Part shown: positions 1 to 64,000 of the stretch, piece after piece
How positions within the stretch are numbered: the first letter of the stretch is position 1
Layout of the letters: each line of letters starts with the position of its first letter
NCBI GenBank assembly: GCA_963702845.1
Contig: OY969763.1
Span: forward strand, 256,001-320,000
Source: an uncultured Verrucomicrobiae bacterium
GTDB taxonomy: Bacteria; Verrucomicrobiota; Verrucomicrobiia; Limisphaerales; Palsa-1400
DNA: 64,000 bases
Reading direction: 5' to 3'
Translations under genes and position numbers: made by a program
Notes under the pieces: generated by a model
Told to the model about the DNA's origin: nothing
Seen by the model: the letters and a program-made list of their open reading frames with translations, nothing else
The model's database searches: none

Positions 1-251
1 TGGCACTCCTCGATGTCGCGCGCGAGTGAACCGCAGGCGATCCAAAGCGTGGCAAAGCCCAGAATCGCAGTGATCGCGCTGAGCGTGTAGGTGAGCAGGA
101 TTTGGGTGAGGCCTTGGGCGGTGCCGTCATCTTTAATCAGTAGCGGCAGCCCGACAACGGCGGCAACGAGCAAACCAGAAAGCAACCAAAACAAACGGTA
201 GCGAAATGCAGCTTTCCAGGTCAGCGCTGAAATGGTGAGGATGCGGTTCAC
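1..251 (-). CDS. ABC transporter permease, N-terminal part (runs off the window edge)
   Basis: Not in the ORF track. Reading the minus strand from GTG at 251 gives MNRILTISALTWKAAFRYRLFWLLSGLLVAAVVGLPLLIKDDGTAQGLTQILLTYTLSAITAILGFATLWIACGSLARDIEECQ, with hydrophobic TM segments. GTGA start/stop overlap with the ATPase gene. Confidence 0.75.
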   Translation of the reverse strand, partial: MNRILTISALTWKAAFRYRLFWLLSGLLVAAVVGLPLLIKDDGTAQGLTQILLTYTLSAITAILGFATLWIACGSLARDIEEC

Positions 252-1483
252 TGCTTCTTATTGCCGAGTAAGGACGAAAGTTTTTCGTTCGCTTTGTTCA
301 GGTCGGCCGGAGCAGGTGCTGGCTCGGTTGGTTTCAAGGGAACGGCTTCCGCCGGTTTCGCCAATGACTCCAGCTTCGCTTTATTGACCGCCGGCTCAGC
401 CGGGAAAGAGGTGGGCACAACTTCGACAGGTTTCGCTTCCTGAGCGCTAAGCCGTTCGAGAATCTTTTCTTTGCCTTGAGACTTTTCAGCATCGCCGCGC
501 AAATAAGCTGCAACGCGGTTACCGGACACGGCGCCAGAGGTTTCAGACGAATTCGCCCGTGCGTTGCGGACGACATCGAGAAAATAGCTTTCGAGGTTCT
601 GGCGTGGGTTATCGACCTGGATAGCGTCAGACGCCGCGTCATGCCGGATAATTTCTAGAACACGTTGCATCGTCTGCGGCTGTAAAACCGGCGTCGTGAT
701 GCGGACGGAGTCGCGCTTGGCAAGCAATTCGTTCAACGTGCCGAGCGCTTGGATCTTGCCGCCATAATATATAACCACGCGATCGCATACGTCCTCGACA
801 TCCGACAGCAAGTGGCTGCTCAGGAGAACAGTCTTGCCACGTTTTTTCAGTGTCAGGATGAGATCTTTGACTTCGCGGCAGCCAATCGGATCCAAACCAG
901 CCGTTGGTTCATCGAGGATCACCAGATCAGGATCGTTGATGAGCGCCTGGGCCAGGCCAATACGCCTCTGCATACCTTTCGAGAACTCGCCGACGACGCG
1001 GGTGCGCACGTTGCCGAGGCCAACCATTTCCAACAGTTCTTCCGTTCGTTTCTTCCGTTGGTCTTGGGGCAGATCGAAGAGACTGCCAAAAAAACCGAGC
1101 GTTTCGTGCGAATCAAGAAACCGGTAGAGATAAGATTCTTCCGGCAAATAACCGATGCGCGATTTGGTCCCCACATGCCGGGGTGAACGCCCAAAAACCT
1201 CGATATGGCCCTTCGTCGGATACAACAGCCCGAGCAACATCTTCACGGTGGTCGACTTGCCGGAGCCGTTGGGCCCGAGAAGACCAAAAACTTCACCGCG
1301 ACGAATTTCGAAATCTACATTATCAACGGCGCGCGCCTTGGGGCGGCCCCAAAAATCTTTGAAAACTTTAGTCAAACCGCGAACGGAAACAACCGTTTCA
1401 ACCGTCGACGGCGCTGCGGCATTCTGAGTTGATGTGAGGACCGATTCCATGGCCAGCGTTGAGTTTAGCATGATGCAACTCAT
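248..1483 (-). CDS. ABC transporter ATP-binding protein with a C-terminal Pro/Ala/Glu-rich extension
   Basis: Walker A GPNGSGKST, signature FSKGMQRR, Walker B ILDEPT, H-loop SSH. True start may be a few codons downstream. Confidence 0.93.
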   Translation of the reverse strand: MSCIMLNSTLAMESVLTSTQNAAAPSTVETVVSVRGLTKVFKDFWGRPKARAVDNVDFEIRRGEVFGLLGPNGSGKSTTVKMLLGLLYPTKGHIEVFGRSPRHVGTKSRIGYLPEESYLYRFLDSHETLGFFGSLFDLPQDQRKKRTEELLEMVGLGNVRTRVVGEFSKGMQRRIGLAQALINDPDLVILDEPTAGLDPIGCREVKDLILTLKKRGKTVLLSSHLLSDVEDVCDRVVIYYGGKIQALGTLNELLAKRDSVRITTPVLQPQTMQRVLEIIRHDAASDAIQVDNPRQNLESYFLDVVRNARANSSETSGAVSGNRVAAYLRGDAEKSQGKEKILERLSAQEAKPVEVVPTSFPAEPAVNKAKLESLAKPAEAVPLKPTEPAPAPADLNKANEKLSSLLGNKKQ

Positions 1484-1639
1484 TAGAAATTAAAATAATT
1501 TTGAACACGACGGCAGTGGTCATCTCGCAGCACAGGCGAGACTTGATTTGCAAATCAGCCGTGTCTAATGCATCGCCCGATAAAAACGCGGGGCCTGCGA
1601 GGAAAACCCTTACCAGCACGCCGCTTATGTTCGTTGTGC

Positions 1640-1669
1640 TTGACCGAGGCAGTGGCTTCTCGCTACTAT
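1640..1669 (+). promoter_or_regulatory. Putative sigma70 promoter for the large surface-protein gene
   Basis: TTGACC-N18-TACTAT about 120 nt upstream of the ATG at 1788. Confidence 0.4.
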
Positions 1670-1787
1670 GCTGGTTCAGACTTACCCAACCCAAGAGCAT
1701 TCCTCTGGGAAGTTTGATATAAATCGAGCTAGTCCTGTGGGACTTATGATTCGCGACGAAAGTTAGTTACAACAAGAACGCATTCTT

Positions 1788-4700
1788 ATGAAACTACGGA
1801 TTCCAAGACCAACTATTTATGTACTAATGTCGAGCATAGTGCTTGCGCTTTGCACATTGAATGTTCACGCGGTGTTCAGCTATTGGGACCCGAATGGCAC
1901 AGTCGGCAGCGGAAACTTTAGCGGAACGTGGGAGAACAATTCGTGGAGTACCTGCTGTCGCGGGGCAAGCAACACCTCAGGCATATGTCGAAAATACAGC
2001 GGCTGGATGGGGTGTGGCAGGCGCGGCGTCACAGACGTTCACTGTGACGATGAATTCGCTACATACCGTAGCGGGTATGTTTGCTGGTGCTGGCGGCACC
2101 ACCGCGGCGTGCAACGTGACGATCAATGGGCCTGGTTCGATTTTCATTCCCGGCACATCTTTCCAAGGGTTTGCCGCCGCCTCAGGAGCAAATGTCGTCA
2201 TTGGCGTGCCGATGAGCGGCGCCGGTGGTCCGGTGTTCGAGTCGACCGGCCAATTCTGGTTGATGGCGACAAATAGTTATACATTCGGAACCTATCTGGG
2301 CTACTCGGGCGCGACTTTCGGCGGCATAGTCAACTTCAACAACACCGGGTCGTTTGGCACGGGAAATATTGTTGTCAGCAACACCGGTGTCGCTGGGATT
2401 TGCGCTATGGTTGTTCAAACCAATGTCGCCGTCAGCATCACCAATAAGTGGACATGGTCCGGCGCCAATTCCGGTGTTAACATTGTCGGCAATCCGGCGG
2501 GCGTGACCTTCAGTGGAACGGTGGCGTTCTCCGCTGTGGCAACAAACGCTAACTTGTATTCTGGTGCAACGGGCAACCTCGTTGTCATGTCTGGCATTAT
2601 CAGCGGTGGTAAAGCAGGCGGCTTTTTCAATAAAGGCAACGCGTCCACACTACGCTTGAGCGGCGCTAACACGCATATTCTCATTACCACCGTCAGCAAC
2701 GGCGTGCTCCAAGCCGGTAACGCCACTTGTATTCCGCTCAACTCCGCCACGCCTGATACAGGCAAAGGCGATCTATGGGTGTATACCCCCGGCGTTTTCG
2801 ACCTCAACGGTTTCAGTCCAACAATCTCTGGGCTGACCGGAACCGGCACAATCGATAACAAATCCGCAACAGCCGGTACTCTTAAACGTCGGCACGAACA
2901 ACACCGCAAGCACATTTAATGGCACCATCCAAAGCAGCGTCGGCGTCTTGAACTTAACCAAAATTGGAAGCGGAACATTCACTTTGGCCGGCACCAGCAC
3001 CTACTCGGGCAATACCACAGTCAATAACGGCACGCTCGTCGCATCGACCGGCAACAGCGTCATCCCTCTGACGTCACCTGTTACGCTTGGTGCGGGCGGC
3101 AACTTGGACGTTGCCGGCAACTCCATGACTCTGACGAACCTATCGGGTCGCGGCAGCATCATCAACAACAGCGGGACCTTGACCATTAATAATAATTTAA
3201 CGGTTAGCAACTCGACCGTGACTTACAGCGGTTTCAGCGGCGGTATCGACAACGGCGGTCTTGTGAAGACCGGAAATGGTTCGTTGGCCTTGCGCGGAAC
3301 AAACAATCTTCCGAACGGCATTCAAGTTAACGCCGGCATTCTTTCGGTTGGAGCGGGACCTGACCGTATCGCCTCGGCGGGCGGCGCAGTCCTCACGATT
3401 GCCAATGGCGCGACGTTCCAGCTTGATGCTGCTTCTCAAACTGTGGGTCAAATTTCCGGCAGTGGCGCAATTAATCTCGGCGGCGGCACATTGAATGTGA
3501 ATACCCCACTCGGCAACATGTATAGCGGCGTGGTTCGCGACTCGGATATTGGTGCCAATCCGACGACGGCTCAAGGCCATGGTTTACGCGGCTATTATTA
3601 TGACAACCAGGACTTCACCGCGCTTCTCGCGGTCCGTGATGACGCTGCGATTAATTTTCCGGATTTCAGCTCGCCGACATACTTGCCGCCACAAATCTAT
3701 CCGAATACAAATCAGTTCTCGATACGTTGGCTTGGCCAGGTTTTGACGCCGGTCACAGGAACCTACACGTTCACTGTCCAGTCTGACGACGGTTCACGCC
3801 TGTGGATCAACGGCTCACTGGTAGTCGATAGTTGGATCACGCAAAGCTCCGCCGCACGCAGTGGAACGATTGTGCTGAACGCGAATACGCGCTATGACAT
3901 CGTGTTGGAATACTTCAATCAAACAGGAACGGGTACAGCCGTTCCCACTTGCCAGTTGCGCTGGACTCCACCGGGCGACACGGTCTCAACCCTCATTCCG
4001 ACGGATTATTTGTTCCTGCCTACAGCCGGCAGCGTTGTTAAGGACGGCTTCGGTTCACTGCAATTGACCGGCACAAACAACGTCTACACCGGATCAACAG
4101 TTGTTAAAGCAGGCACCTTGGAGATTTCGGCTGATCATGGTCTCGGCTTCGGCAATGTCTATGTGCAAGACGGCGCTTCGCTGACGCTCGATAGCGGCTC
4201 GGCAAATAACTACATCGCCGATTCGGCTGATCTGGTTCTGACTGCTTCTGCAAGTGCGACACTGAACTTCACGGGCACCGACACCGTTCGCGCGCTGTCA
4301 TTGGACGGTGGTGCAACCTACAAAGTTGCTGGCACCTACGGTTCGCCCAGTTCGACTGCGCAACATAAAGACAGCCATTTCAGCGGCTCGGGTCTGATTC
4401 TCGTGGCGGGATTGCCCTCAACGACGACCCTTGGTTCGTCGACTGGCACAACTGTTTATGGCGCCGCGGTGACGTTAACCGCGGTTGCTCACGGAACAGG
4501 TGCGACGCCGACTGGCACGATCACTTTCTTCGACGGTGCGAACGCGATTGGCACTGTTGCCGTTGATGGCACGGGCACAGCGGCGTTGAGCGTTACCGAC
4601 CTGCTGGTGGCGACTTCGCCACACAGCGTAACGGCCATTTACAATGGCGACGCGACTTACAGCTCGAGCACCTCGGCTGCGGTGACGCAAACCGTCACGG

Positions 4701-5722
4701 CGATCACTCTCACCGGCGTGATCGGAAGTACGAAGGTTTATGACCAGACCACGACGGCTCCGTTGAATCTGACGAACCTAATCGGGGTGTTGGCGGTCGA
4801 TACAAATTTGGTTCAACTCGCGACAAGCTATGTCGCAAGCTTCCAGGACAAGAATGTCGGCAACGGCAAACCGATAACCGCCAGCAGCATCACGCTGACC
4901 GGCGGCGCTGCGGGCAATTACACGATCGCATCCACCGCCTCGGTTTTTGGAAACATTACGCCGAAGTTGTTAACGGTCACGAATGCTACGGCCAGCAACA
5001 AGGTTTATGATGGCACCGTGACGGCAACTATCAGTATGGCCGGTACCGGCATTACGAGTGTCGCCACCGTTATCTTTGCTGGGGACGACGTCTCGACCAA
5101 TACCACCGTTAGTCCAGCCACTGGGGTGTTTGCAGACCCAAACGTCGGTACCGCTAAGACAGTCACCGTAACGGTACCACTCAGCGGCACCGATGCAGGC
5201 AACTATCTCGCCACCGCAGTGCCAAAAGCCAACATCACGATCGCGACCAGTGCGTTGGCTCTAACCTCCTCGGCAAATCCGGCGAATGCGGGTGACAACG
5301 TGAGCTTCACCGCGACGGCCTCGCCGCTGACGGGTGCCGGCACACCAACCGGCAACGTTGTATTCCTGACCAACGGTGTGGTGTTCTCAACGGTTCCGTT
5401 GAGCGGCGGTTCAGCGAATTCCGGCGGCACCACAACTTTGACCGGCACGAACACGATTACCGCTCAATATGCTAGTAGCACCAACTTCGTCGGCAGCACC
5501 AACACGTTGCAACAAGTCATCAACCAGTCGTTAGCGCAGCCGACGATGACGATCGGCCAGTCAGGTAATTCGATTACGATTACATGGGCCGGCACGTTCA
5601 ACCTCCAATCGGTCGGCGCGCTGCAATCGTCCGGCACCGGCTGGCTGACGATTCCGGGCGCGACCAGTGGGTATACAACGCCGATCACGAACGCGGCGAC
5701 GTTCTATCGTCTCAGCAATTAA
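1788..5722 (+). CDS. Large secreted/surface protein (~1300 aa): autotransporter-associated beta-strand repeats, PA14 domain, Ig-like (Big_3) domains and YDG repeats; split by two +1 indels
   Basis: Signal peptide at 1788. ORFs 1788/1861/2948 join if one base is removed near 1951 (acct) and near 2885 (aaa). Repeats LTKIGSGTFTLAGTSTYSGNTTVNNGTL; PA14 motifs GLRGYYY, FSIRWLG, SDDGSRLWING; KVYDGT/KVYDQT YDG repeats; C-terminal FYRL. Confidence 0.85.
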
Positions 5723-5738
5723 GGTTTAGTTTCTCACG

Positions 5739-5774
5739 AGCCCTCTCTTCCCGTGGAGAGAGGGCTTTTTGTTT
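5739..5774 (+). terminator. Rho-independent terminator
   Basis: AGCCCTCTCT-N8-AGAGAGGGCT followed by TTTTGTTT, just after the stop at 5722. Confidence 0.85.
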
Positions 5775-5835
5775 GCTTTGAAGGGCTCGCACGGGCAACG
5801 ATTCGCGCATTAAAACCACCAATTATTTTCTGCTC

Positions 5836-7575
5836 GTGATGTCGTGCGCGTTGCTTGCAGGTCCTGCTCATGCATTCGACGGTGCGCCGTGGCACGTTTC
5901 CACCGGCAATTTGTCAGTTGGCTACATTCAAGCTTCGCCAATCGGAGCATTTCCTCGCACGAACGTCTACGAAGCTCCGCCGTCCGTCGAATCGCAAAAG
6001 CGCCTGAAGGACATGGGCTTGGTCGCCAATGAAGATTACGTCGCATGGGGTGCGGTGGAGCGCGAGCCGGGCGTATGGAATTGGAAACAACACGACGACA
6101 TGGAGCATGCCTTGCACGCGGCTGGACTGCGTTACGTCGTGTATGACTGGGCGCATTTCCCGCCAACATGGCTGCGCACGAATGGCAACCGCACGCTCAT
6201 GCGCTGTCTGGAGCACGGGCAGGAGTGCAACTACTTGTCGATCTTCGATCCGCAAACAATCGTACGGTACGATCACTTCTACAAAAACCTCTCGGCACAT
6301 TTCACCAATCGTATCGACGATGTTTACGCGTGCATTCTTGGGCCATACGGCGAAGGAAATTATCCGTTGATGGTCCTCGATTGGGTCAATATGGGCCACT
6401 GCCACGAGGGCTATTGGTGCGGAGACAAACATGCGCAAGTTGCCTTTCAAACAGCGATGCGTAAGAAATATTCGCGTATCGCCAAGCTGAATCGCGCGTG
6501 GGGCACGAAGTTCAAATCGTTCGAGGAAGTCTCGATGCCGTCTGAACTCATCAATGAAAAATTCAAGCCCTCGCTGGCAGCTTTTCCAACGGTCCAAGAC
6601 AAACGTCGTTGGTTGGATTTCATCAGCTGGTATCACCAGGCGATTATCGATTTCACTGAGCACTCGATCAAAACCGTCCTGAAATATTTTCCCCCGAACA
6701 AAGTGCGCATCAAACCCGGCGGCAATGCTCGCGGTGTGAACCCTATTGCGTGGGGCACCTATTGTCCCGGCTACGCTAAAATGGCGAAGCCTTACCACAT
6801 CGTTTTGCAACCGGCCGATTGTGGCGGTGCGGTCTTTGGCGATAAATGGATGGGCACAGCTTATCAATTTTACGGCGTGACGGAATGCACTGAACCGGCC
6901 GGAGGTCTCGACGACAACAATTTCGTGCGCCGAATGTTTTCCGATGCCTCCTCTGGCGCACGACAATTGTTCACGTATGAATTTGAAAGTCATCATGCCT
7001 CCATGCAGAAATACGTTCATCTGTTCACCGGCAAGCCCGGCGATACCGAAGTCGCCGTTTATTGCCCAACGACACTTTATCGTTTCGGCGAAACACTCGA
7101 TCCGACCGTTCAGTCCGGCTATCCGTTGCGTGACCTTTGCGAATTCGACGTGCTCGACGAAGTGCTGATCGATGACGGGGCGCTCAACGCACATCGCTAC
7201 AAAGCGCTGCTTATTTTCCAAACTGATATCGTCGAGCAAAACATTCTCGACGCACTCGACAAGTTTTTACGCAAAGGCGGAAAGATCTTCATCGTAGGCA
7301 GCGGTGAAATTAAGAACGTCGAAGGCAGACAGTGGTCGCCCACACGCGGCACAGTGATACACACGGTAGCGCTGAATAAGGATCGTGCCTGGCTGGCGCA
7401 ACTGAGCGCGCATCTCTCTGGATTAAAAGGTGTCGATGGCAAACTGGATGGCCTTTGGACCTGCCGTCGCGGCAAGGAACTCTTCGTCTATAATTCTGGC
7501 AACAAGCCGACGCAAATGGAACTGAACGGCGAGACGGCAACGATTGAGCCGCACACAATTTGGGAGAAGCGCTAG
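5836..7575 (+). CDS. Secreted glycoside hydrolase, GH42/GH14-like beta-galactosidase-type TIM barrel with trimerisation-like domain
   Basis: WGAVEREPGVWNW, FPPTWL, GPYGEGNYP, KYSRIAKLNRAWGTKFKSFEEV motifs; signal-like N-terminus. Confidence 0.75.
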   Translation: MMSCALLAGPAHAFDGAPWHVSTGNLSVGYIQASPIGAFPRTNVYEAPPSVESQKRLKDMGLVANEDYVAWGAVEREPGVWNWKQHDDMEHALHAAGLRYVVYDWAHFPPTWLRTNGNRTLMRCLEHGQECNYLSIFDPQTIVRYDHFYKNLSAHFTNRIDDVYACILGPYGEGNYPLMVLDWVNMGHCHEGYWCGDKHAQVAFQTAMRKKYSRIAKLNRAWGTKFKSFEEVSMPSELINEKFKPSLAAFPTVQDKRRWLDFISWYHQAIIDFTEHSIKTVLKYFPPNKVRIKPGGNARGVNPIAWGTYCPGYAKMAKPYHIVLQPADCGGAVFGDKWMGTAYQFYGVTECTEPAGGLDDNNFVRRMFSDASSGARQLFTYEFESHHASMQKYVHLFTGKPGDTEVAVYCPTTLYRFGETLDPTVQSGYPLRDLCEFDVLDEVLIDDGALNAHRYKALLIFQTDIVEQNILDALDKFLRKGGKIFIVGSGEIKNVEGRQWSPTRGTVIHTVALNKDRAWLAQLSAHLSGLKGVDGKLDGLWTCRRGKELFVYNSGNKPTQMELNGETATIEPHTIWEKR

Positions 7576-7580
7576 CTCTT

Positions 7581-7600
7581 CCTCTCCTCTGGAGGAGAGA
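7581..7600. repeat. Short palindrome between convergent genes (REP-like or terminator)
   Basis: CTCTCCTC-TG-GAGGAGAG. Confidence 0.4.
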
Positions 7601-7638
7601 GTCCGCGAGAGGAGGTTATCTGCTCGTTTTAGACCGTT

Positions 7639-8181
7639 TCATCGCGGGAATTCCTTGCGATAAGAATCCCGACGATGCATCACCGCGTTCACATAATCCT
7701 GTGTCGTTGGAAAACCAATTTGACTGACGAACGCGGTGCTATTCGTCGACGCAGAACCGCCGAGCCATTTCAAAACATTCCCACGTCCCGCATTGTAGTC
7801 CGCCAGCGCGTAAGCGACCGGATTGTCCGTCTGTCGGTAACGCCGCAGCACGTGCTGCAAATACCACGTTCCGACGAGAATGTTCGTCGCGGGGTTGAGG
7901 CATGCTGCGTGATGGAATTGTTGCACCTGTTCGGCTGAAGCCCATTCCTGTGCTGCCGTCGAGCGAACCTGCATCAGCCCAAGCTCTCCCGCGCTGCCAC
8001 GAGCGTTCGGATGAAAGCGGCTCTCGCGCCAGCAGATCGCTTTGATAAGTGCGGCATCGATTTTGTATTTCTGCGAGGCCGCGACGATGAATCGATCGTA
8101 GCGATGCTCGCGCCAATAACCCCACCACCAGTAGCCGATAACTCCTGCGCACAAAAGCAGCACAAGAATTTTTCGCCTCAT
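7639..8181 (-). CDS. Lytic transglycosylase (SLT domain), membrane-anchored
   Basis: ES catalytic motif (WRESRF), GLMQV, DYNAG, TQDYV; N-terminal TM helix. Confidence 0.92.
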   Translation of the reverse strand: MRRKILVLLLCAGVIGYWWWGYWREHRYDRFIVAASQKYKIDAALIKAICWRESRFHPNARGSAGELGLMQVRSTAAQEWASAEQVQQFHHAACLNPATNILVGTWYLQHVLRRYRQTDNPVAYALADYNAGRGNVLKWLGGSASTNSTAFVSQIGFPTTQDYVNAVMHRRDSYRKEFPR

Positions 8182-8227
8182 CGGCGTTAATGATTAGCGA
8201 TAACCGCGAAACTGCTGAAGCAAAATA

Positions 8228-8620
8228 TTATTTAAACCCCTCAGCCAGCCGCTCCACGAAATGCAGCAGATTGCCTTCTGCATCCTGGAAATAAAGCACG
8301 CGCCCGCCGCCGCCCGCGGGTTTAATTGTTTCCGTAAATTTAACACCTTTCTTTTCCAGCGCAGCGCGTGCGGCTTCGATATTTTTTACCGTTAACGCGA
8401 GATGACGAAACCCGACGATTGCGTTATTTGCCGCATCATTCTCAAACGAAGCGGCGGTACCTATCTCAAGCATCACGCCGCCTGGTAGGCGCACCAGGTA
8501 TGACGGTGGTTTCGAATTACTCGCGAACGCAACGGTCGCGCCGAGTGTATTCACGTACCACTTCTGCAACGCCTCGGTATCACGCGCAAGCAGACCAACA
8601 TGTTCCAATGACAATTCCAT
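8228..8620 (-). CDS. VOC/glyoxalase family protein
   Basis: LEHVGL, GFRHLALTV, YFQDAEGNLLHFVE. Confidence 0.9.
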   Translation of the reverse strand: MELSLEHVGLLARDTEALQKWYVNTLGATVAFASNSKPPSYLVRLPGGVMLEIGTAASFENDAANNAIVGFRHLALTVKNIEAARAALEKKGVKFTETIKPAGGGGRVLYFQDAEGNLLHFVERLAEGFK

Positions 8621-8699
8621 TTAGGTTCCAGAGTGTGATTTGAAATGGCCCGCTCGCAAGCCGATTTCATAGCTGCTGCCGACCCAGCCACTTGCTACA

Positions 8700-10532
8700 A
8701 TGGCGCGAATGTCCTCAACGGCAACGCGACTCAAAATCTGGATTATTCCACTCGCTCTGGTCGCGTTGACGGTTGTCGTTTATCTGCCGGTGCTTTGGTC
8801 CGATTTCGTGGAAATTGACGACTGGTCCTACGTTTATAAGAACATCCACATCAATACCGGGCTGCAACTGAGCAACGTGCTCTGGGGTTGGACGCACATT
8901 CTCGGCGGCAACTGGCATCCGCTCACGGCCATGTCGCATATGCTCGACTGCCAACTGTTCGGGGTGAATCCCCGCTGGCATCATGCCGAAAATGTTCTGA
9001 TCCACTGCGCAAACGTCGTGCTGTTGTTCTTTCTGGTGCGCCGTTTCGAAAAAGGGTTCGACGCAACAATCCCTGCTTGGATCATCGCCGCCATTTTCGC
9101 CGTGCACCCGTTGCACGTGGAGTCGGTCGCCTGGATTTCCGAACGCAAGGACGTGCTGAGCGCATTTTTCTTTCTGCTGTCGCTGCACGCGTATTTCACG
9201 TTCGCCACCGGGAACAAAAAGCGCGCTTATTATTTTTGTCTCGTTTGGTTCGCATTTGGACTGTTGTCCAAACCGATGCTCGTGACGTTGCCGTGCGTGT
9301 TATTGCTGCTGGATTTTTGGCCGTTACGGCGCAGCAATTGGAAGGCACTCGCGATTGAAAAGTGGCCGTTTTTCGCGCTGTCGCTGGCCGACTCTATTAT
9401 CACTCTGTTCACCCAAAGCAAAGCAGGAGCAATGATGGACCAGGTGCCAATACCGTCGAAACCAGGTTTTATTCTCGAAGGGTATTGGTTCTACTTCGAG
9501 AAAATGTTCGTGCCGACGAACCTTGCCATGTTCTATCCGCCGGACACGCGGCCAACTACCGCACTGCTGGTGATGCTGCTTTGTGGATTAATTGGTTTGA
9601 CCGTGCTCGCCGTATTGCTGAGGCGCCGCGCGCCGGCGGTGTTCATGGGCTGGCTGTGGTTCCTGGGAATGCTCGTACCGGTGGTTGGATTCGTCCATAG
9701 CGGAAGCCAGGCTTACGCCGACCGATATTCTTACCTCCCATCGATTGGACTTTCGCTCGCGTTAGTCTGGCCGATCATGCATTTGGTTACGCGCCGATGG
9801 CCGCCATTTGTAATTGTTGCGGCGACAACAGCCGCGCTTGTCGGCGTCATCAGCGTCACTCAAGCGCTGGTGCTTTTCTGGCAAAATACTGAGGTGTTGT
9901 ATAGTCGCGCGGTCGCTGCCGTTCCGAATAACCGCGAGGCACTCGTGCACTTTGGCGGCCATTACGAAGAAATCGGTCTGTTGGACAAAGCGATTCCGTA
10001 TTACGTCAAAGCGCTTACCATCCAAGAGGAAGGATTTTCACTGTTTCACCTCGGTAGAATTCGCCTGCGTAAACACAACCTCGACGGCGCGCAAAAATGT
10101 TTTGAAAGGGCTCTTCTTTACGCGCCTGACCGACCGGAAGTGAATCGTGCGCTTGGCCGTTTGTGCGACGAACGAAACGAATCTCAAAAAGCCCTTGAGT
10201 ACTTTCATCGGGCTGCTGTCGCGGGGCCCGATTACATCGATGCACTGCGCGATTTCGCCTGGATGGTCGCCGGTGACAAAACTATTTCTGCGACCAACGC
10301 GCCGCAAGCGATCGAATTCGCCAAACACGCCGTCGCTCTGGAACCGGAGAACGCGGTGAACCTCGCTATTCTAGCCGGTGCGCAAGCGCGGGCCGGCCGC
10401 TTTTCGGATGCGGTGCAAACCGAGCAGCGCGCAATAGCTGTCGCGCAAGCCACCGACAACCGCTCCATCGTCGAACGTTGCAGAAAACAGTTGGCGCTTT
10501 TTCAGAACGGCAAATCGGCTGTGGAAGAGTGA
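8700..10532 (+). CDS. TMTC-like multi-TM GT-C protein with C-terminal TPR repeats (putative protein O-mannosyltransferase-like)
   Basis: DD motif after TM1, NWHPLT, FAVHPLHVESVAWISERKDVL, LLSKPMLVTLP, YADRYSYLPSIG, then TPR-like helices. Confidence 0.85.
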   Translation: MARMSSTATRLKIWIIPLALVALTVVVYLPVLWSDFVEIDDWSYVYKNIHINTGLQLSNVLWGWTHILGGNWHPLTAMSHMLDCQLFGVNPRWHHAENVLIHCANVVLLFFLVRRFEKGFDATIPAWIIAAIFAVHPLHVESVAWISERKDVLSAFFFLLSLHAYFTFATGNKKRAYYFCLVWFAFGLLSKPMLVTLPCVLLLLDFWPLRRSNWKALAIEKWPFFALSLADSIITLFTQSKAGAMMDQVPIPSKPGFILEGYWFYFEKMFVPTNLAMFYPPDTRPTTALLVMLLCGLIGLTVLAVLLRRRAPAVFMGWLWFLGMLVPVVGFVHSGSQAYADRYSYLPSIGLSLALVWPIMHLVTRRWPPFVIVAATTAALVGVISVTQALVLFWQNTEVLYSRAVAAVPNNREALVHFGGHYEEIGLLDKAIPYYVKALTIQEEGFSLFHLGRIRLRKHNLDGAQKCFERALLYAPDRPEVNRALGRLCDERNESQKALEYFHRAAVAGPDYIDALRDFAWMVAGDKTISATNAPQAIEFAKHAVALEPENAVNLAILAGAQARAGRFSDAVQTEQRAIAVAQATDNRSIVERCRKQLALFQNGKSAVEE

Positions 10533-10591
10533 TCCGCAACGCGGTTGTGTTCACAGTTTACTGAACACTGATTACTGTTTAATCATCTCAT

Positions 10592-13096
10592 ATGCGCCCA
10601 GTCCTCGTTTGCCTCCTTTTCGTTGGCCTTTTCCAAGCGCGAGGTGAAGAAACCAAAGACATCGCTGACGCCGCAAACAAATATGGCGAGGCGATGGTCC
10701 AGCATTGGTTGGTGGTGGACCTTGCCCAACAATTGGAACGCGCCGCCTTTTATCAGCCGCACGCGACTAATACCGAAGCAAACCAGATCAGGCTCGCGCT
10801 ATCGCAAACAGAGGAACAATTGGACGAGGCACGCTCGCTGTATAAAAAGTTGTACAAAAAGCAAGTGACCGGGCACCTCGATGCGCTCGATCAATTGCTC
10901 AGCGCCGCAATGACGCGTGACATTCAAAACGGTGAGCTGGCGCAATCATTGTTAACGCGCATCGGCAGGGAACTCGCTGGAAAAAAATTCCAGCCCATGC
11001 CGGTCAGCAATGAAGACCTCGCGCCAGCGTGGACTCCGAAGTTGATCGGAAAGGATTTCAAGCCGAAACGAATCATTTTCGGCAGCACCGGACAGTTTGG
11101 CGATAACCGCACTTTGCCATTGCGATTTGATTTCGGTAGCAGCGACTACGGTGCATACATGCCCATGGAATCCGCGGGCAAATTAAAAGTGGCTGACAAG
11201 CGCCGCGATCGCACTGATGGCATCTATTCATGGATGGAGACTCATCACGAGGGTTATCATTACTGGGCGGGTGTTTACAATAATCAGAACACGTATGTGG
11301 CTCCGTGGTTTCTAAAGCAGCATACCAACGATGATGATATCTGGATGCGCTTGATTGATGGAAAAATCCCGAGCCGTGGCCAATGGGCACAAGTAAACAT
11401 CTGGAACAAAGATGTCCAAAGTTACCTCACCAACTACTGCGAAACGCAAGGTCGCACCTTCCGCGATGATCCATTTCTCGTCTGTTACGACTACACCGGC
11501 GAACCGCATCCGTTCGGCTCGCAAGCGCCCGGTCTGCCGCAATACAGTGGATATAACGACAGTGCCGTCGTGGCTTTTCGCGATTACCTCCGGAATAGAT
11601 TTAAAATAATCGCGGGTCTCAACGACGCTTGGGGCAGTTGTTACGAATCGTTCAACAACATCCAGCCGCCACCCGATCCGTATGTCACTTTAGAAGCGAA
11701 AGCGACACCGCTCAGTTACGAGTTTCGTTTGTTCCGTCGCGATTCCCACATGCAATTGTGGAAGCGCCTCTACGACGCCTATCGCAAAGGAGACCCGCGT
11801 AAGCCAATCGAAGCCAACATTAGTCAATACATGAGCGGTTGGCCTGTGGAGGCGTTGGATGCTTACGGCATGCAGAAAGCGGGCGCGGCTGATTGGGTCG
11901 ACATGCACATGAACAATTTCCCGCCAAACCTCGCCGAGCAAATTTACCTCTACAGCATCTGCCGCCTCACCGGGAAAGTTCCTGTGCAGTTCGAATACAT
12001 TTGGAGTTTCCCGCGCACGACTCCATTCGATGACAACAGCGAATCCGATTTTCGCGCGACCTGCATGTCGAGCGTCTGGCGCAATCTAGTCTGGGGCAAA
12101 AAAGCACTCGTGTTCTTTGATTTCTATTACGACTGGCCTGCCTACCACAACGCCTTCTTCGATCGCGACGTCGACTACTCAATTCTTCGCCCGTCAGGCT
12201 GTGTCGTGCCGACGACAAAACGAAAGATGCTTCGATTCAACGATCTGCTGATGAACACCGAAGTGGCCGAACCGCCCGTTATTGTTCTGCAACCCGACGC
12301 CAGCGTTTGGAACGGTCCGGCATTGCATCCCAATCAAAGTTTCAGCCACCACATCAACATCGCGCGCAACGACGTTCACAACGTCCTCTATCCAAAAAAT
12401 TACCCATTCCTTTATGTGCCAGAAAATGCCGTGCTCGAAGATCATTACGACCTCGCTAAACAGAAAGTGATCATCCTCCCGGACGCTCCGTATCTGCCGA
12501 AAACGATGACTGACAAACTGCTGGCGTGGGTTAAATCCGGCGGAACGCTGCTCTGCATCGGCGTGCCGGGAATCTGGACGCCCTACGGCAAAGACGACTT
12601 GCGCCTCGTCACTACGATTTTCGGCAAGAGCGAGGTGCGCGATACCGATCCCGGTAAATGGAAATGGTTCTGGAACATCACTACGCCGAACGAAGGTGTG
12701 CAACTGATGCGCGATGGCGACAGACTTGCCGGCGCAGTCGCGCGTTACGGCAAAGGCACCGTGTTCGTAGCGACCGAGAACTTCAACAGCTCATTAAAAG
12801 AACTATTCTTCCATGCCATCGATTCCGCGATCGGTTTGCGTCCAGCCTCGTGCATGAAGAACAGCTTCGAACTTGTCTTGCGCGAAGATAAACACGGCCA
12901 TCGTTTTCTGTTCGCACTCAATCCAAGCACGCGCGAGGTGCGTCAGGATGACGTCGTGCTCGCCGGTAATTACAAACACTGCATTGATCTGGGCGTTGGC
13001 TCCGGCGTTTCAATTCCTGCTACCCACGATGCGAAGACGACGAAGTTCGCCCTGCGCCTCGAACCGGGCGAAGGAACGGCAATTGAGTTGCGCTAG
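10592..13096 (+). CDS. Secreted GH42-like beta-galactosidase family protein
   Basis: Signal peptide; GEPH, AFRDYLRNRFKIIAGLNDAWGS, trimerisation-domain-like KVIILPDAP...WVKSGGTLL. Confidence 0.75.
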   Translation: MRPVLVCLLFVGLFQARGEETKDIADAANKYGEAMVQHWLVVDLAQQLERAAFYQPHATNTEANQIRLALSQTEEQLDEARSLYKKLYKKQVTGHLDALDQLLSAAMTRDIQNGELAQSLLTRIGRELAGKKFQPMPVSNEDLAPAWTPKLIGKDFKPKRIIFGSTGQFGDNRTLPLRFDFGSSDYGAYMPMESAGKLKVADKRRDRTDGIYSWMETHHEGYHYWAGVYNNQNTYVAPWFLKQHTNDDDIWMRLIDGKIPSRGQWAQVNIWNKDVQSYLTNYCETQGRTFRDDPFLVCYDYTGEPHPFGSQAPGLPQYSGYNDSAVVAFRDYLRNRFKIIAGLNDAWGSCYESFNNIQPPPDPYVTLEAKATPLSYEFRLFRRDSHMQLWKRLYDAYRKGDPRKPIEANISQYMSGWPVEALDAYGMQKAGAADWVDMHMNNFPPNLAEQIYLYSICRLTGKVPVQFEYIWSFPRTTPFDDNSESDFRATCMSSVWRNLVWGKKALVFFDFYYDWPAYHNAFFDRDVDYSILRPSGCVVPTTKRKMLRFNDLLMNTEVAEPPVIVLQPDASVWNGPALHPNQSFSHHINIARNDVHNVLYPKNYPFLYVPENAVLEDHYDLAKQKVIILPDAPYLPKTMTDKLLAWVKSGGTLLCIGVPGIWTPYGKDDLRLVTTIFGKSEVRDTDPGKWKWFWNITTPNEGVQLMRDGDRLAGAVARYGKGTVFVATENFNSSLKELFFHAIDSAIGLRPASCMKNSFELVLREDKHGHRFLFALNPSTREVRQDDVVLAGNYKHCIDLGVGSGVSIPATHDAKTTKFALRLEPGEGTAIELR

Positions 13097-13158
13097 CGAG
13101 GTCGTTGTAATTTTGACAAAGTTGAGCGAGCTTTGCTGGATAGTTAAGGGAGGGAGAT

Positions 13159-14232
13159 TTGGCGGGGAACGTTCCAATTTTGCCATCGAACACTGGACCT
13201 GAAATTCCAGCGCGCGAGGAATTTGTTCGGCGCACCTGGATCGTGGTTTTCATCGTTGCTGGGGCCATTGCTTTCGCGCTCGTATTCTGGAGGGCGACGA
13301 ACATTTTCCTGATGTCGTTTGCCGGCGCGTTGTTGGCGATTTTCCTGCGGAGCCTGGCCAACCTCGTTCATCGTTGGACGAGGATGCGGCCCCACCATGC
13401 CGTCCTTCTCGTGCTGGTTGTTCTGCTCGCGTTATTTGCCGGAGCATGTTGGCTCGTTGCCGCGCCCGCTTCGCAACAGTTCGATCAACTCAGTAAGCAA
13501 GTGCCCATCGCCATCTCTAAACTGCAACAGCAGGTCATGGAAAGCACCGCCGGACGTTTTGTCTTGGAACGGATGGGTAGCGCAAGCGCTGAAACAGCAG
13601 CCGTGACTCAGCATGTCGGCAGTTTCTTCTCTGTGACGGTTGAAAGTGTTGTGGGCCTGCTGGTGATTGCGTTTTGCGGGATCTTTTTTGCGCTGAATCC
13701 TGATCTTTACATTGGGGGCTTCCTGTTACTTTTTCCGCGCATCAGACGTGAACGGACCCGTACAATCGTCTATGAACTCGGCGTCAATCTTCAGCACTGG
13801 TTGCTCGGGCAGGTGATTGCGATGACGATCATTGGAGTGCTGACTTGGATCGGACTGATGATAATCGGTGTGCCCTTGGCGGGAGCGCTTGGGGTGATCG
13901 CCGGGATTCTCGACTTCATTCCGGTTGTCGGACCTTGGATAGCGGGAATCCTCGCGGCGCTATTGGCAATAGTTCAGGATCCGATGAAGGCGGTTTGGGT
14001 GGCAGTTTTATTTATCGGGTTGCATCTGTTCGAGGGGCACGTGCTGATTCCTCAGGTGCAGAAGTATTCGACAAAGTTGCCGCCGGTGTTGACCATTCTG
14101 GCGTTGGCGTTGTTTGCCAAGGTCTTCGGATTCATGGGCTTGCTCGTGGCAACGCCCTTGCTGGTCGTTGTTTTGATCCTTGTCAAAACAATGTATCGGG
14201 AAGACGTGCTGAAACGGACAGGGGTAGATTAG
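13159..14232 (+). CDS. AI-2E family (PerM/YhhT) transporter
   Basis: Multi-TM; WLLGQ, LDFIPVVGP, EGHVLIPQV, GLLVATPL. Confidence 0.9.
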   Translation: MAGNVPILPSNTGPEIPAREEFVRRTWIVVFIVAGAIAFALVFWRATNIFLMSFAGALLAIFLRSLANLVHRWTRMRPHHAVLLVLVVLLALFAGACWLVAAPASQQFDQLSKQVPIAISKLQQQVMESTAGRFVLERMGSASAETAAVTQHVGSFFSVTVESVVGLLVIAFCGIFFALNPDLYIGGFLLLFPRIRRERTRTIVYELGVNLQHWLLGQVIAMTIIGVLTWIGLMIIGVPLAGALGVIAGILDFIPVVGPWIAGILAALLAIVQDPMKAVWVAVLFIGLHLFEGHVLIPQVQKYSTKLPPVLTILALALFAKVFGFMGLLVATPLLVVVLILVKTMYREDVLKRTGVD

Positions 14233-14398
14233 GCGAACTGTAACGTTATCGTAACGCAGAAAACTGTGCGTTTTGATGCCCAGAGGCTCCGTTTCGGTAC
14301 ATTACTGTTGACGCGCTAATCATTAGTTTTTATTCTAGCGTCATAATTGAGGTTTTTACCTCGGTTCCTCCGGACCCAATGACAACGTGCATTGTTTG

Positions 14399-17144
14399 TC
14401 ATTGGGTCTTTTTCATTGTCCAACCGCGGCGCACGAGAAGTGTCAACATTGCAGGCAAGAATGTCAGCCCGGCGATCATGCAAGTCGCAATGCCCACAGA
14501 CATGACGAATCCCAAACTTTGAATGCCTTGATGGCGCGCCAGGATCAGGCTGCCGAAACCGGTGATAGCGGTCAGGCCGGAAACGAGGACGGCTTTGCCG
14601 GTACTTTTCGCGAGAATGGCTGGGTTTTGTTCCTCGGCGAATCGGTTCAAAATATGGATGCCGTTGGTAACCCCGATTCCGACGACCAGGGGCAACGTCA
14701 TGATGTTCGCCGGATTGAAGGGGATGCCGGTGACGCCCATGAAACCCATCATCCAGATCGTTCCAATCGCAACCGGCAGTAACGCCAGAATGACGCAAAG
14801 GAACGAGCGGAAGTGAAGCAGCACCATGATCGCGATGGCGATGAGAGAGTAGAGCGCGGCTTGTTGGTAGCTGTTTTTTAGCAGCGTCGTGTAAACGAAC
14901 AACTGGGTTGGGGTGCCAGTCACTTTTTCTTCGGGCAATGAGGACAGTTCGTCCATTAGTTTTTTCTGGTTCCCATGTTCCCACAGGCTGTTCTCGGCTT
15001 TGGGAAATACCTGGATCTGCAATTTGCCGGTTTTGCCGATGAAACGGTTCTTCAAGGCGGGCGGCAAATCTTCGGCGCGCAATGGGGCGGCGATTTGATT
15101 GCGCAGATTGGAAAAGGTGTCGTGCAGGTCGTCGAAGAGCGCGTCCTGGTAATGGTAGAGGCGTTCGGGAACTTGGGGTTCACCGCTCAGCATCTTGCGA
15201 CGAAATACTGTGACGGAATCGTGCAATTCCTTCATTTGTTTGGCGATCTCGGGTTCGTTTGTGCGTGTCTCATCCACGATCAACCCGAGGTAACCATTCA
15301 GTGAAAAGAGCGTCACGCCGAGTTCCTGCAAATCGATGCTGTTGGTATCTTCCGGCGCGAATTTTACACTGGCCAATTCGTTGGTGATTTCGCGCACGAT
15401 TTTGACCTTTTTCGATTGATCGCCCGCGAGGAATTCGGTTGGAGAAATGGTATTGCTCGCCGAGATGATGCTGCCGGGTTTGGCGGCGAGTTCTTTGATC
15501 TTTTTCTCGAACTCCTGGGCTTCTTTCAGGTCGTCGGCCACAACCGCGGCGTAAAGCACTGACTGGCCGGCGGAATCGATGAGCTTCTGTTCGTAAACCA
15601 CTGACGGCAGGCCTTTGCTCTGCATGTTGAGCAGGTTGTAATCGAAAAATACTTTGGGGAGCACGAGTGCGCACAACAGGCAGATGCCGACGGTGATGCC
15701 GGTGACGATGAGTGGTCGTTGCAGCCACATGTTTTCGATTTGGACGCGCTTTTCGACCTGCGGCCCAAGTTGATGATCGATTTCGTTTTGCCGACCGCGC
15801 ATGAGCAGGACGGGCAACATCGTCATCATTGGGATGAGACAGAGCACGAGGCCGCCGCCGGAAATGAGGCCCATTTCCTGAATGCCTTTGAACTTGGTGA
15901 AGCCCATCGCGAGAAACGCGGCGGCAGTCGTCAATGCACCGGTGACGATGCCCTGGCCGGTGAAGACCATTGCTTTTTCCACACCTTCGGCTTCGGTGCG
16001 ACCCCGGCGCATTTCTTCTTCGTAACGCGTGATGAAGTGGACACCAAAATCGATTGCCAGACCGATCAGCATTGGCGCGAAGGTGATTGTAAGAACGTTG
16101 AGATGTCCGATCGCGGCAGTGGTGAAGCCCATCGTGTAACCGAGTCCGATGACAAGGCATAGCACGGCTTTGAGGGGGCGGCCGGTTTGTTGATAGGCGT
16201 AGATGAAAATCAGTGAGCAAATGACGAGAGATGCAATACTGGCAACGGTCGAGTCGTGCTCGGACTGGTGCATTTCGTCGTACTCGAGGACCGGGCCGCC
16301 GGTCAGGCCGATGTTCACGCCGGCCACTTCGTGTTGTGTTTCGGCAATGAGCTGCCCGCATTTTCTCGACGGCCGGCCCGTTCACTTCTTCATTACGCGG
16401 GCGGGCGGTGAGCAGATAAATGCGGCCGTTGTTGAACGTGATATAGATCTGTTTTTCCGCTTCTTCACCGGCGCCGAACAGGGCATTCACGCCGGGAGAG
16501 ACGGCCATGCCGGGGCGCTCGAGACTGGCGGTCCCCTGGTCGACGATTCGTTTCAGGGCCGGAATCGATTTCATCAAGGAATCGTTCTGCGCGTTGGTCT
16601 CGCGTTTGGCGGTGCGGATTTGTGTGTTAATCAGGCCGAAGAGTGAATCGAGGTTCGTCGCCTGGGTGAACTTCTCGATGAACGGCTGCATGTTGTGCAG
16701 CGTGTCGCGCAAGTCGACGAGGTTGGTTTCGTCGATGAACAGCAAGGCTTTTTTGCCGAGCATGTTCATGTCGCCCTTGTAGAAGACGTCTTCAAAGGTG
16801 TTGGTCAACGGGTCGAGTTTGGCCGCCAGGCGCTCGACGAACTGGCGGTTGCGCTCCATGTTCTCGCTTTCCACAACCACGACCAATTCATCCTGTTGCG
16901 GGAACTCCTGGCGGAACTTCAGATAAATATTGTGATAACGGTCTTTCTCGCCGACGAGGTTGTCGCGGTTCATGTCCATCTCGAGCCCGCGCAATCCGAA
17001 GGACTTGAATGCCCCTGCCGTGTAGAAAATGCAAAAAATGCAGAGCAGGATTTGCGGCCAGATGAACCACTTCGGATGACGCAAGAGCAGCCGCGTAACA
17101 AAACGCAGCGCATTTGCGAAAGCCGAAGAGAACGGTGATTGCAT
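14399..17144 (-). CDS. MMPL/RND family lipid transporter (HpnN-like), split by a +1 indel at ~16356
   Basis: Two MMPL halves; LIGLAIDFGVH and VVGIGVTNGIH TM4 motifs. Removing one G restores EKMRQLIAETQHEVAGVNIG, joining ORFs 15270-17144 and 14399-16327. Confidence 0.85.
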
Positions 17145-17265
17145 TTTTTAAAACCTTTAAGGATTAGAAATCAAGAGGTTGCCGCCAACAATCAAAAACT
17201 AAATCGAATGTTGGGGACTGTCAGCCGGTTTAAAGTAGGGGAGTCAACGCAAAGGCGCAGCCAAA

Positions 17266-17308
17266 GTCGAGGGGTCGAAGGTCGAAAGTCGAGAGCCAAA
17301 AGGGAGCC
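17266..17308 (+). repeat. GTCGA heptamer-type dispersed repeat (copy 1)
   Basis: GTCGA x4 at 17266/17274/17281/17288, then GAGCCAAAA-GGGAGCC; inverted near-copy at 62903-62951. Confidence 0.7.
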
Positions 17309-17536
17309 GAGAACCAATTGGAAAAATTTTGCCAAAAATGCGCAACTTTTGCAGATAGCACTGCGAAGGTGCAAAGAGTATTTGAAACATGGAGCGGAGA
17401 AATTATGGGTGCGGGTTGTGGATTGTGGTTCTAACATCTTTTGGTTTTGGTTTAAAACGGTTTAAAAAAGTTCAATTACGAGGAATGTGTTCAGTTGATT
17501 TGTGGTTTTCATAAATATTTATTTATTTCGTTTTAG

Positions 17537-17582
17537 GCGTCAAAAAGCGTCAAATTGCGTCAAAAAGCGTCAAAAAGCGTCA
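17537..17582. repeat. 10-bp tandem repeat (GCGTCAAAAA) x4.6 overlapping the stop codon of the gp27-like gene
   Basis: gcgtcaaaaa gcgtcaaatt gcgtcaaaaa gcgtcaaaaa gcgtca. Confidence 0.9.
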
Positions 17583-18329
17583 TGAGGCGCAGTTTTGTGA
17601 CGGGTTGTCGCGGGTCCCGGGCGGAGACCATGAGTCGGGAATGTTGAAGGCGAGTCGGACGGCTTGTTCGCCGAGTGGTGTTGGGCCTGTGGGGTGATTG
17701 GCCGAGAATTTTTCGCGGATGAGTTCGATCTTTTGCTGACGTTGGCTTTCGAGAACCTGGGTGTTGATGAGGCGAGCGAGTTTGTAGAAGTGACCGGGTT
17801 TTTCGGTTAGGCCGTTGGTGATGAGGTTGGGATCGAAGTCGTGCATAGTTTGGGTGAGTTGAGCGGCGAGCATGAGGCGGTTGAATTCGACACAATCGTC
17901 CATGCCGTTGGTTTTGAATTTTTCGACGTGGTCTTTGACGTTGTCGATTTTGAGGCAGGCGGTTTCGACGCGTTCTTCTTTTCGAAGCCACTCGGCGTGG
18001 CCGCTTTTAACCCAACGGCGAATGTTGGAGGTGTTAAATCCGGGATGGCCTTTTTCGGCGAGTTGTTCGCAGATTTTGGAGTAAGGGACGTGGTCGGAAA
18101 GCGACTTGTTGACGAAGGTGCGGATTTCGAGGGGGAGTTCGGTGATTTTGCTGCGGTGAGGGCGATGGGCGCGTTTTGGTCGAACGGCGTTGATGTCGTC
18201 GAGCGCGGCAGGCTCGGAGGCCTGCGATACGGCAGGTTTAGAAACCTGCGATACGGGGAGTGCGGGGCTAGTTTCAATTGCGCCTTCGGTGCATAAGGCA
18301 GGAGGAATGTTTGTTGTTTCGTTATTCAT
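17580..18329 (-). CDS. Orphan phage Mu gp27/DUF3486-like helix-turn-helix protein
   Basis: RSKITELPLEIRTFVNKSLSDHVPYSKICEQLAEKGHPGFNTSNIRRW resembles the DUF3486 N-terminus (SKI..LP..IR..L...L.....Y..I...L...G..IS.S...R); helical/coiled C-terminus; no other phage genes nearby. Confidence 0.6.
   Translation of the reverse strand: MNNETTNIPPALCTEGAIETSPALPVSQVSKPAVSQASEPAALDDINAVRPKRAHRPHRSKITELPLEIRTFVNKSLSDHVPYSKICEQLAEKGHPGFNTSNIRRWVKSGHAEWLRKEERVETACLKIDNVKDHVEKFKTNGMDDCVEFNRLMLAAQLTQTMHDFDPNLITNGLTEKPGHFYKLARLINTQVLESQRQQKIELIREKFSANHPTGPTPLGEQAVRLAFNIPDSWSPPGTRDNPSQNCAS
18207..18254. repeat. Two tandem 24-bp REP-like palindromes inside the gp27-like CDS
   Basis: GGCAGGCTCGGAGGCCTGCGATAC followed by GGCAGGTTTAGAAACCTGCGATAC. 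Confidence 0.7.
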
Positions 18330-18370
18330 AACTCATCTTTTTAATTCATTTCGGATTAGTGTAGCAACGC

Positions 18371-18395
18371 CACTTGGACAAAGGCTGTCCAAGTG
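18371..18395. promoter_or_regulatory. Perfect 10-bp inverted repeat upstream of the gp27-like gene (operator-like)
   Basis: CACTTGGACA-AAGGC-TGTCCAAGTG, about 40 nt before the ATG at 18329. Confidence 0.55.
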
Positions 18396-18638
18396 AAAAT
18401 ATTTGTTTTTATTTTGAAAGGACTGCAGGGCAGCCGGTTAGGTGGAAAAATGGCTTTGACGGGGTTTTTTATTTAGAAAGAAGAGGTTGTCTCGCGGAAG
18501 ACGCGAAGTGGGAGTGGAAATGTGGTTGACAGTTCGAGAGCGTGGCGGACCTAATGACACAAGGAAAAGATTTCCTCCTTTAACGTTCACTTATGAGATA
18601 GCGAACACTTGTCGCATATTGTTTCTTAGGCTGCATCT

Positions 18639-19070
18639 ATGGCAATGCTCGGCGAAACTCGATCCAGGAGGCGGACGCGGTATCTGATTGCGTTTATGGT
18701 GACAATCGTCGCTGGCTTGGCATCGAGACGCTTCTCACAAGTGCTTCCGGCATTTTTGGGTAAGTATCCGGGAGATGCTCTTTGGTCACTCATGGTATTC
18801 TTCGGTTTGGGCATCATCTTCAAACAGGCCTCGAGTCTTAAATTGGGCTGTGCGGCGCTCGGCTTCTCTTTCGGAATTGAAGCACTTAAATTGTGGCAAG
18901 CGCCTTGGCTGGTGAGTATTCGTCGCACAACGTTGGGTCATTTGGTCTTCGGACATGTCTTTTCGTGGCAGAACCTCGTCGCATACACGGTCGGTATTCT
19001 TGTGGGATTAATCGTGGAAGTTCTGTTCGCGCGATTCTTATGTGTTGCTGGTGATCACAACGCCGATTAA
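18639..19070 (+). CDS. DUF2809 family membrane protein
   Basis: GLASRR, YPGDALW, IEALKLWQAPWL...R.TTLGHLVFG..FSW..L.AY. Confidence 0.85.
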   Translation: MAMLGETRSRRRTRYLIAFMVTIVAGLASRRFSQVLPAFLGKYPGDALWSLMVFFGLGIIFKQASSLKLGCAALGFSFGIEALKLWQAPWLVSIRRTTLGHLVFGHVFSWQNLVAYTVGILVGLIVEVLFARFLCVAGDHNAD

Positions 19071-19189
19071 TTGTGCGCTGCAGTCAACTCCCGACGATCT
19101 TGGCAATTCAAACTGGCAGAGGTATTCTCTTGTCACTGGCTTCGGCTGCATACCGCGCTGGCGGCTGTGGCTGAGCTGAAACGTTATGC
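19065..19189 (+). mobile_element. Degenerate integron attC-like site
   Basis: Begins GATTAAT-TGT-GCGCTGCAG (R''/L''-like) at the upstream stop codon and ends GCTGAGCT-GAAAC-GTTATGC (L'/R'), 10 nt before the next ATG; 125 bp. Confidence 0.55.
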
Positions 19190-19199
19190 GGCTCACGTC

Positions 19200-19613
19200 A
19201 TGGCTGTCGTAGACGACATTCTCGCAGAACGCCGTTGCGGTGTTGTCCACTGCGGCGTGTCTCATCTTGCCCACAAAGACATTTTGAAACTCGCGAGCGA
19301 ATTCGGACTGCATGACGACCCATCGGTATTTGCTCCGATCACTGGCTCCAATGCCGTCGCGCTGGTTGCCTCAATACTGCACAAGGACATGGCCTACAGC
19401 CATCCATTGATGGCGGAGGAACGCGCCAAAGAATTGGCGGAACGGTTTCTTGAGCAGTTCGGCGCAGAGGCAAAACTCTACAGCAATGGCTGGACTGGCT
19501 CGGAGACCGAATCGACCGGATGGAACCCTGCCACTGATGCCACCTTTGATACCGGCGTCTTGATCATTGGCAATGATCACTCCGGTTGCATCTGGGTGGA
19601 AGACGAAGACTGA
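19200..19613 (+). CDS. Conserved hypothetical protein (cassette-like, acidic C-terminus WVEDED)
   Basis: Start moved to the ATG at 19200, just after the attC-like site; LHKDMAY...WNPATDATFDTGV...WVEDED. Confidence 0.7.
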   Translation: MAVVDDILAERRCGVVHCGVSHLAHKDILKLASEFGLHDDPSVFAPITGSNAVALVASILHKDMAYSHPLMAEERAKELAERFLEQFGAEAKLYSNGWTGSETESTGWNPATDATFDTGVLIIGNDHSGCIWVEDED

Positions 19614-19648
19614 AGTTTCACTCGTTCGCGCTCATAATCACACAATTT

Positions 19649-20215
19649 ATGATAAATAAGAAACCAGAGGCCCTTTGTCGGATGGCGAATATCGCGTTGG
19701 TCCTTCTGTTCGTCCTCTGCGGATGCAAAAGCCATCCGGGGCAGTCACCGAACCAGGTACCAGCTGTAATTGGCCAGACGACACAGCACCTTGAGAATGG
19801 AGTCTACTTGAGCCTGCGCGAGTCGTCCGCACAGCAAGAGGCCCGACTAACGGGTGTTCCATCGGTTGTGCTCGCTTATGACCGCAGAAAATATAGCGGT
19901 GCCCCGCCGAACGAGCCTCTCACCTACGTTGCCATTGATCCGAAAGATTTCGTCCCGCTGATTATCGAAGGCGCGCCGGAAATGAAAAGCGATGGGCAGG
20001 GCAAAAGCATTCTCACAGCATCACTGTCGCGCAAAAATGCGGAACGGCTAGAGGCCTTTACCCGCGCGCACCTTCATGGCCGCATCGCGCTGGTGGTGGA
20101 TGGAGAGGTCGTGACGTTGCACAAGATTCAGAGCGTCGTCACCGGTGGTAAGCTGCAAATCACTCGCTGCACCGACAACGCGTGTGAAGTGATCCGTTCG
20201 AAGCTCGTGAACTAG
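19649..20215 (+). CDS. Lipoprotein with a SecDF P1-head-like subdomain
   Basis: Lipobox LCGC; LEAFTRAHLHGRIALVVDGEVV...I.S..TGGKLQIT. Confidence 0.7.
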   Translation: MINKKPEALCRMANIALVLLFVLCGCKSHPGQSPNQVPAVIGQTTQHLENGVYLSLRESSAQQEARLTGVPSVVLAYDRRKYSGAPPNEPLTYVAIDPKDFVPLIIEGAPEMKSDGQGKSILTASLSRKNAERLEAFTRAHLHGRIALVVDGEVVTLHKIQSVVTGGKLQITRCTDNACEVIRSKLVN

Positions 20216-20255
20216 AATAGACCAACGAGAGCGCTGAGCTTATGTGTTTGACGGC

Positions 20256-20564
20256 ATGAATACTTTCGACCGATTACAGAGTTGGTACAAACGCCAATGC
20301 AACGGTGTCTGGGAGCACTCATCGGGCATTCGCATTGAGAGCTGCGACAATCCTGGCTGGTGGGTTAAGATCAATCTCGCGGGAACAAGTTTGCAGGCTC
20401 GCCCGTTCGCCGAGGTCGCTGAACGAATTGATGCGCGGCGTTTCGCTCTTGGCCCGCGATGGTTGAGCTGTCGTGTCGAAGGTGACACATGGCACGGCGC
20501 GGGAGACGAAACCAAGCTGGAGCGCATCCTTGAGGTGTTTCTCGTTTGTTTGGGCCGAGCCTAA
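20256..20564 (+). CDS. Immunity protein 53 (Imm53)-like, orphan
   Basis: LQSWY..QCNG.WEH..GI.I...DNPGW...I.L..T; W.GAGD...L..IL..F. Confidence 0.85.
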   Translation: MNTFDRLQSWYKRQCNGVWEHSSGIRIESCDNPGWWVKINLAGTSLQARPFAEVAERIDARRFALGPRWLSCRVEGDTWHGAGDETKLERILEVFLVCLGRA

Positions 20565-20804
20565 TACTGTGTGATAGAGCATAAGAGTGAGCGGCCCAAC
20601 CATGCGCTGCAGCGTCTATGAGGGTTGTCAGGCGGTCACGCGGAGGCGCGGAGGCCGCGGAGAGGAAGGAACTGACCTGCTTGGGGTGGCGAATGGCGGG
20701 ATGTCAGAACGGGCCGCGCGCGAAGCGATGGGATGATTGTTCCGTGTTGAAAAGATGCGGATAGGAAGGACATTTCAGGGGACTCGCGAATCTGCACTTC
20801 ATAC

Positions 20805-22937
20805 ATGAATACCGTCGTTCCAATCCTCTTCGCGGCCATACGCGCCGGGGGATTCGATGCGCTAATGGCCGCTGCTCTCTTGATGGTGGTCGTGGCGGTG
20901 ATCGTCGTTTGGTGGGCGAATCGAGCGGTGAGCGGCGCCGCGCGGGCCATCTATGAAAGTGAGGGGCGGGCGCGCCGGCAGCTTTCAGAGTTGGAAGCAA
21001 TCTATCGGACGAATACGGACATCACGGAACGCAACCGCGCGGACCTGGTATTGCAGCAAGGTGATTTGACGCAAGAACGTACGGCCGCAGCTGCGTTGAG
21101 GCAAAGTGAACAACGTTACCGGGAGTTGTTTAATTCCATCGATGAAGGGTTCTGCGTCATTGAGATGATTTTTGACGAGGAGCAACGGCCCGTCGACTAC
21201 AAGTTTGTCGAGGTCAATCCGGCGTTCGCGCGGCAAACCGGACTGGTTGATGCGTGCGGCAAAAGAATGCGCGAGCTGGCGCCCGAACATGAGCAACATT
21301 GGTTCGATATTTACGGGAAGGTGGCGAAGACGGGCGAATCGGTTCGCTTTCAGCAGCATGGAGCCGCTCTGCACCGGTGGTTTGATGTGTATGCCTTTCG
21401 ACTCCGTGACAATGATCGGGTTGCCGTTCTCTTCACTGATGTGACCGAGCGGAAACGTTGGGAGGAAGCGTTGCGAGAGAGTGAAGAGCGATTCCGCACG
21501 CTCAGCGACAACATCGCCCAGCTTTCGTGGATGGCGAACCCGGATGGTTGGATTTTCTGGTACAATAAACGTTGGTACGATTACACGGGCACGACGCTTG
21601 AACAAATGCAGGGATGGGGAAGGGAACGGGTCCACCATCCAGACTACGCCAAGCGGGTGATCGAAAAATGGACCAGTCATCTGAAGAAGGGTACGCCGTG
21701 GGAGGACACGTTCCCATTACGCAGCAAAGACGGGCTTTATCGCTGGTTCTTGTCTCGTGCGTTTCCTATTCGTGATGCACGCGGACAGATTGTCAGGTGG
21801 TTTGGAACCAATACCGACATCACGGAACTAAGGGAGGTGCAGCAGACACTGACCGAACGGGAAGCGGTGTTGAAAGCTGTTACCGGCGAAGCGCACGTCG
21901 GGTTGGTGATGGTGGACAAAGACCGACGTTATCTATTTGCGAATCAAACCTACGCCGACATTCTGGGGTTGTCGGACGCCAATATCGTTGGCAAACGAGT
22001 GGCGGACGTTCTTCCGGATTTATACGAGGAACAGGTCAAACCGCGGCTGGATCGGGCGCTGTCCGGGGAACGGCTGACCTATGAGTTGCGGGTTCCGTCT
22101 CATTCCCGAACGGGTCACGAACACTTCTACGAAGTCATTTACGAACCGCGCCGGATTGAGAGCGGTTGCTACGTCGTCGTGGTTATCGTTGATGTGACGG
22201 AACGCAGGAAGGCGCAGGAATTCCTGGAACGGACGGTTGCGGAACGCACCAAGGAACTCAAAGACACCAACGAACAACTTGAAGCGTTCGTGTATTCGAT
22301 TGCTCACGATCTGCGAGCGCCGCTCCGCGCGATGCAGGGTTTCTCGGAACTGCTCCTCGAAGATAAGGGTTCGTTTCCTCCACAGGACGGACAGTTTCTG
22401 GAGCGGATCAGTCGCTCGGCCGACTACATGGACAGAATGCTGCTGGACCTGCTGGCGTTCGGTCGCGCCGCCCGTGCGGAAATCAAGCTCGAACCTATCG
22501 ACACGCAAAAGGTTTGGCAATCGGCAGTCTACCAATGCACGCGGCAAATTGAACAAACACGCGCAGAAATTGAAGTCCTAACACCATTGCTGCCGGTGCG
22601 TGCTCATGAACCGACGCTGACACAGGTGCTGGCAAATCTAATCTGTAACGGAATCAAATTTGTTGAGCCGGGCGTTGTTCCGTGCCTGCGATTTTGGACG
22701 GAAGACCACGGCGACACTGTTCGACTTTGGTTGCAGGACAACGGCATCGGCATCGAGACTCAATATCACGAGCGCATTTTCCGGGTGTTTGAACGATTGG
22801 AAGGGACGAAGTATGCCGGCACGGGTATCGGTCTATCGATCGTCAGAAAAGGTGTGCAGCGAATGAATGGGCAGCTCGGGATTGAATCTGAAGTGGGCAA
22901 GGGCACGCGATTTTGGATTGATCTGCCGAAGCCTTAA
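20805..22937 (+). CDS. PAS-domain sensor histidine kinase
   Basis: Three PAS/PAC units; H-box FVYSIAHDLRAPLR, N-box, DNGIGI and GTGIGL G-boxes. Confidence 0.93.
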   Translation: MNTVVPILFAAIRAGGFDALMAAALLMVVVAVIVVWWANRAVSGAARAIYESEGRARRQLSELEAIYRTNTDITERNRADLVLQQGDLTQERTAAAALRQSEQRYRELFNSIDEGFCVIEMIFDEEQRPVDYKFVEVNPAFARQTGLVDACGKRMRELAPEHEQHWFDIYGKVAKTGESVRFQQHGAALHRWFDVYAFRLRDNDRVAVLFTDVTERKRWEEALRESEERFRTLSDNIAQLSWMANPDGWIFWYNKRWYDYTGTTLEQMQGWGRERVHHPDYAKRVIEKWTSHLKKGTPWEDTFPLRSKDGLYRWFLSRAFPIRDARGQIVRWFGTNTDITELREVQQTLTEREAVLKAVTGEAHVGLVMVDKDRRYLFANQTYADILGLSDANIVGKRVADVLPDLYEEQVKPRLDRALSGERLTYELRVPSHSRTGHEHFYEVIYEPRRIESGCYVVVVIVDVTERRKAQEFLERTVAERTKELKDTNEQLEAFVYSIAHDLRAPLRAMQGFSELLLEDKGSFPPQDGQFLERISRSADYMDRMLLDLLAFGRAARAEIKLEPIDTQKVWQSAVYQCTRQIEQTRAEIEVLTPLLPVRAHEPTLTQVLANLICNGIKFVEPGVVPCLRFWTEDHGDTVRLWLQDNGIGIETQYHERIFRVFERLEGTKYAGTGIGLSIVRKGVQRMNGQLGIESEVGKGTRFWIDLPKP

Positions 22938-22969
22938 GATGAACCGGCAGGAGTGTCGAGCGCGGGGGT

Positions 22970-23401
22970 TCAGTCGTGGCCGAATTTGTCCTGGAGGAGT
23001 AACTTGAGATAGTGCGCCAGACGGGTGCAATGCGCGTCTTTGACGATGTATTCGGTGGCGCCAAGTTCGCGGGCTCGTGCGATGTTCTGCGGGAGCGCCG
23101 AGGCGGAATGCATAATAACGGGAAGGTTCTCGAATTGTTTTTGGCCGCGAATCCAGCGCAGTGTTTCAAAGCCATTGACGCCCGGTAACTCGGTATCGAG
23201 GACGACGACGTCGGGTTGAGGGAAGGCTTGCGGATTGATGTAGATGCTTTCACCGGTCAACCAGCCGATGACACTCGGGCCGTCGGGGACGACTCGGAAA
23301 TCAACTTGTGCGCCCAATGCCTTTGCCGATTGTTGGCAAAAGAAGGCGTCGTCCGGATTGTCTTCCGCACAGAGAACCACTTTATGTGCTATTCCCGCCA
23401 T
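22970..23401 (-). CDS. Single-domain response regulator (receiver)
   Basis: AEDNPDD, VLDTELPGVNG, LGATEYIVK. Confidence 0.9.
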   Translation of the reverse strand: MAGIAHKVVLCAEDNPDDAFFCQQSAKALGAQVDFRVVPDGPSVIGWLTGESIYINPQAFPQPDVVVLDTELPGVNGFETLRWIRGQKQFENLPVIMHSASALPQNIARARELGATEYIVKDAHCTRLAHYLKLLLQDKFGHD

Positions 23402-23443
23402 AGTTGCGATAATTGCTCTGAACCGTGGGCTTTAAGGGCGACG

Positions 23444-23473
23444 ACGATACGGGTAAGAAAACGGCAGTGTCAA
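23444..23473 (-). promoter_or_regulatory. Putative sigma70 promoter for the response regulator
   Basis: Minus strand TTGACA-N18-TATCGT, about 40 nt upstream of the start codon. Confidence 0.5.
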
Positions 23474-23639
23474 CCAATGAAATGCGGCTGTGCGATGAGT
23501 GGAATGGCGTCAGCCAACTAACGCCAAAGAGGCTAAGACCGGACCAACCTCAGTGGGGGCTGGTTCGGGCCGACTGGGCCTGAACGTATTTTGTGGTTGC
23601 CGAAAGTATTTGACAGTTTGCAATCTGGAGTATTCAATC

Positions 23640-24097
23640 ACGCCACTCCCCATGCCACTGAATCAAAACAGTGTAGCCATGGGTCAGGGAATTGGTATCC
23701 GTGGCCTATTTGAATTGCACGGTGTGTCCGCAACGACACTGGCCGTCGATTTCTGCTCAGTTGTTCCTCCGATCGCTCGAGCGCACTCTTCGCGGACTGA
23801 ACTCGTTTCACCGAGCCAGAGAAAAGGGTTGCTATCGTGCGCAATGACACGACGTTCACCATGGAGAATTTGTGACCGGACGACCGCCATCCATCGCTGG
23901 CCAATAACCCGGTCGCGGTTCTCCACCAGGCTATCCCGTCGAAGCGAGTTCACTGGGAGGTTTGTATCCGCCAGTGCCGTCCCATTTCATTTTTCCTTTG
24001 CGCCGACGTCCGACAACGGCGGCGCGTCCGGAAGGATCGCACGGATGTGCGACCAACCGTCGGCGCTATTGAGACATATAGCGCCGACGGATCTTTT
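23640..24097 (+). ncRNA. Candidate ~450-nt structured non-coding RNA of unknown class
   Basis: Many nested stems, including 12-bp and ~17-bp long-range helices, GNRA-type loops, an upstream TTGACA (23610) and a terminal 13-bp hairpin followed by ATCTTTT. No credible protein in any frame. Confidence 0.45.
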
Positions 24098-24176
24098 GGA
24101 TGCCCATTGAGCATCGCAGCACCGTTGACGGCGGATTGCGGCTTGTCAATCGAACTTAGTTTGGTATGACGCAGGT

Positions 24177-24614
24177 ATGAATTCCTCAAATTGTTGCGAA
24201 AAGTGGGCGCCGTGTGCCCGTGCGGTATTGCGGATTATCGTCGGGCTTTTATTTTTGCAACACGGGACACAAAAGTTGTTTGGATGGCCGATCCCCGGAC
24301 CCGCGCAGTTGAATTCCATGATGGCTTTCGGAGCATGGCTGGAGTTTGTGGGTGGGGTTTTGATGGTGCTTGGATTGTTCACGCGGCCGGTCGCGTTTAT
24401 TTTGTGCGGCGAAATGGCAGTGGCGTTTTGGACGGTCCACTTCAAAACGACTGCGCAATTGCCGCTGGTGAATAAAGGGGAGCTAGCGGTGCTTTATTGT
24501 TTCGTATTCTTCTATTTCATTTTTGCCGGAGCGGGATCGGCGAGTTTGGATAAGTTGATGTGTTGCGGAAGCCGAGGCAAGGGAGGGGACGCGGCTGGCG
24601 TGGGGGGGAAATAA
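24177..24614 (+). CDS. DoxX family membrane protein
   Basis: LRIIVGLLFLQHGTQKLFG, LGLFTRPVAFIL.GEMAVA, N.GELAVLY, GAG..SLD. Confidence 0.92.
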   Translation: MNSSNCCEKWAPCARAVLRIIVGLLFLQHGTQKLFGWPIPGPAQLNSMMAFGAWLEFVGGVLMVLGLFTRPVAFILCGEMAVAFWTVHFKTTAQLPLVNKGELAVLYCFVFFYFIFAGAGSASLDKLMCCGSRGKGGDAAGVGGK

Positions 24615-24642
24615 AGACAAGCCGTGAGGCGGTAGATGGGAA

Positions 24643-24674
24643 TAAAAAAAGCGCGAACGGGTTCGTTCGCGCTT
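24643..24674 (-). terminator. Intrinsic terminator between DoxX and DUF5069 (possibly bidirectional)
   Basis: A7 then AAGCGCGAACG-GGTT-CGTTCGCGCTT; U-tract on the minus strand. Confidence 0.8.
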
Positions 24675-24717
24675 GGGATTGAACAGCGCGGTGAGCCGCG
24701 CGTTAAACTTTTGTGAT

Positions 24718-25176
24718 TTACGGTTTACCGCCGAATGAGCAGTAATCGTCCAAATCCATCAGGTCGAACCAGGCTTTGATGTCTTCGCGAGTGGAACTGA
24801 ACTTTTTCACAGCATCTGTGAAGTAGGTGGCAGTTTCGACGTCGCTGTCGGGGGTGCGATGTAGGTGATAGTTGTTCCACGCTTCGATTTCCCATGGTTG
24901 ACGCAGCGTTTTTGCATTTTCCTGGACCCAAGCGAGGAGTTCGCCGTCCCCGAGACCTTTGGCGGCCTCTTGTTTGAAAGCTTCGTGATCGATGCCGACG
25001 AAGGTAAAGAAATGTCGGTCCATGCCTTTGCCTGCGTAATGGTAATCGCCGAGTTTCCCGGCAGCGGCAGCGCGGGCTTTGTCGATGATCCGGGGAAACA
25101 TGACGTAACCGCCGAGTTGGCAACGCGGGCTGCGCGGAGGACGTTGGGTGAGGTCGATAGAAAAAGATGTTGGCAT
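24718..25176 (-). CDS. DUF5069 domain protein
   Basis: DLTQRPPRSPR..LGGY...PR.IDKARA...GKLGDYHY...MD..FF.F.GI; C-terminal FDLMDLDD. Confidence 0.85.
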   Translation of the reverse strand: MPTSFSIDLTQRPPRSPRCQLGGYVMFPRIIDKARAAAAGKLGDYHYAGKGMDRHFFTFVGIDHEAFKQEAAKGLGDGELLAWVQENAKTLRQPWEIEAWNNYHLHRTPDSDVETATYFTDAVKKFSSTREDIKAWFDLMDLDDYCSFGGKP

Positions 25177-25219
25177 AGGGAACTTGTTTCGTTCAAATCA
25201 GGCGACCTGTCAAATGCGC

Positions 25220-25250
25220 AAAAAAAAGCGCGGACTATTACGTCCGCGCT
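25220..25250 (-). terminator. Rho-independent terminator
   Basis: A8 then AGCGCGGAC-TATTAC-GTCCGCGCT, downstream of the minus-strand gene ending at 25275. Confidence 0.85.
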
Positions 25251-25274
25251 CGAATTGAAATCTTAGGCTTTCAG

Positions 25275-25907
25275 TTAATGATGATGGCCGCCACCGCCGC
25301 CATGCCAACCGCCGCTACCCCAGCCTCCGTGCCCACCGTGCCAACCGCCGCCCCAATGACTACCCCAGCCGAAGCCGAAGTTCAGCGAGACGGGAGCCCC
25401 GTAGTAATATGATCCGCCGTAGTAAGGATAATAAGGATAGCCGTAGGCATATGATGGACTTGAATAAACAACCTGGGGCTGCGTGACCACAGTTGTCGGA
25501 TTCGGCGGATTTACCATGGTGGTCTGCGGTTGCTGCGCGACGGGCTGCTGTTGAACGGGCGCAGGAGTTTCGGCGACCACGACGGTATTGCGCGCTTTGG
25601 TCATCATCGCAGAAATGACATCTTCGGGAACGCCGACGTTGTGCAGGTAAACGATGTCGTCTGCCCTCAGATGAAAGGATAAATCGGCGTTAATTACGTA
25701 GTTCAGCAGCACATCTTTGCTAATCCCAGCCTGCTGAAGCTTAAGCACTTGTGTGATTCCAAAGGCGAGATCAGGCGGTGCGCTTGGCACCGAAGCCGAA
25801 ACGGATGCGACAGGGGTTTGAACCGTTGCCGATGCCGGCTGCGCGGATGCAGCGCAAACTAGCGAAGCGACGATTGCGATTGGAATGAGATATTTTAAAG
25901 TTTTCAT
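25275..25907 (-). CDS. Secreted hypothetical protein with a Pro/Tyr-rich region and Gly/Trp/His-rich tail
   Basis: Signal peptide MKTLKYLIPIAIVASLVCAASA; helical domain (VLKLQQAGIS...L.ADDIVYLH..GV...VI.AM); GWHGG repeats. Confidence 0.75.
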   Translation of the reverse strand: MKTLKYLIPIAIVASLVCAASAQPASATVQTPVASVSASVPSAPPDLAFGITQVLKLQQAGISKDVLLNYVINADLSFHLRADDIVYLHNVGVPEDVISAMMTKARNTVVVAETPAPVQQQPVAQQPQTTMVNPPNPTTVVTQPQVVYSSPSYAYGYPYYPYYGGSYYYGAPVSLNFGFGWGSHWGGGWHGGHGGWGSGGWHGGGGGHHH

Positions 25908-26310
25908 GGGCACGAACGTTACTGAGTTTGACGACAATAAAACCTAATGTATTCGGGGTCGTTTGTGAAGTATCAGGTCAGCAAAACTCCTTATTTAATG
26001 CCCGTTTATTCCGGTTTTGGTATAGGACAATTCCCACAGTGCCCCTACGGTTGCGTGGGGCAAACCCTTACAATTTTTTCGTCGGAACTGTCCCGTTTTT
26101 AGAATTTAGATGTTGCAGCATTTCTAATTATTTGACTATAGTCATCGCTTGCTGGGTAAATTTTCCAGCACACGCATGGGGCCTCCGATTCGGGGAGGCA
26201 AATTGAGACGGATAGACAGGCTAGAGCAGTGGCGTCGCGCCATATAAAAGCCTGTAAAACAAGATATAACGTATTTTATCGCGACCGGTGGATATAACTC
26301 ATCCCGGATC

Positions 26311-26898
26311 ATGCAGCTTGTATCGGAAGCGTGGTATTGCGCACGCACAAAACCAAAACACGAACATCTCGTGGCGGCGAATTTGCGCCAAAACCACGGG
26401 TTGCGTGTTTTCCATCCGCGTTTGCGGTTGGAGCGGTCAACACAAAGAGGAGTTGTGAGGGTGGTGGAATCTCTGTTCCCATGCTACCTCTTCGTCCGAT
26501 GTAACGTGGAACTGAAAGCTGATGATATAAGGTATGTTTCCGGTATGAGCAGCCTGGTGCGATTCGGAGATAAAATTGCGGTCGTGCCGGATGGTGTCAT
26601 TAATGAACTTGCGGAATCCTTCCTGAGCAACGAGCCGTTGGCGGTGGAGGATCAATTGAATAGCGGCACCGAAGTCACCGTCGCAGGTGGGGCATTTATG
26701 GGTTTTAACGGCATTGTATTGCGCGTTTTGCCGGCGAAGCAGCGCGTGCAGGTTTTATTAGATTTTTTGGGCAGGTCTACTGTGGCTGAGGTGGACCGAA
26801 TTAGTTTAAAGACCGATCGGCGTCTTGCCGATCTGGTCCCGACATTGGCGGCGACGGGTTTAATCTCGGTCGCGGCCAGTTTGTCACAACATAAATAG
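26311..26898 (+). CDS. NusG/RfaH/UpxY-family transcription antiterminator, first gene of the EPS locus
   Basis: WYCARTKPKHE, LFPCYLFV (NGN domain); V.VAGGAFMGFNGIV...QRVQVLLDFLGR (KOW domain). Confidence 0.92.
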   Translation: MQLVSEAWYCARTKPKHEHLVAANLRQNHGLRVFHPRLRLERSTQRGVVRVVESLFPCYLFVRCNVELKADDIRYVSGMSSLVRFGDKIAVVPDGVINELAESFLSNEPLAVEDQLNSGTEVTVAGGAFMGFNGIVLRVLPAKQRVQVLLDFLGRSTVAEVDRISLKTDRRLADLVPTLAATGLISVAASLSQHK

Positions 26899-27161
26899 TG
26901 ATTCAGAGGAAAAACGGGGCGACGAGTCGAAAGTTGGAAAACTTAGTGTTTTTCTACAAGTGCGGAGCCTTATCTGAAACAAGTTTCACCGGTTTAGAAA
27001 AAAAGCATTGGGCAGAGACATCAGTTACTTCTATAGACCACTACAGAGAACCTTCAGGGGCAGTTCGCAGGTTCTCAAATCTTCTTACTAACGGAGTTTG
27101 TAGTCCTCGTTTTCTTCGAGGAATTTACATTGTTTTCCCCCTTCAATCCGGAGGTCAATTC

Positions 27162-27934
27162 TTGAATACTTTTCATTCACATATTTCCCAAAACGTTGAT
27201 TCTCAACGGAACTTTGAAGCGGTTCCGCAATGGAAACGGTTTTTGGACATCACAATTATCGTGCTCGCGGCGCCCGTGATTTTGCCCGTCGGCGCACTGA
27301 TTGCGTTGATCATCAAAGTTCTTTCGCCCGGGCCGGTGTTCTTTTATCAGGAACGCGTCGGCCATTTAGAAAAGAAGTTTCGGTGCATCAAGTTTCGGAC
27401 AATGCGGGTGAATGCTGGAACTCAGGTACACGCCGCGCATTTGGCGGACCTCATTTCCTCGAACCAACCGATGACAAAATTGGATACGACCGATTGCGCG
27501 TGTCATTCCATTTGGCCGCGCTGCTGCGAGCGTGCGGTCTGGATGAATTGCCACAAATTTTGAATGTCTTGAAAGGGGAGATGAGTTTGGTCGGCCCGCG
27601 GCCGTGCGTGCCATATGAATTTGAGAAGTATCTGCCGAGGCATCGTGGCCGTTGCGCGACATTGCCGGGTTTGACAGGGCTTTGGCAGGTGAGCGGAAAG
27701 AACCGCACGACTTTTGAAGAGATGATTGATTTAGACCTGGATTATTGCCGGAAGAAATCGTTGTGGATGGATGTGAAAATCATCGCCATGACGATTCCGG
27801 CGATTTTCGTCCAAGTTTGGGACACGCTAAAACGAAAAGCAGCGGCGCGACACGCTCACAACGAGAGCCCACGGGGAGACAAGCGGGCCTGCATAAACCA
27901 AGTGGTCATACACCAATGGTGCATCGGGAAGTGA
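27162..27934 (+). CDS. Priming sugar transferase (Bac_transf, undecaprenyl-phosphate glycosylphosphotransferase); indels at ~27490-27515
   Basis: GGAGG then TTG at 27162; KRFLDI, GPVFFYQERVG, KFRTM, LDELPQILNVLKGEMSLVGPRP, PGLTGLWQVSG. Removing two single bases restores DARVIPFGALLR. Confidence 0.88.
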
Positions 27935-28015
27935 CGTCTGAAAAACGGGCAGGCCTCGGAGGTAACGGCTCGTTGGAGCAAAACTAACGAAACTGCATTA
28001 CTAACGAGAGAAATT

Positions 28016-29149
28016 ATGTCAAAACCAATTAAAGTGGGTGTTGTCGGGTGTGGCTATTGGGGCCCGAACCTCATTCGCAATTTCCGGGCGTTGCCGGATT
28101 GCAGCCTGAAGATGATGTGCGACTTGAGCCAGGAGCGGCTGAAGCATCTACGCACGCTTTACCCTGAGGTGAAGGGCGAGACGGATTTTAATCACATGCT
28201 CAACGGCGCGGGGCTGGACGCCGTTGTGATCGCCACCGCGGTCAAATTGCACTTCCCGATGGCGAAGGCTGCGCTGCTGGCCGGCAAACATACTTTCATT
28301 GAAAAGCCGATGGCTTCTTCCTCGGAGCAATGCGCGGAGTTGATCGAGATCGCCGAGAAGAAGGGGCTGACGTTGATGATCGGGCATACGTTCCTTTACT
28401 CTCCGGCGGTGAAGAAGATTAAGGAGATCGTGCGGAACGGGGACATTGGCGACATCCGCTACATTTCGGCGCGCCGATTGAATCTTGGTTTGTTCCAGAA
28501 GGACATCAACGTCGCGTGGGATCTCGCGCCGCATGATTTGTCGATCATCCTGGATATTATGGGTGAGGCGCCGTTGAGCGTCAATTGCCGCGGCAGCGCG
28601 CACGTCACGCCTGGGATTGAGGACGTGACATCGATGTGTTTGACGTTCCGCAATGATCGCTCGGCTCTGGTTCAGAGCAGTTGGCTGGATCCGCGCAAGG
28701 TCCGCGAAATGACGATCGTCGGCAGCAAGCGAATGATCGTTTATGATGATGTCGAGCCGCTGGAAAAAATTCGCATCTTCGACGCGCGCGTGGAACGTCC
28801 ACCGCATTACGATACTTTCGCGGAATTCCACTACGCATATCACTACGGCGACGTTTACGTTCCGTACATCAAGCAGGAAGAGCCGCTGCGCTCGGAATGC
28901 CAGCATTTCCTGGATTGCATCCGCGACGGCAAACAGCCGACCACGAACGGCCGCCAGGGAATGGAACTCGTGAAAATTCTCGAAGCGGCTTCGTTGTCGC
29001 TTGCGGAACGCGGCAGCCCAGTGCGCCTCGCGCACGGCGGCGCGTGGCATGTTCAACGTCCGGCCGGTATCGAACGGGTCAAGCCCGTGGTGCCTGTCAA
29101 CGGCGTCCGTCGCAATGGCGGCGCTCGTAAAGACGTCGACGTCGCTTAA
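28016..29149 (+). CDS. Gfo/Idh/MocA family oxidoreductase (WbpB-like nucleotide-sugar dehydrogenase)
   Basis: GCGYWG, EKPMA, WDLAPHD. Confidence 0.9.
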   Translation: MSKPIKVGVVGCGYWGPNLIRNFRALPDCSLKMMCDLSQERLKHLRTLYPEVKGETDFNHMLNGAGLDAVVIATAVKLHFPMAKAALLAGKHTFIEKPMASSSEQCAELIEIAEKKGLTLMIGHTFLYSPAVKKIKEIVRNGDIGDIRYISARRLNLGLFQKDINVAWDLAPHDLSIILDIMGEAPLSVNCRGSAHVTPGIEDVTSMCLTFRNDRSALVQSSWLDPRKVREMTIVGSKRMIVYDDVEPLEKIRIFDARVERPPHYDTFAEFHYAYHYGDVYVPYIKQEEPLRSECQHFLDCIRDGKQPTTNGRQGMELVKILEAASLSLAERGSPVRLAHGGAWHVQRPAGIERVKPVVPVNGVRRNGGARKDVDVA

Positions 29150-29164
29150 TTGATTCCCCATTTT

Positions 29165-29208
29165 GGAGGACCGAGTTGCACCCGTGACCCGGTCCTCCGT
29201 CTTTATTT
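29165..29208 (+). terminator. Terminator-like hairpin inside the EPS operon
   Basis: GGAGGACCG...CGGTCCTCC followed by GTCTTTATTT. Confidence 0.45.
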
Positions 29209-29209
29209 C

Positions 29210-29695
29210 ATGCAAGCTTCCCAGCCAAATCAGCAGATCGCACCAAGCGTAAAGCTCGGTAAAGACGTGCGAATTTTTGGGTTCACCAATCTTTACGGAT
29301 GTGAAATTGGGGACGAATCGAAGGTGGGTACGTTCGTAGAAATTCAAAAAGGCGCGAAGGTCGGCAAGCGCTGCAAGATTTCGAGCCACAGTTTTATTTG
29401 CGAGGGTGTGACGATTGAAGATGAGGTGTTCGTCGGTCACAATGTCACATTCATCAATGATCTTTTTCCGCGCGCGACGAGTGACGGGCAGCTCCAGACG
29501 GAAGCGGATTGGAAGTGCATTCCGACATTGGTGAAGAAGGGCGCGTCGATCGGTTCGAGCGTGACCATCCTTTGCGGAATAACGATCGGAGAAGGCGCAA
29601 TGATCGGTGCGGGGAGCATGGTGACGAAGGATGTTCCAGCGGGCGCGGTGGTGGCGGGCAATCCGGCCAGGGTGGTTCGGCTAGGTAAGAAATAG
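29210..29695 (+). CDS. Hexapeptide-repeat N-acetyltransferase (WbpD/FdtC-like)
   Basis: Left-handed beta-helix repeats; FIND.FPR, GAGSMVTKDVP....AGNPAR. Confidence 0.9.
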   Translation: MQASQPNQQIAPSVKLGKDVRIFGFTNLYGCEIGDESKVGTFVEIQKGAKVGKRCKISSHSFICEGVTIEDEVFVGHNVTFINDLFPRATSDGQLQTEADWKCIPTLVKKGASIGSSVTILCGITIGEGAMIGAGSMVTKDVPAGAVVAGNPARVVRLGKK

Positions 29696-29725
29696 CAGCA
29701 AGTTGAGCATTAATTATTTAAGCAG

Positions 29726-30838
29726 ATGAAAGTTCCATTTTTAGATTTGAAAGCCCATCACGCGCCGATTCGCGAGCAGTTGGATGCCGCGATTGCGGAG
29801 GTGGTGGATTGTGGTGCGTTTGCAGGCGGGCCGTATGTGGCGGCGTTCGAAAAGGATTTTGCGGCTTATTGCGGGACCCAATTCACGGTGGGCGTCGGCA
29901 ACGGCACGGATGCATTGTGGTTCGCGCTGCTCGCGATGGGAGTGGGTGTCGGTGACGAAGTCATCACGGTGCCGAGCACGTTTATGGCGACCGCCGAAGC
30001 GATCAGCTTTACGGGTGCGAAGCCGGTGTTCGTGGATATCTCGGAGGAGACTTACACGATGGACCCGGCGTTGTTGGAACGCGCGATTACGCCGAAAACC
30101 AAAGCGATTGTGCCGGTTCATTTGTTCGGTCAGATCGCGGACATGGACCCGATTTTGGCGATTGCGAAGGCGCATAATATTCCGGTGCTTGAAGATGCCT
30201 GCCAGGCGCATGGCGCTGAATACAAAGGCAAGCGCGCGGGCACTTTGGGCGCGGCTGGTGCGTTTAGTTTTTATCCCGGTAAAAATCTCGGAGCGCTCGG
30301 TGAAGCGGGCGGGACGGTTACGAATGATGCAGCGTTGGCGAAAACGATGCAGGTGTTGCGCGATCATGGTCAGGAAGCCAAATACCATCATTCGCACATT
30401 GGTTGGAACGGTCGCATGGATGGAATCCAGGGCGCGGTCTTGCGTGTGAAACTGAAAAGTTTGGATAAGGGCAATGCGGCCCGACGCGAGCATGCCAAAC
30501 AATACGGGGAATTGCTGGGCGGTTGTGCAGATATCGTGCTGCCGAAGGAAGCCTCCTACGGCAAACATGTTTATCACGTGTATGCGATTCGCGTGAAGAA
30601 CCGGGACGCGGTGCTCAAGGCAATGAACGATCTCGGCATCAGTTGTGGGATTCATTACCCGGTGCCGGTGCATCTTACGAAAGCTTACGCAAGTCTCGGG
30701 CTCGGGCGTGGTTCGTTCCCCGTTGCCGAGAAATGCGCCGATGAATTTTTGTCTTTACCAATGTTTCCAGAATTGACCCGCGAGCAGATTGCTGTCGTCG
30801 CTGAGGTCCTCCAACAGGTGTTGCACAAGGTCAACTGA
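29726..30838 (+). CDS. DegT/DnrJ/EryC1/StrS aminotransferase (WbpE/FdtB-like)
   Basis: NGTDAL, EDACQAHG, FSFYPGKNLG, GIHYP.P.H. Confidence 0.93.
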   Translation: MKVPFLDLKAHHAPIREQLDAAIAEVVDCGAFAGGPYVAAFEKDFAAYCGTQFTVGVGNGTDALWFALLAMGVGVGDEVITVPSTFMATAEAISFTGAKPVFVDISEETYTMDPALLERAITPKTKAIVPVHLFGQIADMDPILAIAKAHNIPVLEDACQAHGAEYKGKRAGTLGAAGAFSFYPGKNLGALGEAGGTVTNDAALAKTMQVLRDHGQEAKYHHSHIGWNGRMDGIQGAVLRVKLKSLDKGNAARREHAKQYGELLGGCADIVLPKEASYGKHVYHVYAIRVKNRDAVLKAMNDLGISCGIHYPVPVHLTKAYASLGLGRGSFPVAEKCADEFLSLPMFPELTREQIAVVAEVLQQVLHKVN

Positions 30839-30925
30839 GGTTGTGTCGTTCCGGTTATAGCCGGTGCGAACTTTAAAACTCTTCGGTTATTAAACGCTCT
30901 GCCGGGTCAGCCCGGAACTACAAAC

Positions 30926-31996
30926 GTGACTACGGTTCAAATTCAAACGAGCAAGCGGATGCTCAAGTTGGTCAATCCGCTGGAGGATGCGGATTGGGAT
31001 GCGCGATTATTGTCGCATCCGGGTTATTCTTTTTTTCACAGCTCGGCATGGGCGCGGGTGATGTGGCAGACATACGGATACGAGCCGGTGTATTTGACAG
31101 TTAACGATGGTGACCGATTATTGGCCTCAATGCCGTTGATGGAAGCAACGAGCTGGTTGAAGGGACGTCGCGGGATTTCACTGCCGTTCACCGATTTTTG
31201 CGAATTCCTCGATGAACAAAGTTTGGTGGAAAGCACGCTGTTGCCCGAAGCAATCGCATTGGGCGGGAGGCGCAGGTGGAAGTATCTGGAATTTCGTGGC
31301 AATCGCAATCACTTCGCCAACGCGAACGTTTGGAGTCAATACCTCTCACATGAGTTAAACTTGTCGCCGGACACGGACCGGATGTTTGAGAATTGTGAAT
31401 CAGGGGTGCGCCGCGCGATCCGCAAGGCCGAGCGTGAAGGTGTGAAGGTCGAAATCGTGCGGACGGCTGAAGGCATGGGTGAGTTTTATAAGCTGCATTG
31501 CTACACGCGCCAGAAACATGGGTTGCCGCCGCAGTCGTTCACGTTTTTCGAGAACATTCACAAATACATTATTTCGCAATCACTCGGATTTATTTGTCTC
31601 GCTAAATACCAGGGGCGAGTGGTTGCGGGTGCGATCTTTTTGAATCTTGGGACACGCGCTATTTATAAGTACGGCGCATCGGACCTGCGTTATCAGGCAT
31701 TGCGCGGAAATAATCTGGTGATTTGGGAAGCAATCAAATGGTGCGGGGCACATGGACACAAAACTTTGCATTTCGGACGGACGGATTTGCATGCAGAAGG
31801 TTTGCGCCGATTCAAGTGCGGTTGGGGCGCGACAGAGCACACAATTGAATATTTTAGCGTTACGATTTCCGCAACGAACGCTTTTCTGCAAAAAGGCACG
31901 CAACAGGAGACAACGTGGGCCAACCGGATATTTCAGAAGCTGCCGGTTGGGGCTGGACGGTTAATCGGGAAACTCGCGTATCGCCACATGGCGTAA
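30926..31996 (+). CDS. FemAB-like GNAT family protein
   Basis: FFHSSAW, SLPFTDFC, RRAIRKAEREGV, NNLVIWEAIKW, GLRRFKCGWGA. Confidence 0.8.
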   Translation: MTTVQIQTSKRMLKLVNPLEDADWDARLLSHPGYSFFHSSAWARVMWQTYGYEPVYLTVNDGDRLLASMPLMEATSWLKGRRGISLPFTDFCEFLDEQSLVESTLLPEAIALGGRRRWKYLEFRGNRNHFANANVWSQYLSHELNLSPDTDRMFENCESGVRRAIRKAEREGVKVEIVRTAEGMGEFYKLHCYTRQKHGLPPQSFTFFENIHKYIISQSLGFICLAKYQGRVVAGAIFLNLGTRAIYKYGASDLRYQALRGNNLVIWEAIKWCGAHGHKTLHFGRTDLHAEGLRRFKCGWGATEHTIEYFSVTISATNAFLQKGTQQETTWANRIFQKLPVGAGRLIGKLAYRHMA

Positions 31997-32025
31997 CGCC
32001 GAATTCCCGGAAGGTAAAATTATTT

Positions 32026-34251
32026 ATGCGACAACCCGAACATGAACCGCACGCTAGTATCGGCTTGCCCGACATCTACTACGTGCTCTTCAGGCATAAG
32101 TGGAAAATTTTGACGTTCTGCGCAATTGGGATCATCGGCGCTGTCTTGGTTTTTGTGTTGCGCCCTCCGCTTTATATTTCGGAAGCGAAATTGTTTGTGC
32201 GGTATGTGCAGGACGCAAGATTGCCGGCTGGCATGGGCGAAAGTGCTCAGATCAAATCGCCGGATTCGCGCGGGGACAACATCATCAGTTCGGAAGCGGA
32301 AGTGCTGACGAGCCTCGATCTGGCTTTGCAGGTGGTTGATGCAGTGGGACCCGAAAAAATTCTTTCCAAACCCGACAGTGCAAAAGGCAGGTATTTGGCA
32401 GCGTTGATGGTGAGTAGAAACATCCTCGTGGACGTCCCGAAGAGGAGCGACATCTTGAAAATCACTTTTCAGCATACAAACCCCGAAGTTCCACAGCAGG
32501 TATTGGAAAAGCTGGTGGCGCTCTATCTAAAAAAGCATTTCGAGATTCATCGCACCCCGGGAATGATTGATGACGCGCTCAACGCCCAAACAGATTCTGT
32601 GCGCTCAAGGTTGCTGGCCACAGAAGGGGAGTTGAAAGCCCTCAAGAAAAAGGCGGGTATAGTTAACATGGAAGAAACCAAAAGTGCGAATTCCGAAGTC
32701 AATGCCCATCTGCGTCAGGAGATCTTCAGCGTGGAGGCTGAGCTGGCGGAGCGCGAGGCAGCATTTACTAACATGCAGACAAGAGCGCCGGTTAAACGGA
32801 CGAACAGTGTGGCTGTCGATAGCACGGTTCCGCCGGAAATCGCGAACGAATACCAGGGGGTGACTGCGAGACTGGATACGTTTCGCAGGAAAGAACAGGA
32901 ATTGATCCTGCAGTTTGGCGACGAAAACATGCTGTTGAAAACCATCCGCAGTAAGATTGCTGAGAACGAAAAATATCAAAACAAGCTGCAGGTCGACTAT
33001 CCTGCGCTAACCACCAGGTTCAAATCTTCGACGGAAAGCGCGGCCGGCGTCCTCGTCGTTGATTCGTTTGTTGAACAGACGCGTATCATGGCGCTTCGGG
33101 CCAAAATTGAAACGTTGAAGTCCCAGTTGACGAATGTCACTGCCGAAGCCGCTACAATCAATGAAATTGAACCGACGATGGTGGAATTGGAACGTCGCAA
33201 ACAGTTGGAAGAGACCCAGTTCAAGTATTACTACTCCAGCTTGCAGCAGGAGCGTTTTGATAGCGGGATCGGCGAAGGTAAACAAACGAACATTAACGTG
33301 ACCGAAACAGCGACGCCGGCAGTGCGTGACACAGATAAATCGATGAAATTTGCGATCATGATTCTGTTGGGTTGTTCCGTGTTTGGTTTGGTCATCGCTT
33401 TTGTAATCGAATTTTACCTCGATCAAACGATCAAGCGGCCACACGAGGTTGAAACTCGGCTCAAGCTGCCTTTATTCCTTTCTATTCCGCACACGGCTGA
33501 GTTGCCCGGGAACGGCAATGGCCATCTCCAGCTCAAGCCCGGAGACGGTGATGAGGGTACGAAAGTGGAACTCAATGGTTCGGCTGCAATTGCTCCTTGG
33601 GACGAGGAGCACAAGCTTCGTGTTTTTTGTGAGGCCTTGCGTGACCGGTTGGTCACGTATTTCGAAGTTCGCAATTTGACGCACAAACCAAAGCTCGTTG
33701 CCGTGACCGGATGCTCGCGGGGCGCGGGCGTGACAACGCTGGCGTCGGGGCTGGCGGCGGCATTGTCGGAAACGGGTGACGGGAACGTGTTGCTCGTGGA
33801 CATGAATGTTCAGAACGGCGCGGCGCATCCGTTCTTTAAAGGTAAGCCCGGTTGCGCGCTGGCGGATGTGCTCGAAGAACAAAATCGCAACGGTGCGATG
33901 GTGAACGAAAATCTCTACGTTGCTTCTGGCGGTCGAAATACAAATGGTGACAAGTTGCCGCGCATTTTGCCCAAGCGCTTCAGCCAGCTGATGCCAAAGC
34001 TCAAAGCAAGTGATTACGACTACATCATTTTTGACATGCCGCCCGTGAGCCAGACCAGTGTGACCGCGCGTCTGTCCACGTATATGGATATGACTTTGCT
34101 CGTGCTGGAATCCGAAAAGACGGATCGCGAAGTTGTGAAACGTGCGACGGCACTGCTCGGTGAATCGAAGGCCAACGTGACCGCGATTCTGAACAAGACC
34201 CACAATTACGTTCCCCGCAAGTTGCATCAGGAGTTTTTGAGCAACGCATAA
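32026..34251 (+). CDS. wzc: Polysaccharide co-polymerase/chain-length regulator (Wzc/GumC-like) with a degenerate kinase domain
   Basis: Two TM helices flanking a periplasmic coiled coil; C-terminal P-loop domain (VDMN, YDYIIFDMPP), but Walker A reads GAGVTT. Confidence 0.85.
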   Translation: MRQPEHEPHASIGLPDIYYVLFRHKWKILTFCAIGIIGAVLVFVLRPPLYISEAKLFVRYVQDARLPAGMGESAQIKSPDSRGDNIISSEAEVLTSLDLALQVVDAVGPEKILSKPDSAKGRYLAALMVSRNILVDVPKRSDILKITFQHTNPEVPQQVLEKLVALYLKKHFEIHRTPGMIDDALNAQTDSVRSRLLATEGELKALKKKAGIVNMEETKSANSEVNAHLRQEIFSVEAELAEREAAFTNMQTRAPVKRTNSVAVDSTVPPEIANEYQGVTARLDTFRRKEQELILQFGDENMLLKTIRSKIAENEKYQNKLQVDYPALTTRFKSSTESAAGVLVVDSFVEQTRIMALRAKIETLKSQLTNVTAEAATINEIEPTMVELERRKQLEETQFKYYYSSLQQERFDSGIGEGKQTNINVTETATPAVRDTDKSMKFAIMILLGCSVFGLVIAFVIEFYLDQTIKRPHEVETRLKLPLFLSIPHTAELPGNGNGHLQLKPGDGDEGTKVELNGSAAIAPWDEEHKLRVFCEALRDRLVTYFEVRNLTHKPKLVAVTGCSRGAGVTTLASGLAAALSETGDGNVLLVDMNVQNGAAHPFFKGKPGCALADVLEEQNRNGAMVNENLYVASGGRNTNGDKLPRILPKRFSQLMPKLKASDYDYIIFDMPPVSQTSVTARLSTYMDMTLLVLESEKTDREVVKRATALLGESKANVTAILNKTHNYVPRKLHQEFLSNA

Positions 34252-34260
34252 TTTCGTTTT

Positions 34261-34290
34261 ACCCGCCGGGGTGGACCGTGGCGGGTTTTT
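34261..34290 (+). terminator. Intrinsic terminator inside the EPS operon
   Basis: ACCCGCC...GGCGGGT followed by TTTT directly after the wzc stop; a degenerate REP-like GCCGCCTCACGTGGGCGGC follows. Confidence 0.7.
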
Positions 34291-34339
34291 CGTTTCGTGG
34301 ATCCGCCGCCTCACGTGGGCGGCAATGAATTAATCAGGA

Positions 34340-36454
34340 ATGAAGTTAAGACGACTCTATTACCACGTTAAACCGTTTCTGCCCTGGCGTCTTCGCATGG
34401 CGGCCCGAGGCGTCCTGGCGCGCAGGACGTTGAAGGCCTCCAAAGGCGTTTGGCCCATCGATCACGTTGCCGCGCGTAAGCCCGATGGCTGGCAAGGCTG
34501 GCCCAATGGTAAGCAGTTTGCGGTAGCGCTCTCGCATGACGTGGAAGGACCTAAGGGGCTGGAGCGTTGCCCTCAATTGATGGCCTTGGAAGAGGCCCGT
34601 GGTTTCCGGTCTTCTTACAACCTGATTCCTGAAGGGTCCTATTCGGTTCCCAAACAGCTCCGCGAAGACATGGTGTCGCGCGGTTTCGAAGTCGGCGTGC
34701 ACGACTTGAAGCACGATGGGAAGCTTTATACTTCGCGCTCTGTATTCCATGACAATGCCCAGCGGATCAATAAGTATTTGAAAGACTGGAACGCGGTCGG
34801 TTTTCGTTCCGGTTTCATGTACCACAATCTCGAGTGGCTGCACGATTTGGATTGTCTTTATGATGCGTCGACGTTCGATACCGATCCGTTCGAGCCGCAG
34901 CCGGACGGTGTTGAAACGATCTTTCCGTTTTGGGTCAGCGCGCCGGGGCGTAAGGGTTATGTCGAATTGCCCTACACTCTATGCCAGGACTCGACGATGT
35001 TTATTTTGTTGCGTGAACAGACGATCGATCTCTGGAAGCGCAAGGTCGATTGGGTGGCGCAGCACGGCGGGATGGTGTTGCTCGATACGCATCCCGACTA
35101 CATCAGATTTGGTGCGCAAAGTCCAAATGCACAGGGTTACCCATGCTCGTTTTACTCGGAGTTGCTCGAGTACATCTCGACGACATATCAAGGTCAGTAT
35201 TGGCATGCGTTGCCGCGGCAAGTGGCCGAGTATTGTGCGGAATTCAAACCGCAGCTGCCGGTCGGGCAGCGGCGCCGGCGAATCTGTGTCGTTTCGTTTT
35301 CGGCTTACGAGAGCGACAATCGGGTGATTCGTTATGCCGAGGCGTTGGGAAGCCGTGGAGATAAAGTGGACGTCCTTGCCGTTAAGGCCTCTTCTTCAGA
35401 TCCGGATTCCGAACGCATTGGTCATGTCAATGTCACGCGGCTGCAGGCGCGTGAGCGAAAGGATAGTCGCACTAAAATAGGCTACGCATTGCCGCTGATC
35501 CGTTTTTGGTTCTCGTCGTCATTCTGGCTCGCGAGAAAACATCTTAAGCAACGATACGACCTGATCCATATCCATAATCTTCCTGATTTTTTGGTGTTCG
35601 CGGCATGGTTTCCCAAGCTGACCGGGCGCAAAGGTCATTTTGGACATTCACGATATCGTCCCGGAATTTTTTGTGAGCAAGTTTAAGGCGGATCCGGAGG
35701 GTTCCGGGGTGAAGTTGCTCAAGCGCATTGAACGCGCTGCCGCCCGGTTCGCCGACCACGTCATTATTTCCAACCATCTCTGGCTCGACAAGTTTGTCGC
35801 ACGATCGGCGTCGCCAGAGAAATGCACGGTGCTGATCAATCACGTTGATTCGCAGTGTTTTTCCCGCGCAAGCGAACGCGAACTGACGGCAAATTTATCA
35901 TTTTGTTCCCTGGCGGTTTGCAGTGGCACCAGGGTTTGGACATTGCGATTCGCGCGTTTGCCAGGATTGCGGAGAGCGTTCCGAACGCGGAATTTCATAT
36001 CTACGGCGACGGCAGCATGCGTGAGGATTTGATTGCGCTTGCGGAAACTTTGAATTTAAACGGCCGGGTCCTCATCCGCAAACCGGTGCCGGATCCGGAC
36101 ATCGCGAAGCTGATGGCCGATGCCGACCTTGGCGTTGTGCCCAAACGGGCTGATACGTTCGGCAACGAAGCTTACAGCACCAAGATCATGGAATTCATGT
36201 CAGTCGGGGTGCCGGTCATTGTTTCGCGAACGAAGATTGACAGCTTTTATTTTGATGACAGTGTCGTGCGCTTCTTCGAATCAGGCAACGAGGAGGATCT
36301 GGCGCAGGCGATGACGGAAGCGATTTGTAAAAAGGAAATGAGGCAGAAATTCGTCACGAATGCCTTTGCATATGTGGCGCGACACAATTGGAAAACAAAG
36401 AAGGGTGAGTTTCGGCAGTTGGTGGATGGTTTAACCAGCCGCAACGGGCACTGA
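34340..36454 (+). CDS. Polysaccharide deacetylase-glycosyltransferase family 4 fusion; indels at ~35625 and ~35855
   Basis: SHDVE, EVGVHDLKH, THPDY (deacetylase), then D.RV.R.AE.L, HIHNLPD, DIHD..PE, STKIMEFM..G.PVI (GT4). The three ORFs join by single-base fixes. Confidence 0.8.
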
Positions 36455-36490
36455 CCCGGTCGCTTCCTGCTGCACTGCATAATATCGGCC

Positions 36491-37339
36491 ATGCGTCTGG
36501 ATCGTGTTCTTAGCGTTTATTTTTTCCATCCGGCCGGACGGGCCGTCGTTGGAGGCCGGACGCGTGCGTTGCCCATACTGATGTATCACGGGATCAGCGA
36601 CGAACCGGAACGTGGCGCTGCTTATTACAAGGTGAACACCGCCCCGGCTGTGTTCGAGCGGCAGATGCGGTTTTTGCACGAATGCGGCTACGAAACGATT
36701 ACTTTAAGTGAAGCGGTGCGGTTGTTGAATCGACGCGAATCGCCCGGGCCGAAGCGGGTGGTCATCACCTTCGATGACGGTTATCGCAATTTCTACACGC
36801 AAGCATTTCCGGTCCTGCAGAAGTTCGGTTTCACCGCGACGATGTTCCTGCCCACTGCGTATATCGGCGCGACGCGCACCTCGTTCAAGAACATCGAATG
36901 CATGACCTGGGACGAAGTGCGGGAATTGCGCAAAGCAGGGATTGAATTTGGTTCACACACCGTGTCGCATCCGAAACTTGTCGAATTGAACTGGAACGAT
37001 GTCGAACGCGAGTTGCGCGATTCGAAGACCGAAATGGAAACACAACTGGGCGCTCGCATCACGACGTTTGCGTATCCCTTCGCGTTCCCGCAGGCGAAGC
37101 CGTTGTTCGTCCAGAAATTTGGCGATGCGCTCGTCGAGAACGGTTATCGCTGCTGTTTAACTACAGAAGTGGGCCGTGCTCGTCCGGGAGATAACGTGTA
37201 TCGCCTCAAACGTTTGCCGGTGAATACGGAAGACGATGTGAATTTATTCCGCGCAAAGCTCGAAGGTGGATATGACTGGTTGGCGTTGCCGCAAGCAATG
37301 GTCAAACGGGTCAAAAGCTTTTCAACTCAACCTGCCTGA
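36491..37339 (+). CDS. Polysaccharide deacetylase (CE4)
   Basis: PILMYH, ITFDDGY, GSHTVSHP, FAYPF. Confidence 0.92.
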   Translation: MRLDRVLSVYFFHPAGRAVVGGRTRALPILMYHGISDEPERGAAYYKVNTAPAVFERQMRFLHECGYETITLSEAVRLLNRRESPGPKRVVITFDDGYRNFYTQAFPVLQKFGFTATMFLPTAYIGATRTSFKNIECMTWDEVRELRKAGIEFGSHTVSHPKLVELNWNDVERELRDSKTEMETQLGARITTFAYPFAFPQAKPLFVQKFGDALVENGYRCCLTTEVGRARPGDNVYRLKRLPVNTEDDVNLFRAKLEGGYDWLALPQAMVKRVKSFSTQPA

Positions 37340-38214
37340 TGACCAGAAATAGAATTGTCATAATTAGTCCGGTTCGCAACGAGGGCAGGCACTTGCAGGC
37401 CACCATTAGTTCAATGGTCGCGCAATCGTTGCGGCCGAAGTTGTGGGTGCTGGTGAACGATGGTTCGACGGACGAGACCGCTGCGCAAATCGACGCCGCG
37501 GCGCGTGAACATTCCTGGATCAAGACCGTTCACCGCAAGGATCGCGGGGCCCGTAAGGCAGGCGGGGGCGTGATTGAAACGTTTTACGACGGTTACCCGC
37601 TCGTTGAAAATGAGGAGTGGGACTACATCGTGAAGTTCGACGGGGACCTTTCCTTTGAGCCGGACTATTTCGAACGATGCCTCAAGCGATTTGAGGAAGA
37701 CCCGGAGCTCGGCGTAGGCGGTGGACTCATTTGTAGTCTGATCAATGGCGTGTTGGAAGAAGAGTCCAAAGGCGATCCGCTTTTTCACGTCCGCGGCGCG
37801 ACGAAGATCTATCGTCGGAAATGTTGGCGCGACATTGGTGGACTGTTGAAGTCCTCTGGCTGGGACACGTTGGATGAAGTGAAGGCCAACATGTGCGGTT
37901 GGACTTCCTGCAGCTTTCCTGAACTGAAACTGCTGCATCATCGCCAAACGGGCGCAGCTGATGGTGCTTGGAAAAACTGGGTGAAGAACGGGCGGGCAAA
38001 TTATTTTTCCGGATATCATCCATTATTCATGTTGCTGAAATGCGCCAAGCGCGTTTTCCAAAAGCCTTATGGCGTTGCCGCATTTGGACTGTTGAGTGGT
38101 TACGTTTCAGGATACATCCAGCGCTCGCCGCAGGTGCCCGACAGGGAACTGATTCGCTATTTACGCCGCCAACAGATCAACCGTCTCATGTTGCGCCAGA
38201 GTCTCTGGAGTTAG
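37339..38214 (+). CDS. Glycosyltransferase family 2
   Basis: SPVRNE, VNDGSTD, KFDGD, GWDTLDE. Confidence 0.9.
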   Translation: MTRNRIVIISPVRNEGRHLQATISSMVAQSLRPKLWVLVNDGSTDETAAQIDAAAREHSWIKTVHRKDRGARKAGGGVIETFYDGYPLVENEEWDYIVKFDGDLSFEPDYFERCLKRFEEDPELGVGGGLICSLINGVLEEESKGDPLFHVRGATKIYRRKCWRDIGGLLKSSGWDTLDEVKANMCGWTSCSFPELKLLHHRQTGAADGAWKNWVKNGRANYFSGYHPLFMLLKCAKRVFQKPYGVAAFGLLSGYVSGYIQRSPQVPDRELIRYLRRQQINRLMLRQSLWS

Positions 38215-38266
38215 ACGTCGTCGCTCGCATCCGAACCTGACGGTTCATCAGCAAACCTTTGCCGCT

Positions 38267-40093
38267 ATGGGAGATTTTGTTCTCGATTTTCGTCCGCGCC
38301 AGCAGCGGCAGCTTTCAAAGGCTGCGGCTGCGCTGACGTTCGTCGACGGAACGAAGGTTCATGTGTTCGACGAACCGGAGTTCGGACTCATTTTGACGAC
38401 TGTTGATGACCCGGCATTGTGGGCGCCATTTCGCTCGCCGGACGGAAAACTGCTCGTCGCACTGAATGGCAGGGTTGCTCTGTCCCAGAAGGAATGGGAC
38501 GCAGCAGCACGAAGGGTTGGGCCGGGTGGACTCGCCTGCAAAAATATTTACGAGCTCTATCGTTCAGGCGGCAAGTCGGCATTGCAGGAACTGAACGGAG
38601 GTTTCACTGCGTTCGTTTATGACAGGGAAGCCGGCGCATTCCATCTTGTCACCGACCGTTGCGGCATGGCTGTCGTTTATGGTCCGCAGGCGCTTGCGGG
38701 ATCGTTGGTGTTCAGTTCGCATCCGGACGCACTTGCCACGTTGCTTGGCGAGGAGCAAAACCTCGATCTGATTTCTCTTACTCAGTTTTTAATGGCTGGG
38801 CATCTAACGTTTCCATTCACCTACTACGATCGTGTGCGCGCGTTGGATTTGGGTACGATCTACACCTTTGCAGTGGATGAAAGCGGGACATCAGTGCAGT
38901 CGAAATCGAAGTACTTTGATTTCAATTTCACGATCGACGGTGCTTCCGTCGATGATCTCGCCGGCACCCTCGCGCAAGCCTTTGGGAATGCCATAAAGAA
39001 ACGAACCTTGCCGTTGTTAGGCCAATCTTTTGTCGGCCTGAGCGGCGGACTCGACTCTCGCGCGATTTTGGCGGCGGCACCCGAACGTGGTCATGTCCGC
39101 TCGTTCAACTTGTTCGATCAAAAGAATCTGGAATACCGGACCGCGAAGCGGTTGGCCAATTCCATGAGTGTTGAACTCGTTCCATTTCAACGTGATTTCG
39201 ATTACTACGCCAATACGGCAGAAGCCGGCGTGCGCATTTCCGGCGGGGTCGGTTCTATCGCCAGCAATCATTTCCTCGGGGTTCGGGACAAGCTGGCGGC
39301 CTTGGGCGCCCAAAATTTACTGACTGGCTGTTACTGCGACTATCTGCTCAAGGCGCTTGCCCTCAACACTCAAGAGCAACAGCTTTCCAGACAGGAACAG
39401 CTTTCGACCTTTAATTTTGGTTTTTACCGGCCGTTTTATTGGCTGAACGGTTCGCAACAAGAGAACGTTCGCCAGCGTTTTGAACAGATGTTTCCCGAAG
39501 GCAACAAATCAAAGTTAACCGAGGACGACTGGTTGCAAATCGAGCGGAAGCGAAGTTTTCCACTGGCGTATGAAGGCGACCTCGCCCAACGCGTGATCCC
39601 CCTGCGAACGATGCCCTGGTATCTCCCGATCGTGGACAACGAAATCATCAACACCTACCTGAAGATCCCGTCTCGTCTGAAACTCAACGGGGCGATCTTT
39701 AAAACAATGGCTCGGATTGTCTGTGGTGATGTCGCCAGCAAAATTCCCGACAGCAACTCCGGCGCGGCTCTTGATGCTGCTGGTTGGAATTATTCGATTC
39801 ACCGCTATCTCTCCGCATTGCAAAACCGGATCGCACACAAGGTCCGGCCTCGCATGGCGACTCGGGGATCCTGGCCGAACTGGGAGTACTACATCCAAAA
39901 CAGCGCGAAAATTACCCAGCTTTGGTTGCGCAAGAATGATACCGCCAGTCAGGTGTTTGTCTCATTGCTGGGTTACGACCCGACATCACGGCCTCCGGCA
40001 TCGTTCCGCGGGCGCGATGTCGAACTGTTCATGCGCTTTTTCACTTTGAAACTTTGGCTCGAACAACGCGCCGTCGGTATTGCACGAAATTGA
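38267..40093 (+). CDS. Asparagine-synthetase-related ATP-dependent amidoligase lacking the N-terminal Cys
   Basis: LNGGF....YD.......VTDRCG (GATase-like fold), PP-loop GLSGGLDSR; the protein starts MGDF. Confidence 0.85.
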   Translation: MGDFVLDFRPRQQRQLSKAAAALTFVDGTKVHVFDEPEFGLILTTVDDPALWAPFRSPDGKLLVALNGRVALSQKEWDAAARRVGPGGLACKNIYELYRSGGKSALQELNGGFTAFVYDREAGAFHLVTDRCGMAVVYGPQALAGSLVFSSHPDALATLLGEEQNLDLISLTQFLMAGHLTFPFTYYDRVRALDLGTIYTFAVDESGTSVQSKSKYFDFNFTIDGASVDDLAGTLAQAFGNAIKKRTLPLLGQSFVGLSGGLDSRAILAAAPERGHVRSFNLFDQKNLEYRTAKRLANSMSVELVPFQRDFDYYANTAEAGVRISGGVGSIASNHFLGVRDKLAALGAQNLLTGCYCDYLLKALALNTQEQQLSRQEQLSTFNFGFYRPFYWLNGSQQENVRQRFEQMFPEGNKSKLTEDDWLQIERKRSFPLAYEGDLAQRVIPLRTMPWYLPIVDNEIINTYLKIPSRLKLNGAIFKTMARIVCGDVASKIPDSNSGAALDAAGWNYSIHRYLSALQNRIAHKVRPRMATRGSWPNWEYYIQNSAKITQLWLRKNDTASQVFVSLLGYDPTSRPPASFRGRDVELFMRFFTLKLWLEQRAVGIARN

Positions 40094-40098
40094 CCCCG

Positions 40099-41062
40099 AT
40101 GACACCTGACCTGTCCATTATCATCGTCAATTGGAACACGCGCGATTTGTTGGAGAATTGTTTGCGGTCGATAGAAAATTCGCGTGGTGATCATTCAATC
40201 CAGACCATCGTCGTCGACAACAACTCAGCCGATGGTTCTCGGGAAATGGTCGAAAATTTGTTTCCACAGATGCTGCTGATTAACTCCGGTGGAAACGTTG
40301 GATTTGCTCGTGCAAACAATGCCGCTCTGCCGCGAGCGACATCGCCGCTGGTTCTGTTTTTGAACCCCGATACCGAAGTTTCCAGGGCCGGCCTGGATAA
40401 GATGATTTCTTTCATGAAAGCGGACCCATCGGTGGGCGCGTTGGGCTGCAAAATCCGCAACAGTTGCGGCAGTGTCCAGCAATTGGGCATACAACGATTC
40501 CCGTCGCCCGTCGGCGAATTGATGAAGATGCTGTGCCTTTCAGAACGGACACAGCCTCGTCTGGGCCGATTGTTTCCATACCACGACCCCGAAAAATCGG
40601 GTGAAGTGAAAAAGCTTTTTGGCGCATGCCTGCTGGTGCGTCGTGCTGTGTTGGACAAGGTCGGATCGTTCGACGAGCGCTTCTTCATGTATTGCGAAGA
40701 TGTCGATCTTTGCCAGCGTATTCTCAAAGCTGGTTGGCGGCTTTATTATTTAAGCGAAGTAGAAATCTTGCACTTGGGCGGCAGCGCGAGCTCGAATGCA
40801 ACGAGCTATTTTTCCGTGCTGATGATGTGCGAATCATTGTCACAATTGATGGACAAGTATTACGGTAAGCTCGGGAGCGTGTCCTATCGCATTGCCACAT
40901 TATTGGGCGCTCAAGCCCGGCTGATGGTATGGTTTGCGTTGAGGATTTCGCGAACCGTTGGCCTGTTGCGCCGCAGTTGGTTGCCCCCAGCGACTTCAGG
41001 GAAGGTACGTGACCATCACGAAATGGTGCCTGGGGCTGCAGAAGCCGGTCGTTAAGCAATAG
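40099..41062 (+). CDS. Glycosyltransferase family 2 (rhamnosyltransferase-like); probable indel near the 3' end
   Basis: SIIIVNWN, VDNNSADGS, GFARANN, LNPD, FDERFFMYCEDVDLC. An alternative frame ends KWCLGLQKPVVKQ at ~41062. Confidence 0.88.
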
Positions 41063-41156
41063 ACGCAGAGGCAGGGGCAGGACGTCTGAACTCTCTGAGA
41101 ACTAGTTACAATTAGCTCGCATTCGGTAGCTCTACGGAACCATTTGCTAATCTCTG

Positions 41157-43817
41157 TTGTTGCATGGCACTACTTCTGCTAGTTTCAAGTTGCGGGAGCT
41201 AATGCGGACGAGCCCATACACAATGAACCGACCGGCCACAGCGGCCAAGCGAACTTTGAGAAATCTTATTTATATTAGTCGTCTTTTTTGCTTGCTGCTG
41301 CTTGTTCAATTAGCCGCGACTACCGCTCCCGGCGCCGACTGGTTCTTGGACCCCGCTGCGACTGGTGCCAATAATGGCAGCAGTTGGAGCGCCGCATGGA
41401 AAAACCCGACCAACGTCAACTGGAATAGCGTGAACCCCGGTGACACCGTCTATGTCTCGGGTGGCACTACCAGCCAAGTGTATACCAACTGGCTGACCAT
41501 TGGCAAAAACGGAACTCCTGGAAATTATATTACCCTCAAAATCGGGCAGGACCCCGGTCATAACGGGAAAGCGATTTTCGACGGTTGCGCCGTAGGTATG
41601 AGTTCAACTGCGCAATGGAATGCAATTGATGGCGGCCGCTCCAGTAGCTTTGTGACGCCTACGAACCACGAGCAGGTGATCAAGGGCAGCACCGCCATCA
41701 CCAACAATATCGGTTTCGTTTGCAGAAACATCATTGGTACGAACGATAATGAATTCTCACCTTGTTGGTTGTATTTTTCTCAACCCAATAATCTTCGTGT
41801 ATCATGGGTCGAAGCCACTGGATTCACTAATAGGGTGAAATTCGATGATGGCCAGATCATCGCGGGTAATATTAATGGAGGGAATTGTACAAATATCGTA
41901 TTCCAGTATTTGTATGTCCACGATAACGGAGGTTGTCAGGTCGTGTGGGGCGGCCAACAGGCTACCAGCTTTGACAACGTGGTTTTTCAATACATTTTCA
42001 TGGACTGGAATGTGGAAGATTATTTCCGCATTAGCGGCGGCTTCAGCATTCACGATTCTGTCATTGGTCGAACTGACGGCGCGTCCGATCACACTGACTT
42101 GTTTCAGATCACAGGCAATTATTTCAAAATCTACAACAACGACATTCGCGAGTCAGAGAACTCCATTTTCCGTATCCAAAATTTAGCCGGAGCACCAACA
42201 TATACCAACGTGATGCATGACGTTTGGTTCTTTAATAACATCTTTAGTGAAAAAGAAGGGAGAGGCGCTGGCGGAACATGGGACGAGCCAGGATGTATTG
42301 TCAATTTTGACCCGCTTCACCCGGCTGGGTTGCAAGTCTACAGCAATATCATAATCGCAAACAATTTGTGGTATAATACCGTCACGAACCACATTTTCAT
42401 GCCGGGGGCGACCCCGGACGGGTTGCCTATCAATAGCACAATTTATTGGTCGAAGGGTGGCGCTACCGTGGTGACTAACGCCTACATTACGAACTGTTTA
42501 TTCGTAAATAACTTGTTCATTGATCGTCAAAAAGGCGTGAACATGGCTGCGAGCACCAAATTGATAGGAGCGGAAGGATATTGGCCCTACAGAAACGATG
42601 CTCATGGACTGCTGTTTGATTACAACGTGATGGCAAACACCAACACATATATCAGCAACGCCAGACGGTTGAGTTACATGGATGTTACTGCCGATTTGGA
42701 AGTTCACCCGTTCAAAATGAGCAACAAAACGAACTACCCGGTGTTTGTTGCCCCGTATAGCGACAACTACGAACTTCAAGCGACCACGCCGGCAGGTATC
42801 AATGACGGTTACAACATGTCCGCTTACTTTAATTTCGATGGATTAAACCGTCCTCGCAATGTCGGGGGCGCATGGGACCGCGGGCCGCTGGAATACCAGG
42901 GCGGCGGCTCGACTGGAACGCTTACGTCAGGCCTGCTCGTCTGGTTGACCTTTGATGATGATTTTTCCGATAATAAACTTGATGATTCAAGTGGCAATGG
43001 CAATCACGCCTGGAGATTTGGACGAATCGGATCATCTTACCCCACGAACTTCCCCAAACAGATTCTCAGCAGCACTACACCCGGAAGAACGAACCTGTCC
43101 AGTGGTGATTACTGCGGAAAATTCGACTGGTATCCCACCGGTTACGGTCTTTACGGTCGCGAAGGCGATTACGCGGCAATAACGAATACTGCGAGTCTCA
43201 CCAACATGGCTACGGCGACCATCATGTGCTGGGCGCGCTATTACCCGTCGCACCCTGGACTGGATTACAGTTCCGATGCCAACGAGACACTATTGAGCGC
43301 AGGAGTGTCGGCCGGGGTCGTTGGATCCTGGGGTTTCGGACGAGACAATGACAACATCTGGTTGAACAACACGCGGTTTTACGTTCTGACCAACAGTTCG
43401 ACGTGGAACTATTCCATTTTGGAATTCCCGGAGAACGGTTACAACGACGACTCGATTAATTGGACCCATTATGCAATGACGTGGAACAACGGCGTGATGG
43501 TTGCCTACATGAACGGCGTCGCTGTCAGAACCAACGATTGCAGTGCGGCCACCACCCGCCTGCAGATCGGACGGAACCCGAATGCTCCATACTCCTGGAT
43601 CGGCGTCGGTTGCGATACTCATGGCGGAACCCCGGCGCTGAACGATGAGGCACCCAATATCGAGTATCCGAACAATGGTTTTCTTAACGGCGTCATGGAT
43701 GACGTCCGAATCTACAATCGTGCTTTAAATCCCTCTGAAATCCAGAGCATCTATTCACCAGCCAGCCAGCAAGGTCAGCAAAAGCCTGTCGGTCCCACTA
43801 GATTGCGGATTCAATGA
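41157..43817 (+). CDS. Secreted protein: parallel beta-helix (pectin-lyase-like) domain plus LamG/concanavalin domain
   Basis: Signal peptide (true start probably 41202-41223); DWFLD..ATG.NNGSSW..AW, PGDTVY.SGG, H.D.FQ, WDRGPLEY, GL..W..FD, WTH....W, DDVRIYNRAL. Confidence 0.8.
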   Translation: MLHGTTSASFKLRELMRTSPYTMNRPATAAKRTLRNLIYISRLFCLLLLVQLAATTAPGADWFLDPAATGANNGSSWSAAWKNPTNVNWNSVNPGDTVYVSGGTTSQVYTNWLTIGKNGTPGNYITLKIGQDPGHNGKAIFDGCAVGMSSTAQWNAIDGGRSSSFVTPTNHEQVIKGSTAITNNIGFVCRNIIGTNDNEFSPCWLYFSQPNNLRVSWVEATGFTNRVKFDDGQIIAGNINGGNCTNIVFQYLYVHDNGGCQVVWGGQQATSFDNVVFQYIFMDWNVEDYFRISGGFSIHDSVIGRTDGASDHTDLFQITGNYFKIYNNDIRESENSIFRIQNLAGAPTYTNVMHDVWFFNNIFSEKEGRGAGGTWDEPGCIVNFDPLHPAGLQVYSNIIIANNLWYNTVTNHIFMPGATPDGLPINSTIYWSKGGATVVTNAYITNCLFVNNLFIDRQKGVNMAASTKLIGAEGYWPYRNDAHGLLFDYNVMANTNTYISNARRLSYMDVTADLEVHPFKMSNKTNYPVFVAPYSDNYELQATTPAGINDGYNMSAYFNFDGLNRPRNVGGAWDRGPLEYQGGGSTGTLTSGLLVWLTFDDDFSDNKLDDSSGNGNHAWRFGRIGSSYPTNFPKQILSSTTPGRTNLSSGDYCGKFDWYPTGYGLYGREGDYAAITNTASLTNMATATIMCWARYYPSHPGLDYSSDANETLLSAGVSAGVVGSWGFGRDNDNIWLNNTRFYVLTNSSTWNYSILEFPENGYNDDSINWTHYAMTWNNGVMVAYMNGVAVRTNDCSAATTRLQIGRNPNAPYSWIGVGCDTHGGTPALNDEAPNIEYPNNGFLNGVMDDVRIYNRALNPSEIQSIYSPASQQGQQKPVGPTRLRIQ

Positions 43818-43917
43818 CTTGGTTCGATCTCTCGGATCTACATTTCCGGTTCCCGTAGTTTTTCAGCAGCTGTAATAAACCTATTTCCTTTCGACGGAAA
43901 TAGCGTTCTTCGAAACG

Positions 43918-45468
43918 ATGAAAACACTGTTATACATCATGCTGATTGCAGGTTTTCTGGAGGTAACGGTTAACACGAATGCCGCGGATTGGTATGTGGA
44001 CACAAGGTGCAACGGGAACAATTCCGGTGCGGATTGGGCCAATGCCTGGACGAATCTTGCAGGCATTGCTTGGAACCGTATCAACCCGGGCGATACGATT
44101 TTCCTGTCGGGCGGTCGATATGACGAGACGCTCGTGGTGCGCAAATCCGGTTTATCCAACGCGCCGATCACGATTCGAGTGGCGCAGGAGCGCGAGCACA
44201 ATTCTCCTGTCCTGTTGAATGGAATTGGTCTCGGCGCGCAGCACTGGATCACCATAAACGGCGCCTTGAGTGATTCGTTTACCGCCCCGACAAATATCCT
44301 CGGCCTCGGCCAAATGACCAATAATATTGGAATTTTAGCGCAGAATACCAACGGCACCGCCATTTATATGACAAGCCCGAATGGCGTTCACCTTTCCTGG
44401 GTCGGCGTCCGCGCTTCACGGGGTCCTAATGGTTACGACGCGAACGGCATTCAGGCGAACATGACCAGTCGCGGTCCGACCGACAATAACGTGATCAAGT
44501 ATTGCTGGATCAACCATGTCGAGGATGACGGGATCAACTGGATTGGAAACGATCCGGCCACACACTTTGGCCATCAGGAGGTCGCCTTCTGCATTATCGA
44601 GTACGTTGGTGATGACGGTATGGAAGCGAATCACGGATTCACCATCCACGATTGCTTGCTGGGCCCTTCTAGGTTTTTGCATGGGCACCCGGATGGGATT
44701 CAAAGCGTGGGCAGCTATTGGAAAATTTATAACAACGAATTCCAGGATTTCGGTAACAGTTGGATTCGCGAGCAGGCTACTCAAACCAACCATCATGACA
44801 TCTGGATCTACAATAATTTATTTCTGAGTGGCATCCGGACGAACGAATCGTTTCTGCTCTCGAATACCGGCATTGAGGTCGTGCAATATGCCGCGTGGCT
44901 GGGTGAAGTGCCGGCCATGACCTGGAGCAACATTATCGTTGTCAATAATACATTCTTCAATGCCACCGGTGCTGTTCGCGGCGCCATCAACTGGGCCAAG
45001 CGCGACGAGGACACTCCTGGGGCATTTGTTCACAACGTTTTTCTGACCAACTGTATGTTCGTCAACAATTTGGTCGTGGATTGCGCCTACGGCGCGTCCG
45101 CTCCGTGGCAGCCGGTGAAGACCTCACGGCCGTGGGGTGCGGCCGTAAATTACGCTCCAGAGGACCTCATCTGGGATTACAATACGATTACCGGATTCAA
45201 GGCGAACGAGGCGACGCGGGTCGTCTATTCGGGTGCCGCATACTTGCGCGCCGAAATGCTGGGCGCGGGTTTGCCGTGGCAACACAACAGTAGCTTGCTG
45301 GTTCAATTCGTTGATCCGCAACATTGGGATCTGAGACTTGCTGGGTCAAATACATCCGCTGCCATCAACGGCAAAAACCTGTCGCCATTGTTTAATTACG
45401 ACATTTTGAATGCTCCGAGACTCGCGACGGGAACCTGGACCCGCGGTGCCTACGCGTTCTCACATTGA
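43918..45468 (+). CDS. Secreted parallel beta-helix protein, paralog of the N-terminal half of the preceding gene
   Basis: Signal peptide; DWYVD....GNNSG.DW.NAW, INPGDTIFLSGG, HPDGIQ, W.RGAY.F. Confidence 0.8.
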   Translation: MKTLLYIMLIAGFLEVTVNTNAADWYVDTRCNGNNSGADWANAWTNLAGIAWNRINPGDTIFLSGGRYDETLVVRKSGLSNAPITIRVAQEREHNSPVLLNGIGLGAQHWITINGALSDSFTAPTNILGLGQMTNNIGILAQNTNGTAIYMTSPNGVHLSWVGVRASRGPNGYDANGIQANMTSRGPTDNNVIKYCWINHVEDDGINWIGNDPATHFGHQEVAFCIIEYVGDDGMEANHGFTIHDCLLGPSRFLHGHPDGIQSVGSYWKIYNNEFQDFGNSWIREQATQTNHHDIWIYNNLFLSGIRTNESFLLSNTGIEVVQYAAWLGEVPAMTWSNIIVVNNTFFNATGAVRGAINWAKRDEDTPGAFVHNVFLTNCMFVNNLVVDCAYGASAPWQPVKTSRPWGAAVNYAPEDLIWDYNTITGFKANEATRVVYSGAAYLRAEMLGAGLPWQHNSSLLVQFVDPQHWDLRLAGSNTSAAINGKNLSPLFNYDILNAPRLATGTWTRGAYAFSH

Positions 45469-45488
45469 CAGGCCAGCCGGCAGAAAAC

Positions 45489-46688
45489 ATGCAAAAGCCA
45501 TTCGACAAGCCCATTTACGTCACGCGCCCTTTTCTGCCACCGCTCTCGGAATTTTCCGCGGGGCTGCAGGAAATCTGGGACAACGCCTGGCTGACCAATA
45601 ACGGACCGGTCCTTCTGCGCTATCAGAAGGAACTTTGCAAATATTTCAACTCCGACAACCTGTGCCTGTTTAACAATGGCACGCTCGCGCTCCAGATCGC
45701 CCTGCAAGGGATGCAGTTGTCGGGCGAAGTGATCACCACCCCGTTCACCTTTGTCGCAACGACGCACGCGCTTTTCTGGAACAAAATTCGCCCGGTGTTT
45801 GTCGACATCGAGCCGGATCATTACACCCTCGACCCCGAAAAGGTTGAGGCGGCGATTACCCCCTGGACGACTGCCATTCTTGCCGTCCACGTCTACGGCT
45901 ATCCTTGCAAATTGAAGGAATTGGCCGAGATCGCCCGACGGCACAACATCATGCTGCTCTACGATGCCGCGCACGCTTTCGGTGTCACCGTCGATGGAAA
46001 ATCCATCGGTCATTACGGGGATTTGAGCATGTTCAGCTTCCACGCGACGAAGCTTTACCACTCGATAGAGGGCGGCTTGCTCATGTTCTCTGACCCCGGG
46101 AACAAGAAGATTTTCGATTATCTCAAAAATTTTGGGTTCGAGAACGAACTCGAAGTCGTGATGCCGGGCACCAACGCCAAAATGAACGAGTTCCAGGCCC
46201 TCATGGGATTACAGGTGTTGCAACATCTGGGCGGGATCATTGACCGGCGCAAACACATTGATGCCGTTTATCGCGACCGTTTGCGATTTATTCCCGGCGT
46301 TCGATTTCCCGCGTTGCCGCCGGATAATATCCAGGTCAATTACGCCTATTTTCCCGTGGAAATAGATGCTGATGCTTTCGGGATGAGCCGCGATGATCTT
46401 TATGCAGCGCTCCAGCGCTACAATGTTTTCACTCGCCGCTACTTTTATCCGCTGGTCCCCGATTTTTCCTGTTACCGCACATTGTCGGTTTCGGCAAAGG
46501 ACCCGTTGACCACCGCGCGTCGCGTCGCGAAATCCATTCTCACATTGCCCATTTATGATTCGCTGCCGTTGCAACACGTGGAGCGAATTTGTGAAATGAT
46601 CGAGCATATCCGCTGCTCTAATCAACAGACCGCCAAAGCAGCAAATCAACCAATGGCCTTCGTGCCGCCTTCCGCCAAAGTCGCATAA
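45489..46688 (+). CDS. DegT family aminotransferase (VioA-like)
   Basis: IYVTRPFLPP, WLTNNGP, NGTLAL, YDAAHAFG, SFHATK, NAKMNE, RRYFYP. Confidence 0.92.
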   Translation: MQKPFDKPIYVTRPFLPPLSEFSAGLQEIWDNAWLTNNGPVLLRYQKELCKYFNSDNLCLFNNGTLALQIALQGMQLSGEVITTPFTFVATTHALFWNKIRPVFVDIEPDHYTLDPEKVEAAITPWTTAILAVHVYGYPCKLKELAEIARRHNIMLLYDAAHAFGVTVDGKSIGHYGDLSMFSFHATKLYHSIEGGLLMFSDPGNKKIFDYLKNFGFENELEVVMPGTNAKMNEFQALMGLQVLQHLGGIIDRRKHIDAVYRDRLRFIPGVRFPALPPDNIQVNYAYFPVEIDADAFGMSRDDLYAALQRYNVFTRRYFYPLVPDFSCYRTLSVSAKDPLTTARRVAKSILTLPIYDSLPLQHVERICEMIEHIRCSNQQTAKAANQPMAFVPPSAKVA

Positions 46689-46705
46689 GCGAATGTCCGC
46701 GTTTC

Positions 46706-47365
46706 ATGCGTCCGAAAATTGCCATCTGGGGTGCGTCTGGCCATGCAATCGTCGTTGCCGATATTTTGCGGTTGCAAGGCGAATACGAAGTCGTCGGTCT
46801 GTTGGACGATACGAACCCGGCCCGTCGCGGACAACGCGTCGGCGGCGTGGAGGTGTTGGGTGGCCGGGACCAACTCGTGGTCCTGCGCAGCCACGACGTG
46901 AGGTTTCTAATCGTTGCGATCGGAAACTGCGAGGCCCGTTACAGGGTCGCGCTCGCTGCCAAAGAGCACGGTTTTGAGTTTGCGACCGCGATTCATCCCG
47001 GCGCAATCGTTGCCAGTGACGTCAAAATCGGCGAAGGCACAGTCATTGTCGCTGGCGCGGTCATCAATCCCGCAGTTCGCCTCGGTGCTCATGTCATCGT
47101 CAACACCTGCGCCAGCGTCGATCACGAATGTGTCGTTGGCGACGCGGTCCACATCGGTCCCGGTTCTCGTTTAGGTGGCTGCGTTGTTGTCGGCGATGGT
47201 GCCTGGATTGGAATCGGCGCGACAATATTTGACCGGATTGAGATCGGATGTCGGTCCATAATTGGAGGCGGCTCGGTAGTGACAAGACACGTTCCCAAAG
47301 ACGTCGTTGCTTATGGTGTTCCCGCAAAAGTTGTACGCGCATTACACGGCGAACCAAGCTCCTAG
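46706..47365 (+). CDS. NeuD/PglD/VioB family sugar acetyltransferase
   Basis: GASGHA.VV, AIGN..R, IHP.A, VDHEC, G.PAK. Confidence 0.92.
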   Translation: MRPKIAIWGASGHAIVVADILRLQGEYEVVGLLDDTNPARRGQRVGGVEVLGGRDQLVVLRSHDVRFLIVAIGNCEARYRVALAAKEHGFEFATAIHPGAIVASDVKIGEGTVIVAGAVINPAVRLGAHVIVNTCASVDHECVVGDAVHIGPGSRLGGCVVVGDGAWIGIGATIFDRIEIGCRSIIGGGSVVTRHVPKDVVAYGVPAKVVRALHGEPSS

Positions 47366-47366
47366 C

Positions 47367-47522
47367 ATGGTAGTTTCGAACAAAGAAGATTTAGCTTATT
47401 TAGGATTTCTGGATGGAATCCGAGGCGGCGCTGCTCTGTGGGTTTTGGTAGCGAATCAACCGCCCACAGTTGCCACAACCAGCGCGTACGATTACGTGCC
47501 TGTAAATACCGGAAAAGATTAA
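47367..47522 (+). pseudogene. N-terminal remnant of an acyltransferase-3 (OafA-like O-acyltransferase)
   Basis: MVVSNKEDLAYLGFLDGIRGGAALWVLV matches the LDGLRGLAALxV family start; the frame stops after ~50 codons. Confidence 0.6.
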
Positions 47523-47524
47523 CC

Positions 47525-48970
47525 GTGTCTCTCAAACACAAAACACTGAACGCCCTTTCGTGGAGCTTGGTTCAGGAAATAGCGGGGCGCGGGTTGCAAC
47601 TTGGCGTTGGCATCCTGCTCGCGCGGCTGCTTGGCCCCAAGGAGTTTGGGCTGCTCGCAATGCTGACGATTTTCATCGCGGTTGCACAGGCGCTGGTGGA
47701 AAGCGGATTTGCTTCAGCATTGATTCAACGTAAAGAGCCCACGGAAGCCGACGAATGTTCGGTCTTCTACTTTAATTTGCTGATTGCAGGGGTGTTGGTG
47801 GCGTCACTCTATTTGGTCGCGCCGTGTATTGCGCAGTTCTACAAACAACCTCAGCTGACGGCGCTGATGCGTGCATTGTCCTGTATCCTGCTGATCAATA
47901 GCGGCTGTGTAGTTCAGAATGCGTTAATGGTACGCCGGCTCGATTTCAAGCGTCAGGCAGTGGTGGCGGTTTGCAGCCTGATCGTTTCCGGCGTTGTCGC
48001 CGTCATCATGGCATGGCGCGGATTTGGCGTGTGGAGCCTGGTGGGTCAGCAGGTGAGTGCCAGTCTCATGCGTTTAATGATGCTGTGGCAGATGAATCCA
48101 TGGCGGCCCAAATGGCTTTTCAGCACGAAGTCATTGCGCCAACTATTTGCTTTTGGTTCTGGAATGATGGCTTCGACACTGACAAGCCAGGTGTGTGACA
48201 ATCTCATGTCGTTGGTGATTGGCAGGATGTTCTCGCCGGTGATGCTCGGCTTTTACAGTCGCGCCGTGACCTTACAGGATGCCGCCTCGCAGGCCCTGGC
48301 CAGCATGGCCAATCGCGTCACTTTCCCTGTGTTTTCGCAGATTCAAGATGATCCACCGCGAATGAAGCGTGCCGTGCAAAAGGCGATGACGACCATTGCC
48401 TTTGTGCAGTTTCCGATGTTGATTGGATTGGGGGCAGTTGCCAGACCGCTTGTGCTTTTCTTGCTTACCGATAAATGGGCCCCCACCATTCCTTATCTGC
48501 AACTGCTTTGCTGCGCAGGGTTGCTTTATCCCGTGCACCTCTTGAATCTCAGCGTGCTCACTTCGATGGGCCGCTCCGACCTTTACTTCCGCCTTGGGGT
48601 GATTAAGCGCGTTTTGCAGGTTGCGGCAATGCTTGTCACTTTTAAGTGGGGCGTCCTCGTTATGGTTTGGGGGCAGGTTGTCGTCAGCTTTATTTCATTT
48701 TTTGTGAACAGTTTTTATACCAAACGGTTTATCGGTTATTCGATTCCTGAGCAGATGCGCGACCTGTTCCCGTATGCCACGGCTTCCTGTGCAATGGGTT
48801 TGGCGGTTTCGGTCGCAACCTTGCCGATTCCCGAAGGACACGCCGGGCAACTTTTCTTCAAAATCGCACTCGGGGCGATCATTTACGGGGTGCTCGGTAG
48901 CGTTTTTCCGTTCGGCGCTGTAAGGGAGCTAAAGAGTATCGTCCGCAGTCGAGCCGTTGCTGTTACCTAA
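47525..48970 (+). CDS. wzx: Polysaccharide flippase (Wzx/WzxC-like)
   Basis: SLK.K....L.WS, LARLL.P.EFG, G...ALIQ, G.GVWSLV.QQ, LGFYSRA; multi-TM. GTG start at 47525. Confidence 0.92.
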   Translation: MSLKHKTLNALSWSLVQEIAGRGLQLGVGILLARLLGPKEFGLLAMLTIFIAVAQALVESGFASALIQRKEPTEADECSVFYFNLLIAGVLVASLYLVAPCIAQFYKQPQLTALMRALSCILLINSGCVVQNALMVRRLDFKRQAVVAVCSLIVSGVVAVIMAWRGFGVWSLVGQQVSASLMRLMMLWQMNPWRPKWLFSTKSLRQLFAFGSGMMASTLTSQVCDNLMSLVIGRMFSPVMLGFYSRAVTLQDAASQALASMANRVTFPVFSQIQDDPPRMKRAVQKAMTTIAFVQFPMLIGLGAVARPLVLFLLTDKWAPTIPYLQLLCCAGLLYPVHLLNLSVLTSMGRSDLYFRLGVIKRVLQVAAMLVTFKWGVLVMVWGQVVVSFISFFVNSFYTKRFIGYSIPEQMRDLFPYATASCAMGLAVSVATLPIPEGHAGQLFFKIALGAIIYGVLGSVFPFGAVRELKSIVRSRAVAVT

Positions 48971-49017
48971 ATCGAGCCGTTGCTGTTACCTAAATCGAGC
49001 CGTTGCTGTTACCTAAA
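48949..49017. repeat. Perfect 23-bp tandem repeat x3 spanning the wzx stop codon
   Basis: TCGAGCCGTTGCTGTTACCTAAA at 48949, 48972 and 48995. Confidence 0.95.
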
Positions 49018-49019
49018 TT

Positions 49020-49766
49020 ATGCGAGAATTGCTTCAAGAGATCTACGCTACAAGGACCGTCGTTGGCCGAAGTGGCGCCATTCACAAGTTGGATAGCGAA
49101 ATTAGTCCCGAGGAAGGAAGGCTTTTATCCTCCTTGATCGCAAGCGATCCCAGTGTTGTCCGAACTTTAGAGGTTGGCTGCGCTTACGGGATGTCATCGC
49201 TTCACATTTGTAGCGCTATAAATGGCAGGAACGGCGCGCACCACACAATTATTGACCCGTTCCAAAACGAACGCTGGGATGGCACCGGGATTGCCAACCT
49301 CGAGCGCGGTGGGATGCGATTTTTTCAGCTTATCGAGGAGAAATCCGAATTTGCCCTGCCGCGCTTGTGTCTCGAAGCCGAAGAGCAGTTCGATCTTATC
49401 TTCGTTGATGGTTTCCACACCTTTGACCATACGCTGATTGATTGCTTCTATGCTACTCGCCTGTTGCGCACGGGCGGCTACCTCGTCGTTGACGACGCAA
49501 GCTGGCGTTCCGTAAATCGTTGTATCAGCTACCTGGCTAAATATCCGTGCTATAGAATACACGGCGCCGTCAGTGTCCCGAAACCGGCAACTCCTTTGCG
49601 TCGCGCAGCCAAAATCTTTCGGAAGGCCATGCCAAAATCGGTTTTCGGAAAGCTTCTGCATCCGAATCTTGTTGAACGGATTTGGACCGATTCGACCAAT
49701 TCAATGGTGGCGCTTAAGAAGGTCTGTAAAGACGAGCGTGACTGGAAGTGGTACGCCGATTTTTGA
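49020..49766 (+). CDS. Class I SAM-dependent methyltransferase (Methyltransf_24-like)
   Basis: LEVGCAYGMSS, IDPFQ, FDLIFVDGFHTFD, GGYLVVDD. Confidence 0.88.
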   Translation: MRELLQEIYATRTVVGRSGAIHKLDSEISPEEGRLLSSLIASDPSVVRTLEVGCAYGMSSLHICSAINGRNGAHHTIIDPFQNERWDGTGIANLERGGMRFFQLIEEKSEFALPRLCLEAEEQFDLIFVDGFHTFDHTLIDCFYATRLLRTGGYLVVDDASWRSVNRCISYLAKYPCYRIHGAVSVPKPATPLRRAAKIFRKAMPKSVFGKLLHPNLVERIWTDSTNSMVALKKVCKDERDWKWYADF

Positions 49767-49818
49767 CAATCAGAAGAACAACTGATTCTCAATCAATCCG
49801 TGCCTACGCCCTGACAAA

Positions 49819-50859
49819 ATGCAAAACCCTCGCGAATATAGCTGCGATCCGGTGGTAAGCGTTGCGATGATTACTTACAATCATCGCGCTTACATCGAGA
49901 AGGCGATCGCCAGTATTCTTGCACAGGAGGCTGATTTTAACTTTGAACTCGTGATTGGCGACGACTGCTCGACTGATGGAACACGCGAAGTCGTTTTGGA
50001 AAGCCAGCGACAGCACCCAAATCGCATCCGCGTCATCGTCTCAGAAAAGAATGTCGGCATGCACGAAAACCTTCGTCGTGTCGAACAGGCCTGCCGTGGT
50101 AAATACATCGCCTACTGCGAAGGGGACGACTTCTGGAACGATCTCACGAAACTGGCAAAACAAGTCGCGTTTCTTGAAAGCCGGCCTGGCCACGTAATGG
50201 TGCACACCCATTGTCACCGATATTTTGTCACCAAAAAACGTCTTCTCGTTAACAGTTTGAGGGTTCCCGAAGGATTAAATGATGCGAATGCATATGAAGA
50301 CATTCTGACCGGGCGTCGCACGCCGTTGACTCTTTCGGTGCTCGCACGTCGGGAAGCACTTCATACCGTTTTGCAAAACTGTCCAGAGTGTACCGACCGT
50401 AAGTGGCCGATGGGTGATACGCAACGATGGTTGGAGTTGTCCCGTTTGGGCAGTATCGGCTGCATTCATGAGCCGCTTGTTACAAAGAATGTGCTGCCGG
50501 AATCTGCAGGACAATCGATGGATCAGCAAAAATGCTTAAGGTTCTATCTCGCGGCTAGAGAATTAGAGCTCCACTATCTAAAAAAATATCCTATCGATCC
50601 TCAGTCGGAACGCCGGGCCCGGCAGCGACTGGCTCTCGTGCTGCTTCAACATGCTTGTGCCGCAAACGACCCCGTTGTGGCGCGGCAAATGTATTCGGCG
50701 TATCGAGAGCAGGGAGGAAGTTCAGGTTTGCGCGCTGCATGGTTGTTGTGGGGCAGTCATTCCAGCATGCGACGTTGCGCTGTCTCGCCGTTAATAATAC
50801 TGGAAAAGGTATGGCGACGTGCCACTCGCTTGGCGATGGCGCCGTTGCGACCTTCGTAA
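49819..50859 (+). CDS. Glycosyltransferase family 2
   Basis: VSVAMITYNH, GDDCSTDGT, YIAYCEGDDFW...KL.KQV. Confidence 0.9.
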   Translation: MQNPREYSCDPVVSVAMITYNHRAYIEKAIASILAQEADFNFELVIGDDCSTDGTREVVLESQRQHPNRIRVIVSEKNVGMHENLRRVEQACRGKYIAYCEGDDFWNDLTKLAKQVAFLESRPGHVMVHTHCHRYFVTKKRLLVNSLRVPEGLNDANAYEDILTGRRTPLTLSVLARREALHTVLQNCPECTDRKWPMGDTQRWLELSRLGSIGCIHEPLVTKNVLPESAGQSMDQQKCLRFYLAARELELHYLKKYPIDPQSERRARQRLALVLLQHACAANDPVVARQMYSAYREQGGSSGLRAAWLLWGSHSSMRRCAVSPLIILEKVWRRATRLAMAPLRPS

Positions 50860-50919
50860 AAACGCTGGTGCCGCTCAATGCGTCTGACGGCGGAAGAATA
50901 GACCAAATTTTAGTGCCCT

Positions 50920-51765
50920 ATGAATCGAATTAAAATCAGGGTTCTCATGCTCACGCACAACCGTCCGGGCTACACCGAGCTGGCCCTCTCGCGGCTCTGC
51001 GAAACCTTGCCCGATGATGCGCGCCTCACGGTTTGGGATAATGGATCGACTGGGGAGATGATTTCGCTCTTGAAAAAATTCGAACGTCACCCGCGTATCG
51101 AGCGCATCGTTTACAATCGCAAGAACGAAAAGCTTCGTGGTCCCACCAACTGGTTCTGGCAGTCCATCGGAGAAGCGGAATACGTGAGCAAGGTCGACGA
51201 TGATGGCCTGATGCCGGACAATTGGACGCAAATACTAGAACAGGCTCATCGCGATATTCCTGAAACTGGAATCCTCGGAACGTGGCGCTTTCCAGATGAA
51301 GATTATGTTGCCGATCTAGCCAGGAAAAAGATACAGACCTACGGGTCGCATCAGATTTTGCGAAACTGTTGGGTCGAGGGCTCTGGATATTTGATGAAGC
51401 GGTCGGTCATTGAACGGATCGGCCTGATCAAAGACGGCGAATCTTTCACGACATATTGTGTTCGCGCAGCCGCCGCCGGTTTTCTCAATGGCTGGTATTT
51501 TCCGTTCTTATACCAGGAACATATGGACGATCCGCGGGCGCCGCATACCGAAATGAAAACAGACGCGGACTTTCGTCGGCTTGAACCGCTAAGTGCGTCC
51601 ACCTTCAAGGTCAAATCGCGTGATGAATGGACAAACAAACTCCGACAGTTGGCGAAAAATCTACAGGCCTGCTCCTACGACCCGACCGATTATTTGGGGC
51701 CGAAGGCATGGGTGAAGCAACGCATGTGTAGAGTGCTGCGCAAGCCATACGCCCCACGTGCTTAA
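50920..51765 (+). CDS. Glycosyltransferase family 2-like protein
   Basis: MLTHNR, WDNGS, SKVDDD (DXD). Confidence 0.8.
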   Translation: MNRIKIRVLMLTHNRPGYTELALSRLCETLPDDARLTVWDNGSTGEMISLLKKFERHPRIERIVYNRKNEKLRGPTNWFWQSIGEAEYVSKVDDDGLMPDNWTQILEQAHRDIPETGILGTWRFPDEDYVADLARKKIQTYGSHQILRNCWVEGSGYLMKRSVIERIGLIKDGESFTTYCVRAAAAGFLNGWYFPFLYQEHMDDPRAPHTEMKTDADFRRLEPLSASTFKVKSRDEWTNKLRQLAKNLQACSYDPTDYLGPKAWVKQRMCRVLRKPYAPRA

Positions 51766-51790
51766 AGACTAAACGTCTCCTTTAACATCT

Positions 51791-53629
51791 GTGTCCGATT
51801 TCCTCCTAAGCTTCGACTCTGCGCCACAACAGGCACCATTGCTTCGCCTGTTGCAGCAGCCATATGGCGATCATCCGCCGGTTGGGCGCGTGTTGCCCTT
51901 GAAAATGGGTGGCGCGCTCGGAGTTCTCGAAGACAAAATCGCGCATGGACGCAACCTTCTTTCTCGCGGGACCCTCACGCTCGCCTGGGTCGGGGACCTT
52001 GTCTCGCCTCCGGGCCACAGCCTCGAAAAAGCGTTCAGTCGTTTGGCTCCAGCAGCTCGTCCCGAAGAATTGAAGGAGATGCTGCGGAACTCCGGTCTCC
52101 TCGAGTCGTTGGGCGGCGCATTCGCTGCTGTCCTCGCCAGTGACGAGTGTGTTGCTCTCATCACTGATCCACTTGGTAGTGTTCAGGTTTATATCGGCTC
52201 AACGCCGGATGGAAAAATTGTTGCCGCGGGCACTCACGCGGACCTCGTTGCGGCTGTGACCGGTGTCGACTCGATCGATCCCGCTTCGGTTTGCGATTTC
52301 ATGAACGCCGGCATCGCCTGTTGCCCGCACACCATTCACCGGCACGTGCGTGAACTCGCGCCTGGAACCGTTGCGCTGTTCAGTCGCCAACCTGACCATG
52401 CGATTCGCTGTGAGGAATTTCAATATTGGGTTCCGCCTTCCGAGCTCACTGGACGGATCGATCAGGAAGAACTTACCCGGGAGTTTGTCGCTCGTTGGAA
52501 AAATGCGGTCCATGCTCGCTGCGATGGTAACCTGCTCGGCATTCAATTGAGCGGTGGTCTGGATTCGCGCATGGTCATGGCAACGATTCCGCGCGAGAAA
52601 ACCGCCATCGGATTAACCCTTTGCGACCAGATCAACCGCGAGGCCCGCATCGCCCGCACTGTAGCTCAATGTTATAACCGCGAATGGCGAACCCTTCAGC
52701 GTGACCCGGAATATTTGGGCCGGACCGCCCTGGATTCGATTCGTCTCATGGGCTGCGAGGGCGAATGGCAACATGCGCACTGCCTCGGGTTCGCCGAATC
52801 GATTCGTAGCATGGGGGTCGACACCGTGTTCAGCGGCCTCTACATGGACAATAATTTCAAAGGATATTACGCAAAGGACATCGTGCGCATCGGTCGCCTC
52901 GGCGGCTTGCTCCCGGCGGTATACAAATCCGTTTCACTGGATTACATCGATCAAATCAGCCCGTTTTGCCGCGAAAAAGTTAAAACAGATTTCTTGGACG
53001 AGTCTCTGGCGCGACGCAAACGATTTTATGCCGGGCACTTCGCTCGGAACCGTTCGAGTCAATGGGAATGGCTGGATGGCTACCCCAATTCACAAGCCAG
53101 CGACAATACCGGTTGGGTCGCTGAACGGCGCGTCATGCGTTTGCGCCTGCCAGTCATGGATCGACCGCTCGTAGAACTGGCCTTCCAAATCCCGGCGACA
53201 ATGAAAGCCGACGGACAGTTCTTCGAAAAGGCTGTGGCCCGCGCGCTCGGGCCGGGGTGTCGCATCCCCAATGCGAACGACGGTGTCCGTCCCGGCAGTG
53301 GCCACTGGTCGCGCCTGGCCCAACGGACAATTCGCAAACTCCAAAACAAAAAGCGGAATACGTTGGCGCGTTTGGGTGCCAAAGTTGAAGTGCCGCACTC
53401 GTGGCACGATTTCCAGACCTACTGGCGTGAAAGCGCCACCCTCGACCAATTGCGCCGCGACCACGGTCACAATTTGCAGGACTTTCTAGAAGTATTTAAA
53501 CACGACCCTTTACCACAGCTTCACGACAAGAATCTTAATTGCCAGTTTGGCTATCGTTTTCTGCAATTGGCCGTGTGGCGTTCTGTTATGAAACAATACC
53601 GTGCCGTCGCTGCGGGTCGCTCTCTTTAA
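51791..53629 (+). CDS. Second asparagine-synthetase-related amidoligase lacking the N-terminal Cys
   Basis: L.GAFA........ITDPLG, PP-loop QLSGGLDSR; the protein starts MSDF; paralog of 38267. Confidence 0.85.
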   Translation: MSDFLLSFDSAPQQAPLLRLLQQPYGDHPPVGRVLPLKMGGALGVLEDKIAHGRNLLSRGTLTLAWVGDLVSPPGHSLEKAFSRLAPAARPEELKEMLRNSGLLESLGGAFAAVLASDECVALITDPLGSVQVYIGSTPDGKIVAAGTHADLVAAVTGVDSIDPASVCDFMNAGIACCPHTIHRHVRELAPGTVALFSRQPDHAIRCEEFQYWVPPSELTGRIDQEELTREFVARWKNAVHARCDGNLLGIQLSGGLDSRMVMATIPREKTAIGLTLCDQINREARIARTVAQCYNREWRTLQRDPEYLGRTALDSIRLMGCEGEWQHAHCLGFAESIRSMGVDTVFSGLYMDNNFKGYYAKDIVRIGRLGGLLPAVYKSVSLDYIDQISPFCREKVKTDFLDESLARRKRFYAGHFARNRSSQWEWLDGYPNSQASDNTGWVAERRVMRLRLPVMDRPLVELAFQIPATMKADGQFFEKAVARALGPGCRIPNANDGVRPGSGHWSRLAQRTIRKLQNKKRNTLARLGAKVEVPHSWHDFQTYWRESATLDQLRRDHGHNLQDFLEVFKHDPLPQLHDKNLNCQFGYRFLQLAVWRSVMKQYRAVAAGRSL

Positions 53630-53635
53630 TCAACC

Positions 53636-54340
53636 GTGAAAAATCCCTCGCAGAACTCCAAAACGGACGTCTATTACAATCGCGATCGTCCTTCAATCCA
53701 GGCGCTGGTCAAAACCGGACCGAACCGCGTTTTAGACCTCGGCTGTGGTTCCGGCGCTGTCGGAAAACGTCTGAAAGAGCAGGGGAAAACTGCTGAATTG
53801 ATCGGCGTTGAACTGTTCGAGGATGCCGCCGCTCAAGCTTCGCGTGTGTATGACAAAGTATTTACCGGCGACATAGAAATTCTCGATCTGCCGTATCAGG
53901 CACACTTCGACTACATCATCTGCGGCGATATTCTCGAACATCTCAAAGACCCATATTCGGTCGTTCGCCGTATTGCCGGCTGGTTAAAACCAGATGGCCA
54001 GTTCATCTGCAGTCTGCCGAATGTTAGACATTGGCCAGTAACTGCGAACCTGATCTTTCGGGGTGCCTGGGACTACCGTGATGCGGGCGTCATGGATCGC
54101 ACACACCTTCGGTTCTTCACCCGCCGTTCGTGCTTTGCCATGTTGCAGGACGCTGGATTCGAGGTCATTCAAAGTCGAATGCTCATTTTTGGTAGAAAGT
54201 ATCAACTTCTCAATGGTTTGACCTTTAACCTGTTTGACGAATTTCTCGGTTCGCAAATCGTCGCTCTGGCTAAAAAACATCCGGCATCAAACGTCAACCG
54301 ATTCGAAAAAAGCGTAACACCTGGAAACCCAAGGGCCTGA
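53636..54340 (+). CDS. Class I SAM-dependent methyltransferase (polysaccharide-locus type)
   Basis: VLDLGCGSG, FDYIICGDILEHLKDP, SLPNVRH, G.MDRTHLRFFT. Confidence 0.9.
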   Translation: MKNPSQNSKTDVYYNRDRPSIQALVKTGPNRVLDLGCGSGAVGKRLKEQGKTAELIGVELFEDAAAQASRVYDKVFTGDIEILDLPYQAHFDYIICGDILEHLKDPYSVVRRIAGWLKPDGQFICSLPNVRHWPVTANLIFRGAWDYRDAGVMDRTHLRFFTRRSCFAMLQDAGFEVIQSRMLIFGRKYQLLNGLTFNLFDEFLGSQIVALAKKHPASNVNRFEKSVTPGNPRA

Positions 54341-54403
54341 CCGGTCAGGCCTGCGATTGGTTTCTTTCGTAACCTGAAACAGTAACATCATTCGAGGTTA
54401 GTT

Positions 54404-56137
54404 ATGCATAAGTCCTTATCAATAACGCTTGTTGGTTTCGCATTGTCTGTGTCGACGATGTTCGGCGCCGCTCCGGAAATCCTCTCGTCCAGCCCAGCCA
54501 TTGGTTTCATCTGGACGAACCCGGTTTCGGGCAATTTGTCCATCATTGAGCAGCGCACCAATCTCTCCACGGGCGCTTGGACGCCGTTTTTCTACGACAC
54601 TGGGAGTAACGGCCTCCGCACGACTGCAGCTCCGATCTCGCCGTCAAACACGGCATTCTATCGCATCGGCGTTCAGACGAACATCCCCGACCCTTCCCTG
54701 ATCATGCACCTGCCTTTCGACAACGCATTCTCAAATGGCGTCGTGCTCGACATCTCCGGACATGGCAACAATGGATTACGATACGGCAAACCCTGCTGCC
54801 CCACTAACTGGCCAACGTCTACCGTTGGCCCCGATGGCAGCCAGGCGGCGGAGTTCCATTGGTACATTGACGGTTGGGGGCTCTACGGAAAATCAGGGGA
54901 CTATGTGGGTATCCCTTACTCGCCATCTTTCACCAATCTTACACAGGCGACCATTTGCGCATGGGTGCATTATTACACCGCGATGTATAATGACATCAAC
55001 AATGACCATAACGACAGCATTCTCGATACCGGCCAGGATGTGGCCGGCACTTTCAATCTTGGGCGTGCCTATTCGGATCATACCTCATTCAACACCTATG
55101 TTGGCCCAGGCAACCAGGTGCAAATAATCGACTTTCCGGATGTCGCGCCCACTGGTGACACCGGCGGCTGGCATTATTACTCCATCACGTTTAGCAACGG
55201 ACTCGTAAAAGGATATTTCGACGGCAAGCTATTTCAGACCACCAGTGTCCCCGTAGCCGCACTGACAATGGCAGGATATTATATCGGTATTGCCGGATGG
55301 ACCTTCAACGGAACTCCACAAATGGATTTGTCAGTGGATGAGTATCCAAATAATGCCTGGATTAACGGGGCTGTCGATGACGTGCGCATTTACAATCGCG
55401 CTTTGGATGATGCTGAAATCAACGCGTTATACATAAGCTTCGATAAGGCAACGCCATCCCCTCCGTTTAACGTTACAGCTTCGCCGGCCTCCAGCAGTCA
55501 GGTGGTTCTTCATTGGTCGTCGGACAGCGGTACGTTCCCGATTGCAGGATACGTCTTACGCCGCAACGGCACTGTTATTGGCACTTCGCCCAACGCGATG
55601 TTTTTCGATAGTGGCCTCGCCGCTCAATCGACTAATTCTTATACAGTGCAGTGCTTCGACGTTGGCGGGCACTATTCTACCGAGTCTGAGATTGTGACAA
55701 CCACCACGTTTCCAAGTGGCGTCGACATTGTCCTTGATGATGCGGACCTGGCTCCCTGGGTCACTAAGGTCGGAGCATGGAACGTCTATGCCACCCAGCC
55801 CGGCTATTACGGCAGTGGATTTCTAAGCAGTGACAAGGTTGCTGGAAAGACTATCACCATTCGACCTCCTTTGCCGGAAAGTGGAACATACAGCGTTTAC
55901 ATGCGCTATCCTGGTACATCCAGTATCGGCAGTGTGCTTTCCAGCGCAGTTCCAGTCGACATCGTGCATGGTGGAACAACTAATACAGTGATCGTCAACG
56001 AACAGAGTGGATTCGGAATATGGAAGTTGCTTGGCCAGTTTCAATTGTCCGCGGGCACAAACGACTTCGTCCAGCTACGAACCGACGGAACCGACGGTTA
56101 TTACGTTTTTGCAGACGCATTTCTGTTTATCAAATGA
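54404..56137 (+). CDS. Secreted LamG + fibronectin III + golvesin/xanthan-lyase-C-terminal-like protein
   Basis: Signal peptide; DISGHGNNG, DDVRIYNRAL; FN3 (P.PP.NV...SSSQV.L.W, GY.LRRNG); G.W......GYYG, VN.Q...G.W..LG.F, ADA..F. Confidence 0.8.
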   Translation: MHKSLSITLVGFALSVSTMFGAAPEILSSSPAIGFIWTNPVSGNLSIIEQRTNLSTGAWTPFFYDTGSNGLRTTAAPISPSNTAFYRIGVQTNIPDPSLIMHLPFDNAFSNGVVLDISGHGNNGLRYGKPCCPTNWPTSTVGPDGSQAAEFHWYIDGWGLYGKSGDYVGIPYSPSFTNLTQATICAWVHYYTAMYNDINNDHNDSILDTGQDVAGTFNLGRAYSDHTSFNTYVGPGNQVQIIDFPDVAPTGDTGGWHYYSITFSNGLVKGYFDGKLFQTTSVPVAALTMAGYYIGIAGWTFNGTPQMDLSVDEYPNNAWINGAVDDVRIYNRALDDAEINALYISFDKATPSPPFNVTASPASSSQVVLHWSSDSGTFPIAGYVLRRNGTVIGTSPNAMFFDSGLAAQSTNSYTVQCFDVGGHYSTESEIVTTTTFPSGVDIVLDDADLAPWVTKVGAWNVYATQPGYYGSGFLSSDKVAGKTITIRPPLPESGTYSVYMRYPGTSSIGSVLSSAVPVDIVHGGTTNTVIVNEQSGFGIWKLLGQFQLSAGTNDFVQLRTDGTDGYYVFADAFLFIK

Positions 56138-56194
56138 GGAAAATCATCTCGGCCCCTCTGCTGATGCCCTTCGCGCGGCATCCCCGTTTTATCC

Positions 56195-57592
56195 GTGGCT
56201 ATTAACATTGTCATCATCTGCTTCGTCGCGCTCGCGGTTCAGTTTTTCCTCCGGCGGGACTTTGACAAGGGTGTGGCGGCAGCCGTTTTCTTTTTGGTTC
56301 TTTTGCCGCGCGAGATCGGTATCCCATTGCCCGGTGCGTTGCCCGAACTAACAGGTCATCGGGTCGTTCTTTTGGTATTCCTGTTTAATGTGATGCCGCG
56401 CTTGCGTTGGGCGAACCTGGCGCCGGTTTCATCGATCGTCCTGTTGCTCTGCCTTGAAGGCGCATGCCGATTGCTTTCGACCTTCACTGCAGTGGATGCG
56501 GCCGCGAGTATAAAAACGGTGATCGACTATTGGATTGAGACGGTCTTGTTCGTCGTGATCATGCTAAGCGTTTTGAAGGAGCGCCGGACGATCCAATTCG
56601 TCGCCTGGAGCAGCCTCTTCGCCTTGGTGATCATCGCCGCATTAGGAACGATCGAGAAATACACTGGAAGAAATCTCGTCGCAGAAATCGTTCCTGACAT
56701 GGTCAAGCAGTCTGATGGTGTCTCCGCTACGTTTCGGCACCGGATTCTTTTCGGCTACGCGATGGCGATGGGATTTCCGATTGCCTTGGCCTTGCGAAAT
56801 ACTGGCGAGGGGCGGTGGAAGCGCTGGTTGCCTAAGATCGGGGTTCTTCTGTTGCTCGCTGCCTCTTATTATAGCGGAAGTCGCGGCCCTTGGGTCGGTT
56901 GCGCGTTGGGCGGTATAGTGTTGGCGTTCACCGCAGGCCGATCAATGCGACGGAAACTTACCTTTCTCGCCATCATCGGGGTTCTGTTGCTAGCCAGTCG
57001 ACCAGGTGTTTACGATACGATTTCAAGTCTTTGGGGTCAGAGCTTTGACGAGAACACCGTCAAAGGAAAGTCCACCGATTATCGTCGTCTGTTATGGCAC
57101 ATCGCCTACGAAGAATTGACCAAATCGGCCGATCACGCAGTGTTCGGGTACGGAGGGCACAGCACGGAACTGTTGGACGTAAGTGCCTACTTCGATGCCG
57201 GAGCGGGAGGGACCACTGAGGGATTAGGCCATACTAGCTGGGACAGCCAATTGGCCTCCGATTTCATGCAATTTGGATTCCTCGGGTTTGGAGTTGAGCT
57301 GCTCCTTTATTTTGCGATTTTCAAAGTCTTTCGCCGTGCCTGTCTTAATGTTAGGGACGGGCCTGATCGAGAATTTATCGGCGCATGTTGCGCCGTCGCA
57401 GTCATCTTCTTTTGGGCGATGACAACGGTGGCCATCTTTAATCCGCAATTATACTTCTTATTTTGGGTATTCGTTGCGATTGCCGCCCGCTTTTACACCG
57501 CAACTGACGATACTGAAGATAACATCAGCGATTTTTCCGAGACTGATCCGATAAAACCAGTGTTTAGCACCGCGGCCTTGCATGCGGAATAG
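56195..57592 (+). CDS. O-antigen ligase/Wzy-family polysaccharide polymerase
   Basis: About 11 TM segments; SGSRG motif, S..YR..LW, FGYG. Confidence 0.8.
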   Translation: MAINIVIICFVALAVQFFLRRDFDKGVAAAVFFLVLLPREIGIPLPGALPELTGHRVVLLVFLFNVMPRLRWANLAPVSSIVLLLCLEGACRLLSTFTAVDAAASIKTVIDYWIETVLFVVIMLSVLKERRTIQFVAWSSLFALVIIAALGTIEKYTGRNLVAEIVPDMVKQSDGVSATFRHRILFGYAMAMGFPIALALRNTGEGRWKRWLPKIGVLLLLAASYYSGSRGPWVGCALGGIVLAFTAGRSMRRKLTFLAIIGVLLLASRPGVYDTISSLWGQSFDENTVKGKSTDYRRLLWHIAYEELTKSADHAVFGYGGHSTELLDVSAYFDAGAGGTTEGLGHTSWDSQLASDFMQFGFLGFGVELLLYFAIFKVFRRACLNVRDGPDREFIGACCAVAVIFFWAMTTVAIFNPQLYFLFWVFVAIAARFYTATDDTEDNISDFSETDPIKPVFSTAALHAE

Positions 57593-57613
57593 AACCACCT
57601 CCCAAACTAGCCT

Positions 57614-58894
57614 ATGACAACGAACAGTTTGATATTTGATCGCCGCGAATCCGAAGTCCGTTCCTACTGTCGCGCCTTCCCGGCCGTTTTCAACAAAGCG
57701 CAAGGCGCTTTCCTCTACGACGAAGCCGGCACTCGCTACCTGGACTTCTTCGCCGGTGCCGGGACGCTCAATTACGGCCACAATAATCCTGCAATCAAAA
57801 AAGCCGTCATCGACTACCTCGAGCGTGACGGCATTGTCCATGCACTCGATTTGTGGACCGGCGCGAAACGTGCCCTTCTCGAAGCATTCGAGACCAACAT
57901 CCTCAATCCACGTAATCTCGATTATAAGATCCAGTTCACAGGCCCCACCGGCACCAATGCCGTTGAAGCCGCTCTCAAGCTTGCGCGCAAAGCAAAGAAT
58001 CGCTCCAACATCGTCGCCTTCACCAACGGTTACCATGGCCTTTCCGGAAACGCGCTTTCCACCACCGGCAATCGCCACTTCCGCACGGAAGCATTCGTTA
58101 ACCGGCTCGACGTTTCGTTCCTGCCTTTTGACGGCTATTGCGGTGACGGCTTCGATTCGTTGAAATATTTCCAACGGTTGATCGAGGACAACAGTAGCGG
58201 CCTCGATCTCCCTGCCGCTGTCATCCTCGAAACCATCCAGGCCGAAGGCGGAATCAATATTGCCCGCAAAGAGTGGCTCCAGGGCCTCGAAGCGCTCTGC
58301 CGCAAACACGATATTCTGTTGATCGTCGACGACATCCAGGTTGGCAACGGTCGCACGGGCGATTTCTTCAGCTTCGAATTCGCCGGCATCCGTCCCGACC
58401 TCGTCACGGTCTCAAAAGCCATCGGCGGCTTGGGTCTTCCGATGTCACTTGTCTTGATCAACCCAAAGATCGATCTCTGGAAACCAGCGGAGCACACCGG
58501 CACCTTCCGGGGAAATAACCTCGCTTTCGTCGCCGCCACCGCGGCATTGCAGTATTGGCAAAACAACGAATTTTCCAACGAGATAAAGCGCAAAGGAGAG
58601 CTGTTGCGCTCCTTGCTCGAAGCCGTCAAAGACAAATTCCCGTCACTCGATTGCAAAGTGCGCGGACGCGGCCTCATTTACGGCCTCGAAATCCCGCAGC
58701 CCGGCTTCGCCAAATTGGTTTCCCGCGAAGCGTTCCAGCGAAAGCTTATTATCGAGCTGGCAGGTGCCGACGATCAAGTGGTGAAATTCCTCCCGCCGCT
58801 GATAACTGACGATCAATCCCTGCGCGATGGCGTGCAGATCGTTGATCAAAGTATTGCTGCAATCCTCAAGGGTGCGATTAAAGCCGGTGGTTGA
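57614..58894 (+). CDS. ectB: Diaminobutyrate--2-oxoglutarate aminotransferase (EctB type)
   Basis: ESEVRSYCRAFP, DFFAGAGTLNYGHN, GPTGTNAVEAALKLARK, ETIQAEGGIN, DDIQVG.GRTG, SKAIGG, EHTGTFRGNN. Confidence 0.92.
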   Translation: MTTNSLIFDRRESEVRSYCRAFPAVFNKAQGAFLYDEAGTRYLDFFAGAGTLNYGHNNPAIKKAVIDYLERDGIVHALDLWTGAKRALLEAFETNILNPRNLDYKIQFTGPTGTNAVEAALKLARKAKNRSNIVAFTNGYHGLSGNALSTTGNRHFRTEAFVNRLDVSFLPFDGYCGDGFDSLKYFQRLIEDNSSGLDLPAAVILETIQAEGGINIARKEWLQGLEALCRKHDILLIVDDIQVGNGRTGDFFSFEFAGIRPDLVTVSKAIGGLGLPMSLVLINPKIDLWKPAEHTGTFRGNNLAFVAATAALQYWQNNEFSNEIKRKGELLRSLLEAVKDKFPSLDCKVRGRGLIYGLEIPQPGFAKLVSREAFQRKLIIELAGADDQVVKFLPPLITDDQSLRDGVQIVDQSIAAILKGAIKAGG

Positions 58895-59006
58895 TTGGAA
58901 TGGATTTGGGCCGATGCAATGACGTGGATCCAACGCCCGGACACTTGACTCTGCCGCTTCACAGGCCCAGCATCCTCAAAAATGAGACATTGTGAAAGCA
59001 ATTCTC

Positions 59007-59046
59007 CCTTAATCGCGCCAGTGTCAAAAGCAATTTCCTATCAGTA
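59007..59046 (+). repeat. 40-bp imperfect direct repeat, copy 1
   Basis: CCTTAATCGCGCCAGTGTCAAAAGCAATTTCCTATCAGTA; 36/40 identical to 59870-59909. Confidence 0.85.
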
Positions 59047-59079
59047 AAGAATCTTGGGACGTTTACGAGTGCAACTTCT

Positions 59080-59799
59080 ATGAATTCCGTCGAATTAAAC
59101 GCCCCGCCGCATGCCGTTGCAAATGCGCCCTGGATGCGCCGCATTCGATCGTCGCGATGGGTGGCGGCGGCCGTAAAGGCTGTGCGGCTCATTGCGACTG
59201 GCAAGACGCGTCTTTTAATCGCCGTGCCATGCTACCGTCTATGGTGGCAACTGCGCGGCTTGGATTTTGGCGTTGTGTCGATCGAGGACTTAGGACTCGC
59301 GGCGGACCGTGCCAGCCAGCACATGGACGGCGGCGGACCGCTCTTGGCCGATTTACTTCGTCAATTGAACATCTCGGCGGACGACACGGTGCTCGACCTG
59401 GGTTCCGGCAAAGGGGGCGCGATGGCCACGCTGGCTCAGTTCCCGTTTCAGCAAGTGGACGGCGTTGAGATTTGCCTGCCATTGGCCGAGGCAGCGCGGC
59501 GCAATTTGGCGAAACTGAAACTGACCAACTGCCGCGTAATTGCGGCCGACGCGACAACGCTGACGGACCTCGAACGCTACACCTACATCTTTATGTATAA
59601 CCCGTTTCCGGAGCCGGTTCTGCGGACCGTGCTGGCCAATATTGTCGCGTCGTTGCGCCGCGCGCCGCGCCGGATGCGGCTCATTTACAGCAACCCGCTC
59701 TGCGAAAAAGAAATTCTGGCCTCCGGCAGCTTCAAGAAAGCGCTGGTGTATCAGCCCTATCCGGAGTATCAGATCGCCGTTTACGACCACGAGCGGTGA
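59080..59799 (+). CDS. Class I SAM-dependent methyltransferase
   Basis: LDLGSGKG, DGVE, A..NL, ADA, FMYNPF, LIYSNP. Confidence 0.88.
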   Translation: MNSVELNAPPHAVANAPWMRRIRSSRWVAAAVKAVRLIATGKTRLLIAVPCYRLWWQLRGLDFGVVSIEDLGLAADRASQHMDGGGPLLADLLRQLNISADDTVLDLGSGKGGAMATLAQFPFQQVDGVEICLPLAEAARRNLAKLKLTNCRVIAADATTLTDLERYTYIFMYNPFPEPVLRTVLANIVASLRRAPRRMRLIYSNPLCEKEILASGSFKKALVYQPYPEYQIAVYDHER

Positions 59800-59869
59800 C
59801 GCACGGATAGTAACCGCGTCTACTGCTTATCGGTTGGCGCGGCGTCTGCCCCATCGGCCTGCTTCGCGT

Positions 59870-59909
59870 CCTTAACCGCGCCAGCGTCAAAAGTAATTTC
59901 CAATCAGTA
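59870..59909 (+). repeat. 40-bp imperfect direct repeat, copy 2
   Basis: CCTTAACCGCGCCAGCGTCAAAAGTAATTTCCAATCAGTA. Confidence 0.85.
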
Positions 59910-59956
59910 TCAGCAACTAATTTCCGCGTCGAAGCCCATTCTTACGTAACTCCCCC

Positions 59957-60820
59957 ATGATCTCGCTGTGGCAGCCAATGACCGTTGCAGAATTCGCTGA
60001 TTTTGAGCGCATTCTTGACCCGCAAATCATCAGTGCCAATGGCAACCACTGGCGACGAGTTCGCCCGTTCTTCTTTCGCCCCATATTGCCTTATCGCGAA
60101 TATTCGGCGAATTCGCTGCGACCACCCTGGCAATGCACTATCGGCGGCTTCCAACACGCATTGCCAACAGAGACCGGTTCCAATTCCATTCTTGCTTGCC
60201 TGCTCTTCCAGGACGTGCCGATCTATTCACTCAATTCGTTGGATTACAATCGCAAGCGCCAGGTCAAAATCGCCGCGAAGAATTTTACGATCCGGCCCAT
60301 GACCGATGTTGCCGAGTTCAAGAACAAAGCTTATCCCGTCTATCTGTCGTTTTATCAACGGACGCAATACCAGTACGGCGCTGACCGGTGCGCGCGCCCT
60401 TTCTTTGAAAAGTGGGCCGACTCGCTTTTTGCCGCGCCCAAAGCGTTGGTTCTGGGCGCATGGAAAGATGACTGCCTCGGCGGCGTCAGCATCAGTCAAC
60501 TGGTGGAAGATACCCTGCATTATTCCACCTTCTTTTGTGACGAAGAATCGTTGCGTTTGAATGTGTCCGATTTGATGCTGCATTTCATTCGTGAAAACAT
60601 CGCCGGGTATCCGGGCGTAACTTCTGTATTCGCTGGAATGTACAAAGGCGGCAATGGCCTCGATTCCTTTTACCTCCTTAGAGGCGGCAAGCTCGTCCGC
60701 AAACCAGCCGCACTGCATCTTAGTCCAATGGCCAAAGTATGTTTGCAGTATTTGCTCTCTCGGCAGTACGCCTTACTTCAAGGCAAACCCGAAAATGTTG
60801 CCGCCCAAGGCGCGGCGTAA
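59957..60820 (+). CDS. Hypothetical protein, probably a divergent GNAT/FemAB-like fold
   Basis: L....KRQVK.A...F.I..., ...LGAW....LGG, SDLML..I.E, GLDSF pattern resembles FemAB-like GNATs. Confidence 0.5.
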   Translation: MISLWQPMTVAEFADFERILDPQIISANGNHWRRVRPFFFRPILPYREYSANSLRPPWQCTIGGFQHALPTETGSNSILACLLFQDVPIYSLNSLDYNRKRQVKIAAKNFTIRPMTDVAEFKNKAYPVYLSFYQRTQYQYGADRCARPFFEKWADSLFAAPKALVLGAWKDDCLGGVSISQLVEDTLHYSTFFCDEESLRLNVSDLMLHFIRENIAGYPGVTSVFAGMYKGGNGLDSFYLLRGGKLVRKPAALHLSPMAKVCLQYLLSRQYALLQGKPENVAAQGAA

Positions 60821-60891
60821 ATTGCGGGCCTGTGTCGGTTACGCTGTTGACACACCCACCACTTAATCACACCCAATCCTCAACCCGCTAA

Positions 60892-62040
60892 GTGCCGTTA
60901 ATGGCTACAATCGTTATCGCTGCCGATCTTTGCCCGATCGGAAATAATCGCCCTCTTTTCGAGACGGGTGATGCCAGAGCCCTGTTCAACGATCTGCTCG
61001 GCGAACTCGAGAATGCGGATCTCTCCATCGCAAACCTCGAATGTCCGCTGATCGAAAAAGAATCTCCAATAGCAAAAACCGGTCCGACCTTCGGCGCGCC
61101 TCCGAGCTGTATCGACGCGATCAAAAACGGCGGCATTGATCTTCTGTGCCTTGCCAATAATCACATTCTTGACCACGGTGCCGAAGGTCTGATGACGACG
61201 TTGCATGCCTGTAGTGGTGCTGGCGTTTCGGTTGTCGGCGCGGGTCGGAACCTGGTTGAAGCTCAGCAGTTGTTCATTCGCGACATCGACGGTGTTCGCG
61301 TCGCAGTCATCGCCATGGCTGAACACGAATTCTCCATTGCCGGTTCCGACACTGCTGGCGCTAATCCGCTCGACTTGATCGACTTTGTCAGGACCGTCCA
61401 AGCGAAACGAAATCAGTTCGATTTCCTGATCGTGCTGCTTCACGGCGGGGACGAATTCCACGTGCCCAGTCCAGGCTTGCGCAAAACCTGTCATTTTCTC
61501 GCTGAAATGGGTGCCAACGCCATCATCGTCCAGCATTCCCATTGCTTGGGTGGAATCGAAGAATATCAAGGTTCTCATATCGTTTATGGTCAGGGCGCTC
61601 TCGTCATGGACGAAGAACTTTACCGTTCTCGCGCGTCCTTCCACGAAGGTTTTCTGGTTAAGTTCCGTGTCGCGCGTTCGCAAAATCCTGCGCAAGCCGT
61701 TTCACATACGCTCGAGATTATCCCTTTTCACCAGTCAGACCCGGAGATCGGCGCGCATCGGTTGACCGGTGAACGTGAACGCGTTCTACGTCAATCGCTT
61801 GAACAAAAATCCAAAATGGTGTGCGACGATGCTTCCGTCGAAGCACAGTGGCTGCGCTTTTGTGAGGCACGAAAAAACAGTTATTTGAGCAGTCTTCTTG
61901 GACATGGCCGTTTTCTCCGTCGCTTAAATTTTAGAGGTTGGCTGACAAAGCTTTACGGCCGAAGGCTCCTCGGGGCACGCAATGTTGCTATCTGTGAGAC
62001 ACATCGTGAAGTTCTCGAAACAATCATGCGCCGCAAATAA
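60892..62040 (+). CDS. CapA/PGA_cap family metallophosphoesterase-like protein (no TM anchor)
   Basis: ADL, IANLECPL, LANNHILDHG..GL..T, LHGG.E, HSH, YGQG. Confidence 0.88.
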   Translation: MPLMATIVIAADLCPIGNNRPLFETGDARALFNDLLGELENADLSIANLECPLIEKESPIAKTGPTFGAPPSCIDAIKNGGIDLLCLANNHILDHGAEGLMTTLHACSGAGVSVVGAGRNLVEAQQLFIRDIDGVRVAVIAMAEHEFSIAGSDTAGANPLDLIDFVRTVQAKRNQFDFLIVLLHGGDEFHVPSPGLRKTCHFLAEMGANAIIVQHSHCLGGIEEYQGSHIVYGQGALVMDEELYRSRASFHEGFLVKFRVARSQNPAQAVSHTLEIIPFHQSDPEIGAHRLTGERERVLRQSLEQKSKMVCDDASVEAQWLRFCEARKNSYLSSLLGHGRFLRRLNFRGWLTKLYGRRLLGARNVAICETHREVLETIMRRK

Positions 62041-62157
62041 TGCTCTTGGTCCAAAACGACCGTGCTAAACGAAAATTGTAACACCCCCTCTCCGCGTTCT
62101 CGTCCGTCGTTGAAAGAGAAGATGCGCGAAAGCAGTCATCCGCGGCAAAGCAATAAC

Positions 62158-62859
62158 ATGCTGGAAACGACACCGCGCACTCACAGCACTCGTGCTTGCT
62201 TCGGTTTGTTAATGCGTCAGGAGCGTTGGGGATTTTCAGGGCGTGGACGACTGATTCTCGTGATTCTTTTCGTCGCCGGATTCATCGCAGCCGTTCTGCG
62301 CGTGCATCCGTTTTTAGCCGTCACTCAACGGACTGATACAGACATTCTGGTTGTGGAAGGTTGGATAAACCAGTTTACCACACGCACTGCGGCAAAGGAG
62401 TTCAACACCGGTTCGTACCATCGCCTGTTTACTACTGGCGGCCCGGTTAAGGGCAGTGGTGGTTACATCAATGATCAAGAAACCGTCGCCAGTGTGACCG
62501 CTGGTTTCTTGCGCCAGGCGGGAGTTCGCACGGATGCCGTGCAGATGGTGCCCTCTCACGTCATCGGTCGTGATCGTACTTACAGCTCCGCCGTGGCGTT
62601 GCGCGACTGGTTCCGTGATCATAATATGTCCGTGCGCAATTTTAACGTGCTGACCGAGGACGCGCACGCGCGACGAACCCGGATGCTGTTTCAGGAAGCG
62701 TTCGGCAAGGATGTCAAAGTGGGAATCATATCTGTGCCCAGCCCCGATTACGATGCGGCCCACTGGTGGCGTTATAGCGAGGGCGTCCGGGAGGTCCTCG
62801 ATGAGACGATCGCGTACATTTACGCAAAGTTTTTCTTTTGGCCTGAGACTCCTCACTAA
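62158..62859 (+). CDS. YdcF/ElyC/SanA (DUF218) family protein
   Basis: TM anchor; LVVEGW, TTGG, RT...A, T...HARR, W......EV..E. Start uncertain (62062-62212). Confidence 0.8.
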   Translation: MLETTPRTHSTRACFGLLMRQERWGFSGRGRLILVILFVAGFIAAVLRVHPFLAVTQRTDTDILVVEGWINQFTTRTAAKEFNTGSYHRLFTTGGPVKGSGGYINDQETVASVTAGFLRQAGVRTDAVQMVPSHVIGRDRTYSSAVALRDWFRDHNMSVRNFNVLTEDAHARRTRMLFQEAFGKDVKVGIISVPSPDYDAAHWWRYSEGVREVLDETIAYIYAKFFFWPETPH

Positions 62860-62902
62860 ATGCCGTTCAATTTCTAGCTTCCGACTCGTAGCTCCCACTG
62901 CT

Positions 62903-62988
62903 GGCTCCGTAGGTTTTTTTGGCCCTCGACCTTCGACAATCGACTCTCGACCGCTGTCCCTTTCGCATGTTTCGCGTATTTCGCGGTT
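62903..62988 (-). repeat. GTCGA heptamer repeat (copy 2, inverted) plus TTTCGC nonamer x3
   Basis: TCGAC at 62926/62933/62940/62947; TTTCGC at 62961/62970/62979. Confidence 0.7.
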
Positions 62989-63365
62989 AACACGTTTTGT
63001 TTTCCACCTTGAATTTGCCCATTCGAATTTTACTTGAAAATCTTTCCAGAAATTCGCATTCTTTCTCTGTCAATCAACTCTGCGGTGCAGGGTGGGGTTG
63101 ACCGGCCAACTCATTCCGGTGGAATGCCAGCGCCCCCGCCACTTCGGGCCTTTCTCGGTGAGAGAGGGTTTTAAGCGATGCGCCAGAGCGCGACGCTCAT
63201 ATACTCATATATCTCAAAGAATCCTAAGAATCCGTCAGCGAACTGTTGTCGTTCGCTGACATAACGTGCCGGCGTTTGTCCCGGTTGGAAAGGTCCGTAT
63301 TATGGAAATCCAGGAAATAAACTGCGCCGCTGGACGTTCCGGTCAGTGGCTAAAACTCCGCAAGT

Positions 63366-63890
63366 GGTCAAATTCGGTAAAGAAACGGTAAACTTTACCG
63401 GTCGTGAATCCGGCAGAGGTAAAACTTCGGTAAAGAAAAGGTAAACTTTTGCCGCCTTTCGTAAAATGAACGCGGTCCAAACGAAAAAACGTACAGAAAA
63501 TGTACAGAAAAGTTCAGTTTTCGATCCACGCCTGAAAAACCGTGAAAAAGGTAACCGGAGGTAATCAGAAGTAATCGGAGGTAATCTCATGATGCAATCT
63601 CACGGTCACGTTTGGTCATCTTTGGTCATCGGAGGTAATCTCATTATGCCGCAATTCGAAATCCGCAACGGGTATGAAACTGCACCGTTTCTGCATCATT
63701 TCTGCCTCGCTTTCCCTAATATTACCGGTTTCCAAAGTGCCAATACTCCGCCTTATGACCGCGTTCAAACCCGAAAAAATCTTTTCAATGACCTGAAATG
63801 ACTTTTAATGACCTTTAGCGACGTTTCACGGTCCGAAATCCGCAATCCTGTGCCGGCGGTAAAGTTCGGTAAAGAAACGGTAAACTTTTT
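63366..63890. repeat. Tract of multiple short motifs repeated at 10-11-bp pitch, including a 24-bp direct repeat x3
   Basis: TTCGGTAAAGAAA(C/A)GGTAAACTTT at 63373/63426/63865; GTAAYC x4; GGTCA x3; AATGAC x3; GTWCAG x3; CTGC x3. Confidence 0.85.
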
Positions 63891-64000
63891 ACCAGGTAGG
63901 GCGTGCTCTCCGAGCGCGCCGCGGTCAATTGTTTTGGAGTTTGAGATTTGGTGCTTCTCGGTTCGTGGCAGCGACCTCGCAACCAATTTGTTCATTTGTC
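63765..64000 (-). CDS. Possible 3' end of a gene entering from beyond the window edge
   Basis: The frame of ORF 63765-63995 is open to the edge. It reads through the REP (RGALGEHALP) and the phased repeats, as the gp27-like gene does. Confidence 0.3.
   Translation of the reverse strand, partial: QMNKLVARSLPRTEKHQISNSKTIDRGALGEHALPGKKFTVSLPNFTAGTGLRISDRETSLKVIKSHFRSLKRFFRV
63896..63921 (+). repeat. GTAG-type REP-like palindrome
   Basis: GTAG-GGCGTGCTC-TCC-GAGCGCGCC. Confidence 0.6.

Follow-up and report, generated by a model that had tools for sequence, protein, structure and literature searches.

What are the short, helically phased repeats at the end of this stretch of DNA, and to which gene do they belong? 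The window, that is, the whole stretch of 64,000 nucleotides that was analysed, corresponds to positions 256001-320000 of a single 6.03-Mb contig (source genome G000, contig C1), and the repeat tract lies in a gap of 1.26 kb between a DUF218 gene and a BBP2 beta-barrel gene. Named homologs suggest an origin in Verrucomicrobiota, order Limisphaerales. The original prediction described about seven motifs, most of them in three or four copies at a pitch of one helical turn, which formed either a protein-wrapping platform or an accumulated series of binding sites. Each motif coordinate that it gave was re-found exactly, and TGAAAAA was present in only two copies. The 24-bp unit started at 63373, 63426, and 63865. 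Between 63300 and 63900, the lag spectrum was single-peaked, at 10 and 11 bp, and the 67 4-mer matches at these two lags bore out the periodicity against the dinucleotide shuffles (6.9 ± 3.7, maximum 22), none of which attained 67 in 1000 trials. The AA/TT autocorrelation had its maxima at lags 10 and 11, and genome-wide 7 of the 1589 non-coding 600-bp windows scored 60 or more (median 5). Of 132 spacings measured inside the blocks of 13 sister stacks, 128 equalled 10 or 11 bp, so that the one-turn pitch held within blocks.

Exact non-coding triplets peaked at lag 10 across the genome (970), and 149 strong 10-11-bp loci were counted, 134 of which were not fully coding and are called phased loci below. 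A second, separate peak was found at lag 7 (734 non-coding exact triplets). The non-coding repeats of 7-bp period represent a second class, found for example at 17280-17310, 62920-62960, and 63935-63960 of the window, and such repeats were also seen inside two large-terminase genes (G000 2303617 and 2759348). At G000 4505443, 2302608, 5404200, and 3531307, single arrays had grown to 7-9 near-perfect 10-bp tandem units. The tract was neither a VNTR nor a CRISPR array, as had been predicted: the motif varied from block to block, and there was no constant repeat with spacers and no perfect tandem unit. The Rfam covariance models gave 0 matches at E≤1 against the tract and its leader, and the idea that the whole tract is a structured RNA was rejected with a fold z of only -1.2.

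The gene served by the arrays had been expected on the minus strand, entering from beyond position 64000. No such gene was found; the next gene is the beta-barrel gene on the plus strand, which together with the DUF218 gene belongs to a polysaccharide cluster. Seven short ORFs over the tract matched no Pfam family above the cut-off and no PHROG. Judging by related copies, the gene that goes with the arrays should precede them on the plus strand; in the tract it has been deleted. A search of the gap against the source genome yielded 35 loci and two components, the leader (about 63033-63316) and the arrays. Both are parts of a cassette with the order promoter-like site, folded leader, small helix-turn-helix (HTH) gene, and phased array; where the cassette is intact, a 136-aa gene comes after the leader and precedes a GGTAAAG array. 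The tract retained the promoter-like site and leader, the start codon plus five degenerate codons, the GGTAAAG array, and a 12-bp tail (Table 1). Both ends of the cassette were therefore kept, and the 410-bp gene between them was replaced by about 540 bp of arrays. Judged from these comparisons, the tract is almost certainly a derivative of the dispersed promoter-leader-HTH cassette.

Table 1. Features in and around the tract (window coordinates) and small-plus-large terminase pairs of the source genome (contig coordinates)
Feature	Position	Strand	Basis
Neighbouring DUF218 gene from the polysaccharide cluster; outside the cassette	62062..62859	+	Pfam PF02698
Putative promoter-like site (TTGAAA, 17 bp, CATTCT)	63034..63062	+	Five aligned copies
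Conserved multi-hairpin leader of the cassette	63068..63292	+	Fold and copies in genome
Remnant start of the deleted HTH gene	63302..63319	+	Position matches start of intact 136-aa gene
GGTAAAG array, copy 1	63366..63396	+	GGT(A/C)AA at 63366/76/87
GGTAAAG array, copy 2	63418..63449	+	GGT(A/C)AA at 63418/29/40
GTACAG array	63491..63517	+	GT(A/T)CAG at 63491/502/512
TGAAAAA pair, A-tract lead-in to next array	63533..63549	+	TGAAAAA at 63533/43
GGTAATC array, four units	63550..63586	+	GTAA(C/T)C at 63551/61/71/81
GGTCA(C/T) array and trailing GGTAATC unit	63604..63640	+	GGTCA at 63604/14/24; GTAA(C/T)C at 63635
CTGC(A/C)(C/T)C array	63680..63708	+	CTGC at 63680/91/702
AATGAC array after A/T tract	63787..63812	+	AATGAC at 63787/97/807
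GGTAAAG array, copy 3, native array of intact cassettes	63858..63888	+	GGT(A/C)AA at 63858/68/79
Native 3' tail of the cassette, 12-mer	63895..63906	+	Match behind intact cassette array
BBP2 beta-barrel gene, next gene downstream	start 64119	+	Followed by exosortase gene
Terminase pair 1	G000:C1 2183025-2185238		
Terminase pair 2	G000:C1 2594969-2597513		
Terminase pair 3	G000:C1 2758758-2761080		
Terminase pair 4	G000:C1 3497671-3500021		
Terminase pair 5	G000:C1 4753165-4755668		
Terminase pair 6	G000:C1 5838310-5840969		
Terminase pair 7	G000:C1 2302085-2305865		
Terminase pair 8	G000:C1 2814196-2816418		
Terminase pair 9	G000:C1 6002575-6004757		

The remnant start codes for M-E-I-Q-E-I, compared with M-K-D-Q-E-T in intact copies, and the intact 136-aa gene begins at the same point after the leader (G000 2551163). 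The 12-mer of the tail occurred twice in 6.03 Mb, in the tract and behind the array of an intact cassette (G000 2551629), and a one-letter variant of it was found behind the array of a second intact cassette. Two further copies in G000, at 3125 kb and 3333 kb, and one in another genome, G028, had likewise lost the gene and kept leader and arrays, and at G000 2105 kb the leader type of the tract was fused to a gene of the other subtype. A sister locus aligned with the tract over 579 bp at 83%. The pairwise alignments of eight cassette copies stopped at differing places and revealed no common terminus. With the query used, the empty-site comparison missed the DUF218 gene in three relatives and the beta-barrel gene in one; the same-genus G001 has the orthologous beta-barrel gene with a short upstream region and no arrays.

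The source genome has 18 copies of the leader, complete or partial, and 14 of these cluster at 3.12-3.26 Mb; within these 140 kb the copies were mostly truncated and lay amid large secreted-protein genes. Its fold was better than that of its shuffles (z -2.96), and among the 60 pairs in the alignment of seven close copies compensatory change was seen in only 3. A TTG-initial hexamer and its spacing were repeated upstream of the leader in five aligned copies, and the consensus scan gave no call at this promoter-like site because it scored 8/12. The 123-aa subtype (upstream of G000 812791, 1163814, 1556891, and 3333131) had a different leader, in which a promoter-like unit is repeated and every repeat precedes a TGCA(T/C)G array and a TTCGC array. 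As for the other motifs of the tract, the GTACA array was also found downstream of one foreign family member (L022), the GGTAATC array immediately 3' of the stop of a stand-alone large-terminase gene (G000 2814196), and the CTGC(A/C)(C/T)C array immediately 3' of the stop in the five 122-123-aa paralogs of the source genome. The exact GGTAATC triple was present in one of 301 genomes of the order, namely the source genome. The AATGAC array had one copy in the source genome, with kindred AATGAC/AATGGC arrays in the same-genus G002.

The HTH family has seven intact copies in the source genome, with arrays downstream of all of them. At least three phased triplets were located within 500 bp downstream of 7/7 intact HTH genes, compared with 3.4-3.9% of the long-gap genes, a result that is partly circular because the family was discovered via the arrays. 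Matches to the family occurred in 45 of 401 genomes of the order, with 2112 representatives at 50% identity. The predicted structure (pLDDT 85.5) showed a three-helix HTH without a wing at residues 4-40, followed by long helices. Fold searches with this model gave no match of Z≥8 or of E≤0.001, an absence that does not amount to a new fold; in the Foldseek search of the PDB, the Sf6 small terminase ranked first with a non-significant E of 1.0, and the PDB sequence search gave one match at E 0.15. Language-model neighbours of the protein included Terminase_5 clusters (0.94), which serves as a lead only, and prediction of a four-copy complex scored 0.19, below the mark of 0.42. When 96 members were scanned against PHROGs, 17 matched PHROG 4102 at E≤0.001 and 15 matched a regulator family. 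The HTH profile met the small-terminase family in the HTH only (54%). Taken alone, the HTH family is thus only weakly terminase-like.

Whether the motif follows the protein was examined at 100 of 124 loci, all from other genomes; the seven own copies, duplicates, loci with an unreadable helix, and those with <120 nt downstream were excluded. With motifs and helix classes both defined post hoc from these very data, a GGTAAA array followed 28 of 55 foreign genes with the xKP helix, a YTGCMYC array 6 of 8 with the RTLV helix, and a WAGACY array 7 of 14 with the xKQ helix. The 23 loci with other helices had three GGTAAA arrays and one WAGACY array, and shuffled controls gave 1/432. By the criterion used, 27 of the 55 xKP genes had no array, and one RTLV gene in a same-genus stack was also accompanied by GGTAAA. 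The distance from stop to array ranged from 8 to 315 bp, and the motif was kept nonetheless. In a quick tree, built with the helix masked, the helix classes formed clades, so the co-variation may reflect shared descent; together with the post hoc classes, this implies long conservation of the array with its gene and is not proof of recognition. Two of the seven tract motifs, therefore, putatively pair with relatives of this gene in other genomes, a different recognition-helix class going with each motif, in a pattern confounded by descent. A third (GTACA) is linked to a gene through the single locus L022, and no cognate gene was found for the remaining four. The xKQ clade sits on plasmid-like elements. 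Its members L126, L128, L131, L132, and L135, which are only distantly related to the HTH gene, directly precede replication-initiator-like genes of 590-650 aa, with a TAGACC array between the xKQ gene and the Rep-like gene; one Rep3_N match was obtained, and L126 also has ParA. This setting before Rep-like genes would fit a regulator equally well.

The tie to terminases came from the genes beside the arrays. A link of phased arrays to HTH and Mu-gp27-type genes had been anticipated, as had kinship with the locus at 17.3-18.4 kb of the window, and both were confirmed: such arrays adjoin such genes, and the gene at 17.3-18.4 kb belongs to a family matching the PHROG 426 small terminase and Pfam PF11985, the match being weak for this copy and above the cut-off for one paralog. 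This solo Mu-gp27-type small-terminase-like gene (17537-18329, minus strand, 249 aa) has a stop codon that is the first unit of a five-unit TGACGC array, and no large terminase follows it. Near that locus, a large membrane-protein gene (14399-17144, minus strand) seems to be interrupted by a frame change around 16330-16400, which may be a sequencing error or mark a pseudogene. In the cassettes of other genomes, a second gene was found after the array at 29/38 xKP, 12/17 other, 1/12 xKQ, and 0/11 RTLV loci. HHalign aligned it with the C-terminal half of a family of small terminases (97.3%, E 2e-11) that corresponds to PHROG 6299 (E 3e-23) and precedes large terminases in the source genome. The HTH gene was more often followed by a gene matching this C-terminal half than by a large terminase; within flanks of 1.5-3 kb, one locus had a large terminase, L044, with the order HTH gene, array, broken small-terminase-like gene, and large terminase.

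The source genome contains 14 Mu-gp27-type genes (the gene at 17.6-18.3 kb and 13 paralogs), nine genes of PHROG 6299 type, and large terminases, seven of one family and more of Mu type. Nine small-plus-large terminase pairs (Table 1) stand amid housekeeping genes without capsid or tail genes, mostly as open frames; one has a portal and one a split large subunit. One head-only capsid-portal module (L159, G000:C1 5239999-5249251) comprises a protease-like gene, capsid, connector, portal, and a two-piece large terminase, with no tail gene seen. Lone large-terminase 3' ends were noted at G000:C1 398728, 1543177, 3447099, 1717564, 2361402, and 2817002. Twenty-two of the 134 phased loci lay within 300 bp of the 38 terminase-type and HTH genes (null 2.8, maximum 9 of 300), an association that is partly circular because the seeds were found beside arrays. 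The non-circular test used Mu-gp27-type genes detected by homology in other genomes: 17 of 29 had a phased triplet at the start or stop, compared with 27 of 300 control windows. No terminase-type gene was located within 2 kb of 112 of the 134 phased loci, and five small terminases inside integrase-flanked islands had no array. In IMG/VR contigs, the HTH gene gave 41 candidate stretches, none of which was confirmed, and the pattern scan for the GGTAAAG triple gave 0. The tract itself has no small-terminase gene beside it; a pac-type setting is seen for sister arrays next to Mu-gp27-type genes and for the GGTAATC array that follows a large terminase. It is flanked by the DUF218 and beta-barrel genes, and no integrase was found within 2 kb of any phased locus. 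The tract is not filed as a pac site because it lies outside a phage or satellite; it is tied, with a putative function, to terminase-type genes.

The arrangement of the blocks bears on what the stack may do. Five of the tract motifs reappeared in differing orders in 15 multi-block stacks, and a single orientation was kept by all blocks (58) in 15/15 stacks, which are not independent events because many are copies of one another. The flanking genes took every orientation relative to the stack. An A5 or T5 tract was located within 30 bp of 118 of 212 blocks (background 19%), the linkers of the tract contained other dispersed short repeats, and similar stacks with partly different motifs were observed in G002. 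A common phase across blocks was rejected (Rayleigh R 0.15-0.32 over 30 non-independent intervals), and an apparent near-integer number of turns between blocks depended on the anchor and was gone on a fixed anchor. Blocks that are phased internally but not with one another speak for an accumulated series of sites, one of the two readings originally proposed, and against the other, a single wrapping platform. The absence of inter-block phase, the gene-replacement anatomy, and the motif-helix table of the HTH family are new. No description of such cassettes was found in the literature searched, outside subscription papers and supplements.

We favor, with a probability of roughly 0.45, the reading that the tract is a gene-less cassette copy whose stack provides docking sites for several small-terminase-like proteins and forms a pac-like chromosomal tag. 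The arrays are probably sites for these HTH/small-terminase proteins, and the odds that the stack acts as a packaging start today are slightly below even. HTH domains arranged head to tail at intervals of one helical turn would read each array, and every helix class would have a motif of its own. Recombination between cassettes, perhaps at cut ends, would have brought arrays from different paralogs together into co-oriented stacks. The bound protein would recruit one of the many large terminases of the source genome, and the stack, as a tag for terminases encoded elsewhere, would lead to packaging of the neighbouring chromosome in one direction, towards or away from the polysaccharide-export genes. 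In favour of it, the HTH motifs of small-terminase rings are about one DNA turn apart (PMC4737164), and known pac sites are repeats within or next to the small-terminase gene (PMC10028697, PMC6316719). Against this reading, the HTH of the SF6 small terminase shows no sequence specificity in binding its pac repeats (PMC4737164). Further points against it are that IMG/VR contigs yielded neither the HTH gene nor the GGTAAAG triple, that 112 phased loci have no terminase-type gene nearby, and that the small terminases of integrase-flanked islands have no array. A broader view, which we consider unlikely, is that soil Verrucomicrobiota run a dispersed multi-address packaging system in which every lone small-terminase-like reader has an array of its own, cutting and pumping fall to stand-alone large terminases, and the gene-less stacks are tags with several addresses. 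The stacks would then route chosen regions, here the polysaccharide-export cluster, into the capsids of resident head modules or passing phages, and would grow as cut ends recombine at one another.

Several other explanations were weighed. It is rather unlikely that the stack is a relic, i.e., that arrays which once served cassettes are now functionless debris of short-repeat recombination in a permissive intergenic region. Deletion of the gene in the tract and three other copies is what this account would expect, as are the shuffled block order without inter-block phase, the dispersed repeats in the linkers, the array-free upstream region in G001, and the simple tandem expansion of some arrays elsewhere; it sits poorly with motifs that stayed intact although the gene between them was lost, with an orientation constant in 15/15 stacks, and with the similar stacks of partly other motifs in G002 and two soil runs. 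Regulation seems a quite unlikely answer: HTH regulators would occupy the junction arrays, and the stack would tune read-through that starts at the cassette promoter and enters the beta-barrel and exosortase genes, or organise the nucleoid. Arrays are indeed common in the interval from the HTH stop to the start of the gene that follows, be it the second gene, a large terminase, or a Rep-like gene; regulator PHROGs match as often as terminase PHROGs, and self-repression would have a precedent in the SPP1 terminase, which reportedly represses its own synthesis. BldC and RdfS, moreover, bind DNA head-to-tail with one turn per protomer (PMC11963761). Operators would, however, leave unexplained both the second gene, which derives from a small terminase, and the arrays at 17/29 true small-terminase genes, and the stacks face their flanking genes in all orientations. 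That the stacks are decoys is improbable; as such, they would lower the yield of invading phages or satellites by sequestering their small terminases or by diverting these enzymes to host DNA. Many specificities are gathered and more than 100 loci are gene-less, but IMG/VR yielded no phage with the HTH gene or the GGTAAAG triple, and a few dozen sites make a small sink.

An origin from integrative elements, whose remains would be integrase arm-type sites, iterons, or parC centromeres, is disfavored as highly improbable. The arm sites of lambda have a 10-bp pitch. Arm sites are short repeats near att (PMC11963761), and the xKQ clade adjoins Rep-like and ParA genes; against arm sites, 0/134 phased loci were within 2 kb of the 10 integrase loci (defined by Pfam PF00589), 2/134 were within 500 bp of a tRNA, and IHF-like motifs were present at 5/134 against a background of 3.6%. 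The tract also lacks a Rep or Par gene, contains seven motifs, and has polysaccharide genes at its flanks, all of which argue against iterons and parC, and no iteron, parC, or integrase-arm context was found in the source genome. An assembly artefact has hardly any likelihood. The proposed inspection of raw reads was answered in part: none of the public runs examined spans the exact tract (X1 and X6 cover the flanking gene only), and two independent soil runs carry its blocks, joined in seven other ways. The blocks are diverged rather than identical, the sister locus aligns with them, and the same blocks occur in G002 as well as in the two soil runs, all of which speaks against misassembly.

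If the arrays are packaging addresses, more than 100 start sites for directional gene transfer would be present with no need of an adjacent prophage, and pseudo-pac and satellite-mediated transduction would be extended to a programmed form with multiple specificities. The pairs of helix class and motif offer a direct test of the long-open question of whether and how small terminases read sequence, a question to which they are pertinent because the SF6 domain studied does not read it. Should the stack be only debris, it would still account for a common unannotated repeat class of these genomes.

Compared with known systems, the tract resembles the pac region of P1 in its groups of three or four short repeats tied to a small-terminase gene; P1 pac has seven TGATCA/G hexamers inside pacA, and a bent nucleoprotein complex was proposed for it (PMC10028697). 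P1 pac differs in having one motif, a location inside a phage gene, Dam control, an IHF site, and a mapped cleavage, whereas the tract has seven motifs, is chromosomal and gene-less, and shows no IHF enrichment. With the SPP1/SF6 pac regions (PMC4737164, PMC6316719), it shares several sets of direct repeats by a promoter and a small-terminase gene and, as modelled, an HTH ring of one-turn spacing; there, the HTH is without sequence specificity and the locus is a single phage locus, while here the motifs follow helix classes and are dispersed in many copies. The Mu gp27-like family (PF11985, PHROG 426), which goes with Terminase_6N/6C, includes the gene at 17.6-18.3 kb and its 13 paralogs, many of them arrayed, and the terminase pairs of the source genome stand alone without a prophage; profile comparison gave no homology between this family and the HTH family of the tract (1%).

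The polymers of BldC, RdfS, and lambda Xis (PMC11963761) place one protomer per helical turn on direct repeats, as is modelled here, and consist of winged MerR-type domains of 60-90 aa, unlike the predicted wingless three-helix HTH with long helices of the present family. SaPI pseudo-pac sites and island-mediated transduction (PMC6687093) are alike in being chromosomal and directional, in using a non-phage small terminase, here a predicted one, and in their link to accessory genes. The SaPI sites are single homologs of one pac site, with no stacks and no dedicated promoter-leader cassette, and SaPIs carry an integrase and a replicase, both of which are absent from the present cassettes. By analogy, the tract is predicted to work like the P1 and SPP1 pac regions and the pseudo-pac sites of SaPIs.
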